The notes beneath the pieces were generated by a model. That model saw only the letters and a program-made list of their open reading frames with translations. It had not been told where the DNA came from and ran no database searches. A stretch of 64,000 nucleotides of DNA, from NCBI GenBank assembly GCA_054600435.1, contig BAAIJX010000017.1, forward strand, positions 310,001 through 374,000, in the 5' to 3' direction. The number at the start of each line of letters is the position of its first letter. Positions within the stretch are counted from its first letter, which is position 1. The DNA comes from Neophaeotheca triangularis (taxonomy: Eukaryota). This document shows, piece by piece, positions 1-64,000 of this stretch. A program made the position numbers and the translations under genes.

Positions 1-131
1 CAATCATAGACAGGACAAGACAGGACCTCAGTAGGCAGTGTTGAGACTACTATACCACCCGCAAAACCCAGGGTATCGAACTCCACGCACCAGACCTCAC
101 CACTCCCTCATCCTCATCTCCCACCACAAAC

Positions 132-3100
132 TCAAATACTAGCCCTCCTAGGCGCCATAGTGCGCCTCAAATTCCGCTTCTCCTCGCCCTCCTCCACAAC
201 AGGCAAAACTCCCTTCTCCCGCAACTCTCCCAAATACTTCTTCCCAAACTGATACCCGACCTGGTAAATCTCATCGAACTTGCTAAACTCCAACGTCCCG
301 TACCCTTCCACCGGGGGCCGCATATACCTCACCCCGGGCATGCTTTTCGCACGCTCCAGAGCATCCACCGAGCTCACGTAGGCCAGCCTAGCTTGGATCT
401 CGGAAAGCGTGGGCGGGTTTGGGTGCGAGGAAAAGGGGTTCCAGCGGTTGAGGCTGGCCCAGAAGCCCGAGAGTGAGTCGCCATAGTGTTGGGCTTGGTC
501 GTCGTCAAGAGCACCAACGTCGATGGCGAAGATGACGTCGGCGCCGAGGGATTTCATGTGCGAGACGGTCAGGTTGTCAACGTAGCCGCCGTCGAGCAGC
601 ATGTTGCCCTCGTCACACATAGGCGGAGTCAGGCCTGCGAGCGACATGGAAGCGCGTACGTAGCGCCAAACGTAGCCCGAGGTGTGGATCTCGGAGCGTG
701 ATTTGGAGATGTTGGTTGTATTGCAGTAGTATTCGAGCCAGAAGTCTTCGATCTGGCTGTCGCCGAAGGTCTTGAAGATACCACGGTTGAATTCGTGCCC
801 CGTCGTGTAGGAGGCGCTCGGGTACGTGACGTCGAGCGCGAAGCGCCACATACTGCCCATGCGGCCGGAGAATTTCTTCGCGCGGCCGTACATTGGGACT
901 ACGTCGGCATCCCAGGCGTAGAGGGCGCCGATGAAGGCGCCGATGGAGGTGCCGCCTACGATGTCGATGGGCAGGCCTGCTTCTTCGAGGGCGCGGATGA
1001 CACCGACATGCGCGATACCTCGGGCACCGCCTCCACCGAGGACGAGACCTACGCTTCGACCGCAGAGACGGCGGGCTAGGCGGTGGAAGTCGCCTTTGAA
1101 AGGCGTCTCGGCGCTGTAGAGGGGAGTCTGACGCACGCGCTTCGAGGTATACTTTTGAATCTCGGCCTGGAGCACTTGCACACGTTGCTTGAGAGCGTTT
1201 CCAAATCGTTTGATTTGTGGGTGAACTGGCTCTGCCGTCGAGTGGAAAGACATTTGTACGTGGTGGTGGCCGCCATTGATCCAGGTGCGATTACGCAGCC
1301 AGCGGCGTGTGAGGCCAGGAGGGCAATAACGCTCGCTGTGGAGGAGTACGAGTTCTTTTCGTGCCGTTGTCTTTGTGGTCAGCAAGAAGCGCTCATATTC
1401 GCCAATGCTAGGTGAGCCCTCTGCAAGGCCGACGAGGTAGATGCAGTCGGCTTGGCTGATGCAAGTCTGGGTCCAGGGTGATTTGACGCTGGTATCGGCG
1501 ATGTAGAGCACCAGTCCGTACTTCTCTTCAAGGTCCGCGAGGTACTGCGAAAGCTTGAGCTTGCCCATGCGACTAAATGCGTGCCGGCCCAGGTGATTCA
1601 GGATGGATGCTTGATTGAGAGTGGTAACTCCATTAGCTGTGCCGATCTGAGTTAATGCCGTTTGCAACCTGTTGCCGAATTCAACGACCGGAACTCCAGC
1701 TGTACAAGGTACGATTGCCACTGTCCGAAGGTTGACCGTAGAAGTAGCCATCGATCGCGATACCGACATCTTCGCTTCAGTGCTAGGCTCCGTCATCGGG
1801 TCTTCGATCAACGCTCGCATACGAGAAGCGATTATCTTCGAAACCTTGATAGTGATACCTGGATGCTCCTGTGCGAGACTGTTGAAAAGTGTCTTGGGAA
1901 ATTTGGCTAGCTCCGTATCCCGTATAGCATGCAACGTTCCGGGCCTTGGTGACTCTGTAAGCACCTCCAACTCGCCAACACTCTCACCCTGTCCGTACTC
2001 CCCGATGACCTTCATCTTGCCATCTTCACTCTCTTGAATGGCACGTAGGCGACCATTGAGAACGATGTAGATGGCGTCGCTTTCGTCTCGCTGGTTGAAG
2101 ATGACCTGCCCAGCGTTGACTTGAACCCACTCAAGCGCAAAGTCGATGTGCAGGATCAACCGTGGCAGCAAACTCGTCAATCGCTTCGCCATGGTCAACA
2201 GCACAATAGGGTATTTCTCCACAATCTTCTCAATCGAGTTGCGCGGAAGGAAGCCAACGTAGACATCGGTCTTGGCTGTAACGTCGATGAAAGACCTGTA
2301 CGAGGAGACAGTACCCAGGTACCCAGCTAGGCCTCCAGGCTTGGTGAGGAAGAGGCTCTTGTGCCCCTTTTTCTTGCGATCGCCGGCCTTTGCACTTGAA
2401 CGAGCAGACATGTTCGAATCGTATCGTCTGAGTGGGCCTCCCAGCAGCTCGCTAGCTTCGACGTGGTCGCCACCAGGGTTCGTACCTAGAACATTATTAC
2501 TGTTCTCACCCTCATCAACGGGCACACTGACATCCAGGAAACCGTCTATCACGTAGTACAGCCCTGGGTTCCGTTCGCCCTGTTCTACCAGCACCGCACC
2601 TTTGGGGAAGTGTACGATTTCGACTTCTTCCATCAAATCTTCAAGGGCATTGGCTGAGCCACCTAGGCTGAAACCGGACGTGGATGCGATTGACTCTGTG
2701 TCGTTGTCGCCAGATCCCTCATAAGGGTCCATGAAGCCGAAAGCGTTGTTGAAAATGGCAGTCTGTCTCCTCGAGTCAAACGACACCAATCGGGGCGATT
2801 GCGCCACCGACTCCGATTTTCGTATCATGCCCTCTTTCTGATTGCTCAGTCCAATTGCCTTGGCCATGCATTCCATGATGGACTCTCGGAAAAGTACGTC
2901 CTCGTCGATAGATTCTTGCCGATGCATTTGCGCTCTTGGGTTCGTCGAGGCATTGAACGGATCTCTATTCTTCTGATGTAGTGGAGTCGCTATTAAGCCG
3001 TTCCCCGGTACTTTTGGCGCTTGATACGGTTGCGAGAAGGATTGCCTAGATCCCTCGGTGCGACCGTGATTCCGCGCAGCGTGAATGTTGGTCAGCAGAT

Positions 3101-4727
3101 CACCAGCACTGACTTGGTCGTTGCCAGCCGGCATAGGCGTTAGAGGCCTTCCCATAGACCCCCTCAAGGTATTACCCCGAGAAGCCATGCGGGAGTGCAC
3201 TGCAGCTTCACGCCTCAATCCGCTTGATGAGCGTTTCCTATGACTACTCTTCGGATTATGGAGAGCAATCCCCTTGATGCGATCTTCTGGTCCAACTCGC
3301 TCTTGTTCCTCGCGGAATTTATCCTTGAGCCGTTGCAAAGCTCCTCCTCTCAAAAAATCAGGCAGGTCGTACGTAGTGTATCGATCCATTAACTTTTCCG
3401 TCCGAAGCACCTCGCTAGTGAGACCAAGGTACGCATGGCCTGTCGAGAGCGTTACTCTCTGCAGACGAGTCAAGATCACTTGCACGATATGGGCGGTCGC
3501 TTTCGGGTATATTCGCGTCAATCTGTGGAAGGCAGTAGCGGGTATGATGGCAATCGTTGTGTCAACTGTCGCTCTAGCTACGATATCTGGGTGCGCTGAG
3601 CTCTTTTTTTGTGATGTTTTCGAAGGTCTCTGAGGGCTTCGAGCGTTTGCCTGGCTGTTGGCACGACTCAGACCAGGACGCCCTGTGTTATGCGAGCGTT
3701 GTCCGTCTGAGATGCCGTCCAGATTTAATGGCGGCGGCTCACGCATGGCGCCACCTCCAACAGTTGTGCTTGTCAAATTTGATGATTTTCGCTGACGAGA
3801 AACAGGTCTAGAGTTGCCACTCGCACCAGGTACCGGGCTATTAGGACCAGAGTTTGGAGTCATCTCTCCATCAATGTTGTAGCCAAAATGGCCGTTCCTC
3901 TGGTTAGCACTTGATCCGCTCGAGTCGAAATGCTCGTCGTCATCCTCCTGGCGAAGCTTGACATCTTCTGTAAACAAGGACAGGATGGAGAATAGAGAAG
4001 ACATGGGCGCTCCATTCTTGACCTCGGTTAGCAATTGATAGCTTCTATCCCCATTCGTCCTCTCTTCCCCTTGGTCGTCGAAAGAGTCATTGCCATTATC
4101 AGCGGCCCCATGCGACTTGACGAATATCTGCACAAGGCCATCAACGACCAGGCAGAAGCCCTTTTCTTCGTCGAGCAACAAAGTTTCGCCGGCAATCAGC
4201 TTTCGAGTTTGCATAGTCCTGGTGAGTTCGTGAAATACAGGACGTTCCAGATAGCCAAAGACCTTGATAGCACTCAAAAACTCATCAAAGTAGTTGGCCA
4301 GTCCTGCTTTGGCATCAGACTCTTGAGTGTCCGGAAATACCTCAATCTGCGGCTCCTTCCTTTGTGGCTCGGGAGGAAGCCTCGAGTACATGTTCAGATA
4401 GCGGTACCGGACGAACCAGCTGACAGTCGAGGCGAAGACGGCCAACATCAGCAGTAGGGTTGTCATGTTCATGGTGAACGTCAAGCTGGTGGACAGAAAG
4501 GTGAACAGCCATGTCGGTAGAGTCAGAGTAGCAAAAGTGATGATCCAGTAGAGAAGGCTCGGGATGACGGTGAAAATGCCCAGGAAGAGACCTCGTAACG
4601 TGGCGATGAAAGATCGAGGGTCAACAGCTACCTGCTCCAGAGCTTTGGGCGGAAGAGTTGTGGCGTTCACAACAACAATGCCAGAGCCAAAGGAGGAGGA
4701 ATTCACCAATGAGGATGAGGAGGCCAT
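132..4727 (-). CDS. NTE1: Lysophospholipase NTE1 (patatin-like phospholipase with cNMP-binding domains)
   Basis: Uninterrupted ORF with N-terminal TM segments, cNMP-binding-like domains, and patatin motifs GGGGARG, GTSIG (catalytic Ser) and DGG. First ATG at 4727 (MASSSS); the ORF-track extension upstream runs through a (CGAGGG)n repeat. Confidence 0.95.
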
Positions 4728-4800
4728 TGTCGTTGCATCGACTGCGCAACCTCGTGGTTCCGCTCTCCACAGGGGAATTGTCAGCGGTCGCAGTCGACAG

Positions 4801-4836
4801 CGAGGGCGAGGGCGAGGGCGAGGGCGAGGGCGAGGG
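4801..4836 (+). repeat. (CGAGGG)6 hexamer microsatellite just upstream of the NTE1 start
   Basis: cgagggcgagggcgagggcgagggcgagggcgaggg read directly. Confidence 0.9.
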
Positions 4837-5249
4837 GAGGAGATATGCCGGTCATGAGTACGAGGGAGCAGACATCGAATCAAGGCGGTGCCTGTTGAAC
4901 GTGGTAATAACTAATGGGCTGTTTGGAGGAGCTGACGTGCAGCCAATTGAAAGTCTCCCCGAGTGGAGGTGGCTTGGGTTGAGGTCGAGACGCACGTGAT
5001 ACTCGGCCTACCTGCACTTCAGGACCGCGAGCTCCGACCACTTGGAGGTAGTACACTAGTTGTATGTATGTACACGCGAAGCGAATCGGCCTACGACTTG
5101 CGACTTTGCTACTAACTTACATCTCTCACCTGCGCCGGGCGATACCAGAGCAGCGCTTCTCATTCCGTCTTCTTCAACACACCCGCATGCGAAGTGTCAG
5201 GCCCTTCACTTCATTCTAGACCGCTTGCTTCACCTCAAACTCTTTGAAT

Positions 5250-6635
5250 ATGGCTTCAGGCCAGCGCCCAGAGCGCCAGTACGCGCAAGACTACCTTGCC
5301 CGCATCCGCTATTCAAACGCGCTCCCGCCGCCTCCCCTTCCTCCGAAACTCCTCGAGATCCCTGGAACTGGCCTCGCCGACGGACAGTACACGAGCGCCA
5401 GCTATGGATCAAAAATGGCGAGGGAGCAGCCCGTCAACATTGAGGGTGACGCCGAGCTGGGAATGCCATTGGATTTACTAGGCCTTCCCGGTGTCTTCAA
5501 CGGTGACGAGAGCGGTTAGTATACCATGAAAGCATATACAACGGCGATTCGCTAACCTCTCCCAGCCATCATGGGCGATCTCCAACCAATCTCTTCGCTA
5601 CATCCCGACGATCAAGCTCTTATGATACCACTCGACAAGATTGGCAAGACTCAGCAGAAAGAATCCTCTTTCTTGCGCAGAACCGAATACGTCTCTTCGC
5701 AGCAGCCCCACATCTACCAGTCTTCGACGTCCAAAGACCTGCTCCGGCTCAAGGAAGACGCGCACAAGCGCAAAGCAGCCGCCGACCAGGACAACCCAAT
5801 CAACATCTTGCGCCATCAAAACAAAGGCTTCGACATTGCCTATCCCGAAGACGCTTACCAGGGCGAGGACACCTTGCAAAATGTACGCTCGACCAAGCCG
5901 ACGGCAGAGGAGATCAACGCTTGGAAGAACCCTAAGCACCCCTCCGACCCAAGTCTACAACTTCTGGACAGCTACCCCATCCTGCCAGACCTAGATGCGC
6001 TTCCCTCACTGGGCACTTTCATTGTGGCCAAGCTCAACAGCAACCCCATCAATGCTCCTGGTTACGATGAGCGTCTCAACTGTGCTATCCTTCGTCCTTT
6101 GCAAAACCCGGAAACAGAGGCTCTGTACAAGCAAAAGATGGACGAATGGGACCCAGCCAGCGGCAAACCTCAACCCCTTCCCGTCTTCGACTACGACTAC
6201 TACCTTCCCGACGACCTAGCCGCCGTCGAATCCCTCAATCACGCCCTCAACTACAATGATCCCGACGGCAACGACCCAGAAATGTACACGGACACCCTCC
6301 CAGACGGCAGCAAAGTCTTCAAATTCTCTCGCAAGCGTACATACGAGACATTCAACCAGATTGGAGACCCCAACGACTTTTACAACAAGCAGGTGGCTGT
6401 TGCCTTGCACGATGGCGACGACTCTACCGGACGTCTGCAAAAGGCCGCCTACATCTACCCAATCGCACAGCGCACGACCATTCGCCCCAAGCGCAATGTC
6501 GGCATGTCTCAGCAGAATCAGCCCGAGATTGAGCACATCGACGAGCTGAACGTCACGGTGGGAGAGATGACGGAGCAAGAGAGGGCCATGGTGCAGGATG
6601 TCAAGGACTCTTTTATGGTTGATAATAATAACTAG
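5250..6635 (+). CDS. PAF1: RNA polymerase II-associated factor Paf1 (2 exons; intron 5515-5565)
   Basis: QDYLARIRYSNALPPPP..PKLL, DAELGMPLDL and SFLRRTEY are Paf1 motifs. The intron GTTAGT...GCTAAC...CAG joins the two ORFs in frame. Confidence 0.92.
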
Positions 6636-7163
6636 CTTTAGACTCCGGCTGACGAGCTAGGACTCGAGCAAGAAAAGTTTCGAATGGGCTTGCTAACACG
6701 GAGGTGCACTACATTAGATCAATTTTCAGACGGAGGTTACACTGCCGAAGATGATGCAGAAGCACTTGCCGAATAATTGGGAATGCCAGAGTCTGTTTGT
6801 CACGGACGACGATGATTAGCTTTCTAATCCAGAGGGGCACGGCGAGGCAAAAGCAAGGTCGGTGGGAATAGCACGAAATCCAGGGGTGTCGTGAGGTGCA
6901 GTGGGCGGGCGAACTGAGAATGCATTTGCAGAAAGCGGTCACGGTAATGAAAAGCGTTCATAGCGAAGGCGTTGGGAAAGGTTGAGCAGTGCATACTGCT
7001 CTTTTTGCATGGTGGGTATCTTGAGCGCCGAATGTATATTACAAAATCCACTTTGCAGCAAAAGACCGTTCTAAAACGGTCCTTTTGTCGAAACTGTCGT
7101 ACGACCCTCATCTCCGGCTTCGTTTCCGTCGTGTCTCATACCATCATTTCGCGTTACCATCAT

Positions 7164-8612
7164 CTATCTCTTCATCCCATACGAGCCATCAACATCCTCC
7201 AAGTCATCCGAGTACACGCTCGCCACCGAGTCCTCATCCGACGAGCTCTCATCGTCCACAACCTTCAGACTATACTCTTGCGGTAAGCTCTTCAATCCCT
7301 TCCCATTTTTCGCCTCGGTCAAAACAACACCCCCTCCCTCAGCCCCCGCCCCCATCACCCCCTCCATCTCATCCCCATCCAATCCCAACTCCCTCTTCTG
7401 CTCCGCACTCAACTCAACAACCTGCGGCGCAAAATCCCCCGTCTCATTCTCCTCATCAAACCGCGTCGTCTCCATAAAAACTTGCTCCCCATCCTCCAAC
7501 TGCACCATCCCAGCGCGCAAATAGTCGCCGCCAAAACTCCACCCATGAGCGCCAGTAAGCCACTTCTCCAGCGCCTCCAGCTCCTCGCGCACATCCGCTA
7601 CCCCCTCGCCTTCGAGGTCTACAAGACCCTTGCGGAACCGCACTAGCAGGGACTTGAGCAGGGATTCGTTTTCGTCCGTCAGGTCGAAGAGGCCGGCTTC
7701 GGCGTCCGCGCAGTGGGAGAGTTGCAGTTTTAGCGAGCTGAGGATTTCGACGAAGAAGTCGGCGTTGCTTGCTACGGCGTTTTTGCAGGTGAGGAGGAGG
7801 GTGAGGAGGCGTTTCCATTGCTCGAGGCAGGACCAGTTGTTGAGGGTTAGTACGGCGAGGAAGGTGAATTGCAGTTCTCCTAGTATTTCATCCAGGACTG
7901 CGGTCTCGGTTTTTGCGGTTGTGGCTGGTGCGTGGGTTTGGAGTAGGGATTGCAGTGCCCAAGAACGGTCTTGAGCGGCTTCTGTGCGTTCGCGGCCTGT
8001 GGCGCCGATGGCCCAAGTTTGTTTGAGGTCGATTGGGAGGAAGGTGAGGGTTTTCTCCTCGGCGTTGAGAGGGTTCTCGGTTGTGGGGAGGCCGGGGATG
8101 TCGTCGAGGTCACGGGAGGCGCTGGAGGCGGAGGAGAGAGCGTAGTGGTTTTCCGAGCCGGAGGTGATGCGCGGGGCAACGAGGTGGACGTGGGTTGTGA
8201 GGGAGTTCCAGTCGTTGCTTTCTTCTTGGACTTCTCCGGGGGCGTCAGTGGGGTTTTTGGAGGTTTGGCGGTAGGGGGTCAGGTTGTTTTTCCACAGGCT
8301 GCCAATGTTGGCGCGCAGTCTGAGCGCCTCTGCTGATTGGGTGGTTGGTTGGAGATCACCAGTCTTCTCGTTCCAGTTCTTGATAACGATGTCCGGCCTG
8401 TCGTCTGACTTGGGCTCGTCGATGCGGAACCAAGCGCCATGGCGGAGTGAGAGGTAGGTGTCTGAGCCGATAAAGACAAAGTGATAGCCTGGTGGCAAGT
8501 TTTTGATACCTTGGAAGCGTGGCGTGGTAGTGAAGGAGAGAAGATCGATACCGGCCAGTGCGTCCTTGGGGAGGTTGAGGAGGAGAATGCTAGGTGTGGA
8601 CGCGGTGTCCAT
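7164..8612 (-). CDS. AAR2: U5 snRNP assembly factor Aar2 family protein
   Basis: GIDLLSFTTTPRFQGIKNLPPGYHFVF and LGELQFTFL..L.NWSCLEQWKRLL are typical of AAR2; acidic tail; ATG at 8612. Confidence 0.88.
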   Translation of the reverse strand: MDTASTPSILLLNLPKDALAGIDLLSFTTTPRFQGIKNLPPGYHFVFIGSDTYLSLRHGAWFRIDEPKSDDRPDIVIKNWNEKTGDLQPTTQSAEALRLRANIGSLWKNNLTPYRQTSKNPTDAPGEVQEESNDWNSLTTHVHLVAPRITSGSENHYALSSASSASRDLDDIPGLPTTENPLNAEEKTLTFLPIDLKQTWAIGATGRERTEAAQDRSWALQSLLQTHAPATTAKTETAVLDEILGELQFTFLAVLTLNNWSCLEQWKRLLTLLLTCKNAVASNADFFVEILSSLKLQLSHCADAEAGLFDLTDENESLLKSLLVRFRKGLVDLEGEGVADVREELEALEKWLTGAHGWSFGGDYLRAGMVQLEDGEQVFMETTRFDEENETGDFAPQVVELSAEQKRELGLDGDEMEGVMGAGAEGGGVVLTEAKNGKGLKSLPQEYSLKVVDDESSSDEDSVASVYSDDLEDVDGSYGMKR

Positions 8613-9013
8613 GATGGCGGCGAGCGTTTGATGTGTGGTGTTGTTGCTCTCGCAGAAGGGTGTTCCTTCGAAACCAGCAGGCACTTTAAAGTTGAGTTAT
8701 GCTGAAAATCTCAGAATGTTGCTTTCCTCCTGTAGGGCTTTTAGATACCTAGGTATGTTTCTGAAGGGTCGGGTGTCGAGATATAGCGCAGAGAAGTAAT
8801 TGCTGAAGATGACTTGCGTGAGGTGCTGTTCGCAACGAAAAGTGGGTCTTTTCTCCGGAGTCTCCTGAACTGAACCGTCTGTCTTTGCTGCCAGAGTATG
8901 TATACCTTATACCTAGGGTAGTATCTGACAACCTAACCTACATACTTAATTCCTGGTATGTATTTCACCCGTGCCTCTACACCTCTCAAATGTTTAAAGT
9001 GCCTTATGGACAG

Positions 9014-9643
9014 TTAAGTACCGCCCTCACTCCAGTAGTGACCCGGACATTTCCCTCCGTGGCACATGGTGTGCTTACAGTAGGTTTGCACGGGCAGTTC
9101 CCCAATCACCACCTGCACGCTGTAGGTCTCTCCTGCTCGGTACCTTAATGGCGAGCTAGTAGAGGGGCTCAAGATGGTCTTTGACGAGGTCACCGAGTTT
9201 TGGGTGCGCGTGTCGCACCATTCGCCGATGGGTGGAAGTGGGCGTGTGGGAAGGATTACGGTCAGTAACGATGTTTAGGTAGGAAGTTAGTTGTGTATTT
9301 CCTTGCGTTCCTCGTCTCCCGGCGGTCTATAGAAGTCACTTTCTGCGAACAACGGTCGTAGAGCCAGAAAATGCCTACAGTTGTAGAAGCGATTGAGGCA
9401 GGTAGCGTTACAAAGACGGTCGGATTGATAGGCTAGGAGAGAGACCTCCTCTCTCAACAGGGAGGCTTTTACTGAGAAATCTATCTCTTCGAGCTTAGTT
9501 TTATAATTAAGGCTTCTTAGTACTTCACGATAGCCTAGTCCTAACACTCATTAGATGATATTAGCTACTCGATATCTACCTATTTTGAACAAGAAGAAAA
9601 CACTGTCTTTAGTAATAATACGATGCTTACCCTAGAGGTCCAT
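9014..9643 (-). pseudogene. Probable RIP-damaged two-exon pseudogene of unknown family
   Basis: ATG GAC CTC TAG G, then a canonical-looking intron (GTAAGC..GCTAAT..TAG, 9541-9630), then a frame interrupted only by TAA stops (9287, 9275) that continues to 9014; TpA-rich. Confidence 0.4.
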
Positions 9644-9950
9644 TTCAGACCACTCTAAGCACCAGCGGATTATGCGGACAAGGGCAGCCGTAGGCGGCCC
9701 GGCTTGCCCGACTGCTTATAGGCAGCCGAGGCATCCGTTTTGGCTTTTTCTGCTTTAGGTAGGTAAGCCGAGGACGCTAGCGCCCCGCTTCGCAAAGCGG
9801 CGGAGCTTTAGAAATAATACAAGCTAGAAAATTACGAAAATATTCATAGAACACCCAAATAAATGCGAGAAAAAATTCTGAGTATAAAAAAGGATACTTG
9901 AAGGCATATTAGAGCATCTGTCGTGCTCAAAAACTGCAAAAATAAGAGAC

Positions 9951-10062
9951 TGGACTCACTGGGAATTGAACCCAGGACCATTCACAGACAGATCAGCAAT
10001 AGGCAGCAATGAGCCACCCTAAACTGTGCGAAGCGAATATCATACCCCTAGACCATAAGCCC
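9951..10062 (-). tRNA. tRNA-Ala(CGC) with 40-nt intron (9987-10026)
   Basis: Acceptor stem GGGCTTA/TGAGTCC with the G3:U70 Ala determinant, anticodon arm TTCGC-TT-CGC-A[intron]T-GTGAA, T arm CTGGG-TTCAATT-CCCAG, discriminator A, downstream TTTTT; 72-nt mature length. Confidence 0.93.
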
Positions 10063-10173
10063 ATTGTCATACCGAGACAGAGCTAACGCTGAATATATTC
10101 TGAACCAAAAATTTCCCAGAATTTTTCCGGCGCTAGGTCGCGCTTTCTTGGCTCAACCGTGGAATGAATTACC

Positions 10174-10256
10174 GGGGTATGATATTCACTTCGCACAGTT
10201 TAGGGTGGCTCATTGCTGCCTATTGCTGATCTGTCTGTGAATGGTCCTGGGTTCAA
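10174..10256 (+). pseudogene. Inverted partial copy (D-loop to T-loop, intron included) of the adjacent tRNA-Ala(CGC)
   Basis: 83 bp matching the reverse complement of 9966-10048 with one mismatch (10188); lacks both acceptor strands. Confidence 0.9.
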
Positions 10257-10292
10257 AAAAAAAGCTCGAGCAAGCTCGAGCTTTTTTTTTTT
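10255..10292 (+). other. Perfect hairpin A9-GCTCGAGC-AA-GCTCGAGC-T11 capping the tRNA fragment
   Basis: 17-bp perfect inverted repeat read directly; ends in a T-run resembling a Pol III terminator. Confidence 0.85.
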
Positions 10293-11024
10293 CCCGCTTT
10301 TTCTTCGATTTGTTATTCAGGGGTAGAGGAGGGGGTAGTTATTGTAGAGGGAGGGGGGTCCCGAACAGGCTCTCTTCCTCTTTTTCTCGCCCTCGGCTAT
10401 CAGGTCGTCTAATTCCCTCCTATCCGCCTCAGTCTGTCCGCCTCAATGTGAGTGTCCGTTCCGATCTAGTAGTAGTAGTGTCCCGAGGGATCAGCAGTCA
10501 ATGTTTGCCGGAGACGCTTTTGATCAACCTAATCGCCTCAAGTGTCCTTATCCCTTGGCAACGGATGACGAACCTAGGTGCTGTATAACAGCTGTCCATG
10601 GGAGTACAGTACCCTTACCATGTAGCGTCACAACTAGTAGAAGCGCGGTATATGCCAGGGATGAGAAGAGGTCGACTGTCTTCGGAAGCGCTTCCACGCG
10701 TTTGCTGACTCGAGCGACGTCTCACAACTCTTCATATCTTACCAACCCAAATACATTATCATCCAAGATACCCGCATGGTATGTAAGTACAGAGACACAT
10801 AGTATTATACACTCTGGATCGTCTCAAGAGGCAAAGATGAGCAGTTGACCGAGAACCTACCACCCAAACTCTGACCCTAAAAAGCCATCGAACGTGAGCA
10901 TCTCACACCACAACACCATCGATACACCACTAACATGAAACAGAAACAAGGACCGAAACAGGTCTCATAAACAACACAGCCCTAGCTAAAGACACCGGCG
11001 GCACCCAAGACACCCAGCCAAGCC

Positions 11025-11546
11025 ATGACAACCATCCGCCCCCGCGAGAACTCAGACCTGGACCCCTGCGCCACGCTCCTCGAACAAGTCCATGCCAGCG
11101 ACGGCTACCCAGTCGAAGGCGTCTCGGACGCGCGCAACTTCCTCGACGACCCCAAGACCCTCGCCGCCTGGGTTCTGACCGACCCTGCGGGAACCATAGT
11201 CGGCCACGTTTGCATCAACACCCCGACACTCGAGGACGCTTCCGTATCATTATGGCGGGAGAAACGCGGCTCCGACGACGACGCGGTTGCGGTTCTGGGG
11301 CGTTTGTTCTTGCACCCGACGGCTAGGGGGGCGGGGCGCGCGGAGGGTTTGGTGCGGGTTGCCGTTGCTTGGGCGCGGGAGAGGGGGTTGAGGTTGCTGC
11401 TTTTTGCTCTTGAGAGGATAGAGGCTCCTGTGAGGTTTTATGAGAGGATTGGTTGGGAGAATTACGGGATGGCGATGCATCGATGTGCTGATGGGAGTGA
11501 ATGGCCGGCGGTTTGTTTTACGTTGCCGGCTGTTGCGGAGGGGTAA
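11025..11546 (+). CDS. GNAT-family N-acetyltransferase (intronless, 173 aa)
   Basis: Motif A RLFLHPTARGAGRAEGLV and C-terminal PVRFYERIGW. Confidence 0.88.
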   Translation: MTTIRPRENSDLDPCATLLEQVHASDGYPVEGVSDARNFLDDPKTLAAWVLTDPAGTIVGHVCINTPTLEDASVSLWREKRGSDDDAVAVLGRLFLHPTARGAGRAEGLVRVAVAWARERGLRLLLFALERIEAPVRFYERIGWENYGMAMHRCADGSEWPAVCFTLPAVAEG

Positions 11547-11866
11547 CGGGGTTGGTGGCGAGGAGGAGGTGGGGTCTGAGATCAGCTGGAGTGTGGCGAG
11601 GGATCCGAATTGGTCTCTAGTGATGCTCGAGCCCGCCTAGTGTCCGGAACTGTGTCTTCGGCGGATTGGGGCAAGCAAGACAGCATTTGGGACATCCTGC
11701 TATTAATTGCTTTGTCTCAAGCAGCTGTCTCAAAGTCGGCACCCAAGGTAGCAGCTTCGCAGCATGCTGCTCGGGTATATATTCCACAGGCTGTCCGATG
11801 AGCAGAAGGGGGACCCAAATCAGATCGCACTATCTTGAACATAAAACAAGACAATCCTCAAAGCAA

Positions 11867-13347
11867 ATGGCAATCCAAACGAAGCGAGTTGCGGTCATCG
11901 GTGCCGGCCCTGGAGGCCTCGCAGCGACGAAGTAAGTATATGCCCCTTCAGTGGCCGCCCTGGCATCCTATCACTGACCATTCCAAGGTACCTCCTGGCC
12001 GAGGGCGCCTCAGTTACGCTGTTCGAGAAGAAGTCAAGCGCAGGCGGCGTGTGGCATCCAGAATACGAGAGCGATGGCCGCGTCAAAGGACCCATGTACG
12101 AGAGCCTCGAGACGAACGTCCCCCATACTCTCATGACTTTCAGCGACTTCTCCTACCCGGCCAACACACCGCTGTACCCAGGTCATCGCCTTGTCAAACA
12201 GTATCTGCAGAGCTATGCTGGATCCCTCACTGCTTGCGCAGTGGAGGGCACTGAACTTGTCATCAAGTACGACACGAGCGTCGTGGATGTGCGAGGCAAG
12301 TTGCGTGGAAGGGCGAAGAAGTGGCAGATCACGTCGACGAACAACCTTGTCAGAGCCCAGGGGAGCGGTGGCAACGTCGAGCTGTTTGACAATGTCGTTG
12401 TTGCAGTGGGCAACTACCATACCCCCATCTTCCCGACCGAACCCACCATTTCTCCCGAGTGGCTCGGGAACTGGATCATTCACTCTACGCACTACCCAGG
12501 CCCGGAGCCATTTGCCGGCAAGGTAAGTCCAGATGTCTTGCTCCAGGACCTAATACATTACTAACTCATGTCCAAGACTGTGGTCATCGTAGGAAACGGA
12601 CCAAGTGGGTGGGACATTTCGTCTCAGATCGCCGCAGTCGCAAAAACAACCATCGTCTCCAACAAGCGAATCGAGGCCGTCAGCTCCGACCGCATCGTCA
12701 GCGTAGGCACGGTCAAAGCATACGACTACGCCACCCGCTCCGTGTCGTTCCACCGAGGCCCCAAAGCCCGGCAAGTCGACATCATCGTCATCTGCACCGG
12801 CTACCAGTACGACTACACCTTCCTCAAAACCTCCTCAGGCAATGCTCTTATCCCCGCCGGTACCCAGGTCGTAGACCTCTTCCAGCACATGATCTACAAA
12901 CCCGAGCCCTCCTTGGCCTTCGTCGGCATCCCCAAAATGACCGCGTCCTTCGTCGTAGCCGAAGTGCAGAGCGCCTTCATCGCCCGCGTCTTCACCTCCA
13001 ACCAACCACTACCCCCCGACTCGGCCATGGCGAGCTACGTGTCCGCAAAATCGAAGGAATGGTCCCAGCGCATCGAGAAGTCGAAACTGCCGCCCAACCA
13101 GAAAATGCTACACAACCTGGGTCAAAACTTGGACCGTACTTACGTTCACACGCTCTATGAGATGGCCACGGAGCTCGGGGGCCGCAAGCAGCCACCACGC
13201 TGGTGCGCGAAGCTGGACACTGCTCGCGAGCTGAACAAGGCTGTTCGTCAGGAGTTCAAGGAGGCTGGTGAAGCAAGGTTCAAGATTACGTCGTTTGAGC
13301 AGCTCGGGAGGAGTTTGCCTGAGGAGTGCGATGCGACGGGGTTTTGA
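11867..13347 (+). CDS. Flavin-containing monooxygenase (FMO-like; introns 11932-11987 and 12523-12576)
   Basis: FAD motif VAVIGAGPGG, GGVW, MYESLETN, FMO-type IHSTHY, NADPH motif VVIVGNGPSG, CTGY; both introns restore the frame. Confidence 0.9.
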
Positions 13348-13813
13348 GAGGTCTGTTGGACCGAGTTTGCGGAAGGGTTACGTTCGCGGTGTTGATGTGG
13401 GTGGTGGTGCTTTGGTGGATATGCTCACTTGCTTTTTCTTTTGTATCGTGATGTAGCTCTACCGTAGCTACATAGCTACCTCGTAAAGGGCCGATCGGTC
13501 AGACAAGCCCAAGCTACTTGATCGTTGAGTACGATCGCAGCAAACCTCACCTTCACAATTACAAGCAGGAAGGATGTCCTCGCGCAGGTTTACACTGATA
13601 AGGTCCAAGTGCTGCAGAAGTCGGTGATAGTAGGAGCAATTGTGCCGGAGGATGCCATTGCCCTAGGTAGCTGGGCATTACCTCCTATTGTCTGGCACTT
13701 CCAAGCCCGCCCCTTTGTGCTCCGTGTCCCCTGGCAAAAGACGCAGCTTGTTGTGAATTAACGGAATATCTATGTAAGTTAAGGTAGGTGTAGAAAAGCT
13801 AGATACTCACCAT

Positions 13814-13814
<1 letters not shown>

Positions 13815-13850
<36 letters not shown>
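13815..13850 (+). repeat. (ACT)12 microsatellite
   Basis: Read directly. Confidence 0.9.
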
Positions 13851-14325
13851 GTACAGTATTATCGCCCGTCGTGTTGTTGTGTGATTAGAGAAAACGACCT
13901 GAGCGAGGGCTTCCGACGACACCGAAGCCGGGAAGCTCCACCACCACCACCACCAGCGACGCCCATGACTTGACCGGCAACACGCGTGCCTGAAAGTGCC
14001 CACCACTCCCACTGCCCAGACCTCACCTGGTCACCCCCTTTGACTCCACCACCCTATCGCGCCTACCCACCCACCACTTCCTCTCCCACCCGAGTGACTG
14101 CGTAGTGCGTACTACTCCGCCCCGCACCCTCTCACCTCGCCTGGTCAAAGTCGAAGAGGTATTGGTACTGCAGACTGAGGTGCAGACTGCAGAGACCCTC
14201 CTCAGCCTCCCGTCCCTTGCACACTCGGCGCACGGAGCACAAGTCAAGTCGCTGCGCAATTGCCAGTCACCAGTCACCAGTCACCAACCAAGGCACGGAC
14301 GGCCATTGCCCGCCCACTCTTGCTC

Positions 14326-17302
14326 ATGGAACAACACCAACAGCAGCAGCCTTGGTTCGACTCCGCAAACGACTCTTCAGTTGTAGGGAGCACTGCTGCC
14401 GCCGATCGCGCCCCTTCGACACAACACCAACAGCAGCAGCATTACCAGCAACAGCGATATGCTCCCACATCCGACCAATTGACGCACCAAACCCCACTGC
14501 GCGACCGTGCTGTGTCGTCGTCCACCTCCCACGACCTCAGTACTGTCCCAAGTAACCAACAAAGCTACCCTTACGAAGCGTACAACAACACGCCGTCGCT
14601 TTCTACGCGCGCGGCCTCCATGACCATCTCCGGCAAAGAAGCCGAGACATACAATAACGCCAGCATGGCCTACAACGCCGATCTTGAGATGGAAGACGCG
14701 AACCCCATCAACTACGAAAAGTACGCGACGAGAGCACCGTCGAGCTCTAATCGCAACTCGCAGCACTATCTGCCCACTCAACCGATCGACAGCGCAAACA
14801 GACCCGCCGCGTACAGCCCAATGAACACCTCGCCCAATGCCTCCTACCTCTCGAGCCCAACACAACAATACGCGACAAACCAATATACTTCCTACACCCC
14901 GCAGCAATCTGCACGGCAATCACCGACCAGGCAGCAATTCACTTCTCCGCCAAATCAGAGGTACTACGCTTCGCCCACGTCATCTTCAAGAAGCCACAAC
15001 TCGCAACTGCCTCCATTGCAGTCAAACATGTCACCTGGCGATTCTTACTACCCGCAATCCGCAACGCAGCAACTCAATGCCGTGTTCGGAAGAGAAGCCA
15101 CTTCACCAAGAATGTCCGCTCAACAGCAACAGCAGCCTGGGAGCAAGGGGCCGGTGCCACAATTCAGCAAAGTCACTGACACCAGCAGTCTCGAGCCACG
15201 CATAAACGCGCAACCGCCCTTCAGGAGAGCGAATCCGGAAGGTGGCTTCATCAGTCCGCTGCAGGCGCTTACTACGCATCTACCTGCTACGTACCGCATA
15301 TGCAACCCACAATTTCAGTACGAATCCTCGAGGAACCCGAGAAGAGTGCTCACAAAGCCGAGCAAGGGCCTCAAGAATGATGGCTATGACAACGAGGATA
15401 GTGACTACATATTATACGTGAACGACATTCTGGGATCTGAAGAGACGAACCACAAGAACCGATATCTGATTTTGGACGTGCTCGGACAAGGAACGTTTGG
15501 GCAGGTGGTGAAATGCCAGAATCTCAAGACGCAGGAAGTTGTGGCTGTCAAGGTGGTCAAGAACAAGACGGCCTATTTCAACCAGAGCATGATGGAGGTT
15601 TCGGTGCTTGATTTGCTCAACGGACGCATGGACAAGAATGATGACCACCACATTCTGCGACTCAAGGATACATTCATACACAGACAGCATCTGTGTTTGG
15701 TTTTTGAGCTGCTGTCTGTGAATCTGTACGAGCTGATCAAGCAGAATCAGTTCAGGGGGCTGAGCACGACTCTCGTGAGGGTATTTGCGCAGCAGCTTTT
15801 AAATGGCTTGTGCCTACTGAGCAAGGCGAAGCTGATACACTGCGATTTGAAGCCGGAAAACATTTTGTTGAAGAAGTCAGTCTTTCAAGCGCACTTGTAT
15901 CCTCGATGATTACATGCTAACACATTCTAGCCTTGAAAGCCCAATCATCAAAATTATCGACTTCGGCTCTGCGTGCGATGAGCGACAGACGGTGTACACG
16001 TACATCCAATCACGCTTTTACCGATCCCCTGAAGTGCTGCTTGGCTTGCCATATTCGGCCGCAATAGACATGTGGTCTCTTGGTTGCATCGTTGTCGAGC
16101 TTTTCCTCGGCTTGCCGCTCTTCCCGGGATCTTCCGAGTACAACCAAGTATCGCGAATCACGGAAATGATGGGACTTCCGCCAACCTGGATGTTGGAAGT
16201 GGGTAAGCAGTCTGGCGAATTCTTCGAGAAGGTGCATGATGAGTTTGGACGCCGCACCTACAGACTGAAATCCATGGATCAGTACTCAAGGGAGCACGGA
16301 ACCAAGGAACAGCCTAGTAAGAAGTACTTCCAGGCCACAACCCTGCCGCAGATCATCCGGAACTACCCAATGCCGAGGAAAGGCATGAAACCCAACGAGG
16401 TTGACAGAGGTAAGGACGACCTCCTGATTGAATGTTGCTTCGGCTCTAACGTCTTGCCAGAAATGCAAAACCGCGAGGCTTTTATCGACTTTGTCCACGG
16501 CCTTTTGAATATCAATCCGCTCGAGCGCTGGTCGCCACAGCAGGCGCGAACTCACCCATTCATAACACAACAAAAGTACACTGGCCCATTTCAGCCGCAA
16601 ATGAACCTTAAGTCTACTTCAAGGTCTCCAGCGCCAGGTGTACAACAGCAGCAACAAGCCGAGGCGATGTCCAAACAACGAGCCCAGCAACAGCAAGCAG
16701 CACAAGCTCAGCAAGCGCAGCATGCCGCGAACGCTGCTTACGGTGGCATGCACATGAGCCCAGGATATCCTTCTACTCCGCATGCTGCGCAACAGCAGCA
16801 GGCTGCTCAACAACAAGCAATGTATGGCAACATGTACAGCCCAAGTCATCAGGGTGCCCCGCCACCATATCCTTCCAACCCACCCTCGGCATATGGACAG
16901 CAAGTGCCGATGGTTCAGCAGCCACCTCCAGTAGCCGGTTCGATGCATCCCTACGCCCAACAACAACCTCAACAGCCAAACCTTTACGCTCAGGCCACAA
17001 CTCGCGCCGGCCGGCAGCGCGCCAGCACAATGGACAACAATGGTAATGGAATCCCGCCCGCTCTGCAGCGAGTTGTCTCTCATCTTGATCCAAACGCACC
17101 CATCCGCCTTCAGCCGAGTCCAGCGTACTACCCCCCGCCGCAAGACGGGCAGCAACAAAACGATATTGGAAACGTCGGTGGGCGACGAAGGACTAGCCGT
17201 GGCGCTGGCAGACAAGGACAAGACCGCAATTTCGTCAGAGTTTTGGAAGACCGCACGCTCGAGGAGGGTTGGAACGGCGGTGGTGGATGGCCTGGTGCTT
17301 GA
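14326..17302 (+). CDS. YAK1: DYRK-family protein kinase Yak1 (introns 15876-15930 and 16410-16460)
   Basis: NPRRVLTKPS..NDGYDNEDSDYIL, LGQGTFGQV, HCDLKPEN, DFGSAC..VYTYIQSRFYRSPE; Q/P-rich termini. Confidence 0.95.
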
Positions 17303-18066
17303 GTAGGGAACCAGGCTTTTGATCACGGCTCAACGACGGCGATGCCGGGGAGCGCGATGTACCACAGCAGTAGCCCGTACATGGGTTCCAATTTCGCTGG
17401 GATTGCTGGTGGTGTTGGAAACACTGGTGCGTATGGAAGGCGTGGGAGGCGGCCGCACAGACCTACCGGCAGCCTGGACTTGGGTAGTGAGAGGGACGTG
17501 GGTGAATGGCGAGTTTGAGGTCGGTGGTCTCGTGGTTTTGCGCCATCTCAAGTTCGACGATTCCTGCTCATAGTCGGCGTCCGGCACGCTAAGAGCCGCA
17601 AGCCAGCAACCGCGTGCCTGGACGAATGCGCGCAAACATCAAAGAGGCACAAGACAGCATCCGCGACGAAATTCCAAACCAGAGCGGTTCAGCACTCCCA
17701 CCGAAAACCCTCGAAAAGCAATCGCGCACACACACACACACACGAAAGACCAAAATCGACGTTATCGTGTTGCTCTTTTGAAAGACTGCCAGAGCTTATG
17801 GATACCCCCTTTTTAGCATCGAAAGCGAAGCGAGCATTTTCAATCAACATTCGTCTCTTTGTCTCTATTTCTTTCCTTTGCTCTCTTTTCAGGACACCAT
17901 GTCGCGTTGAGTTGGTTTTAATGCTGAACGTGGTAGCGGTCACCAGCAGTACTCGTCCGTTGCAAAGCATCCCACAACGAGTTCCTACTACACAAGCTCT
18001 TTAAGCAACAAACAACCTACAAACAGCAGAAAACGCTCCCATAGCCATGCCCGGCCCAACCAATCT

Positions 18067-18852
18067 CTACGACCCACCCCCATCCCCACCCCCACCACCA
18101 TCCCCAAGCGCACCCGCCAACTCCCCAATCCCACCCATCACCTCCCCAAGCGCCGTAGCCCTCCCTTCACGCCTCACAGCTTCCACAACCGCCACAGCAA
18201 CCAACACAACCTCCTCAACCTGCGCCCCAGTCAACCCCAGCCTCTCAAACCGCAACAACCCCCCCTCCAATCTCGCAAGCACCCGACCCCCCTTTTTCGC
18301 ATCGACAAGAACCGCGCCCCCTCCCTCCACATCCTTGGTAACATACAACTTCCCCCGACCTCCGGGAAGATTAAAGACGGGTGCAAAAGCCCAGCGACTG
18401 TGTATCAGGCCCCGCTCTTCCAAGACGGTCTCGAAGCCGTGGAGGCTGAGGTGGATGTTGGAGGTTGTGAGGGTGTGGAAGCGGATGCTGCCGATGGGGG
18501 TGCCGGTGGGGGTGCGAGTGAGGGTTAGGAGGGGTTTGCTGGAGAGGAAGGAGGGGGTTCTTGCGTTGAGGCTGGAGCGGGTTATTGTGAAGAGTTTGAT
18601 ACCGGTTTGGGGGGTGGTGATTTGGTTTTTGGTTAGGTGGAAAGGGGTCGGGAGGGTTTTAGGTGTTTGTGGTTGGTTTGGGTAGAGTGGGGGTGTTTGG
18701 TTCCATTGGGAGAGGCTGTCCTGAGGGGCGTGGTAGGCGGGTGGTGGGGGTTGTTGCTGGGGTTGCTGGTGGTATGGAGCTGTGCTGGGTTGATATTGCT
18801 GGTACTGAGATGGGACTTGGTTTGGTGACGAGTGGAAATGTCGATGCGCCAT
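18067..18852 (-). CDS. Hypothetical protein: Q/P/Y-rich N-terminus, beta-rich domain ending in a hydrophobic helix, Gly-rich tail
   Basis: About 260-codon ORF with coding-like composition; architecture loosely resembles tubby-C/LURP-like fungal proteins (unverified). Confidence 0.65.
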   Translation of the reverse strand: MAHRHFHSSPNQVPSQYQQYQPSTAPYHQQPQQQPPPPAYHAPQDSLSQWNQTPPLYPNQPQTPKTLPTPFHLTKNQITTPQTGIKLFTITRSSLNARTPSFLSSKPLLTLTRTPTGTPIGSIRFHTLTTSNIHLSLHGFETVLEERGLIHSRWAFAPVFNLPGGRGKLYVTKDVEGGGAVLVDAKKGGRVLARLEGGLLRFERLGLTGAQVEEVVLVAVAVVEAVRREGRATALGEVMGGIGELAGALGDGGGGGDGGGS

Positions 18853-19865
18853 TGCGGGTGGTGACAATGTGCGCTGCTGGTAACTTTTCGCGGCGTTGAT
18901 AGTAGTAGCCCAAACTGTATCGCTACGAATAGGCAGAAGATGAAAGTCGCAAAAAGAGACTGTCGGTTTGGCACGAGCATCAGAGTACGGATACGAAAGC
19001 TGCCAGGCAAATTCAACGAGAGGAACGAAACTGTCAAGTACTTAAAAGTGGCCCATCATCAGCCCTGCCCCCTCCTTACATACGTATATGTAGAAAGCAG
19101 AAGACGGCAACCCGTATCCCCAACAAGCCGAGTCTCTCACTCATTTACCTCTGGCTAGCAAGCTACATCAAATCGGGACACTTGTTGCGCAGTCAAAACT
19201 AGGTACAAAACATGCCTCGGATGCGGTGAAGACCGTAGCCTATTCAGACAGAGAGATTGCGAGAGCTGAGAGTACCAGTGATGACAGAGGAAGACTCTGT
19301 CCGTCCTGCATGCGTCTTCGCGATCGCCGCTGGTCAGCACCACCCAGATCGGGACATTCGCTGCGCTTTCGTGTGGTGCGTGTGTAGGAAGCCGTCTAAG
19401 CACGCGGTGCTGACGATACAGACCGAGTTGTCTCTGTCGTGGTACTTGGGAGACTTCACACAAATGTACACAGTCTGTTCCCTGCGTTTTAAGGCTGGGT
19501 TTAAACCATGAAGAGGGGAGTCCCAGGAAGGCGAAGGTTGGTGACTCTGCAGGCGACAGGGATAGGATCTCCCGGCCGGTTCTTCTTTAGACCAGATATA
19601 TCCATGGCTTTACTTCCAACAGACCCCTCATACCTTCGCTCGCAATGTCGCAATGTATAGACTGGCAAGAGTTGGAGAGAAAAAAAGACACAAAAGAAAA
19701 AAAGAAAACGAAAAAACAGCAGACTTTGAAACTCGAAAGCTGTACAAAAAATCTACTCTACAACCAGTAGCTAAAATCTCTGCACCCAAATACCTTGCTC
19801 AAAACAACAACTCTCAAGACCAACGCCATGCTTTCCCCAACTCATCTACAAACTACTTTCCCCCG

Positions 19866-22800
19866 CTACTTCCCAACAGCCATGCTCCCCGCCCTCGGCC
19901 TCGAGATATTCTCATCACTCTCATACTTCTCCCAATTAGCCAGAATGTTCCCGATGCGCGGGCTGTTGGTCAACCGATAGACATCCTCGAAGTACTCCTT
20001 TGTCAACTCGAACGGCTTAGCCGTGACATTGGGAATGTATTTTCCGACGAGCTTGCTGGGGTCGATGCTGGTCTTGTTGATCTTCTTGAGCAGGAAAGAG
20101 CGGAAGGGTTTGACGCCAGAGCGCAGGAAAGTCGAATGGAAGGGTACGTCGATGCCCTTGAGTGGAATGGTGGCGAAACCGCGCTGCAGGTCGAGGGGCT
20201 TAGGCTTGGCTTCGGTTTGCTTAGCGCATTCTGCGATGATGGAGACAAGGTGCTGTTTGACGTCCTCGATGGACATTTCTTGCATCAGTTGCTGGATGTC
20301 GATTTTCTGCGCTTTGAGGTAGTTGGTCACGTTTGTCAGGCAGTCGAGGGCGCGGAGGTCGCCGGCGCAGACGTATTGCGCGTTGTGGACGTTGAGGTTG
20401 ACGATTTCGAGCAGCCAGCCGGTTGTCTCGGAGATGTTCTCGACAACGTATTGGAGGGCTTGCTCGTTGAAAGTCTTGCTGATGCGCGAGGGGTTCACGG
20501 CGCACATGCTGTAGTTTGAGCGGCCGGCTTCGTCGCGCTCGACGGCGACTTGCATCGTGAGACCACGGTAGAAGACAACGGAAACGAGCGATTCGATGGG
20601 CATGACCTCGGCGAGAGCTGCCAGGGCAGAGTACTCGCCCAAAGAGTGACCGGCGAAGCTGCTATCGCGCTGCACAAGACCCTTGGACAGCATGTCTTCG
20701 AACGAAGCCTTCTCCATAAGCGTCAAGGCGGGCTGGGTGAATTGCGTCGCCGAAAGGAGGCCCGTTGGCGAGCGGTAGGTGTAGGAGCTGGTGGCTTCGG
20801 TGATCTCCTTGAAGATCTTCTCGGACTTGATGCTGCCATCTGCAGTCACTGTTTCGAAGGTCATCGACATGTAATTTTGTCTAATGGCCTTTCCACGGGG
20901 TCCACCGAAATGAATAGTGAGCTCCTTGGGGTTGTTCTTGACAATGTTTGTGATGGCGAAGCCTGTAGTGTTGTCAGTTTTGAGTCTAATGAGAATGGAG
21001 CATGATCGGACTTACCATAGTTGTCCAAGAAATGTTTGTCAGCGCGATCCCACACCTCCTTTGCGACCGAACTAGTGTTGTACAAGTCCATACCCATGCC
21101 CTGTTCTTGCGAACCCTGGCCAGTGAATACGTATGCAGACACAGGTTGTTCAACCTCAGCTTCACCGAGAAGGACCTTCTCCTCGGTCTCAGCCTTGCTT
21201 GCCTCGATCTTGATAATCTTGCGACCAGACACCATGCCAATGTGCTGCAACTTTACCTCGAGAGCATCGTCGGGAAGCACCATACCAACAAGCGAGGCGT
21301 GGTAGCTGCGAACACGGCCGACGTTGTTCTCAGCTGCCCAAGTCTCAACAAGACTGCGGACAGCAGCGCTCGAGTACATGCCATGTGTGATGGTACCAGG
21401 CAGGTTTGCGTACTTGGAGAACACACGCGAAACGTGGATGGGGTTGTAGTCGCCAGAGACGCGAGCGTAGGTCTCGTTGGAAGCCGGGGCCTTGAGGGCG
21501 AGCGGAGTCTTTCCGTTGAGAGGAATTGGGTTCTCAAAGTTGACTGGCTGATCTAGCTCTGCACCGTTGCGGCTCAAGTAGTCGAGCACAGGGTTGCCGT
21601 GAGATGCGCCAGCCTCGTATTCGACTGAAGCGATCTGGATAATCTCCTTGGTTGGAAGCTCGACTTCGACCTCGCCCATTGTCTGGACGGAGCTGAACAC
21701 GGTCTCGTTCTTGTAGCGAAGAAGGCTCTTGAGCTTGAAGACAAGGGTTTGACCAAGGAGCTCAAAGTCCTCCTCTTCCATCTGGAACCATTCCTTGGAA
21801 CGCAGGACAGCAACGTCCTTCGTGGTCTCAAGGTGCACCTGAATAGGCGTCTCGACCTTTCGCTGGAACGTGTTCTCATAGTCGAAGTAGGCACCACGGT
21901 ACAGGAACTGGCTAGTGACTTCCATGACAGGCTTGCCGTCACGCTTGATCGTGCCGCATACCTCGACCATCTTGCCAGATGCCTGGTTGATGACGGCATT
22001 AACCTCGGCAGTAGTGTCAAGGACATCTCCCTTCTTCAATGGGGTCGCACCGGGAATCATGCGGAAGCCATTGGACAGATGGACCAGCTTGAGCAAGTCA
22101 CCGTCGATCTTGCGCGGGAAAATGGGCTTGGTGATCGCTTTCCAGCCGACAACGATGGCAAAATCCATAGGTGCAAAAACCTCCTTGCCGGGCCGGTCAA
22201 CGAATGCCTCGCCGGTGTTGCCCACGGCGTGGACAAAGTCGTTGATCGCTTCGCTGGTGACTTCAGCACGGCCACCGTCAAACCGAGACGTGACTGGCAC
22301 ATCGAACGGAACTTCCTCATCACCGAACCAGATTTTGTAGTAGAACTCCTTGATGCGGTCGTTGCGACCCTCCATAACCTCCCTGATAGGGGCGTAACCG
22401 GTCTCAGGGTGGTAGGTGAACTTGAGCTCCATCGCGACAGGCTTACCAGTAGCTGTGCGATCCTCAATCATCTTGACTACGATCTCATCATTTGTAACGG
22501 GACCGACTTCGATGGTCTGCACATACTTGCTACCGTGAGAGGGCTCCTTCACGCTGATCACAGTCTTCTTTGGATCGTTTGGCTGGGCAATTTCGACAAG
22601 CATGCCGGGGCTGGGCGCGAAAATGCGATGCATGGGGTTGGTCTGGAATCGCTGGCCTTGGACAAAGACATCTGCAGTGAAGAAGGCGTGCCTCCAAGAG
22701 TGGCCTCTACCAGCCAGCAGCTGCATCCAGTTTTCGACATTGGGCAGAGCCATGGAAGAGGAAGTAGACAAGCGGTAGATGACCTTGTTGTCCAGCTCGG

Positions 22801-25800
22801 ACACCGTAAGGCCCTCGACGTTGAGCTCGTCGCTCGCCTCGATTAGCTTGCCGCCAAAGTACTCAATGGTCGGGATTCTGCTCTCGTTACCGCGGTACAA
22901 ATCCTGAGTGAGTTTCTGGATGTGTGTGTGGTGGACACCGTCAAGGATGTCTTTGATCGGTTCGTCGACGATCTTGGAGTACTTTGCGGCCATCGGTCCT
23001 TGCAGAATAGCCACGCGGCCAACATCTTGATCAACAACGGCTTCCAGATCCTCGGATTGCCAGAGAGAATCCTTTTTGAAGAAGAACTCGAAGCTGTCGT
23101 CTAGGCAAGGGACGAACGGAGTTGGCTTCTGACCGCGCCTTTGACAAAGCATTAAGAAGTGCTGCACGTCTTGAGCGTTGATGAGCTGCTCGTCGGCTTC
23201 TGGGTAAGCCGTAAGCACCTTTTCAACCATCGGGAACGGGTCCTCCAGCTCGCTATAGTTCTGCACAAGCGAGCTGTTGTTGTCTTGCGTAGCGAAGCGT
23301 TCCTCAATGCGACGAATGAAGTCGCCGGTCAATTTGCGGAGTGTAGCGTCAATCCATCTCTTCTCATGTTTGACGTAAAGCAGATCGACCATACGGCGTA
23401 GCACCTCGCCGTAAGTCATGTCTTCCAAATCGACAGACTCACCAGCGCGGTTTCGACCGAACCATGGCTTCTGGAAGTCATCGTTGAGCTTCTTGATAAT
23501 GTAGTCGCGCATTTTCTTCAGCTCAGGGATGCGTTTCGCCTTGTCGAGACCAAAGATCTTTTGGTCCATTTCGTGCCAGAACTTGATACCACGGGTGGCG
23601 AGCTTGTGGATGGGCTCTCCCATTTCGGAGCGGACGGTGATGACGCCGCCGGCTGGCCCTTGGTAAGTCTTTTCCCATTCGCTGTCTTCAAGTCCTTCGG
23701 CGTCGACAATTGCTTGTTTGGCCGCCGTGGACGTGTGTGCCTCCTTTGCAGTCATGACGCGGCTTCCAAATAAGACACCATCGAAAGGCATGGCTGGGTA
23801 GCCATAGGCGTGTGCCCATGTACCCGTGAGGTATGGGTAGGTGTCTTCTGCTCCACCAAAGCCAGATCCGGCAATCACAACAAGGTTTTCACATCTGCGA
23901 ATGCGACTGTACATGGAGAGAATGGGCTGGTGGAAATCTTCGAACGAGTGATGGCCTCCTCCGCGGCCACCAGTCCACTGCATGATGACAGGGAAATTGG
24001 GGTGGGCTTTTGCGATGTTGAGTACGGCTTGGATTGCCTCGACCGAACCTGGCTTGAAACCAATGTGTTTGATGCCGAGAGTTTCGATGTATTCGGTAGC
24101 AACTTCGATCGAAGGAACACCGGCACCGATGGTCAATCCTTCGATCGGCACACCATCAGCGCGAAGCCTAGCAAGCATAGGAATTTGCCAGGCCATGGCT
24201 CGTGGGGCAACGTAGATCAAGTTGACCGTGATGCCGCGACCAGCAGGGATGCTCTTCTCGATCTTGGCAATTGCTGCGGTCATAGTCTTGTCGTTGTAGT
24301 ATCCGCCTCCTGCCAACTCGATTTCGTAGCCAGCGTTCATGGTGGCCGCAACGAAATCCCAAGGAACGGTGCATGGTGTCATACCAGCGACCATGACTGG
24401 CGGCAATCCGAGCAGTCTGCTCATCTTGGTGTCCACAAACGTCTGACCAACAGAAGTCCTCGCCAGCTTTGGCCCGAATTCCTTCACCCAATCAGTGGCA
24501 TATTTAACGGCATGCTCAGCGTCACGGTCAAAGATCTCGGGCTTGTAGCCGACCTCAGAATTGGTACCATCCATTGTGCCAGCCAAGATAACGCGCACGC
24601 CTGTACCGTCTTTGTTGCGGTGCGTCAAAACACCAAGTCCAGAGATGCCTCCCGGGCCGAAGTCAAGGATATGCGTAGCGTCGGGCATGACAGTCGCCTT
24701 CTCCCAGTTGACAGGCTCTTTCGTGATCATGCGGACCAACATTGGCACAATGTTCTCGGAACCCTTTTCGCGCAAGTCTTGACCAGTGCAGGTATCGTAC
24801 ACAGGAATTCCGAGGTCTGACGCAGGGATTGAGACGTCTTTGAGGTCATCTTGAAGATGAATGCCGGCCTCGGCGAGGTAGGGGCTGTGGAAAGGCGCAG
24901 TGATCGGGAGGAAGCGGTTGACGAAGCGCACCTTTCTCTGGGTGAAGGGTACGCGCGTTTGATCCAGACCAGTGGGGGCCTTGGACTTGCGTAGCTGCAA
25001 GTTCAGGCCGTACAGCGACATAGGCGGACCAGTCACAACGAAGTTGCGCGCACTGTTGACGAGCGAGATACCGATATGCCTGTCCTCCGGGAGGTGCTGG
25101 TTTGTTGTGTCAATGTGCTTCTGTACCGCGTCTCGGGGCAGATCCCTGATGGTGAGCATAGGGGTCGGGGAGCCCTCGCCGCTATCGATGGAGTCTTGCA
25201 AAACATTGGGCGCAAGCGAAGTGCGAGGATATGCTTGTTGACTCCTAGAGCCGATCCAGAAGAGTATGTTGAGGGCATCTTTGGAGGCCTTGTCAAAAGT
25301 CTCCCAGTTCCGGGAAGCTGCAATTGCAGCTGCTGTGACAACGCCCTGGGAGTGTCCAGTAGTACCGGAGAAACGATCTCTCACGTTGCCGGGATGTGTA
25401 CCGAGCACTCTGCAAGTCACGACATAATGCGCGAGCTGGGTCAGACCAATGAGGGGGAAGCTGACGGGTGCAGAAACAAGGTAGTCGATGTCAGGCTGAG
25501 CCTCCTTGTTGCGCAACCACCGCATAACATCCAAGCCCTTGGAATAGAGCTTCTCAGCCCTAGGATCCCGGGAAAGGGTTTGCAGGTGCACGGCAGCAGA
25601 TTGCAGGAAGTCTTCGACAAATGCAGAGTATGTGTTGTAGATTTCCCGCAATTCGTCGAAATACTCCTCAATGTTGCCCTGACCCCCGAAAACGGCGTAG
25701 ATGTAGGCATTCTCGTCGGCTGCTTCACGAAGCAGCGCAGATTCGTGAGCCTTGATGGGCCGGCTGACAGCTACTCGAGCAGCATAGTATGATTGCACGA

Positions 25801-26260
25801 CAAGCAGCTTCTTCTCTACGATGCCGGGGAGGGTGGCAGAAACCGCGTGCACTTCGTTGCCGCGGAGGAAAGCCCGCTCGAATTCGTGGACAACAATCTT
25901 AAGCACCTCTTCGGCAGAGGCAGGGTCTTCGCCATCTTCCACCTCCGTAGCAATGAAGCCGAGGTAGCGAGCGACGAGCTCTGTGACGGAGGAAGGCTCC
26001 TCATCAAGCGCAAGCTCTTCGGTGGCCTCCGGTAATGTCGAGACAAAAGCCTCTTTTAGTTGGGTCGCGGTGAAGTGGAGAGCGGTCGGGATGAGGAAGG
26101 TGTATTCGAGGGAGCCGTGGCTCAAGGTAAGAGGACGTGAGACGGCCTGGGAGCGTGGTGTCGAGACACCCGTCTGTGCCCCAGAGCCATACATTTTGCT
26201 GCTGTTTGCCCTTGCGATCGGAGGTCGTGCAGGCTGAGAGGCATCGGTGTTAGTTGCCAT
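19866..26260 (-). CDS. FAS1: Fatty acid synthase beta subunit (intron 20963-21015)
   Basis: AT domain GHSQG, enoyl reductase GGRGGGHHS, dehydratase [14 protein letters not shown] domain FTGQGSQ and AGHSLGEY. Confidence 0.98.
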
Positions 26261-27926
26261 GGTCTCGGTTGCACTTGGATGCTACTAGCAGCTGTGGAGC
26301 ATGTCCCGGGTTGTGTTTCTTCGCTTCTCAAACACCGCAGCTGTTCGGATCGAGGGGACTGCTGCAGGCTGAAAGTGCGAAGGTGAGGGCGGACTACCTT
26401 GGGCAACACTCACAGAATGGTAGGTGAACAGGTGTCGTCGGGAGGATTACGGTAAGGTGTGAGTCGGGTCCAATGGCAGATTTCTGACGAGAGCCGAGAT
26501 TTGCCAAAGCTCCGACTTTGGGAGGGGGGTCGGGAAGGACGGGGCGAGCTTTGGCTGGTGTAACGGCAGTGCTGGTGGATTATTAAATAAGAAAGTAAGC
26601 GTAGGGGGATGGTGTTGTCGCAAGAGAATATGGAGTAGCAGGAGAGAAGAGGGGAATAAGGTCACAACCAAGGCATGTTGCTGATAGATGAGGTGGATGG
26701 TTTGTGGCTAACTAAGGTAGTAGTAGAGAGTTGGCTATCGCGGTGCAATAATGGGAAGGGTTAGGTTGTTGAATTGGAAGATGTTGTTGCTTATGTCCGG
26801 TTGAGACAGCTCGCGGCAGGCTGCAGCCCACCAAGCCCTAATCCCTGCGCACCTCGCGTCTCACGGTAGGTAGGTAGTAGTAGTAGTGGTGTACCTACTA
26901 CTATAAGTGTGTATGTACCTAGGTAGTTAGTCCACCTTGTCCACCTAGGTAGTCAGTAGTCTCAAGACTCGGGTCTGAAGACAAGCCAGGAGAAGCGCTC
27001 GGCGATACTTTGGGGAAGCTGGGAAAGCACCGTTTTTTTCACACATGTATGTCAATGCTTATTGCTTGTCCATCTCCATAAAAATAACTTAATCATAAAA
27101 CTGATAACTTGATGACAGCTGGCATACCTAATTGCTACATAGGTAGCAGACAGAGACAACAACAGCAACGAGAACAACACCTCAAACACTAAGGTAGATA
27201 AGGTAGCAGGGTGCCTGGCTAATCGTCTGTTCAACGAATGCTTGGTACCTGCATTGTTAGTAAAGTAGTAGTATTATAGTAGGCACTCAGTACTCATTAA
27301 CAACGCCTCATCCATTCGTCCTATCTCACCCACCCACGCTCACGGATAGCTCCAGGGCTGCTACTACTACTGTATGAGCTTAAGTCGTCAAGCTGGCCCG
27401 TGACTGGTCAAATCGGTCCCACCAGATTTACCGCGTAAAGCTCGTCTCTTCTGCTAAACGTTAGGTGTCTGCCCGTCTCTGCGGACTCCCGTAGGCAGCT
27501 TCAACTGCACCACGCCAGTCTTGGCTGTCTTCAACTTGCTGCTCACCACCACCTCAACGTCCCAGGCCTCTGATACCTCTGATACCGCTGCAGCTCACCA
27601 ACTCCCTCTTGCAGCTGTTCGGCTAGACCAGGCTGCTACTGCTGGTGCCTACCTATCCCTCTTCTTCACTACTACAACTCCTCTCCCTCCCCGAAACATT
27701 CCCCTCCTCCCGCGACAACAACTCTGCCAGAGCTTCCCGCTACTGCTCGGCTTCTTCAAACTTCTTCCGACACAAACAACACCCGACCCCTCACACTCAC
27801 AAGCCTCTCAGCCTCAAACAACGCCAGGTGCTATACCATTGACCCCCCCGGACTCTCAGAAACCCTCGTTTAGCTTCCTGTAGAAGCCATTGGCCGTTCC
27901 ATTGGGCATCTCTGCCCGCCGACAAG
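26261..27926. promoter_or_regulatory. Shared divergent promoter/5'UTR region of FAS1 and FAS2
   Basis: Head-to-head start codons 1.67 kb apart, the usual arrangement of primary FAS genes in filamentous ascomycetes. Confidence 0.75.
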
Positions 27927-30900
27927 ATGCGTCCCGAAGTCGAGCAAGAGCTCGCCCACACCCTCCTAGTCGAACTCCTGGCATACCAATTCGCCTCGCC
28001 AGTCAGATGGATCGAGACTCAGGATGTGATCCTCGGCGAGAAGATCACCGAGCGCATTGTGGAAGTTGGACCGGCAGACACCCTAGGTGTCATGGCCAAG
28101 CGGACCTTGGCCTCCAAGTACGAAGCATATGACGCCGCGCGATCAGTCCAACGGCAGATCCTTTGCTACAACAAGGACGCCAAGGACATCTACTACGATG
28201 TCGACCCGATCGAAGAGGAGGTCGCCGCGCCGGCCCCTAGTGGTGAAGCTGCGCCTGCACAATCCGGTTCTGCTCCAGCGCCGGCTGCTGCCCCTGCTGC
28301 AGCAGCTGCCCCGGCACCTAGTGCGGGCCCAGCAGCAGCGGTGGAAGATGCACCCGTGGGTGCTGTAGATATCCTGAGGACCTTGGTTGCGCAGAAATTG
28401 AAGAAGCCGCTGACGGATGTCCCCTTGAGCAAGGCCATCAAGGACTTGGTTGGAGGTAAGTACGTCACACGCGCATGTCGAATGCGCAATGCAAGCTAAT
28501 CGCTTTCCAGGCAAATCTACGCTGCAAAACGAAATCCTCGGAGACCTTGGAAAAGAGTTTGGGTCCACACCAGAGAAGCCGGAAGACACACCTTTGGACG
28601 AGCTAGGAGCTTCGATGCAGGCTACCTTCAACGGCCAGCTCGGAAAGCAGTCGTCCTCCCTGATTGCACGTATGGTCTCATCGAAAATGCCTGGTGGCTT
28701 CAACATGTCAGCCGTTCGCAAGCATCTGGAAACAAGATGGGGACTGGGCCCCGGCAGGCAAGATGGCGTGTTACTCCTTGGTCTTACTATGGAACCAGCT
28801 GCACGTTTGGGATCCGAGAACGACGGAAAGGCATGGCTAGACGACACGGCGCAAAAGTACGCCTCAAATGCAGGCATCAGCCTTTCCACAGGCCCGGCAG
28901 CAGGAGAAGGCGGTGCCGGCGGCGGTGGTATGATGATGGATCCAGCCGCTCTCGACGCACTCACCAAGGACCAAAGACAGCTCTTCAAGCAGCAACTCGA
29001 GCTGTTTGCTCGCTACCTCAAGATGGATCTACGAGCTGGAGACAAGGCCGCCTTCGCCGGAAAGAAGAATGAAACCGCTCTGCAAGCTCAACTCGACCTT
29101 TGGAACACTGAGCACGGTGAATTCTACGCCGCTGGCATCGAGCCATCTTTCAGCCCGCTCAAAGCACGCGTTTACGATTCTTCCTGGAACTGGGCTCGCC
29201 AGGACGCCCTCACCATGTACTACGACATAATTTTTGGCCGACTGAAGGCTATTGACCGAGAAATCGTCAGCCGTTGCATCCTCATCATGAACCGCGCAAA
29301 CCCTCTGCTGCTTGACTTTATGCAGTACCATATCGATCACTGCCCTACTGAGCGTGGAGAGACTTACCAACTCGCCAAGATGCTGGGAGAGCAACTCATT
29401 GATAACTGTAGGGACGTGCTCGATGAATCTCCCGTCTACAAGGATGTCGGCCTCCCAACCGCACCATCTGTCACCCTCGACGCTCGTGGAAACATGGACT
29501 ACGAGGAGGTCCCACGTACGAGCGTCCGCAAGCTCGAGCATTACGTGCGCGAGATGGCAGAAGGCGGCAAGATCTCCGAGTATGGCAACCGTACCAAGGT
29601 GCAGAATGACCTGCAGAGTGTCTACAAGCTTATTCGCAAGCAACACAAGCTTTCCAAGTCATCGCAGCTGCAGATTAAGCAACTTTACAGCAACATCGTG
29701 CGATCGCTGTCAATGAACGAGGGTCAGATTATGCCTTCTGAAAACGGAAATGCCAAGAAGGGTCGTGCCGGCCCCAGGGTGAATGGACAGATCAAGCAAG
29801 GCAAGGTCGAGACTGTACCTTTCCTGCACTTGAAGCGCAAGGAAGAGCATGGCTGGGAATACAGCAAGAAGCTCACCGGCATCTACCTTGATGGCTTAGA
29901 GCAAGCTGCCAGAGCCGGTGTGACCTTCCAGGGCAAGAACGCTTTGATGACTGGTGCTGGCGCCGGATCCATCGGTGCCGAGGTGCTCCAAGGTCTCATC
30001 TCCGGCGGTGCCAAGGTGGTTGTCACTACTTCGCGCTTCTCGCGGCAGGTCACCGAGTACTACCAGAGCATGTACGCCCGCTACGGTGCTCGTGGCTCTC
30101 AACTTGTCGTCGTGCCTTTCAACCAAGGGTCTCAACAAGACGTACAGGCCTTGATCGACTACATTTACGACGACAAGAATGGTCTTGGATGGGATCTCGA
30201 TTACATTGTCCCATTCGCCGCCATCCCGGAAAATGGCCGCGAGATCGACAACATTGATAGCAAGTCAGAGCTCGCTCACCGTATTATGCTTACCAATGTG
30301 CTGCGCATGCTTGGCGCCGTCAAGGCACAAAAGTTCGAGCGTGGCTTCGAGACACGTCCAGCCCAAGTTATACTCCCTCTCTCACCGAACCATGGCACTT
30401 TCGGCAACGATGGTCTCTATGCGGAATCGAAGCTGGCTCTCGAGACTTTGTTCAACAGGTGGCACTCCGAAAGCTGGGGCAACTTCCTCACTATCTGCGG
30501 TGCTGTCATTGGCTGGACTCGTGGAACTGGTCTCATGGGCGGCAACAACATTGTCGCCGAGGGCGTGGAGAAGTATGGTGTCCGCACCTTCTCCCAGCAA
30601 GAAATGGCCTTCAACCTTCTCGGCCTCATGGCTCCGTCGATTGTCAACCTGTGCCAACAGGAGCCTGTCTTCGCCGACTTGAACGGTGGTCTTCAGTTCC
30701 TGCCAAACCTCAAGGACCTCATGACTAAGTTGCGCAAGGACATTACCGAGACAGCCGAGATCCGCAAGGCCGTTAGCAGGGAGAATGCAGTCGAAAACAA
30801 GATCGTCAATGGCGAAGAAAGCGAGGCGCTCTACAAGACTGTCAAGGTTGATAAGCGCGCCAACTTGAAGTTCGACTTCCCCAAGCTGCCTGACTGGAAG

Positions 30901-33612
30901 TCGGAGATCGAGCCGCTCAACACAGACCTCAAGGGTATGGTCGACTTGGAGAAGGTCGTCGTCGTTACAGGGTTCGCTGAGGTTGGTCCATGGGGTAACT
31001 CCAGGACTCGATGGGAGATGGAAGCCTACGGCCAGTTCTCGCTTGAAGGCTGCGTTGAGATGGCATGGGTTATGGGTCTCATCAGAAACCACAACGGTCC
31101 CTTGAAAGGCAAGAGCTACTCCGGATGGGTTGACGCGAAGACTGGAGACCCTGTGGAGGACAAAGACGTCAAAGCCAAGTACGAGACACACATCTTGGAG
31201 CACTCCGGTATCCGCCTCATCGAGCCTGAGCTCTTCAACGGGTACGACCCCAACAAGAAGCAGCTCCTGCAAGAGATTCAGCTCGAGGAGGACTTGGACC
31301 CATTCGAAGCTTCCAAGGAGACTGCCGACGAGTTCAAGCGCGAGCACGGCGAGAAGGTCGAGACCTTCGAGCTGGAGTCTGGCGAGTGGCAAGTCCGCCT
31401 CAAGAAGAACGCAACGCTCCTGATTCCGAAGGCGCTGCGCTTCGACCGCCTAGTTGCTGGTCAAGTCCCCACCGGTTGGGACGCGAAGCGTTACGGTGTG
31501 CCCGACGACATCATTGAGCAAGTCGATCCCGTTACTCTCTACGTCCTCGTTTCGACGGCCGAGGCTCTCCTGTCTTCCGGTATCACCGACCCTTACGAGT
31601 TCTACCAGTACGTCCATATCTCTCAAGTTGGCAACTGCATTGGTTCCGGTATTGGTGGCACTACTGCTCTCCGAGGTATGTACAAGGACCGCTTCTTGGA
31701 CAAACCTCTGCAGAAGGACATTTTGCAAGAGTCCTTCATCAACACTATGAGTGCCTGGGTCAACATGTTGCTGCTCTCCTCGACGGGTCCAATCAAGACC
31801 CCTGTTGGTGCTTGTGCAACTGCTGTCGAGTCTATCGACATCGGTTACGACACCATTGTCGAAGGCAAGGCTCGCATGTGTTTCGTCGGTGGTTTCGACG
31901 ATTTCCAGGAAGAAGGCTCTTACGAGTTCGCCAACATGAAGGCCACCAGCAATGCCGAGGACGAGTTTGCGCACGGCCGCACGCCGAAGGAGATGTCTCG
32001 ACCAACCACCACGACCCGTAACGGCTTCATGGAATCCCAGGGCTGTGGTATGCAGGTCATCATGGACGCCCAGCTGGCTCTCGATATGGGTGTACCCATC
32101 TACGGTGTTTTGGGTTTCACGGCCACTGCGACAGACAAGATCGGCCGCTCGGTACCCGCACCAGGCCAGGGTGTGCTGACCACTGCCCGCGAGCAGCCCG
32201 GCAAGTTCCCCTCGCCACTTCTTGACATCAAGTACAGGAAGAGGCAAATGGAACTGCGCCGCAAGCAGATCAGAACCTGGCAAGAGTCCGAGCTCATGTA
32301 CTTGCAAGAAGAAGCTGCCGCTATGAAATCTCAAACAGAAGACTTCAGCGAGACCGAGTTCATGGAAGACCGTGCGGCTCACATTGAGCGTGAGGCAAAG
32401 AGGCAGGAGAAGGATGCGCTCTACAGCTTGGGCAACAACTTCTGGAAGCAAGACCCTCGCATCGCTCCCCTTCGTGGTGCTCTCGCTACCTGGGGCCTTA
32501 CCATTGACGATCTAGATGTCGCTTCCTTCCACGGCACTTCCACTGTTGCAAATGACAAGAATGAGTCCGATGTCATCTGCCAGCAGATGAAGCACCTTGG
32601 CCGTAAGAAGGGCAACGCCCTAATGGGTATCTTCCAGAAATACCTTACCGGTCACCCGAAGGGTGCTGCCGGTGCCTGGATGTTCAACGGCTGCCTGCAA
32701 GTCCTCAACTCCGGTCTCGTGCCGGGCAACAGGAACGCCGACAACGTCGACAAGATCATGGAGAAGTTTGACTACATTGTCTACCCATCTGAGAGCATTC
32801 AGACCGACGGCGTCAAAGCCTTCTCTGTCACCTCCTTCGGCTTCGGTCAAAAGGGCGCCCAAGCAATCGGTATCCACCCCAAGTACCTCTTCGCTACCCT
32901 CGACGCCGCGCAATTCCAGACCTACAAACAAAAGGTCGAATCCCGCCAAAGGAAAGCTTACAGGTACTACCACGACGGCCTCATCAACAACACCATGTTC
33001 CGCGCCAAGGACCAATCGCCCTACGAAGACTCGCAACAGAGCCAGGTGTTCCTGAACCCCGACGCGCGCGTCACCATGGACGCCAAGAGCTCCAAACTAC
33101 AGTACCCGACGGTCGCGCCTAAGAAAACACAAGACAAGAGCACGACGGAGATGGTCGAGTCGCTGATGAAAGTCAACGCTTCCAAGAACTCCAACCCGGG
33201 CGTTGACATCGAGAGCATCGACGCCCTCGACATCCACAACGACACTTTCATCGAGCGCAATTTCACCGCGGGTGAAATCGCCTATTGCCGCAAGGCGCCC
33301 AGCCCGCAAGCTAGCTTCACGGGCAAGTGGAGCGCCAAGGAGGCAGTTTTCAAGAGTCTGAAGAGCGAGGGCAAGGGCGCCGGTGCCCCACTGAAGGACA
33401 TCGAGATTGTTAATGATGAGAACGGCGCGCCGAATGTTTCGGTAAGTTAATGCCCCGGTCTGGACAACATCACGCACTTTTACTAATCTTTTTCCGTACA
33501 GCTCTACGGCGACGCCAAGGCGGCGGCCGACAAGGCCGGTGTCAAGAGCACCACAGTTAGCATCAGCCACTCGGACGCCCAGGTCATTGCTGTGGCGATT
33601 TCCTCATTCTAA
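27927..33612 (+). CDS. FAS2: Fatty acid synthase alpha subunit (introns 28456-28510 and 33442-33501)
   Basis: [60 protein letters not shown]-terminal PPT GVDIE..WSAKEA..SISHSD. Confidence 0.98.
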
Positions 33613-34257
33613 GAAGTGGCGAATTTGGTTGGATGGTGGAGTCTTGTAAATTTATTATTCGTGTAGTGTACAGTGGCGCGAAGTGCTTTTTGCTCTATGC
33701 TTTGAAGCTTCTAGTGGATGACCACTCGCTTTTGGGTGTAATTGCGAGGGTTTTCTTTTGCTGGGCTGGAGATAGAGCTCTTCTATACGCTTTGTAGTTG
33801 TTTCCGCTGTTCAAGAGTAGTTTTTTTTTTTTTTTTGCCTCTGTGCTGTCTGTGAGTGTGCTAACGACAAGGGGTTACCTTGCACCGTGAATAGAAGGCC
33901 TCGCTGTCATAGTCGTTAAAGAGCTTCTTAACACTGCGAGTGAGGTTTCTTTGGCTGTTGCCGCGGTTTCTGCTTCGATCTCCAGGTAGGCTTCAGTACT
34001 CGAAATTACTTCTTGTCAATTCTCAGTAGAAATGGGCCGACGCCGCCTGACTGGGTTTAATTCCCAGTCGGATCAAAATGCGACGATTCAGCCCAGCATT
34101 AGCTGCTGCAGAGATAAGCCAATCATCAGCGAGCCGCAGTTTTACCTGTGCGGCGGCCAGACTTCACCTCCGTGAATATAGTGTAGACACCACCCACTAT
34201 CAACCTTACAGTTCTTCAGTCACTCACTCCGACGCTGAAAGGAACAAATAAAACACA

Positions 34258-35512
34258 ATGCGCCGAGTACCGCGCGCCGAGCAGGCGCTGCGACTCGCCA
34301 ACAGCCAAACTCCCACAACCTACATCTGCCACACCTGCCGCGCCCAACTCCAAACCCCATCACGACGAGCCTTCTCCAGCACCCGCCTGCTAGCTGCGGA
34401 TGAAAAGGTCCCTTTTTACAAACGCATCCAGCAGACGCTCTTCGGCCGGGACGAGAAAGTCGACCAGCAGCAAATGCGCGAGGACAAACGCCGGGCGAGA
34501 GCCGAGGAGCAGGCTGCGCAGCGAGAGCGGGATCTGGCCCGGGTGGTCGTTGATCGCAAGACTGGGAAGGAGTATCTGGTTGCCGATGTTGTGGATGCCG
34601 AGGTCAATAAGCAGTATGTTGCGACGCAGGATTGGAGGGAGATGGATCGTGTTGGCAGTGAGGAGTGGGTGAAGCGGAGAGCGGATTCGGGGGAGGAGTT
34701 TGTTGGGTAAGTGATACAGTTTGGGATTGCTGTTGGAGCTGTGGTTACTGATGTGGTTCCTTTGCAGTTTTTCGGCTCCGGTGAAGGCCAAGGCTCAGCT
34801 GAGCTATCAGGAGTGGCTGAGGCTTTTGCATCACGTTACTGTTGAGGTGCTCGCGCTGTACAAGGCCAGGAGAGACGTGAACCAAGTTTGCAACTTCCGA
34901 ACGTCTGACGCTCGTCCGTGGGAGCAAACGATTACTACTACCATCGATGTCCGAGCCGATGGCACTGGCGTGGCCCTTAGGTTCCCTTCGCCTGAGGATG
35001 AGCAGACCATCTTGAGCGCCATATCCCAGCAGCCTCCGGAAGAAGAGGCCGCGCAAGACGCAGAAGCCCTCGAACGTCTTTGGGATGTTCAGCAAGCCGA
35101 GTTCCAAGGCATTCTTTCCACGGGCGGAGACACCGTCACCGGGAGAGAAATGGTAGAGAAATGGCTCGCACTCCCCCTAACAGCGGCCCCGGAAATCAAA
35201 TATGCAATTATGAAGCGCATCATCCAAGTTACCGGCCACCGCCCCTTCGAACCGGCCCTCTCCTCAGCCCTCAGTCTCGGAGACTTGCTGCACGCTTTCC
35301 GCGCGCTCCCGAAACCTAAGAAGCTGGCGCAAAGGAAGGAAATGGTGAGCTTGGGCAAGGAGAGCGGGAACGTGCAAGTCCATAGCAACAGGCGTACGCC
35401 GATACATCGGGAGAAGGAGGTGGGAAGGTGGAAGGTTATTGAGAGGGCATTGATTGAAAGGGATTTGCCTGTTACTGGGAGCCGTTGGCCTAGTAGCAAG
35501 CTCTCGCAATAA
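34258..35512 (+). CDS. Mitochondrial large-subunit ribosomal protein mL50 family (intron 34707-34767)
   Basis: Arg-rich presequence ending RRAFSST; C-terminal KYAIMKRIIQVTGH..PKPKKLA..RRTPIHREKEVGRWKVIE..L..RDLPV. Confidence 0.75.
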
Positions 35513-35821
35513 AGGTCGGGTTGTTGGTGTGCTGGCTAGACGGGCTGGAGCAGTGGGCCGTGAATGTGTAAGAACAGGTACTTCTTGTATCATATCTGTA
35601 TTGCTACTGAGTTGCTCTAGAGTGAGCAGTCATTGTTCCGGTTTGTTGCCGCGTTTCTCCTTACTTTTAAACACCCCTTTTTCCCCTCTCTTCCCTCCAT
35701 ATTTTGCCTATTCATCATATCTTACCTCCAGCTCTTCACTCATTTTCAAAAAACCTCGATATCCATACCTCCTACACTGGTTCTCTCCTCGACACTCTTA
35801 CCCCTGAGCCATCCCATCGAG

Positions 35822-36172
35822 ATGAAGCTCCCACCCACCGCGTCATTCCTTGCCACTCTTCTCCTGACCACTACATCCGCCACTCCGATCGCTCAACACT
35901 TCGGCGCCCCCTTGAAAATTCCAACGTCGACGACCCACAACGCCGCCGGCACTAGCACGATAGGCGACCTAGTTTCCACCAACAATAGCCTTACCCTCTC
36001 CGAAAAAGCCGTCGATCACGGCGACTGCACCAACCACTGGTGCGGCGAGGGCACGGGCCCGGATACCGTTCCCCAGCCAGGGGGCGGGGGGTTAGTTGGG
36101 AAAGATTTGTCGGTGGTGACTGTGGTGGTGCTGGGACTGGCTTTTGGGCTGGCGGGAGCGCTTGTTGTTTAG
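35822..36172 (+). CDS. Small secreted, putatively GPI-anchored protein (116 aa, 2 Cys)
   Basis: Signal peptide MKLPPTASFLATLLLTTTSA-TP, Thr-rich stretch, CTNHWC, hydrophobic C-terminus with no cytosolic tail. Confidence 0.7.
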   Translation: MKLPPTASFLATLLLTTTSATPIAQHFGAPLKIPTSTTHNAAGTSTIGDLVSTNNSLTLSEKAVDHGDCTNHWCGEGTGPDTVPQPGGGGLVGKDLSVVTVVVLGLAFGLAGALVV

Positions 36173-36884
36173 AATGTTGTTGTTTATTTGAATTCTGATA
36201 GGCAGTTGTTTATGAGGGGCAGTAGGTAGAAGGGCACAAGATGGAAGCTGGGTTTGCTGGTAGCTGCGTGGTAGGGGGGCTTCGGGCGTGCTGTGAGCCT
36301 CTGGTGAGAGAAAGGTACGGTTGTGCTGAGGTGGGCGTTTGGGTGGTTGCTTGGGTGTTGAGGGTCTTGTTTGGGGGCTTCTGTGGGAGTTTCTTCACTG
36401 GGGTGGAAGGGAAAGTTCATATGCTTAGGTACTAAGTGAATATCGGGGCTTGGTATATGAGCTCATGAGGGAGGACGTTAGCGTCGTGCTGAGGTAGGCG
36501 GGTGTATGCGTGACGGATGGATGAAGATTCTGAGTGAGGAGCGTTTGCGGGAGATTCTTCACTGGGTTGGATGGGAATGGTCGTCTACTCGGTTTGGGGT
36601 ATATATTCTGTTGTATTCTCACTAGGAACGCATGGACCTTGTCTAGTATGAAGTAGGTAGATTGCTCCAAAGTTCTCTGCCTACAACAGGCTTCCCTTAC
36701 TTCCTTCACAACCTCAATCTCTATTGCTCCAGGCTTAGCTATCTTGCCGTCGACCTCACAATATATTCAGCATATATTCAATCTGAGCATCAAGGTATGG
36801 CATTCCAGCCTATCCCATTCTCCCAAGCACCCGCACTCACCGCACAAGAAACCATCATCCTCAACCGCCAATTCTACGAAAGCC

Positions 36885-37718
36885 ATGCAGAAGTTGAAGA
36901 TGCTCACGTTCCATCTCATTGGGGCTTTCCTCGCCGTAACCACGTCTTCTGCCGCCGCTTCCACGGAACCCAAAATCCTCATCAATGCACCAACCCCTGC
37001 GATTCTCGAGCTGGCCAACACTGCCCAGGTCGCCCTTGCTCACTCCACCACCGGGACAGCAATCTTCGCCACCACCTACCCCATCAGTGAGCGCGACCCT
37101 GGAATTGGGGAGTGTGTGCGCATCTGCAACGCCATGGGTCCTCGCGGCAGGTGTGTGGGCCCGAAGAAGTGCATTCAGGACGGCGTCGTCTATCTCTTGA
37201 AGAACAAGCCGGATGCCACGATCAAGATCCGCGAGGCCAAGTGCAAACCTATCTGCGAGTCCTTCGGCCCAGACGGCGTGTGCGTCAGACAATACCATGG
37301 AAAGTGCATCGAGAACGGCGTCGTCTATGATGTCGAGGACGCGCCGGCGAAGAAGAACAAAGCTCTCTTGGTCCGCGACTTGGATTGCGCTACTGTCTGC
37401 GAGGCAATCGGACCTAGTGGCGAGTGCTTGGGCTTGAAGAGATGCGAGATGGATGGTACGCTCTATGATGTTGAGGGTGAGTCGGCTACCGAATCCGTTG
37501 GTGTTCAAAAGGCTACATGCACTCCGGTTTGCATTTCTATGAATCGCGATGGAAAGTGTGAAGAGCTCCAGGGCTGCGGGTACTCGGTCAAAGCAGTGAC
37601 GATGCCAGGGCAGAACGATGGCACATCTATGGTGCGTGGCACTGGTGTTCACGCGGCGAGAGCTGCGGTGGTTTTGGTGGCTGGAGCTCTTCTAGGTGCC
37701 GGCATGGTAGTGTACTAG
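36885..37718 (+). CDS. Secreted Cys-rich four-repeat protein with GPI-like tail (277 aa)
   Basis: Signal peptide, four modules of about 27 aa (CxxxC..GP.G.C.....C..DG..Y), hydrophobic C-terminus. Confidence 0.85.
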   Translation: MQKLKMLTFHLIGAFLAVTTSSAAASTEPKILINAPTPAILELANTAQVALAHSTTGTAIFATTYPISERDPGIGECVRICNAMGPRGRCVGPKKCIQDGVVYLLKNKPDATIKIREAKCKPICESFGPDGVCVRQYHGKCIENGVVYDVEDAPAKKNKALLVRDLDCATVCEAIGPSGECLGLKRCEMDGTLYDVEGESATESVGVQKATCTPVCISMNRDGKCEELQGCGYSVKAVTMPGQNDGTSMVRGTGVHAARAAVVLVAGALLGAGMVVY

Positions 37719-38258
37719 GGGCATCAGTGGAGGACACCAAATGCAGTCGACGTGCCCTCAGCGGGCTGCCGGGGGCGAACGACCACAGCGGCAGGATGCT
37801 CTCGAGACGACACTTTCACTTCTTCGGTGGTGAATCTTGAAGCTTGTGACAAACCAGGACCAATCCTTGGGATCATTCAGGAGTAGATACACTTGAACTT
37901 GCTCCCCCCTTTACCATTCCATTGGCTTGTGTCAATGTCTCCGTCTGCAGTTTCAGCAAAGATTGGCATCGATTATCCTCTGATGGTACATGTGATGAGA
38001 AAGACGTGATTTCTGCGACTTAACTTTGGCCACTTGACGGTGACCTGACACAGTGAATTGTCAGGCCTAAATGAGCTCCCTCAGTAGCAGACCATGTCGT
38101 GATTGCTCTGGTGTAATCATCCGCCCAGTGAAGTGAAAAAAATCGCCAAGCTCACCTCCCATCTCCCAGCTCACCAAAACAACCCAAACAACATATACAA
38201 CATTTGCAGAAGGATTTGTAAGCTTTGGCTCCAAACTTCGGTGACCGGATTGAAAAAA

Positions 38259-38356
38259 CACGAGGTAGTTGGGAGGGGTCGGGGTTAAGCCGTCAAGCGC
38301 TTCCTCATGGTTAGCTGCCTCAAGTTTCGGCGTGGGTTCGATCCCTCACGTCGTCA
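38259..38356 (+). pseudogene. Possible degenerate Leu/Ser-type tRNA relic
   Basis: ACGAGGT..GGTTAAG(C)CG..GGCGTGGGTTCGATCCCTCAC-GTCGTCA has B-box/T-arm and acceptor-like ends, but no clean cloverleaf. Confidence 0.3.
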
Positions 38357-38677
38357 CTGGATAAGTAAAACCAGCCTATCTATTAGGTGCATTTAAATGG
38401 TATTTCTCCCTCAGTACTTAACGGGAAAGGAGGGTTCTTTTTGCTATTTTTGAGGTCGGTGACAGTTGACTGGACATGGAAATAGGAAAGGGCATTCTTT
38501 TTGCACTTTCAGGGTCGTTGAGTATTGACCATGGAAAACACCTCTTTACTTGCCTTCACCTTGACAGTCTTTCGATACCTACGGTTCTAGCCCTCGTTCT
38601 GACTAGGAAATCATTTCACGCTTGCCACTTCGACAACAGAACTACAGATCACCTGCCAAACGCAACACCAAGTCGGG

Positions 38678-39022
38678 ATGAAAACTGTCGCCACGGTCTT
38701 ACCCCTAACCATTGCAGCTGTTGCTGCGACCTTTGCCTCTCCAGTATACACGCCCGATACGATGGGCCTCACATCTACATCCTCTTCAAGGCATGTTGCA
38801 GCGACAACGCTCCTTCCGCTAAGTGACGCGACAACCACAGCCAACCAGGCGAACGATGAGTAGCGCATCCGAGCCTCAGACGGCCAGTGCGTCGCAGTTC
38901 AAGGCTGTGGTTTTGAAGTAGGGGAGAGCCTTGAGAAACGCGCTGCGATCAGTATTCACAAGAGCTGGAGATGTGGGAAGTCGATGTTGGCATTCGCAGG
39001 TGTGGTGCTAGTGGTTTCCTAG
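38678..39022 (+). pseudogene. Paralogue of the Cys-repeat gene interrupted by an in-frame TAG at 38861-38863
   Basis: Signal peptide. After the TAG the same frame reads RIRASDGQCVAVQGCGF..LAFAGVVLVVS*, matching DGKCEELQGCGY and the hydrophobic tail of 36885-37718. Confidence 0.7.
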
Positions 39023-39513
39023 ATGTAGGCGACGATGGAGGGTGCGTGTCTTCCAGTAAGCGACAAGGCGGTCGACACTATTTGAACTCTGTTGAGAGCC
39101 CGGATACTTGATCATGCGAGCGTCGGACTGATTCCAGGAAGTTCTGCGTGTTACTAGCTCGTGTACTATGGCTTCTCGGCTCTCTTTACCTCTAGAACTG
39201 AGCCTGTTAGGATCTCTCTAGTATCTGAATGGACAGGATACAGTGTCCCTATGCAGCTATTGGAAATACGTTGATTGATAAACGATAGTACTTAGGTAGG
39301 ACTCCCCCACGAATGCCCTCTCTCTTTTGAGGATGGGGTGTAGTTGACTTGACATGCCAAGGCTCGAAGAAGGGCGGAACGGCGCCGCCGCTAGCAACGG
39401 CTTGTTGACGTGCAACAAACAAGCCAACTTGAGGCGCATTAATGAATCCCGCCATATGCTACGTTATGCTACAAACCCACGATATCACTCCATTCTCATA
39501 ATCATCAAACGTC

Positions 39514-41727
39514 ATGGCTAGCAGCCCAGCAATCGATTTTTCACTCACGAACGACAGAATGGCCTCTCCAAGTCCTTCAAAGAGGCTGCCATCCAACAAC
39601 ACCCAAAACATGAACAACAACGTAAACACTGGAACTGAGAGCATGCTCGATGTCGACGGGCCTCCCTCTTCGCCATTCCTTTCCGAAGTAAACGACAGCA
39701 GGGTCCCTAGCGGATACTTCAAGTCCACAGACGTCCCAGCTATAGTTGAAGAGAAGGAGAATTTGCTCGACATTCAGTCACCGGAGAAGCCAGACTTCAA
39801 AGCCAGTTCGGTGGTGGTGCACGAGGACAAGGAGAACATGGCAGAGCCGGAACCAACGCTTAGAAAGCTGTTTGCCTCGCCAAAGAAATCGTCCACACCA
39901 GAGCCTCTGTCTGCGCGGAAAGCAGCCACACCCGAGAAGCAATCCGTCAACGGGGACCGTAAGGGTAGCGTAAGCTCGGTTGCCATGCCTCCCCCGTCTA
40001 CTCGCAAGCTCCACTCGACACCAAGAAAGACTCCTCTAAAGGCGTCGAGAAGCGCAGCGAACACTCCTGGCCCACTGAGCCGCGGTAACTCTTACGATGA
40101 AACAACACCACAACAGCAGGTTTCGGCTTTCCAGGCCGGCCTTGACATGCGCGCAGCGGCAATGCCTCCCCAAGATCAGACCAATGTCGATGAGACTTGC
40201 TTCAGCGACTTCTCACAGGTGCCGGATATGACGCTGTTTGCTAAGCTGAGGCAGTCTCCCACCAAACAAGGCGATGTGACACGAACACCTGGCAAGGAAA
40301 ATGTCTCACGTACACCAAGAACCAGCCGCAAGAGGTTGTCATCCTCAAGATCGCCATCGCCTACACCACGCAAGCTCAAGACCCCTTCAGGAGAAAAGGA
40401 CGAGAACACGAGCTTCCTCATCGACTTTACCCAACAATTCGAGTCTGGCCCGAGCCAACATTCAGGCCGCGCTGCTTCCCCTGCCAAATCCGCAACACAA
40501 CCTAATCTGCTGCAATACATCAACGATCAGCGCTCTCCCGGGAAGTCGGCCTCACGCCAGAGCTACGCAACGCCCCAAAAGCAGTCGAACATCATGAATC
40601 TGCTAGACTTTGAGCTGCCTCCCGCGCCAACTCCACGCAGTATCCCTACCATTACGGTCCGCGAACTGGAATCTCTCAAGTCTTCATACCTCTCACAAAT
40701 CTCTTCTCTCAAGGCCAATCTTTCAGGCCGCGAAGCGGAAGTCGAAAGTCTGAAACGCGCTGTTGCGGACGCAGAGCGACGTTCTGGTGAGGCGCAAGAG
40801 TCACTGCGTGAAGAGAGATGCAAGCGCGAGCATGTCGAGGAGGAGAAGGCAAGCTGGGAGAAGCGCGGTCAGGAAGTGGAGGTTGTGCTCAAGAACGTCA
40901 AGAATGAGGTCATGAAGGGCGAGGCTGAGAAAGACGAGATGAGACGACGGATCGAAGATGATGAGCGCAAGATTGAGGAGGCTGAGGAGAGGGCCGTCAA
41001 AGCCGAGGAGCGCTTTGCCGATGCACTCGCTGCCCGTGCCGATGCTGGTGATGGCGGTAACGCATCTGCTACGGAGGAACAAGTTCAACGACTCGTGGCT
41101 GCGCAAATCGACGCGAAGATCGAAGCTGTCAGCAGGGAGTTGCACGCCGTCTACAAAGAGAAGCACGAGCGCAAGGTCGCTACCCTGAAAAAGAGCTACG
41201 AGGCTAGATCCGAGAAGAAGTTGGCGGAGCTTCAATCCAAGTTGGCGCAACTGGAGACCGAAAAGGACGAGCTCGTTGGCGCTAAGGACGCAACATCATC
41301 TGGACCTGTGCAAGCGCGCGACGATTCCGAACTTAAAGCCGAGCTCGAATCCCAACGCGCCCATCTTGCACGACTCGAGAGCGAGCTCCAAAGCTCACAC
41401 ACCCAGCAAGAGCACCTTGTGCGCGAGCTTAAGCAGGAGCGTATCGAGAAGGGCGACTTGGTGGCCGCGGTGGACGAGATGCTGGCCGTGCAGAACGATC
41501 TCGGCAGCGACGGGGCCCCTGCCACTCCAGCGAAAATGCAAGGGGCAATGTCAGCGGTGGAGGATTTCAGAAAATCCATCAGCAGGCCCAGTGGCCTGAA
41601 GCCTCCTGGCGAAAGTAAGATTGGAAGGGGCATTCCGCCTCCTGGTGCTGTTGCTAAGAACGCTGGTGGCGGTAAGAGTCGCATGTTGGCGAACATTGAG
41701 AGGATGGGTAGGAAAGGCGGCGAATAG
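39514..41727 (+). CDS. Coiled-coil spindle/kinetochore protein, fungal TACC/Slk19-like
   Basis: SP/TP-rich disordered N-half, PAPTPRSIPTITVRELESLKS, and VSRELHAVYKEKHERKVATLKKSYEAR within the coiled coil. Confidence 0.7.
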   Translation: MASSPAIDFSLTNDRMASPSPSKRLPSNNTQNMNNNVNTGTESMLDVDGPPSSPFLSEVNDSRVPSGYFKSTDVPAIVEEKENLLDIQSPEKPDFKASSVVVHEDKENMAEPEPTLRKLFASPKKSSTPEPLSARKAATPEKQSVNGDRKGSVSSVAMPPPSTRKLHSTPRKTPLKASRSAANTPGPLSRGNSYDETTPQQQVSAFQAGLDMRAAAMPPQDQTNVDETCFSDFSQVPDMTLFAKLRQSPTKQGDVTRTPGKENVSRTPRTSRKRLSSSRSPSPTPRKLKTPSGEKDENTSFLIDFTQQFESGPSQHSGRAASPAKSATQPNLLQYINDQRSPGKSASRQSYATPQKQSNIMNLLDFELPPAPTPRSIPTITVRELESLKSSYLSQISSLKANLSGREAEVESLKRAVADAERRSGEAQESLREERCKREHVEEEKASWEKRGQEVEVVLKNVKNEVMKGEAEKDEMRRRIEDDERKIEEAEERAVKAEERFADALAARADAGDGGNASATEEQVQRLVAAQIDAKIEAVSRELHAVYKEKHERKVATLKKSYEARSEKKLAELQSKLAQLETEKDELVGAKDATSSGPVQARDDSELKAELESQRAHLARLESELQSSHTQQEHLVRELKQERIEKGDLVAAVDEMLAVQNDLGSDGAPATPAKMQGAMSAVEDFRKSISRPSGLKPPGESKIGRGIPPPGAVAKNAGGGKSRMLANIERMGRKGGE

Positions 41728-42187
41728 AGCGGAGGCTTCTCTTTTATGTTATGAAAGATGTTTTCGTTGAACTCGCAAAAGGGCGTTGGAAAGGCGTGGG
41801 ATCAAGTGACGACTCTGCAGGGAGAGTTGGGTATTGCTCAGGGTGTACAACGGCAGAGCTATGTTTTTCTCTTTTTACTTGATCGACGAAGAAATGCATC
41901 GCTTTACACACGTACCCGCGCAGGTGATCGGCTATTCGGTTCCTTTTGCAAGTGTCTTCGTACTTTGTTTACACCAGATAGCCTCGCGCTGCGGTAGCCT
42001 CTTCCCACTGGGCAAAAGACACTCACTACAGAATAGCCGCCACGCTGCCTACACCACGGCCAACCCCGGACAACACTAACCATCAGCAGCGACCACGCCG
42101 CTAACCCTGCGACCGCTCCGCTCCCAGTCAGCGAAGGCTCGCTCCCACCAAACGTGCCCGAAGCTTCTTCGTTTTAATGCTCACTCT

Positions 42188-42236
42188 GAGAAGACTCGCT
42201 CGGAGAAGACTCGCTCGGAGAAGACTCGCTCGGAGA
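42188..42236 (+). repeat. 15-bp tandem repeat (GAGAAGACTCGCTCG) x3
   Basis: Three perfect copies plus GAGA, intergenic. Confidence 0.9.
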
Positions 42237-42981
42237 GACCAAACTGTCTCTCAACCTCATGCGACAAATTTGCATGGACGATTGACTGCCAAATCCGCGC
42301 GTCGTCCAATGTATCATTTGCACCCGACTCAGCGCATCCTCACTCACATAGCGTCATACCTCGACAGCGTAAGCAGGCTCGTCGTGGTAAAAGGTGGTCT
42401 CGCGGCCCCGGTATTCGGATGGGTGTCAGCTGGTGCGTCGCCAGCAATGTTGTTTTGCGATTTTGGCAGAATTGGGGCGTCGTCATATAACCGGGTTGGT
42501 TGGGAGTAGTCGCAGTTTGAACTTTCGTAAATCCTCGTTTATTGTGAACACATACTTGCTAGACGAGCTTACGGCGCTCTAAATACAGGCGTCTTTCCGT
42601 GCTGCTTCGTAATGGAAGTGTGTCGTCTACCTTGCCCACCTTGCGAGGGAGCGTTTGAGGCTCTGCTCTGAGCCTACTGTAGCTCACAAAAAGTGGTGAA
42701 GCCCAAGGGGTACGAGAGAATCGAACATCCACCTCTTGTGGTGCTCGTCCTTGTCGCGTAGCAACATTAGCTTCAGTATTTCTTCGCCTACTCGAGAAGC
42801 GAAAAGCGATACAAGGGACGCGTGATGCATGAGTTGACAAAGGTCACTGTTTGAAGAATCTCGCTGAGGTGCCGTCTTTCGTCATCTCTCGAGTGCACGG
42901 ACCATCACCTCCCTCCAGCTTCAACTCCAACCTTTATGACTTTCCACTCTCCCAATCAAACACAGCCGCACACCCACCACC

Positions 42982-43980
42982 ATGGGACTCTCAGACTACC
43001 TCGCGCAGAAATACCTCTCCACAGACACCAAAGCCTCCAAAAAGCGCAAAAGAAAGGACAAAGCAGCCGAAGGTCTCACTCTAGCCGAAGACGACACCCA
43101 AATCCAGCAAACGCAAGCCGACGACGACGACGACGACGACGAAGCGCCAACAGTAGTCGCCTCCGGGAAACTCTCCGCCGGGCTCAACAAAGCCAGCAAA
43201 AAAGCCAAATGGATCAAAGTCGGCACCTCGGCGCCCACCAACAGCGACCAAGCAGCCGCCGACGCCATTCTCGCCGACGCGGCCGCGGAGCAGAAGCAAC
43301 GCGCCCAAGACGACGAGGATGCGCCTGCGTATGTGGATGACCGGGGCGCGGAAGCTGAAGGTCCCACGATGCAGAATGGTGCCATGGCCGGTTTGCAGAG
43401 CGCCGAGCAGGTCACGGCTGCGCTGAAGAGGAAGGAGAGGGCTGAGCGCAAGGCTATGAAGGAGGCGGGCTTGGATGCTGGGGGCAAGGCGCAGGAGACG
43501 ATTTACCGTGATGCTTCGGGTAGGATTCTGAATGTGGAGAAGATGCGGGCGGAGATGAAGGACAAGGCGGATGAAGAGGAGCGGAAGAAGGCGGCGGAGG
43601 TCGAGGCTGCCAAGGGTGATGTGCAGAGGCGCGAGAAGGAGGAGCGGAGGCAGGAGTTGTTGGAGGCGAAGGTTATGCCATTTGCGAGGGGCAAGGATGA
43701 TGCCAAGATGAATCAGAAGTTGAAGGAGGTGGAGCGGTGGAATGATCCCATGGCTAAGATGTTGGGGACGAAGTCTGGCAAAGGCAAGGGTAAGAAGGGG
43801 AAGGCGAGTAGTGGCAAGACGTATCAGGGTCCTTCTGAGCCGAACCGCTATGCAATTAAGCCTGGATGGAGGTGGGACGGTGTGGATAGGGGTAATGGGT
43901 TCGAGAGGAAGTGGTTCGCGGCTAGAGCGAATAAGAGTAACAGAGAGGAGCTTGAGTATATGTGGCAGATGGATGAGTAA
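42982..43980 (+). CDS. BUD13: RES complex splicing factor Bud13/Cwc26
   Basis: LSDYLAQKYL, ETIYRDASGR, RWNDPM, NRYAIKPGWRWDGVDRGNGFERKWF. Confidence 0.93.
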   Translation: MGLSDYLAQKYLSTDTKASKKRKRKDKAAEGLTLAEDDTQIQQTQADDDDDDDEAPTVVASGKLSAGLNKASKKAKWIKVGTSAPTNSDQAAADAILADAAAEQKQRAQDDEDAPAYVDDRGAEAEGPTMQNGAMAGLQSAEQVTAALKRKERAERKAMKEAGLDAGGKAQETIYRDASGRILNVEKMRAEMKDKADEEERKKAAEVEAAKGDVQRREKEERRQELLEAKVMPFARGKDDAKMNQKLKEVERWNDPMAKMLGTKSGKGKGKKGKASSGKTYQGPSEPNRYAIKPGWRWDGVDRGNGFERKWFAARANKSNREELEYMWQMDE

Positions 43981-44480
43981 GGCGTGATAGGGTGTCAGTG
44001 CATGGCAGCGTTCTTAGCGAGGAGTTTGGCACGGGTCAGGATTTATTCATAGGAAACGTGGGATGTGATGGTTTTCCAAGAGTGCGCGCAGCTACGTGGG
44101 TAACGCAGCGATATGGGCCTGTTGCACTATCGCAAATAATGTGCACGATTATGCGCATCAACATTCAAGGCCCCTGATGAGTTTGGCTGTTGTAAGCGCT
44201 GTCGAAGACCTAGGCGGCTTCAGCATGAAACTCAATCCAGCTTTGCTCTTGCTACTACGTGGTATCTTCGTATGCCCATACTCCCCTTCATGCCATCGAG
44301 ACTCTCAGTGTCAATGGAGGAAACGAACCAAGCTGGCTCGCACCCGCTTTCAAAGCCCATATCCCTAGCTCAAAAACGCCCCCAGCCCCGATGAACCCAT
44401 CCAGCAAAAACGCCATCATAATCTCATCCCTGCAAGCACAATCCCAACCACACCAACAGCCCCTATCCCCCTGCAACTTC

Positions 44481-45081
44481 CTACACGCCCTCAGCCTCAG
44501 CCTCCCGACTCCCCACAGCCACCAACCTCCCAACAACCAAATACTTCTCAGCAAACCGCTCCTCCCAGCCCCTAAGCGCCTCCATCTCCTCAGCCCCCAA
44601 ATCCTCCAACTTATCCAACGGCCCGCGCAAATCCCCCGTCAACATGTCCGGGTCGAAACTGCCGCACGCCAAACCCCTGCTGGCATCGCGACCGGCGAAA
44701 TTCGCGTACGGGCCGCCGGGGCCGTAGAAATTCCTGCCCGGCGTGACGTCGAAGACGCGACCGCGCACGGCGAGGTAGACGGGGGCGTTGTCGACGCCGT
44801 TGTTGGGCTGCAGCGTCACGGGCGTGAAGGTCTTGAAGACGGTTGGGGGTGGTGGGGTCGGGAGGACTGGGGCGGAGCTCGGGCGCAGCCGCGTGTACAG
44901 GAGGATGAGGGTGAGGGTTAGGAGGAGGAGGTTTAGGGGGGTTGCTATTGTGGTGCTGGGTTGGGGCGTGTTAGTTGGTTGGGGTGCTGGTGGGTGGTTT
45001 TCGGCGCGGTGCGTTGGGTTTGGGGTGTGAGGGTGCTTACGCTTGCGCTGCTGGGGGGGTTTGGGGTTCGGGGTTGTCCAT
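44481..45081 (-). CDS. DAP1: Membrane-associated heme/steroid-binding protein Dap1/PGRMC1-like (intron 44956-45040; 171 aa)
   Basis: N-terminal TM segment, then VYLAVRGRVFDVTPGRNFYGPGGPYANFAGRDASRGLA and W..RF..KY.VVG. Confidence 0.9.
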
Positions 45082-45659
45082 GTTTGCGCTCGTGGTGCGA
45101 GGTTTGATGGGCTGGTTGGTTTGGAGTGTTCAGCCTGATCTCACTTTTGCTCGTGGTGAGCCGTTTGTGGGGAAGTGTTTGATTGATCGGAATACACGGT
45201 AGGGTAGGGTAGATTGAAGCTGAAGTTGCCTACTTGATCGACGTTGCTGACTGTTCACTTACACGCCGTGGGTGGACGTGCCAAGAGCCCCACTCGGTAC
45301 ATGGTTCATATGCATTGTCGGTATACCTAGCGAGTCAATTACAGTGTTGTTGGAAGTGTTGCAACGTTGGTGTCTCAACTTGACATGGTGGTTGGAGTTG
45401 GTATCGATATTCAATACTGGTGACTGCATTGGTTACAGGCCGGCTGCCCGTGCCCTGCCAATAACGACCCGTATCTCTTCTCTCTATGCTCCCCCTCTAA
45501 TTTAACCGCTGTATATGAACATTTCCTTTGTAAGCACATGCACATGAGGTATCCAACGATGCAGCCCCACCCAGCCCGAAAGAGAGCCCATGAAACCCCC
45601 CTTACGCCGACCGTGAGCCCCCACCCACCGCATCCAAAGTTTCAAACATTATAAGCAAA

Positions 45660-48600
45660 TCACCCAGGCCGCCTAAAAGCCTCCACCCCCAACGTAGGCG
45701 TCTCCACAGCCTTGTTATCCGGCGCGCCTTCATTCTTCCTCCGGTCGAAAAACGCCTGGCACTCGCCGACAACGACGTTCCACTCCGCCAACGCCCGCCC
45801 GCAGTACCGGGCATGCGTTCTGCTGGCACCCTTCGGCTCAACAGCGCGCATAAAGCTCGCAGCATCGGCGCCTTCCATGTCCGAGTTGGCTTGCAGAAAC
45901 TGCTGCGCAGCGAGCGGTAAGCGCGGCGGGAGCAGACGCATTGGCGGCGGAGGCACTTTGCTCACGGGGTAAGTGTCCAGAGAGAATTTGAAAGAAGAGG
46001 GGCGGTGCTGGCTTTGTTGTGGTTTAGCGGGCTGTGTCGCTGCCGAGGCTCGCTCGCGGGGAATAGAGCCGTCGGCTGTTGCGGAGCGGGTGAGTGATGG
46101 TCGTGAGGTGGGCATGTGTGGTACGGCCTCGGACTCTGCTTGCGCGCGTGCTTCTGCGGGACCTTGGGAGCGCGAGCGGGATTTGGAGCGCGCTCCGGAG
46201 CCGATGAAGCTGCGGATGAAGCCTCTGATGCCTCGTTCGTTGTCTGGTTCTGGTTCTGCCTGTGGTTCTGGCGAGAGCATAGGGTCTCTTTTCTTCGGTG
46301 GCCGCGTTGTAGTCGGGCTGCTGGGAGAAGTAATAGCCCCGTCGAAGGAAAAGAAAGAAGCTTGCGGCACTAGTGTCTTGTCTGTCTTGATAATTAGCAG
46401 CCTACGTCCAGGCGCTGGATTACAAGGGTTTGTCGGCGGCGGCACTCCCTCCGTATTGTCAGCCTCCCTTCTCAACCAGAGATAGTAAGACCAGCTCAAT
46501 TGTAACCTTTCGAGTGTCGTCTCGTAAATGTGACGGTCTCCAGACTGCTCCTCGCCGTCGAATCTACCGACACGCCAGCAGAGCAAACGCATATAGTACG
46601 CGCGGACCATGGGACACCAGTGGTTGAAGCGGCTATCGAAGACTTCGGGATCCAGCAGCAAGCCCAGGCATAGGTCGGACTTCCGCCCAAGATCACAAAC
46701 CACCGTGTTCCAGATCGTGTACAGGAAAGTATAGAGTCTGACCTCAGTGACAGTGTTTTCGGCGTCAATGATTCTTCGGCAAACGGTCTGCCAGAACTCT
46801 GAATTTATGAGGGTTCCTCGGCCTTCATTGAACTGTTCGAAGCGTACAAGGATTGGCAGAGCCTCTTCCAGAAAGTCGATCAGTGTATAGCACGCAGCAT
46901 GATCGTATGCCCCCGTGCCTCGTGCAGCAGCTTGCATGATATCATTAAAAGACTCGGCGAACAAAAGACGTGCCGCGGGATACTCGCTGGCTCTGTCGGC
47001 GAGGAAGTCCCTAATCAGCATGATGGTGCGGTTCTCGGACATGAGGCGCACCGCATTCATAGGAGGCAGTGGCATGGCTGAGGCCATCGCATCAGGGTCG
47101 GCCAGGATATCGTCAAAAGTTGACGAGGCACTGGGCGCCTCTAGGAGCGGTTTGGCCTCGCGGTGAATGACGGAATCGAGATTGGTGAGTAGCTGTGCAT
47201 GGACTAATGGCATACCTGGAGCGCACATTCGCTCTTTCTTGGTAGTGTTCTCAGGCAGGAAGTCGGTGACGAGTATGTGATAGTGCTTAGCAAAGACGTA
47301 GAAAAGGTCACTTTCCCGTCCAGCCCAACGATCCAGCCATTGACCCCACCACTCTATGTTGTTCGTACCCAGGGGCAATTGCGGCCTCGTCCTGAGAGTA
47401 CGCATGAGTTTCGCCAGTGATGTAAAGCCCAGCCCGTGCAACGGCGGGGGAAAGTTGGAAACTATGCCATCGGAGACCTCCTGGAGCTTGTCGAACTTGC
47501 CGATGCCATCCTCGTGTAGTATCCTTCGTAGACTTTCTGGTTGTAAATCCCACAGGCGGACCAGTATATCCGCCATGCCGGGTACGAACATGAAAGCGTA
47601 GGCACAGGCTTTGCCGCAAAAGCTGACAAGACTGGCTGCCGCATTTCTCATCGACATCTTATCCACGACAAACGCCATTTGTGCGCTCAAGTTCTGGACA
47701 AAAAGATTCTTCACATTGTGGTGGACCGATTCCGTCAAGAATTCGGAAGCGTTTGAGCTCAGAGATGTCGTTGAGCGATTGCCGGGTGTCGTAGATCCTC
47801 TTGTGTGAATAGGGCTAAAGGGCGAAGGGGCCTGCCGCCATTCCGGTCGATCCATGATACCAGAGATGGCGTCCAAAATCGCAGGCCTGTCTGTCCCGGA
47901 AATTGACTGATTGTTGCGTCCATGTAACATCTCGATCAAGCCCGTCCACCATCTATTGAGAATGACAGCCCGTCGGTCGAGGTCTTCTGGTCGAAGTGCC
48001 GTGTTTGACGGGTGCTGAGCGTAGTTTCTCAGAAAGGGAAGTAGGCCAGAGCGTACCACGTTCGACTTGAAAGGCAGCGACTTGGAGGAGAATTTGGTAT
48101 AGTCCCCATCAAGACCTCGGAAAACGTTCCAAAGTTCGTCGCGTTTTCTCGCGGGGCCGATGCCACCAGTACCATTTCTCTCCGAAGACAGTAATCTTGG
48201 CATGGGAGCAGGGCGCTCGTCTGCAGTTGTTTGTGTTCGGTAGGTGGGTAAGCGATCCGTTGAGAAAGATTTCGGTAGGCTGGGTAGCGCGGGTATCGGT
48301 GAGCGCCCCTCGTTGATGCCAGAGGATTTCAGCAACCCGCTGACTGGCTTCGTAACTCTTCTCAGGGTGGATGCCCGGCGAGGCGGTGGCCTTGCGGGAC
48401 GTTGCTCGTCCTGTGCTGGAGCGACATGATGCGTTGCAGGCCTCTCAAAGTCCGTCGACGGCTTGCCAGAATCTCTCCGCTTTGCAACAGACCTAGAACG
48501 GGATGCACCGACTGCTGGAGGTGCTGGGCAAGAGTCTGTGCCGACTTGGTATGGCCGGATCGTTGTTTCTTGCTGGGGCGGCGGCGGCGACGGCGACCTG

Positions 48601-49190
48601 GAGGGTGTGGAGGGTGATGAAGGCGCGTTCTTCCCACTAAATCGCCGGGAAAAAGAAGAATACGAAGGTCCTCGCGTTCTCGTGCGTTCGGGGGGTGAAG
48701 TGACTGCAGGTCTGGAGGAATCGGAACTAGTGCTCTGTTCACTCGTGGGTGCGATTGCTTCGTCTTCGGAGGGCTTGGCAAGCCGTTGGACCACGATCTT
48801 GGGGCTCTTTTGTAGCTCAGCAATTAACTCGCGAGCGGTATCCGCCGGCACTTTGGGCTCATGTTCGAGCTCATCAGGCGTTGTACACTCGGAAGAGTCT
48901 GGAGCTGAGGCGTCTGTTCCAGAATCGGAAGGAGCGATGAGGTCGGCTTCGGAGAAACTGCCCTTGATGGTGACCATGCCCGGACTTGCTGCGTACGCCG
49001 AAACCTTTGCGGCGGGAAGGTAGGTGTAGGAAGCTGAGCGTGGCATGTCTGAAAGCCGGGGCGACTGCGGCGGACTGCGAAGCTCGATACCAGTCGTATC
49101 GGCTGCAGATGTTGTTGTCGACTTCCTCCGCATCTCCTTTGCCCGCTCTACGCTGGCAGCGTCAAAGTAGCCCGACATTGTCTCGATCAT
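45660..49190 (-). CDS. DUF1765 / UPF0592 (Ahk1-like) protein
   Basis: RRAVILNRWWTGL, F.HWCPMVRAYYMRLLCWR, Y.GRALAEW..VV.EC..F..RR..EG..VETP.L. Confidence 0.8.
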   Translation of the reverse strand: MIETMSGYFDAASVERAKEMRRKSTTTSAADTTGIELRSPPQSPRLSDMPRSASYTYLPAAKVSAYAASPGMVTIKGSFSEADLIAPSDSGTDASAPDSSECTTPDELEHEPKVPADTARELIAELQKSPKIVVQRLAKPSEDEAIAPTSEQSTSSDSSRPAVTSPPERTRTRGPSYSSFSRRFSGKNAPSSPSTPSRSPSPPPPQQETTIRPYQVGTDSCPAPPAVGASRSRSVAKRRDSGKPSTDFERPATHHVAPAQDEQRPARPPPRRASTLRRVTKPVSGLLKSSGINEGRSPIPALPSLPKSFSTDRLPTYRTQTTADERPAPMPRLLSSERNGTGGIGPARKRDELWNVFRGLDGDYTKFSSKSLPFKSNVVRSGLLPFLRNYAQHPSNTALRPEDLDRRAVILNRWWTGLIEMLHGRNNQSISGTDRPAILDAISGIMDRPEWRQAPSPFSPIHTRGSTTPGNRSTTSLSSNASEFLTESVHHNVKNLFVQNLSAQMAFVVDKMSMRNAAASLVSFCGKACAYAFMFVPGMADILVRLWDLQPESLRRILHEDGIGKFDKLQEVSDGIVSNFPPPLHGLGFTSLAKLMRTLRTRPQLPLGTNNIEWWGQWLDRWAGRESDLFYVFAKHYHILVTDFLPENTTKKERMCAPGMPLVHAQLLTNLDSVIHREAKPLLEAPSASSTFDDILADPDAMASAMPLPPMNAVRLMSENRTIMLIRDFLADRASEYPAARLLFAESFNDIMQAAARGTGAYDHAACYTLIDFLEEALPILVRFEQFNEGRGTLINSEFWQTVCRRIIDAENTVTEVRLYTFLYTIWNTVVCDLGRKSDLCLGLLLDPEVFDSRFNHWCPMVRAYYMRLLCWRVGRFDGEEQSGDRHIYETTLERLQLSWSYYLWLRREADNTEGVPPPTNPCNPAPGRRLLIIKTDKTLVPQASFFSFDGAITSPSSPTTTRPPKKRDPMLSPEPQAEPEPDNERGIRGFIRSFIGSGARSKSRSRSQGPAEARAQAESEAVPHMPTSRPSLTRSATADGSIPRERASAATQPAKPQQSQHRPSSFKFSLDTYPVSKVPPPPMRLLPPRLPLAAQQFLQANSDMEGADAASFMRAVEPKGASRTHARYCGRALAEWNVVVGECQAFFDRRKNEGAPDNKAVETPTLGVEAFRRPG

Positions 49191-52091
49191 GTTGGCAGCC
49201 TCGGTTGGTTCGTTCCTCCCACGGCAAATTGGTATAGCAGCTGACCAGCTCGATTGGTTTCCCGACTCTTGTCCCTATCGTTCCATTGCACAATCACAAG
49301 AGGCCACGAAACCTATGTCCACAAATCCGGCTGAGGAGAGGAGGCTGCGATGCGACGTTCCAGGCTGCTGGATGTCCAGTCGTCGGGAGTTGGCGGAAAG
49401 GTAAGCTTCCCCTCGAAGATGACTTTTTGAGACTTGTTCGAGCTCTTGGTGACACAACAGGCTCGGCTGGATGCAGGCACCGGGAATGCACAGGCGCCGG
49501 CGTCGGGTAGGAGGCAGTCGTAGTAGCAAGTCGACGAAATGGTGCGGAAGGGGATGGCTAGGTACAGACAGACACAGAGGTTGGCGGCGTGTCTGTGGAT
49601 GGGTGCGATCAAGCTACTTACCAGGGCAGTAATAATACCTCGGGAGGTAGGGAATGAGAAAGGTAAGACTACGTCGCAGCGAGCACGAGCAAGCAGGCAG
49701 GCCTACGACGACATGCAGCAGCAGTAGTATGCAGTCGGCGGGATAGTAGACTAGTATGTGTCTGGATAGGGTAGGGTAGGGTAGGGTACATACTACCACC
49801 TAACATAGGGTTGGTCGGGTGGGTTGGGTAGGCCGGTAGACGACGAATAAGTCTACGGGGCGGCGTGCGGTGTGCCTCGTATGTGTGCCGCCTTTGGTTT
49901 TGCCTCTACCCGGCGCCGATGCTTAGGTAGTAGTTAGGAGGGAAACTAGCAGTAATAATAATAATATTCACGCTACTACTCCACTACTAACAACGATTAA
50001 TGCCGCCGCATGACATGAACCCTGACGTCGAGTCTCGAGTCTCGACGGTCGGGACTCGATTAGCTCCAGCGTCACAGCGTGCTCCAGGCTGTGTGGTTGT
50101 CTCCAGCAGGGCGGGTCTCTCACGAGCATTGCCTATGATTTCTCTTCCATTCAAGTCAGGGCCACGCAGAAGAATATTCAATGAAAACCATTATTATAGA
50201 CTCTAGAGTTCTTGCGCTACCTACATAGCAGGTATCACTAACCACGGAAGCATGCTGCATGCCTGCATGCCCCGGCCATCGCAATTATCCACCGCTATAA
50301 TAAGCATTCGGTGCGGAAAAGCCAAGCTGTCGTCGGGTGCCTAACCAATTGTACCTAGTAGGTACATAGTAGGTAGTAATAGGTACCTACTGTACTTCGT
50401 ATTCGTTTTCACCCTCGTTACCTTGATCGCCCCTTATTGACAACAACAACATTACAGTGAAATCTATGGTAAGAGACATATCGCACGCCTTGCCACCGTG
50501 CCTGTACGCGCTTCTCCCTTTAGCACCGTATGTCCATATTAGCATCCAAGTATTGACGTTGTTATCGCTGCTGCAACCTGTTGCGCCCGAACTGTCACTA
50601 CTGACCCCTAGACCCCTAGGTACCCATATCCGGAAGCACTTGCATATGCGACCAAACCCTAATCTCCCACGCCTTTAACGGCAACAATAATGTCATCCCA
50701 ATCAATTTGTCTTGCCGGCTTGAAATACCTAATAAATAATACCAATACCAATAATAATAATAATAATACCCAGACTTGACGAGACACGTCTAGACGGCTT
50801 TGCAGCTCGGCGCCGTGCCATGTTTGTCGATCGTCATACCATCAAGATCCTACAGTACCTTACCTTACCTACATCAAGTGCCAGAAATTCAGGATAGAGC
50901 GGCGTGGTCTGTAGTGGAGCCACCGAGCCAGCACTACTCATTACTCAAGAAAGCGACCTACCGGACAATTTGGCCGACGGTCATGTCGTAGTACGGTAGG
51001 GTACTTAGTACCTCCTAGTACCCGACCGGGCTGCGAGCTGGTGTTTTTTGTTCAATCATTAATAACAGTAATATTATTATTTTCCGCCGCAAACGACCAA
51101 CGGCCAAACATCAGCCAAACGAGTTTTGTGTGAGAGTTCGTCAACTGCCCTGCCTGGGTGAACTGCTCGGCCGGACCCACAAGCTCCCCCGTAGTCCGAA
51201 TACCGTAGTGCATTTCACTCATCACCTCGCACCGGGCGGCCAGATGATGCTTCGATAACGTGGATCACACGGACATACAGTAGGTACCTGCTGCAATCAC
51301 GCACGGAACGGAGTTCCACAAACATCGCATTATTATTTCCCTCGGCCGCATAAAACGCACAGGTGTTATCATTATTATCATCATCTGTCGACGCACCCGC
51401 CAGCATACATGATTACCAAGTACTGTACCTGCACATCTCTAGACAACCAAAAGCCCGCAGCTTTCGGACGTTGCCCCGGAAATGCTCGTCGTGCTCCAGC
51501 CTTCAGAGTTTCTCCACATGCTCCCTCCGCAAGATCCTATGAGATGCTGCGATCGTGTGTTCACCGTGGATGATGTGCAGGTGTTCATCAGATACAGTAG
51601 GTAATTATTGCCCATCGAATGACTTGACTCGTTTAGGTAGGTCATCAAAGGAAATATTCCTACCCGCATACGTCCTTCCTTCGAGGAGCAATGGAGCGCT
51701 TTGGCCTGATCCCGGCAGCATCTGGTCTATCTGCTCTTCCCCCCCAATCGATTTCCGCCAACCGACGACCTTCCTCGTCCGAAGACGGTCGATTTTGCCT
51801 TTACCCATGCAGCTTTACGGTTTACCATCCCGCAACTTGCAAGCTGGATGGCAGTGGAGACTGTCGGTCTGCTGGACTGCAGTAGTGTCGGTGCCAATCT
51901 ATACCAAGCTATACCACGGTGAGCAGGTGGCTCGTTCGATAGCTGTCGGACGATAATCCATCTTCGAGCTCGACTCATTGCAGACGCGCATTCCACTTCT
52001 CGTCATTACTCGGGATTATTGTAACCGCGTATACGCAACCTTCTGAGCCCTGCTGCATGTCGCAGGTCCCTCGGGTATGTTATTGTTTGCC

Positions 52092-53403
52092 TTATGCTGG
52101 CGCGGCCATCATGTGCAGCCGATTGCCGTGCTCGTAGTCAAACGCCTTCAAAAGCCCCACCAGATGGGCTGCAGCTGCAAGCACCACAAGTACATGAAAC
52201 ACCTGATGCGAGCTTCCCCAGATGTCAAAGGCGCCCGGTCGCAGGCGTTCCGGTACTCGAGCCTACTATCATCAGTTCCCGTCTGCAAGCACCAACGATC
52301 GGCGGGGGGGGGATCTTACAGCGTAGATGACGGCACCGCTGATGTACAACAGACCCTGCATGACCAGCCAGGAGAGTCCGATCTGCTTCTCCAGCCGGCT
52401 GACCCCGTATATGCTGATACCATGCACGACCGGAATGATTGCACTGAGACCCATGGCCACGAACATCAATGCCCGAACTGGCCGCCATTCCGGAGTTCGA
52501 AACTTGGGGTAGAGGACGACGACAATCGTTGCGGCGCCTACAGTCGTGATCTCGACGGCCATCAGCACGTCGCCATGCCCAGCCAAACTTGGGGTCTAGA
52601 CTTACCATCGTCCAGTACGCCCTGATCAAAGCCGGTTCAGCAGCAAACCCGTAGTAGATGCTAGGGATGAAGCTGCCCCAAATCAACACCACAATCCCCA
52701 GGTAATCCAGCTTGTTGCCGAATCTAGCGACCTCATCCGAATGATTAGAGATTGCGTGGTAAGTCGCCGACATTCCCAGGCAAGCCACGGCTCCAAAGAA
52801 ATAGCAACCAAGGACCAAAACATCCTCGCGCGTCGCTTGTCCATAGCGAGGTTTGACGACGCCGTAGAGCACCGTACCGGCCAAAGCTGCCAGCAGAGCC
52901 CCAACAAGATGGGTATAGATGTTGACGGTCTCGTTGTGCAAGTAGCCCAAACTGTTGAAGCACCCCCGGTAAGAGTTAGAAGCCGGCCTGTAGCCCGCAT
53001 AAATGTAATGATTGTCCCGCTGCCACGGCGGCAAATCCTCCCACGCGACCGTCAACGCAGCTTCCACCTCTTTCGCCACAACCTCAACCGCCTCCACCGC
53101 CCGACAACCCGCCAACTTGACCGGCCTATCCTTCCTGCCAGGCAGACTGCCATTGGAAACCGCACGCTCCAACGACCGCTCCTCGGCATTCCTATCCGCG
53201 GGCTGCACCCCGTTGTCTTTGGCCGAAACCGTCAGCGTCGAGCTCTCGCGCTCCACCAACGACTGCGTCAACGACTGCTGCTCGGCGTTCTTGTCGGTGG
53301 GCTTGCCCGACATTTCCGCCGTCGACATTGTCCGCGTCGACCAACCTACCCGCTGGCTCATGTTGGTCACTTTGGAGACGAGTTTGTAGCCGAACTTTGG
53401 CAT
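52092..53403 (-). CDS. PAQR/haemolysin-III family (IZH-like) membrane protein (introns 52551-52605 and 52263-52319)
   Basis: LPPWQRDN.YI..GYR, HNETVNIYTH, SATYH....HS, DYLGI, RVPER..PG.FDIWGSSHQVFH; start codon uncertain. Confidence 0.9.
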
Positions 53404-53842
53404 CGCATCGCTTTATTGTTGTTGATCCAATTCTCTTGAAACAATTCTTGTAGCCGATGATGCGCTTTTCTCTCGGCCGTAGGTGGGCGAGTTGTGTTTG
53501 GGGCTCTCTCTCTCGTTGGTTGGGCAGTGGCGGTGTCCGTTCTGCATGCACCTCGGTAGCGACTTCGGGGAGGTTGAGGGTTGGAGTTGCTGTTGCAACA
53601 CGGCGCCGAGATCGTGGCTACCCAAACGACTTGGTTTGGAGTCGGTCAATAATCGATTGGTATGGTATTATTCGAGATGAATGTGTTCTCGTCACGCCCT
53701 GGCAACTAGACAACACAACCGCTTTCATCCTGCTTCTGTCCAAACCCTGGAAAAAGCAAACAACACTCCCGTCCCCAGCTAGCGTTGACGTACCATGTCA
53801 TCGAGCCCCTCCGGTCCAGACGTCAGCCTCATTTCACAACAG

Positions 53843-54891
53843 ATGATGGCGGCTTCAAACCGACCTCCAGCTCGCCGTGGGCCGTCCAGCACATGGAACC
53901 GCTTGCGGCCTGCCGTCGTCGATCCGTTGGACGTCTACGGTCTACCGTCCAAGGGCGAGACAAGGTGAACAGAGACTCGAGTAACAGTAAGACGACCAAG
54001 ACTCGGTTCACACGTATCTAACCAGTAAAGCGCCACCACAGACTGCACGATTTCAAAAACCAAGAGTCCCTCTACCAGAAAATCGTAGAGCGCTACATGC
54101 AATTCTGCGCCTCGTCCGGCAGCGGCGATGAGCTCGAGAAAGCCTTCACGGCCATGTCCATGCAACCGCGTGCCACCACCACCACCACCGCAACAGCAAC
54201 ACGCCCGTCTCAAGCACCCTCACGAACTGCCCTCGACCCCTCGCCAAGACCAACAACAAGCCCCCACCAGCGCCAGCAATCCCCAACAACCACGCACCAC
54301 GCAAGCGAAATGTCGCACCTGCTGATGGCGATGCGCAAACTCCGCGAAGGCATCCTCGCCAGCCAGCGCCGCGACGCTTTCGCCCAGCGCGCTTACATGT
54401 TCATCATCCACGCCAGCATCCTCGCCCGGCACTGGCCCTCATACCTGCCCGCGCTGCGCTACCTACTCTCCGAAATCCACACGCACACGCCACTGTCGCA
54501 ACCGGAATTGCAGGAGTTCGTCGGCTACCAGATCCTCGACCTCGCGTGCCGGCAGGACGAGCTGGTCGATGCCTTCGCCGTGAGAGCCGCTTTCCGGCAC
54601 CGGGACCGCAGGGTCGCGACCGTGTTGCGGTGTTTGGTGCATGATGATTGGGTCAGGTTTTGGCGGACTAGGCAGGCGGTGGATGGGTACCAGCGGGCGT
54701 TGATTGAGGTTGCCGAGGAGAGGGTGCGGTTGCATGCGTTGAAGTGTCTGGGGCGGAGTTATATGAGCGCTGATAGGGCTTTTATTGAGCGCATGGCGGG
54801 GGCTGCGTGGGAGGAGCTGGTAAAAGGGGGTGTGGGCTGGCAGCTGCAGGCGGATGGAAAGGTCGTGATCCGAAAGCCCAAAGCTAAATGA
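53843..54891 (+). CDS. Conserved fungal protein with a PCI-like (CSN8/PSMD8/eIF3K-type) helical domain (intron 53965-54041)
   Basis: Exon 1 (..DPLDVYGLPSKGETR) splices in frame to the 54097 ORF; MRKLREGI and R.HALKCLGRSY motifs; family assignment tentative. Confidence 0.65.
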
Positions 54892-54951
54892 TTTCCTCCT
54901 GTTGGGGAGGTTGCCAGCTCATAGATAATATTCCAAGGAAGTGTTTTGCTT

Positions 54952-56599
54952 TCAGCTCTCGTCTCTTCGGCCTCTAGGCAGACTGACACGACTCCGAGCG
55001 CTCTTCCGATGCTTCACGGGGCTAGGATTCATGACATAGTCGTACGTCTCACGGTCATCCTCCAGCAACTCTCGTTCCATTTCCCACAGAGGAGATTCAC
55101 GCAGATACCGGTGGCTCACGTTCTTCTCCCTGGTCTTGAGTTTCCAGAAAATATCCGGTCGCTTGCCCCCAGGTTCCCCGTACTCAACGTTCAGCTTCCA
55201 GTCTCTAAGCGCCTTGCACTCCCACCTTCCAGCATCATTAAGCCCGGGGCCTCCCAGCTTCAACCGCGCCCGTGCCGAAGGATGAATGTATTCGCAGGTG
55301 TCCTTCAGCGGACGATCAGTGGGCTCGCCATTGGTAGGATCAATAGCAAAGTACCTGCCAGGCGTGCGAATCTTGCTTCCACCAAGCGCATAAAAGCCCG
55401 TCATACCGCTGAAAATTTCGCCAAAAGACCAAGGCCTGATTTTCTTCTTCATCTCATCGTAGTAGTCTAGGTTCGCATCGTGCTCGTCCAGGATGTAATC
55501 CGGGTCGAAGTCGAGGAAGCTCTGGCATTGCGACATCATCCACGCGAGCGAGATGTTGGCGATTTGCTGGTCGTCGTAACCCCCACCTACGTTGGAATGC
55601 GCGCCAGGGAACCAGACTTGTCGTAGTCGCGTCCTACAGTCTTCGTCTTTCTCCCATACAGCGGGCTGGAAGGCGAAACGCCGTTCGTCTAGAGCTAGCG
55701 CCTGGAAAGCATTTTCTATGCTGTCTGAGAGGGATGTGTCGTAGAAGGACATTTGCCTGGATGCCGAAGACTGCAGACCGATACGTTGCAGCCAGGGGAT
55801 CTTTGGTGTGCCCAGAGAGCCCACGGTATCCCAAACGCCCACGACTTTGATCGGGATGTTCAGCCTGGTTAGGCCTCGTCGTTGAAGCTCTTGGGCATAA
55901 GCTGGGTCGAGGGCGCTTGGCTTGTTTGGAAAAGGCATGTCCGGATTCCTTGGCTTGTAGTCATCGTTGTGCCTTTGCTGGACATCGCGGAAGATCTCGG
56001 CAAGGAACGGCAACCCGTCTTTAGTCAAGACGCCAACGATCGCGATCAGTCCGGCAATGCTGCGCGCGCTGAAAGCGCCCCTGGAGAAGCCGAAGAGGAA
56101 GATCTCATCGCCGGGAACGTAGTTTGTCGAGATGAAGCTGTCTGTATGTCATCGTAGATTGTTAGAATCAATCGTACATGGACATCAAATCCTGAATAGT
56201 CAACGTACATCCTTCGCGAATAATTTCAGCCAGACCTTCGCCGCTGATGCCGCCGTGGATTCGGTCAACGATGCCTCCACTGGCGCCTACGCCGGACCGG
56301 TAAGAACAGATTTGAGGGATACCGTCGCTGCTTAGCGGTTTGATGGCGCGAGAGATGCGCGTCACATTGCTAGGATTGGCGATCTCGCCGCGCAGGTTCC
56401 CGGCATCTGAATTGAGCCAGGTGCCTGGATAGGGGGGGTTAGATTCGGTCGTCGATTACTTGCCGGGATAGATATGCAACATACCATCTTCACAACGTAT
56501 GATGCGCTTCGATGGACGCTGTGGTTCAGGCACACGGCTAGGTGCTCTGCTTCGGTCTCGAGGTACAGTGATGAGACTGCGGTCTCGGGGAACGGACAT
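54952..56599 (-). CDS. DUF2235 (Tle1-like) alpha/beta hydrolase (introns 56425-56484 and 56142-56208)
   Basis: KRII.C.DGTW, SNVTRI, FGFSRGAF.AR (nucleophile Ser), VGVWDTVGSLG, ALALDERR, QVWFPGAHSNVGGG. Confidence 0.9.
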
Positions 56600-57071
56600 G
56601 GATTGTTGCGTCGACAAAAGACGGTCAAGGGCCAGACAGGGGAGCCAGGGTCTGGCCGTTCGTTAGTGTGGCTCGAGTGTCAATGTTGTGCGCTCGAAAG
56701 AATGCCATATGCGCATTACGATGGATATGATAGTACGCTGTAGTAAAGAATGACTGTAGTGACTGATGGTGTGTTTGCGCGAGGGAAGAAAGAGACAGAA
56801 ATGGTTGTCTTGCAGTGAGTGAGTGCATGGGTCACGATGGACGCGAGGCGGTTGTGCCCCAGCCACGGCGAGGACCGACCACACCCATGCGCCAAGACAG
56901 GCATTTGCTTTTGCTGCCCAATTATTGCATGAACGTTCCGGTTCGGGATAAGTTGATAGCAGTAACTACCTCAATCGTTGATGATGACTCCTCGCAATAA
57001 TACAAGACTCGAGCACATCCATGAATCTTCAATTGTATACATAAAAAGGTATAGCTAAATGATGCCTCAAA

Positions 57072-58205
57072 CTACGCGCTACTCGCTTCGGCTTCAGTAG
57101 CCGTACCACTCTCGCTAGTGTCAGGCCCTGCACCGGCATCCGCCGTCTTCTTCGCTTCTTCGGCTTTCTTCTTGGCCTGTAGCTGCCATGCTGGGATGGC
57201 AGCCTTGTTGCCTAGAATCTTGTTGTAAGGGCTGGCCGAGGAAGAACGGTCTGGCAAGCCAGTCGTCGCAGCTGGCTTCTCACTTTCTTCAGTCGTGCCG
57301 TTCGTGGCGCCAACACCGTTCGTGCCGTTCGTCATTGGAGTGCTTTCCGGAGCTGGCGCTGGAGTCGGAGCAGAGGCAGCGGTAGCGGTGCCACTAGACG
57401 GTGTGTAGGTTGTCGGTTGCTGCGAAAGGTACGACGGAGTGGCTCTCTGTTGGGGCGCAGGACCAGCAGACATGCGGTTGCCCACCAACGTCTTGAGACT
57501 CTTCATCTCCGTCGCCAGATCCCTCAACCTCTCGTCTGTGCCCTCCCTCTCCTTCTCAAGAGCCTTCGGTATCTGCTCCCTAATGTCTCCCAGTTCTCGC
57601 GCCATCCTCCTGCTATCAGCCTCGCGGTTTTCGTTGGCCTCCCTCGTGATACCAATGACAGATTCAACTTCACCCAGCGCCTTGTCCAGCCGCTCAGTGC
57701 GCGACTTCTCCGAGTCCTTCAGCTCCTGGGTGTCCGTTGCCAATTGATCCAACAGAGCAAACGCCTTGTCGAAACTCTCATCTACACTAGCCTTGTCTTG
57801 TTCCAGCTGCGGCGGTGTAGGTGGAGCTATCAAGGGATAAACGTAGCGTTTCGCCGTCCAGTAAACGGCATACCCGAAGCCTCCCATGACTGTAGCCGCG
57901 ATGAACCAATCCCTCCAATCTCGTCGCGGCATTTCGGGTGGCGGTTGATTCCATTGTTGATATTGCTGGTACTGTCCGTACTGTTGCTGCTGTGGTGCCG
58001 GTCTGTACGGCTGGGTGTATTGTGCCGTAGGCTGTTGTTGGGGTGGTGGAGGTGCTTGGCCGACTCTGGCGAAGGCGGCATCGATTTCCTCTTGGGTAAG
58101 ATTCTTTGACTTGAGGAAGGCGACTTTCTGGTCCACTGCCGCCGAAGAGACCGAGGGGTCGTTCAGGAAGGTGATGGCACCCTCGACCAGGTCCTCTCGG
58201 ACCAT
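57072..58205 (-). CDS. PEX14: Peroxisomal docking protein Pex14
   Basis: REDLV..A..FL.DPSV....K..FL.SK.LT.EEI, RDWRDWFI..TM segment, coiled coil, AAIPAWQL. Confidence 0.95.
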   Translation of the reverse strand: MVREDLVEGAITFLNDPSVSSAAVDQKVAFLKSKNLTQEEIDAAFARVGQAPPPPQQQPTAQYTQPYRPAPQQQQYGQYQQYQQWNQPPPEMPRRDWRDWFIAATVMGGFGYAVYWTAKRYVYPLIAPPTPPQLEQDKASVDESFDKAFALLDQLATDTQELKDSEKSRTERLDKALGEVESVIGITREANENREADSRRMARELGDIREQIPKALEKEREGTDERLRDLATEMKSLKTLVGNRMSAGPAPQQRATPSYLSQQPTTYTPSSGTATAASAPTPAPAPESTPMTNGTNGVGATNGTTEESEKPAATTGLPDRSSSASPYNKILGNKAAIPAWQLQAKKKAEEAKKTADAGAGPDTSESGTATEAEASSA

Positions 58206-58392
58206 TCTGCTAGATGGACCGCGCTGTAGCGCGCAGACTTTGCTCCCTGCGTGAAACAAAAGTTACCAGCCTCTCCGCCTCTTCGCAGTTCGAGCTCGTC
58301 TTCTTCCAATTCTGTTGGCGAAGTGTTGATGACTTGCGATACCACTGAACGATGGTTGTGCCTGCCCTGTTGGTCCGAGTTGGAGATGCCGA

Positions 58393-58398
58393 CCTCGG
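58393..58398. promoter_or_regulatory. CCTCGG (FarA/FarB-type fatty-acid response core) upstream of PEX14
   Basis: Exact hexamer about 190 bp upstream of a peroxin start; a short motif, so it may be chance. Confidence 0.35.
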
Positions 58399-58481
58399 CT
58401 AAGCTGTCAACTTTCCGTCTCACGTGCGCCTGCCTGAGTGAGGCAAAAGCGGGAGTGTCCGTCGCAATGGAAGCTTGGTGT

Positions 58482-59232
58482 GACGGTCACCCAAGCATAC
58501 CCAGCGACGGATTTCTGTCCTAACGCCCCGCTAAAACTTCTACCTATTCTTTCCCTCCCTTCCTAGATAACGATGTTTTAATACGACGGCAACCTTAAGA
58601 TGCGACGGGGCCTTATAATGCGACGGGGCCTCATAATGCGACGGGGCCTCATAATACGACGGGGCAAGATGCGACGGGGCAAGATACGACGGGGCAAGAT
58701 ACGACGGGGCAAGATGCGACGGGGCAAGATGCGATAGGGCTTCATAATGCGACGGGGCCTTATAATGCGATAGGGCCTCATAATACGACGGGGCAAGATG
58801 CGACGGGGCAAGGTACGACGGGGCAAGTTGCGACGGGGCAAGATACGACGGAGTAAGATGCGACGGGGCAAGATGCGACGGGGCCTCATAATGCGACGGG
58901 GCCTCATAATGCGACGGGGCCTCATAATGCGACGGGGCCTCATAATGCGACGGGGCCTTATAATGCGACGGGGCCAGATGCGACGGGGCCTTATAATGCG
59001 ACGGGGCCTCATAATGTGACAGGGCCTTATAATGCAACGGGGCAAGATGCGACGAGGCCTCATAATGCGATAGGGCCTTATAATGCGATAGGGCCTCATA
59101 ATGCGACGGGGCAAGATACGACGTATATAGCGAGGTACATATAATTATCTTAAGACTAGGAAAGTGAAAGGTAAAAGTTCAAGTAGGGCGTTGGGACAGA
59201 AATCCGTCGCTGGGTATGCTTGGGTGACCGTC
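58482..59232. mobile_element. Non-autonomous TIR element (MITE/foldback-like), 751 bp
   Basis: 47-bp TIRs at 58482-58528 and 59186-59232 (1 mismatch), flanked by GTGT at 58478-58481 and 59233-59236. Confidence 0.85.
58600..59123 (+). repeat. Minisatellite of about 31 units: ATGCGACGGGGC followed by CTCATA (18 bp) or AAG (15 bp)
   Basis: Units counted directly; forms the interior of the TIR element. Confidence 0.95.
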
Positions 59233-59448
59233 GTGTTCCCCGTCGCTAGGGCTTCTCCGCAGTGTTTATCAACACGCGCTGGCCAATTCAGATTGCAACA
59301 CCATCACCGCCAACTCAAGTCGCGCCGCGCTCTCCAATCGTTACATACAGTCGCAACATACCGCGCGCAACACTCTCTCCAAGCATATCTACCACTGACT
59401 GTACTTGCGGCTAAACACATCCCCTTCATCGCGACTTCTGCGCGCGGC

Positions 59449-61893
59449 ATGGCGCACAAACGCAGCAATAGCATAGGGCCGCAGGCAGGGGGTGTTGACG
59501 CGGGCTTGTTCTCCGTCCGGCGTCCTAGGGAGGTGAGTCGCGAGAGACTCCCACAGTCTCAAGGAGTGAAGCTCACAAATGATGTACAGACTCTGGGCGC
59601 AATCAGCAGCAATGTCTCCGCGATTCCCATGCCAGCTTCCGCGATGAAGCGTTCCACCTCTGCCTCCAACTTTCAGCAGCAAGCACCTTATACAGCCAAC
59701 CAAGCGCGCTCCACGTCCGGATCTCGCATGTCTCTTGCGCCTGGGCGTCCCTCGCAGCCAGTGTTCCAGCGATCATCATCTGGGGAGAACCTGGCGGGCA
59801 TGGGCTTCTCCACAGTGCAGCGACCGAGTACGCAGAACTTCCTGGCCAGCACTGGTGGTCGCAAGAGCTATGCACCTGTCACAAGCACACCGGCAAACCC
59901 CATTCAGCTGCAAGAGAGCACACAGCGGAGGAGCAGTGTTTACTCAGCGCGACCCTCTGCAGGATTTGGGCCAATGGGCCACCAATCCTTCTTTGCAACA
60001 GCACCACCTCAGACTGGAATGCCCACAGATTCACGACGTCTGCGAGATCCCGCTACGCGAGCGCAAATGGGCCAGGAGCTGTCGGAGTACCTTGCAATGC
60101 GCAATTTCGAAATGGAGATGAAGCATACCCTTACGAACAAGACCATGAGCTCGCCGACCCAGAAGGACTTCAACCTGATGTTCCAGTTCCTCTACCACCG
60201 TATCGATCCGTCCTATCGATTTCAGAAGAACATCGACGCCGAGGTTCCTCCACTTCTCAAGCAGTTGCGATACCCTTTCGAGAAGAACATCTCGAAATCG
60301 CAGTTGGCTGCAGTCGGTGGGAACAACTGGTCGACGTTTCTCGGTTTGCTGCACTGGATGATGCAGTTGTCGAAAATGATGGAGCAATACTCGACAGGAG
60401 TATACGATGATGCTTGCATAGAAGCCGGCTACGATGTGAGCGGGGATAGGATTACGTTCCAGTTCTTGTCGGATGCCTACAAGGAGTGGCTGTCCATTGA
60501 GGATGACGATGATGACGAAGAAGAGGCGAACCGGAGAATACAGCCTCATGTCGATGCCATGGCCTCCAAATTCGAGCAGGCTAACCAAGCGAATCTCGAG
60601 CAAGTCCGCCAGCTCGAGGAGGAAAACAAAGCCTTGCAAGAGCAAATCGAAGAGCTCTCAAAATCCGCCCCGAAGCTCGCAAAGTTGGACGAACAGATCA
60701 AAATATTGGAAGAGGACCGGGTAAAGTTTGAGAACTACAATGCTTCCATGGACGCCAAGGTGGAGAAGTACGCAAACCGCGCCCACCTCCTGCAACAAGA
60801 GATCGAAAAGTGCGAGCAGGAAGTCCGCGATGCCGAGGATGAGCGTAACGATTACCAACAAAAGGTCGACGACCAGGGACTCAGCGTGCAGGACATCGAC
60901 CGCATGAACAACGAGCGAGAACGCTTGCAAAAAGGTGTCGAGACCACAAGCATACGGCTCGAAGAATCTCGAGACAAAGTCTCCAAGAAGGAATCCGAGA
61001 CTGGCGGTAAACTGGACGAGCTCGAAACCGCAGTCCAACGGTACAATGGTCTGGGATACCAAATCGGCATCATCCCATCCACAGCCCCCAACGCCCACAA
61101 CTACGACCACGAACTCCGCCTCACCGTCAACTCCGGCCCAGACTTCAGCACTTCGCAACTGGCGCACCAATCCTCCCAACGCCTCGAAGCAGACCGCCTC
61201 CTCGCGGACTCCCAGAACGGCTATCAGCCGCAACACCTCCTCGCTTGCGACCTGAAGACCGCGAAAAAGGCACTCCAAGATTTACGTAAAGAAATCGCCG
61301 AACGCCGCAACACGGCGTGGGAGGAGGACATGGCCAAGACAGACATGCTTGAGAAGACAAAAGAGGCTCTCGAGGACAAGTACGCCGAGGTCGAGACGCT
61401 GGGGCATCGCGTCCGCAGCGGGCAGGAGGAGTTTGAGAAAACGCGCGAGATTGCGCAGGCCCAGAACATGGCCAGCGATGCGCAGATTGAGCGTATGGAG
61501 AAGGAGCTCAGTCGGATGCGTGGCGGGCTGTTGGAGAGCGTGCAATTGATGGAGCAGAGGGAGATGAGCACGAATCTGGAGTACGTCTTGCCCTTGATTC
61601 CCTACGATGCGTTCCATTCGAAGACGGTGATTTGCTGACTTTTTTTTTCTTCTCACGTTTTTAGGTACGAGCAACTCACGCTGCGCTCGTCGTCGCTGCG
61701 CGAGGAATTGCACACGGAGCTCGAGCGCATGCTCAACGACATTATCAAGTTCAAGATCCACATCCAGCAGAGCTTGGAGGGGTACGAGGAATTTGTCGCG
61801 CAGGAGGTGGATAGGGAGTGTGAGGAGCAGCAGCTCGCTGAGGGCAAGGCGCAGGATGATGAGGCCGTGTTTGGGGATGCTGGGGAAGAGTGA
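59449..61893 (+). CDS. NDC80: Kinetochore protein Ndc80/Hec1 (introns 59533-59589 and 61581-61664)
   Basis: [13 protein letters not shown] after splicing; CH domain [43 protein letters not shown]; long coiled coil. Confidence 0.95.
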
Positions 61894-62767
61894 AAAACAT
61901 GGGCTCGGGTTCGTTTCCACTTCGGGAAGACTGAGTACTTTGGGATGTGTCATGTCTGGGTATTGACTGGCGTTTGGGATGGGTAATGACAGGGTTTGGT
62001 CGAGATACCTTTTTGCGATGGGTTAGGTAGAGGGAAATGACTCGGATTTCATTCATGTATGATGGATGGACCTTTGCCTGTTCGCTGTATCTCACAAGCG
62101 CATCTGGTGATTCTTGCCATGCCCAATATTAGTGCTATACTCGACTTATCCACGACAATATAGTTGATATACACGTTGCCTGAGTAGTTATGGATTAAAG
62201 GCTCGGATTTCGAGAGGTACACCGCGGCCGTCGATCGTCTGGACCAACCTACAGCGGCGAGAAACACTCGCTACATAACTATCAGACCAATTCTTCAGCA
62301 GAGACGCAGCCGATTTGCGCGTTTGTTAGTGGTCGAGAAGGCGACTCGAAGATTTGCTTGCATGTCGCCGAGAGTGAGTAGAGAAACATCCATGAATATA
62401 TGAGAGGTCAAAGGAAATTAGTCAAATTGCAACACAACATACAAGACCGAAAGACCTATGATATGGATCACAAGTAGGCAGATCTCTGTGAGACGATATG
62501 ATAGCGAGAGTTACATATCTTGTCAGACTTTTTACGCGGTCTTGTCAGCGTGAATCAATCCCCATCTAGCCCTGACAGAATCACCTCATTGTCACTCTTA
62601 CCACCGACGGTGGATTGTGTCGATGACACCCACTCGCTTTGCGATTGTTGGCCACCTGGCTCTGTCTACTTTGCTCTTCCCGGGATGCTGCCCATCGAAT
62701 GTTTCGATGCTAGAAGGTGCAGTGTTCTGATTTGGAGGTCCCCATGACGAGCAGGCCTCACCATTGA

Positions 62768-63869
62768 TCAGTTAGCATAAGGTGGGTCAACGTATTTGAT
62801 CCTGCCGCCTTTCTTGGTGACCTTTGGAGGGCGCCCACCTTGTGCTGGCTGTTGCGGGCTCTTGATGATGCCAGAGCGCTTTCCCGTCGACGTAGCAACA
62901 GCCTGAGACTGACCGCTACTGGCTGCCTGCATGTAGCTCGGGGCGCTTTCTGTAACCGCAGCCGTGAAGCCATCGTTCTCCTTGTCTGAGCCATCGTCTG
63001 GGACATGAGTCTGGTTGGCGTGGCCGCTGGTCGAAGGTGCGGAATTGTCTCTGGGGCTGACAGTGAAAGATTGCTCTGCTTCGCGGCTGTCGGATGCGAC
63101 TGGGCCTTTTGCTTTGGACTCGGAACGGTGGAAGGCGCGGTAGATCGCAGTGTCGTGGAACGGAATGGCGTGTCGTGGGGTCGCCGCAAGGGGGAGTTCA
63201 CGGTGGTCCGCTGGCTTGACGATAGGAATGGCGTGAGACAGCTTCTGCTTGCTGCCGTTTGCGTCGGTGGAAGACGCGTGAGTCGCTGCGGTAGGTAAAT
63301 GCATGGCATATGATGGTTGAGCAGAAGCGGGCTTGGTGTTGCTGAAAATACCAGCGAAAGCCATCTGATCGATCTGAGGTACCGGCGTTGAGAAGGTGGA
63401 CCGTGGAGTAGGCGCGGTGCGACAGCCACTGAATGTCGATGGGTCAAATGCAGAGAAGTCGCTGTAGGAGCCGATAGCGGACGAAGGTGGGAAGGCCATC
63501 ATGGCTTGAGGGTACTCCTGGTAGATTGAAGGTGTCTCAGACAGAAGCGGCGAGGCGACGTAATCCTGATAGATGCCTGGAAGTTGTGATTGATTAGCTC
63601 ATGGCACCTGCAGAGTGAGAAGGGTACTGTGTAGACTTACGCTGAGCTTCAGCTTGCACGCGTCCTACCTCCTGCCAGGACTGTTGCACCAACTCTTCCA
63701 CGTCGAGGTCCAGTAGAGTTGACTCAGGCATGCTGGCCCATAAGCATACCAATGCAGTGAATGATTGACGCAGCTTTGGGCGAGCTTCTGCGGTGGTGAG
63801 CGCGGTGGCCCAGTGATGGAAAAGAAAGTGGACAAACTTGTCTGGCGGCAGCGGGTTGGTCGTGTTCAT
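62768..63869 (-). CDS. Hypothetical protein (intron 63577-63640; 3' end uncertain)
   Basis: A GTAAGT..GCTAAT..CAG intron joins the 63594-63869 and 62768-63502 ORFs in frame; S/P-rich, basic C-terminus. Confidence 0.6.
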
Positions 63870-64000
63870 TGTGGCGGTTGTTGTTGGAATGGGCTGGAGT
63901 AAGCTATATGTGCAGATTACAGATGCACAAAGTAAGAGGGGCGGGTGTAAAGGTGAGGAGAGAAGAAGAGAAGAAGAAGAGACGAGAAAAGGTATTGGTA

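Follow-up and report, generated by a model that had tools for sequence, protein, structure and literature searches.

An inverted, intron-bearing partial copy of a tRNA-Ala(CGC) gene flush against a perfect palindrome: a probable foldback or template-switch scar in a fungal genome

In Saccharomyces cerevisiae, local foldback inversions of 10 to over 150 bp, formed with a 41-nt loop, have been described at an HO break (PMC11724301). According to that report, the resected 3′ end folds back, is primed by a short inverted microhomology and gains 10 to over 150 nt, and at the far junction the new strand is displaced and joined with 0–5 bp of microhomology, the median being 2 (PMC11724301). The inversions depend on Pol delta and on end joining, and most of the inserts are 5–34 bp in size (PMC11724301). 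In fission yeast, tRNA genes are reported to stall replication forks and to raise template-switch recombination (PMC6358216). A tRNA-linked small RNA is described in Neurospora crassa, where milR-4 shares a transcript with the two same-direction tRNA-Ala genes on either side of it, from which RNase Z releases it (PMC3547838).

Here we analysed a stretch of fungal DNA of 64,000 nucleotides, the whole of which is called the window below. It carries an apparently intact tRNA-Ala(CGC) gene and, upstream of it, an inverted partial copy of the same gene which retains the intron and runs directly into a perfect palindrome. The features of the locus and its neighbours are as follows.

7164–8696, minus strand: AAR2 splicing factor, a 510-codon frame (Pfam PF05282 and PF20981)
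9929–9942, minus strand: two T5 runs, 9 and 18 nt past the 3′ end of the tRNA, read from the sequence
9951–10062, minus strand: tRNA-Ala(CGC) gene, apparently intact (Rfam RF00005 and ARAGORN with introns allowed)
9966–10048, minus strand: source arm, tRNA G15 to A58 with the whole intron (repeat search, blastn)
10063–10173, no strand: unique 5′ flank of the tRNA gene, 111 bp (sequence)
10091–10100, at −29 to −38 of the tRNA: palindromic TATA-like 10-mer GAATATATTC, self-complementary
10174–10256, plus strand: inverted partial copy, 82/83 identical (repeat search, blastn)
10255–10292, no strand: A9-GCTCGAGC-AA-GCTCGAGC-T11 hairpin or palindrome with a 17-bp perfect stem and a 2-nt centre
10986–11546, plus strand: GNAT acetyltransferase frame, the neighbour at the right

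The tRNA gene and its copy are located within a 2.3-kb divergent intergenic region. The best named relative of the AAR2 protein is from Zasmidium cellare (55% identical), and another among the best 120 relatives is 75% identical. Every named genus among these 120 is, we presume, a Dothideomycete, and Neurospora is absent among them; judged from the protein sequence, the host appears to belong to a sparsely sampled Dothideomycete lineage. The contigs derived from sequencing reads total ∼33 Mb. Besides GNAT, a flavin monooxygenase and a frame with no assignment are found to the right of the locus. Short TAG/CTA trinucleotide repeats occur at 10467–10480 and 13814–13850 and again near 26.9 kb, and are ordinary microsatellites. 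At 58482–59232, between two long open frames, there is an element of ∼750 bp with 75-nt terminal inverted repeats (85% complementary) enclosing a long array made of two variants of a ∼15–19-bp tandem unit; its appearance is that of a foldback or MITE-like transposon.

The tRNA gene scored 44 bits against the Rfam model RF00005, passing the gathering threshold of 29 for the cloverleaf, and it is the sole Rfam tRNA across the whole window. ARAGORN reported no tRNA gene in its default bacterial mode and one gene with introns allowed. In the latter prediction a 40-nt intron lies at 9986–10025, beside the anticodon CGC, the acceptor stem contains the pair G3:U70, and G30.U40 is the fourth pair of the anticodon stem. 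RNA polymerase III terminates at T runs, and the two T5 runs on the minus strand would be the expected terminators of the gene. The TATA-like element GAATATATTC appears, from its distance to the gene, to occupy the usual position of the TFIIIB site. The 5′ flank at 10063–10173 had no similarity elsewhere within the window by blastn. A B-box pattern matched three times in the window against 1.21 matches expected, a count that 10 of 100 shuffled sequences also reached; the two additional sites were considered as tRNA genes and rejected, with no tRNA call at either.

The repeat search identified inverted arms at 9966–10048 and 10174–10256 (83 nt, 99% complementary, 125 nt apart). When positions 9700–10500 were compared with the window by blastn, the same pair was recovered with 98.8% identity over 83 nt (E 2.6e-40), and otherwise there were just trivial matches of 11–18 nt and no second copy of the fragment. 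One site of 18 nt with a 94% match, at 34051–34068, was considered as a tRNA remnant and turned out to be a small local hairpin. In tRNA numbering, the copy runs from G15, in the G run of the D loop, to A58 of GGGTTCAA in the T loop, and the intron copy is located at 10197–10236. The 125-nt loop between the arms consists of the 111-bp 5′ flank and tRNA positions 1–14 (10049–10062). The arms differ at a single position (10034 c vs 10188 a), which corresponds to a change of G30 to A and converts the G.U pair of the anticodon stem into A:U. The difference is a CpG transition; one change is too little to show whether repeat-induced point mutation (RIP) was its origin in this 83-bp repeat.

The copy is not a tRNA by any model. 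Positions 1–14 and 59–73 are missing, so that it has no acceptor stem and neither a complete D arm nor a complete T arm. The copy was not found as a tRNA by Rfam on the plus strand at E≤1, and ARAGORN -i reported 1 gene only. Against the box consensus, the A box has lost positions 8–14 and survives from 15 on only, and the B box keeps 7 of its 11 positions, the last four being replaced by A's. The initial annotation, made from the sequence alone, had described a D-loop-to-T-loop copy identical at 82 of 83 positions across a 125-bp spacer, with the 40-nt intron, one G:U to A:U substitution in the anticodon stem and damaged A and B boxes; the repeat search, blastn and ARAGORN bear out this geometry, and the substitution and the box damage are as it stated.

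A false inverted segment made by chimeric or foldback reads was one way in which the arrangement might have arisen, and the same annotation had named an assembly artefact as a refuting case. Three public sequencing runs are listed, and the locus was present in one of them (share 0.98), which is possibly the source data of the assembly and thus non-independent. In this run four read-derived contigs covered the region: 8500–9995 (depth 133), 10004–10218 (80.6), 10189–10256 (147.5) and 10227–11800 (124). Their ends at 9995, 10004, 10218, 10227 and 10256 are those that a k=31 graph predicts for a true inverted repeat with arms differing at 10034 and 10188. This pattern of breaks makes an artefact of scaffolding unlikely. 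Furthermore, the 215-nt contig 10004–10218, at ∼80x, runs in one path from the G-variant arm across the spacer into the A-variant arm. The depth of the shared arm is 1.83 times that of the middle (147.5/80.6; 2 expected), and no branch for an allele lacking the copy was found among the read-derived contigs. At the junction 10256/10257 the contig has 30 arm-side letters, one below the 31-letter bridging rule, which is inherent to the graph. The spacer contig is shallower (80.6) than its flanks (133 and 124), and this, like the possible identity of the run with the assembly's own data, would fit an artefact; our guess is that foldback-prone DNA was under-sequenced. Of the two other runs, one had no contigs of the locus and the other had one tRNA-like match of 38 nt with 5 differences when 8500–11800 was compared at 80% likeness. 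With one contig crossing from arm through spacer to arm and carrying both sequence variants, we regard an artefact as extremely improbable.

Past the borders of the arms the similarity fell to 8/40 and 10/40 matches, as between random sequences, so the 83 nt do not represent the best-preserved part of a longer, decayed duplication. In fungi, identical tRNA genes can stand as divergent pairs, and the copy keeps exact register with the parent gene along its whole length; both facts would suit the remnant of a complete head-to-head tRNA-Ala duplicate whose ends, positions 1–14 and 59–73, were lost later, either in two independent deletions or when the palindrome was inserted. Such a history calls for a duplication and a flush truncation on either side, three events in all while only one of the 83 nt was substituted, and nothing of the tRNA ends, or of the leader or trailer of the parent, can be recognised in the random flanks. 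We consider a decayed duplicate unlikely.

At its distal end the copy is flush against the hairpin. The copy ends in TTCAA and runs into the A run of the hairpin, with 2 nt (AA) in common, so that the first two A's of the A9 run belong to both. The hairpin arms, 10255–10271 and 10274–10290, are 17 nt long, 100% complementary and 2 nt apart by the repeat search, and the A9/T11 perfect hairpin abutting the copy that was first noticed by eye is confirmed at 10255–10292. The A run mirrors the T run base for base within the perfect palindrome. A tandem 10-nt unit, AAGCTCGAGC, occurs twice in the hairpin, and GCTCGAGC is itself palindromic. The hairpin has a DNA folding energy of −17.4 kcal/mol (z −4.25), and no other perfect hairpin in the 64 kb has a stem of at least 10 and a loop of at most 8; the longest stem was ≤11 in 20/20 first-order Markov controls. 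Its uniqueness in the window together with these controls excludes chance for the hairpin, and likewise for the inverted repeat.

No second copy of the hairpin was present within the window. Its 10-mer, allowing ≤1 mismatch, gave 15 matches against 6.5 expected, mostly self-overlaps or double counts of the palindrome, with one exact unrelated site at 29530. Among JGI metagenome contigs, the 26-nt hairpin core had one exact match (contig L001, 1001–1026), a terminator-like hairpin 15 nt past the stop codon of a 276-codon ORF; the contig looks bacterial, and the locus belongs to no Rfam family and has flanks unrelated to those found here. We read this identity as a probable convergence on a simple design of A run, GC palindrome and T run, and not as homology. 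The same simple design accounts for sub-threshold Rfam matches to bacterial leaders: of the 7 matches at E≤1 over 8000–12500, 6 were far below gathering and all 6 fell on the hairpin. These, parts of bacterial leader and sRNA terminators, were discarded as meaningless for a fungus, and scans for bacterial-type promoters and terminators were likewise uninformative for fungal DNA.

We think it probable that the copy arose by a single, young foldback or template-switch insertion at the DNA level and that it is most likely functionless. One difference in 83 nt suggests that the event is young. The retained 40-nt intron points to a DNA-level or pre-tRNA-templated event, an argument of the initial annotation that stands. 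The locus shows what foldback inversions show, namely an inverted copy of adjacent DNA, sharp borders and a capture microhomology of 0–5 bp. Four origins had been put forward at the outset: the scar of a tRNA-targeting insertion, a template switch at a Pol III replication barrier, a nascent SINE-like head and a source of long dsRNA. The template switch fits best, given the sharp borders, the inversion 125 bp away and the AA microhomology, and the other three find no support, as set out below.

Palindromes are known break sites. In the sequence of events that we favour, a break would have occurred at the left edge of the A9-GCTCGAGC-AA-GCTCGAGC-T11 palindrome, which is of a break-prone sequence type. 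If the palindrome caused the break, this would also account for two rare structures standing together, the copy lying flush with the sole long perfect hairpin. The resected 3′ end of the plus strand, in the G run at about 10174–10177, would then fold onto the C run of the D loop at 10045–10048 on the same strand, leaving a loop of 125 nt. DNA polymerase would copy ∼79 nt of the tRNA gene, with its intron, leftwards to 9966, and the new end (...TTCAA) would come free and be captured at the other break end by the A run there, with a microhomology of 2 nt (AA). A fork version, with the nascent strand switching template near the tRNA gene as a fork barrier, would be equally compatible.

Towards the loop the arms end in GGGG/CCCC, a plausible candidate for a pre-existing priming microhomology; these bases are inseparable from the copied sequence, and without them the first junction has 0 nt of homology. 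Under the foldback reading, the inversion, the retained intron, the abrupt borders, the short distance between source and copy and the contact with the palindrome are all accounted for. That reading offers no reason for the halt of synthesis in the T loop and no origin for the palindrome, which, with its tandem 10-nt unit, could be a product of the same event or of another.

The intron, the A run directly after the 3′ end of the copy and a start that looks 5′-truncated also invite a retrocopy, in which a truncated, polyadenylated fragment of unspliced pre-tRNA-Ala, for example a substrate of nuclear surveillance, was reverse-transcribed and the start in the D loop was produced by 5′ truncation. 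The copy has neither an unencoded poly(A) tail nor a target-site duplication, the two marks of a retropseudogene. The apparent tail is a palindrome arm; since the A run is symmetric with the T run, no poly(A) tail is required, and no direct repeat or target-site duplication was found when the flanks of the unit were read directly. Landing 125 bp from its own source in a genome of ∼33 Mb would be a large coincidence, and no reverse-transcriptase element was seen nearby. A retrocopy is very unlikely.

SINE heads have working A and B boxes, many dispersed copies and target-site duplications. At integration (att) sites in bacteria and archaea, tRNA copies reproduce the gene end, for the most part in the same orientation as the gene, and flank an inserted element. 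A tRNA-derived sequence adjoining an A run, in a window which contains one foldback or MITE-like element elsewhere (58482–59232), could suggest a MITE, the beginnings of a SINE-like head or the trace left by a tRNA-targeting element. Neither box of the copy is intact, so the internal promoter is broken; the window holds 0 further copies of the fragment, the hairpin also being single in the 64 kb, and the unit shows no terminal repeats and no duplication at its borders. The damaged boxes speak against the proposal of a SINE head. Integration scars are direct copies of the gene end, whereas here the copy is an inverted internal segment (15–58), and between the arms we found the gene's own 5′ flank and first 14 positions, so the integration scar is not supported either. 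In the JGI metagenome contigs, the one exact match to the hairpin follows an ORF and is a bacterial terminator. Taken with these observations, an origin from a mobile element is highly improbable.

A functional RNA remains to be considered, in two forms. A transcript of both arms might act as 83-bp dsRNA that yields small RNAs against pre-tRNA-Ala, or the symmetric TATA-like element at 10091–10100, the copy, the hairpin and the T11 terminator might form a divergent Pol III unit making an RNA of tRNA fragment plus hairpin. The whole region as a single strand folds at −128.8 kcal/mol (z −22), and the copy with the hairpin folds as RNA at −50 kcal/mol (z −5.6). On each strand the hairpin is followed by a T run, and the TATA-like element is perfectly palindromic. 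In N. crassa, milR-4 is described as derived from a Pol III transcript with two tRNA-Ala genes in an RNase Z-dependent manner (PMC3547838). Against this, AAR2 (minus), GNAT (plus) and the tRNA gene are all transcribed away from the copy, and no transcript is predicted over both arms, which speaks against the long dsRNA and small-RNA role suggested earlier. The copy has no A box and a truncated B box, and the 17-bp hairpin is below the typical length of small-RNA precursors. The layout is unlike that of milR-4 and the host is a Dothideomycete, so the appeal of the initial annotation to Neurospora does not transfer directly and serves as analogy only. On balance the chance of an RNA device is very slight.

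The symmetry of GAATATATTC is the basis for a more speculative version, to which we give an even slighter chance. The palindromic element might direct TFIIIB and Pol III in both directions, in which case Pol III would also proceed rightwards through the intron-bearing fragment and the hairpin and stop in T11, making an RNA of ∼160 nt; alternatively, a rare read-through transcript across both arms might supply 83-bp dsRNA, matching unspliced pre-tRNA-Ala, to RNAi. If the bidirectional reading were true, the locus would be a newborn tRNA-linked small-RNA gene in a Dothideomycete.

Returning to the foldback or template-switch insertion, we take the copy to be presumably unique, young, neutral and silent. 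The structure is a real and legible structural scar of a known kind, which deserves a line of annotation and is not a new system. If our explanation is right, a filamentous fungus here preserves a natural record of foldback-primed templated repair or of template switching, in which the source, the loop, both junctions and the likely break-prone palindrome can all still be read. Within 350 bp the locus brings together a tRNA gene, a perfect palindrome and an inverted repeat, each of them a known source of fragility. In our literature search, no published case emerged of a partial tRNA copy that is inverted and keeps its intron in the nuclear genome of a fungus, which is no proof that such cases are absent from print. 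The locus serves as an illustration and as a caution for the annotation of tRNAs and repeats and opens no new question; it would gain greater weight only if the arrangement recurred at other tRNA genes or made RNA.

Compared with described systems, the hairpin is identical over its 26-nt core to one at the textbook position of a bacterial intrinsic terminator in L001, but the host here is a fungus and the flanks have nothing in common. Like tRNA-derived SINEs, the copy is a tRNA-derived sequence followed by an A run; unlike them, it has no A box, 7/11 of the B box, a single occurrence in the window and no duplication. With att-site copies it shares a partial tRNA copy beside the gene, and it differs from them in that the copied segment is internal and inverted, the gene is eukaryotic and contains an intron, and no DNA has been inserted between the two. 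Like milR-4 of N. crassa as reported (PMC3547838), the locus has a fungal alanine tRNA gene beside a hairpin-forming sequence; unlike milR-4, the copy is upstream of and divergent from the tRNA gene, and no shared transcript is predicted.

The resemblance to fork template switching lies in the tRNA gene as a fork obstacle, as reported for fission yeast (PMC6358216). Inverted duplications of the foldback or ODIRA type are likewise described as starting at short inverted repeats, with priming on the same strand or its sister (PMC10622511, PMC10766186). The duplications in these reports are of chromosome scale and centred on a short inverted repeat (PMC10622511, PMC10766186), whereas here only 83 bp were copied; the centre of symmetry of the arms is near 10111, and the small palindrome is not that centre.

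The local foldback inversions of S. cerevisiae, as far as PMC11724301 describes them, are alike in that adjacent DNA is inverted, the 83-bp insert is in their range, although at its long end, the loop is 125 nt against 41 nt and the far junction carries AA; their reported mechanism likewise has no RNA intermediate. The yeast events in that report were induced in the laboratory at an HO cut, whereas the present one is a fixed natural event whose break we infer. It further differs from them in that the host is a filamentous Dothideomycete, a palindrome adjoins the copy and a tRNA gene served as the putative template.

Follow-up and report, generated by a model that had tools for sequence, protein, structure and literature searches.

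The stretch of DNA analyzed here (the window; 64,000 nucleotides of a Neophaeotheca triangularis contig) contains two housekeeping genes with a compact divergent promoter, PEX14 on the minus strand (57072..58205; PF04695, E 4.8e-16) and NDC80 on the plus strand (main open frame 59449..61638; PF03801, E 8.1e-56). An element of 751 bp lies between them (58482-59232), with GTGT on each side (58478-58481 and 59233-59236). The letters and coordinates (58478..59236) and both flanking genes are as an earlier note on this DNA had given them. Its estimate that the insertion makes up about 60% of a 1.24-kb interval also holds: 1243 bases separate the two start codons, and the element with both copies of GTGT accounts for 759 of them (61%).

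The element is bounded by inverted termini (TIRs) of 47 bp, the left on the plus strand (58482..58528) and the right on the minus strand (59186..59232, ending ...CCGTC-3'). The two arms are perfectly complementary over 39 bp, carry a single mismatch at position 40, and match again to position 47, as had been claimed. The weaker inward similarity that the same note reported is present as 85% complementarity out to 75 bp (58482-58556 against 59158-59232). The first 21 bases of the element occur twice in the window and were never found in 100 shuffles (mean 0.00). Inside the TIRs lie a left subterminal segment (58529..58579, plus strand), a minisatellite of 32 units in a single orientation (58580..59117, plus strand), and a right subterminal segment (59118..59185, minus strand). 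The units are 15, 18, or 19 bp long (mostly 18 + 15 bp, with one of 17 bp) and have a ATGCGACGGG core, in line with the earlier description of the element as minisatellite filled. When the 15- and 18-bp units were compared with their commonest form, 27 of the 30 differences were C>T or G>A, a RIP-like pattern. No transposase was found inside the 751 bp, again as claimed; the long frames there are low-complexity read-throughs of the repeat. Strong folding of the element (z -6.2) was set aside as a separate feature, being only the TIR stem.

Sequencing runs that reach the left flank provided the empty site that the earlier note had proposed to look for. Of the four such runs, X1 and X2 contain the element (this DNA may come from either), and X7 has no coverage of the site. 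The remaining run, X3, is from another sample of the same organism; it matches up to 58481 and picks up directly at 59237, which is an empty site with a single GTGT. The element is missing, that is, from one of the three runs covering the site. Because the empty site has a single GTGT, the target duplication is 4 bp long and the terminal G and C are the element's own. A 2-bp GT duplication, which the sequence alone would permit, is excluded by this allele. A hidden 6-bp duplication (a C-NNNN-G target with ACGG ends) contradicts the empty allele and fits only two of the six family-1 copies described below. The X3 flank differs from this genome at 10 of 1482 letters, and since the flanks of the two alleles differ at these letters only, the insertion is young. 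These data confirm a real, recent, non-autonomous transposon insertion. Another insertion is polymorphic as well: run X1, a metagenome in which strains may be mixed, has a TIR flank whose site is empty in this genome.

Searching the genome with the TIR, another check put forward in the earlier note, returned 12 matches that pair into six elements (family 1), and all six have 4-bp duplications (GTGT, CTCG, GGGA, CTTA, CTAG, and CTAG). The claimed duplication length is thus borne out both by the empty allele and by every paired copy. The idea that GTGT is a special target did not survive, as the other copies duplicate CTCG, GGGA, CTTA, or CTAG. All 12 ends read GACGG..CCGTC, and the first 35 bases are identical in all 12. 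Three of the six copies are array-filled mini-elements (one enlarged to 22 kb), and the other three represent a 5.6-kb element (one enlarged to 25 kb). A cargo-carrying giant transposon was considered for the enlarged copies and rejected, as they are a mini-element and a 5.6-kb element with nested LTR-type insertions. These family-1 copies (L016-L018 and L019-L021) served as landing pads for LTR-type elements, and the outer nested insertion in C4 is bounded by TG..CA and flanked by a 4-bp duplication, GTAC. Two smaller family-1-like sequences were also seen. One is a 98-bp element consisting of little beyond two TIRs (L108:437-534; G000:C5:333336-333433); its duplication admits three readings, namely 3 bp, 4 bp with an additional G, and 5 bp with one mismatch. 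The other is a single end starting GACTG (L121:5998; G000:C6:182997, minus strand) with no partner within 26 kb around it.

The long, transposase-encoding copy that the earlier note had suggested seeking is the 5.6-kb element, although all three copies are RIP-dead. With stops read as X, these copies match PF24764 (rva_4) at E values of 2e-9 and 1.4e-9 and, weakly, PF00665; no other transposase family was found in the 12 frames scanned. The copies are 90 to 93% identical to one another, are all riddled with RIP, and have TIRs of about 40 bp; between copies C32 and C26, 381 of 387 substitutions are transitions, and TpA/ApT is about 2.0. The transposase has 37% identity to an intact protein, and through it to an extensive fungal protein family, many members of which carry Clr5 (PF14420); 512 representatives were obtained at E 1e-30. 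The D, D, and E columns are shared with the intact fungal proteins, with the E reading K in one RIP copy, and the predicted model of one relative, P0002 (pLDDT 87.9), matches TnsB and retroviral integrases. The PDB sequence search gave no match under E 0.3, and no solved IS3EU enzyme was among the PDB sequences searched. At the N terminus, the RIP-damaged region of the C32 copy has no Pfam match to Clr5; the sole support for a Clr5-like region is a tblastn match to part of the N terminus of a relative. A second open reading frame (ORF2) persists as a remnant alignable to the undamaged ORF2 of L025, a metagenome relative (E 2e-9, 24% over 203 aa); ORF2 has no protein family match, and the Atlas search gave no usable one. 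No longer, fused forms of the transposase were found at 927 to 2645 aa, which is weak evidence. A possible third ORF remnant, convergent and without a Pfam match, lies toward the distal end of the 5.6-kb copy (L013:about 2090-2630, plus strand).

How, then, is the mini-element related to the 5.6-kb element? Over its last 108 bases, including the right subterminal segment, the mini-element is identical to the transposase-proximal (5') end of the parent at 92 of 108 positions. The left end, over its first 98 bases, matches the element's own right end at 78/100, better than it matches either end of the parent (70-73/98 and 66/99), and the left subterminal segment follows the same pattern. We infer that the mini-element ends stem either from a head-to-head duplication of one parental end or from a parent subfamily not seen here. 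Because both arms of the mini-element share a base at TIR position 36 that the parent lacks, the true parent may be such an unseen subfamily. The minisatellite array is missing from the 5.6-kb parent. The mini-element has most traits of a MITE: it is short, bounded by TIRs, devoid of a transposase, and shares its ends with a coding element. A high copy number is not among them, with three array-bearing copies of family 1 in the assembly as a lower bound. Taken together, these data make it very probable that the 751-bp element is MITE-like and non-autonomous and derives from an IS3EU-related DNA transposon of 5.6 kb.

Transposase matches in the genome led to three further GAC-ended families (2, 3, and 4). 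Family 2 (GACGG ends, 5.66 kb, 79% to family 1) also includes two mini-elements and one split copy, and four of four duplications are 4 bp long (CTAG, CTAG, GTGG, and ATAC). The two ends of the split copy (L152:1507 and L147:1609) lie on contigs C43 and C74 and were paired by inference, with ATAC on both; this suggests that the two contigs are neighbors across a pile of nested repeats. Family 4 has GACTG ends and a 4-bp duplication, TTGG, in its one scored copy. That family includes a 26-kb element (G000:C8:126422-152859; L164, L135, L134, and L144) in which long GTTGTTCTAAC-type repeats occupy the subterminal regions and a 5.9-kb inverted duplication is among the nested insertions. Family 3 has GACCG ends, with a 5-bp duplication (CTGTT) at one copy; its mini-element has one decayed end, and the duplication there is unreadable. 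Of the 14 two-ended copies in all, 11 have duplications of 4 bp, 1 has a duplication of 5 bp, and the remaining 2 are unreadable. Seven of the eleven 4-bp duplications are nonpalindromic, and the other four are the palindrome CTAG, which is no proof alone.

Minisatellites recur in these sister families. Two family-2 mini-elements of ∼1.15 kb (L149:1505-2668 and L150:414-1565) contain two inverted arrays with a ATGCGACG core around an AT-rich center, and in the family-3 mini-element (L154:395-1600; G000:C58) a related array runs past the decayed end. In family 1, the motif GCGACGG occurs both in the array and at TIR position 23. The notion that the array is a family-specific copy of this TIR motif was weakened, as the family-2 TIRs lack the motif although a related array is present in the mini-elements of that family. 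The minisatellite would have expanded by tandem amplification within the mini-element and might supply protein-binding sites; we regard this as doubtful, and it is the weakest step of the mechanism proposed below. Because related arrays accompany different TIRs in families 2 and 3, a binding role of the array is a guess.

Relatives of the transposase were also found outside this genome, at 80 metagenome loci and 4 loci of the genome collection. Among the 56 loci of at least 2500 bases, 14 have an inverted repeat, 3 of which are internal arrays without defined ends. Six distinct loci end in TAC, three with a clean 6-bp duplication and three with no clean one. Two distinct loci (L066/L069 and L067) have GACGG ends with duplications of 5 bp; a reading of 3 bp, with the terminus longer by one base, fits equally well. 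Locus L028 gives an ambiguous picture. Several other loci are worth recording. A related transposon with GGCGG..CCGCC ends and no duplication (L068:57-4462) falls outside the GAC clade on a long branch, and a G-start terminus may have arisen twice. Two TAC-ended relatives (L060:4581-11183 and L072) have TIRs of over 1 kb built of tandem subterminal repeats. Three metagenome-assembled genomes of prokaryotes contain PF24764 transposases of eukaryotic type (L104-L107), probably on misbinned eukaryotic contigs. In viral contigs, the TIR was found zero times, and the transposase protein search there gave 0 of 23 candidates.

A careful tree comprised 48 rows (1 row left out for coverage) and placed all seven GAC rows in one clade of 23 rows with support of 98/96, the ends being known for 7 of these 23 rows. 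A quick tree of 101 rows recovered the same GAC clade with support of 99; of its 136 starting rows, 32 were dropped for coverage and 3 as duplicates. In both, TAC/6-bp loci stand in for the Repbase IS3EU and Styx transposases, and RIP bias may draw the rows of this genome together. The best trees nest the GAC clade among the TAC/6-bp elements (supports 91/89 and 89/93, unstarred). An AU test on 28 of the 48 rows did not reject a tree that holds the six TAC rows together, apart from the GAC rows and the outgroup (p-AU 0.248). Nesting inside the TAC/6-bp elements is suggested by the best trees but not proven. Members of the GAC clade retain 31 to 48% identity to their neighbors despite RIP damage.

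The earlier note had assigned the element to a poorly described group of DNA transposons that fits no common superfamily. The non-autonomous, poorly described part of this claim is supported, but the element is not an unplaced family, since its transposase, related to IS3EU/GingerRoot and Styx, names the group. The sequence comparisons support an aberrant lineage of that superfamily, with placement resting on the Pfam family, the shared kinds of relatives, and the TAC/6-bp stand-in loci. The likeness to IS3EU/GingerRoot includes an integrase-type DDE transposase, extra ORFs, a duplication without fixed sequence, and TIRs longer than 30 bp, and end bases 2 to 5 (ACGG) match the fungal TAYGG signature. 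According to PMC10045372 and PMC12730594, IS3EU has TA..TA ends and usually 6-bp duplications; the ends are described as "always TA..TA," whereas they are GAC..GTC here, with G instead of T as first base and a duplication of 4 or 5 bp. Rust-fungus IS3EU families have TAYGG..CCRTA ends and 6-bp duplications, and 15 of 15 IS3EU rows listed from Table S1 begin with TAYGG, about 12 further IS3EU rows being in that table (PMC12730594). GingerRoot is reported to make 6- to 8-bp duplications (PMC6839031), and its ends are rarely TG..CA. The lineage works like IS3EU but departs from it in two diagnostic features and is not filed here as a plain member.

Styx/REP9 of Zymoseptoria, compared here by description, is a close parallel. 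According to PMC8232023 and PMC10853768, it is IS3EU-like and has several ORFs, RIP-silenced copies, and polymorphic insertions, with dead copies moved in trans (PMC10853768). Two of its listed BLAST relatives, KAE9972207.1 and KAE8378784.1, were also returned by the profile search here. Unlike the 5.6-kb element, Styx is 7.9 kb long, with four genes including DUF3716, a 6-bp duplication, and a listed TIR beginning with ACGG (PMC8232023, PMC10853768). No description of GAC-ended IS3EU with 4- to 5-bp duplications was found in the literature searched, which lies outside Repbase and the figure TIR alignments (PMC8232023 Fig. 3b/S3 and PMC12730594 Fig. 1), and the portions available of PMC5751038, PMC4522978, and PMC13004909 contain nothing on this lineage.

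Could the element instead belong to another superfamily that makes 4-bp duplications and has merely borrowed similar ends? Sola, Chapaev, and Kolobok make 4-bp duplications, with TTAA as the target of Kolobok, as also of piggyBac. Such lengths are also described for Ginger1, Ginger2 (4 to 5 bp), piggyBac, and IS481EU (PMC10045372). Ginger1 and Ginger2 further resemble the element in their integrase-like transposase, but they have TG..CA ends and form a lineage separate from IS3EU; IS481EU, also integrase type, is known from parabasalids only, with TNT..AYA ends, a single ORF, and duplications of 15 and 25 bp as well (PMC10045372). The family-1 ends are not TG..CA, TNT..AYA, or CC..GG, ORF2 departs from a single-ORF plan, and none of the eleven 4-base duplications is TTAA. 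The sole coding elements with these ends carry PF24764, with no other transposase family in 12 frames, and we give this alternative hardly any weight.

A nearer alternative is that the GAC-ended elements form a separate lineage, sister to IS3EU and deserving a name of its own as IS481EU does. Both IS3EU diagnostics (termini and duplication length) fail here, the seven GAC rows share one supported clade, and the tree grouping the six TAC rows apart was not rejected. Against these points, the clade sits amid TAC/6-bp elements in the best trees, the termini depart from TAYGG solely in their first base, and the clade is known by its ends in 7 of 23 rows. Superfamilies are usually far less similar than the 31 to 48% identity seen here. 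We consider a separate lineage unlikely. In IS481EU, the duplication length has shifted to 4 bp on at least two occasions, which provides a precedent for such a change (PMC10045372). Less probable still than a separate lineage is the view of the insertion as a regulatory element that has been retained in the PEX14/NDC80 promoter. The insertion does lengthen the start-to-start interval from 488 to 1243 bases, with start codons 272 (PEX14) and 212 (NDC80) bases away, but its absence from one of three covering runs and the near-identical flanks mark it as a young polymorphism. The reading we prefer is that of an aberrant lineage within the IS3EU/GingerRoot superfamily.

For this lineage, we propose a transposase supplied in trans, with a putative N-terminal DNA-binding region and an integrase-type DDE core. 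It would recognize the GACGGTCACCCAAG... ends and join them to the target with a 4-base stagger and little sequence preference, after which host repair would duplicate GTGT. Movement would be cut-and-paste, with mobilization in trans as argued for Styx (PMC10853768). The joined strand would end in C, versus A in IS3EU and retroviral integrases. Retroviral ends give A at the joined strand. Both ends of the mini-element may descend from one parental end, and RIP would have killed the parents and spared the terminal 35 bases. In the assembly, all nine transposase matches are broken by many stops and no intact gene was found, so the link of the element to its mover rests on shared termini; the transposase of the 5.6-kb element probably moved this copy. 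Because the parent copies in the assembly are RIP-dead, the insertion would predate their inactivation or have arisen in another lineage.

These results reveal no new mechanism class, and their value lies in the lineage rather than in the single copy. GAC-ended elements form at least four families in one 25-Mb genome, with relatives in metagenomes, and annotation by TA ends and 6-bp duplications would miss or misfile them. At the PEX14/NDC80 locus itself, presence and absence of the insertion form a clean polymorphism within the compact promoter that the two divergent housekeeping genes share. We hold at roughly even chances the broader proposal that an undescribed ascomycete lineage related to IS3EU changed both features of strand transfer: a 3' C would replace the near-universal A, and a stagger of 4 or 5 bases would vary between sister families in one genome, and a related ATGCGACG minisatellite, present in the non-autonomous partners of three families whose TIRs differ, may aid their mobilization. 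A terminal base and a stagger that change among close relatives provide a handle on end choice by integrase-type transposases. If the proposal is true, these families would be a natural series for testing the determinants of end recognition and stagger in an unstudied group of enzymes.
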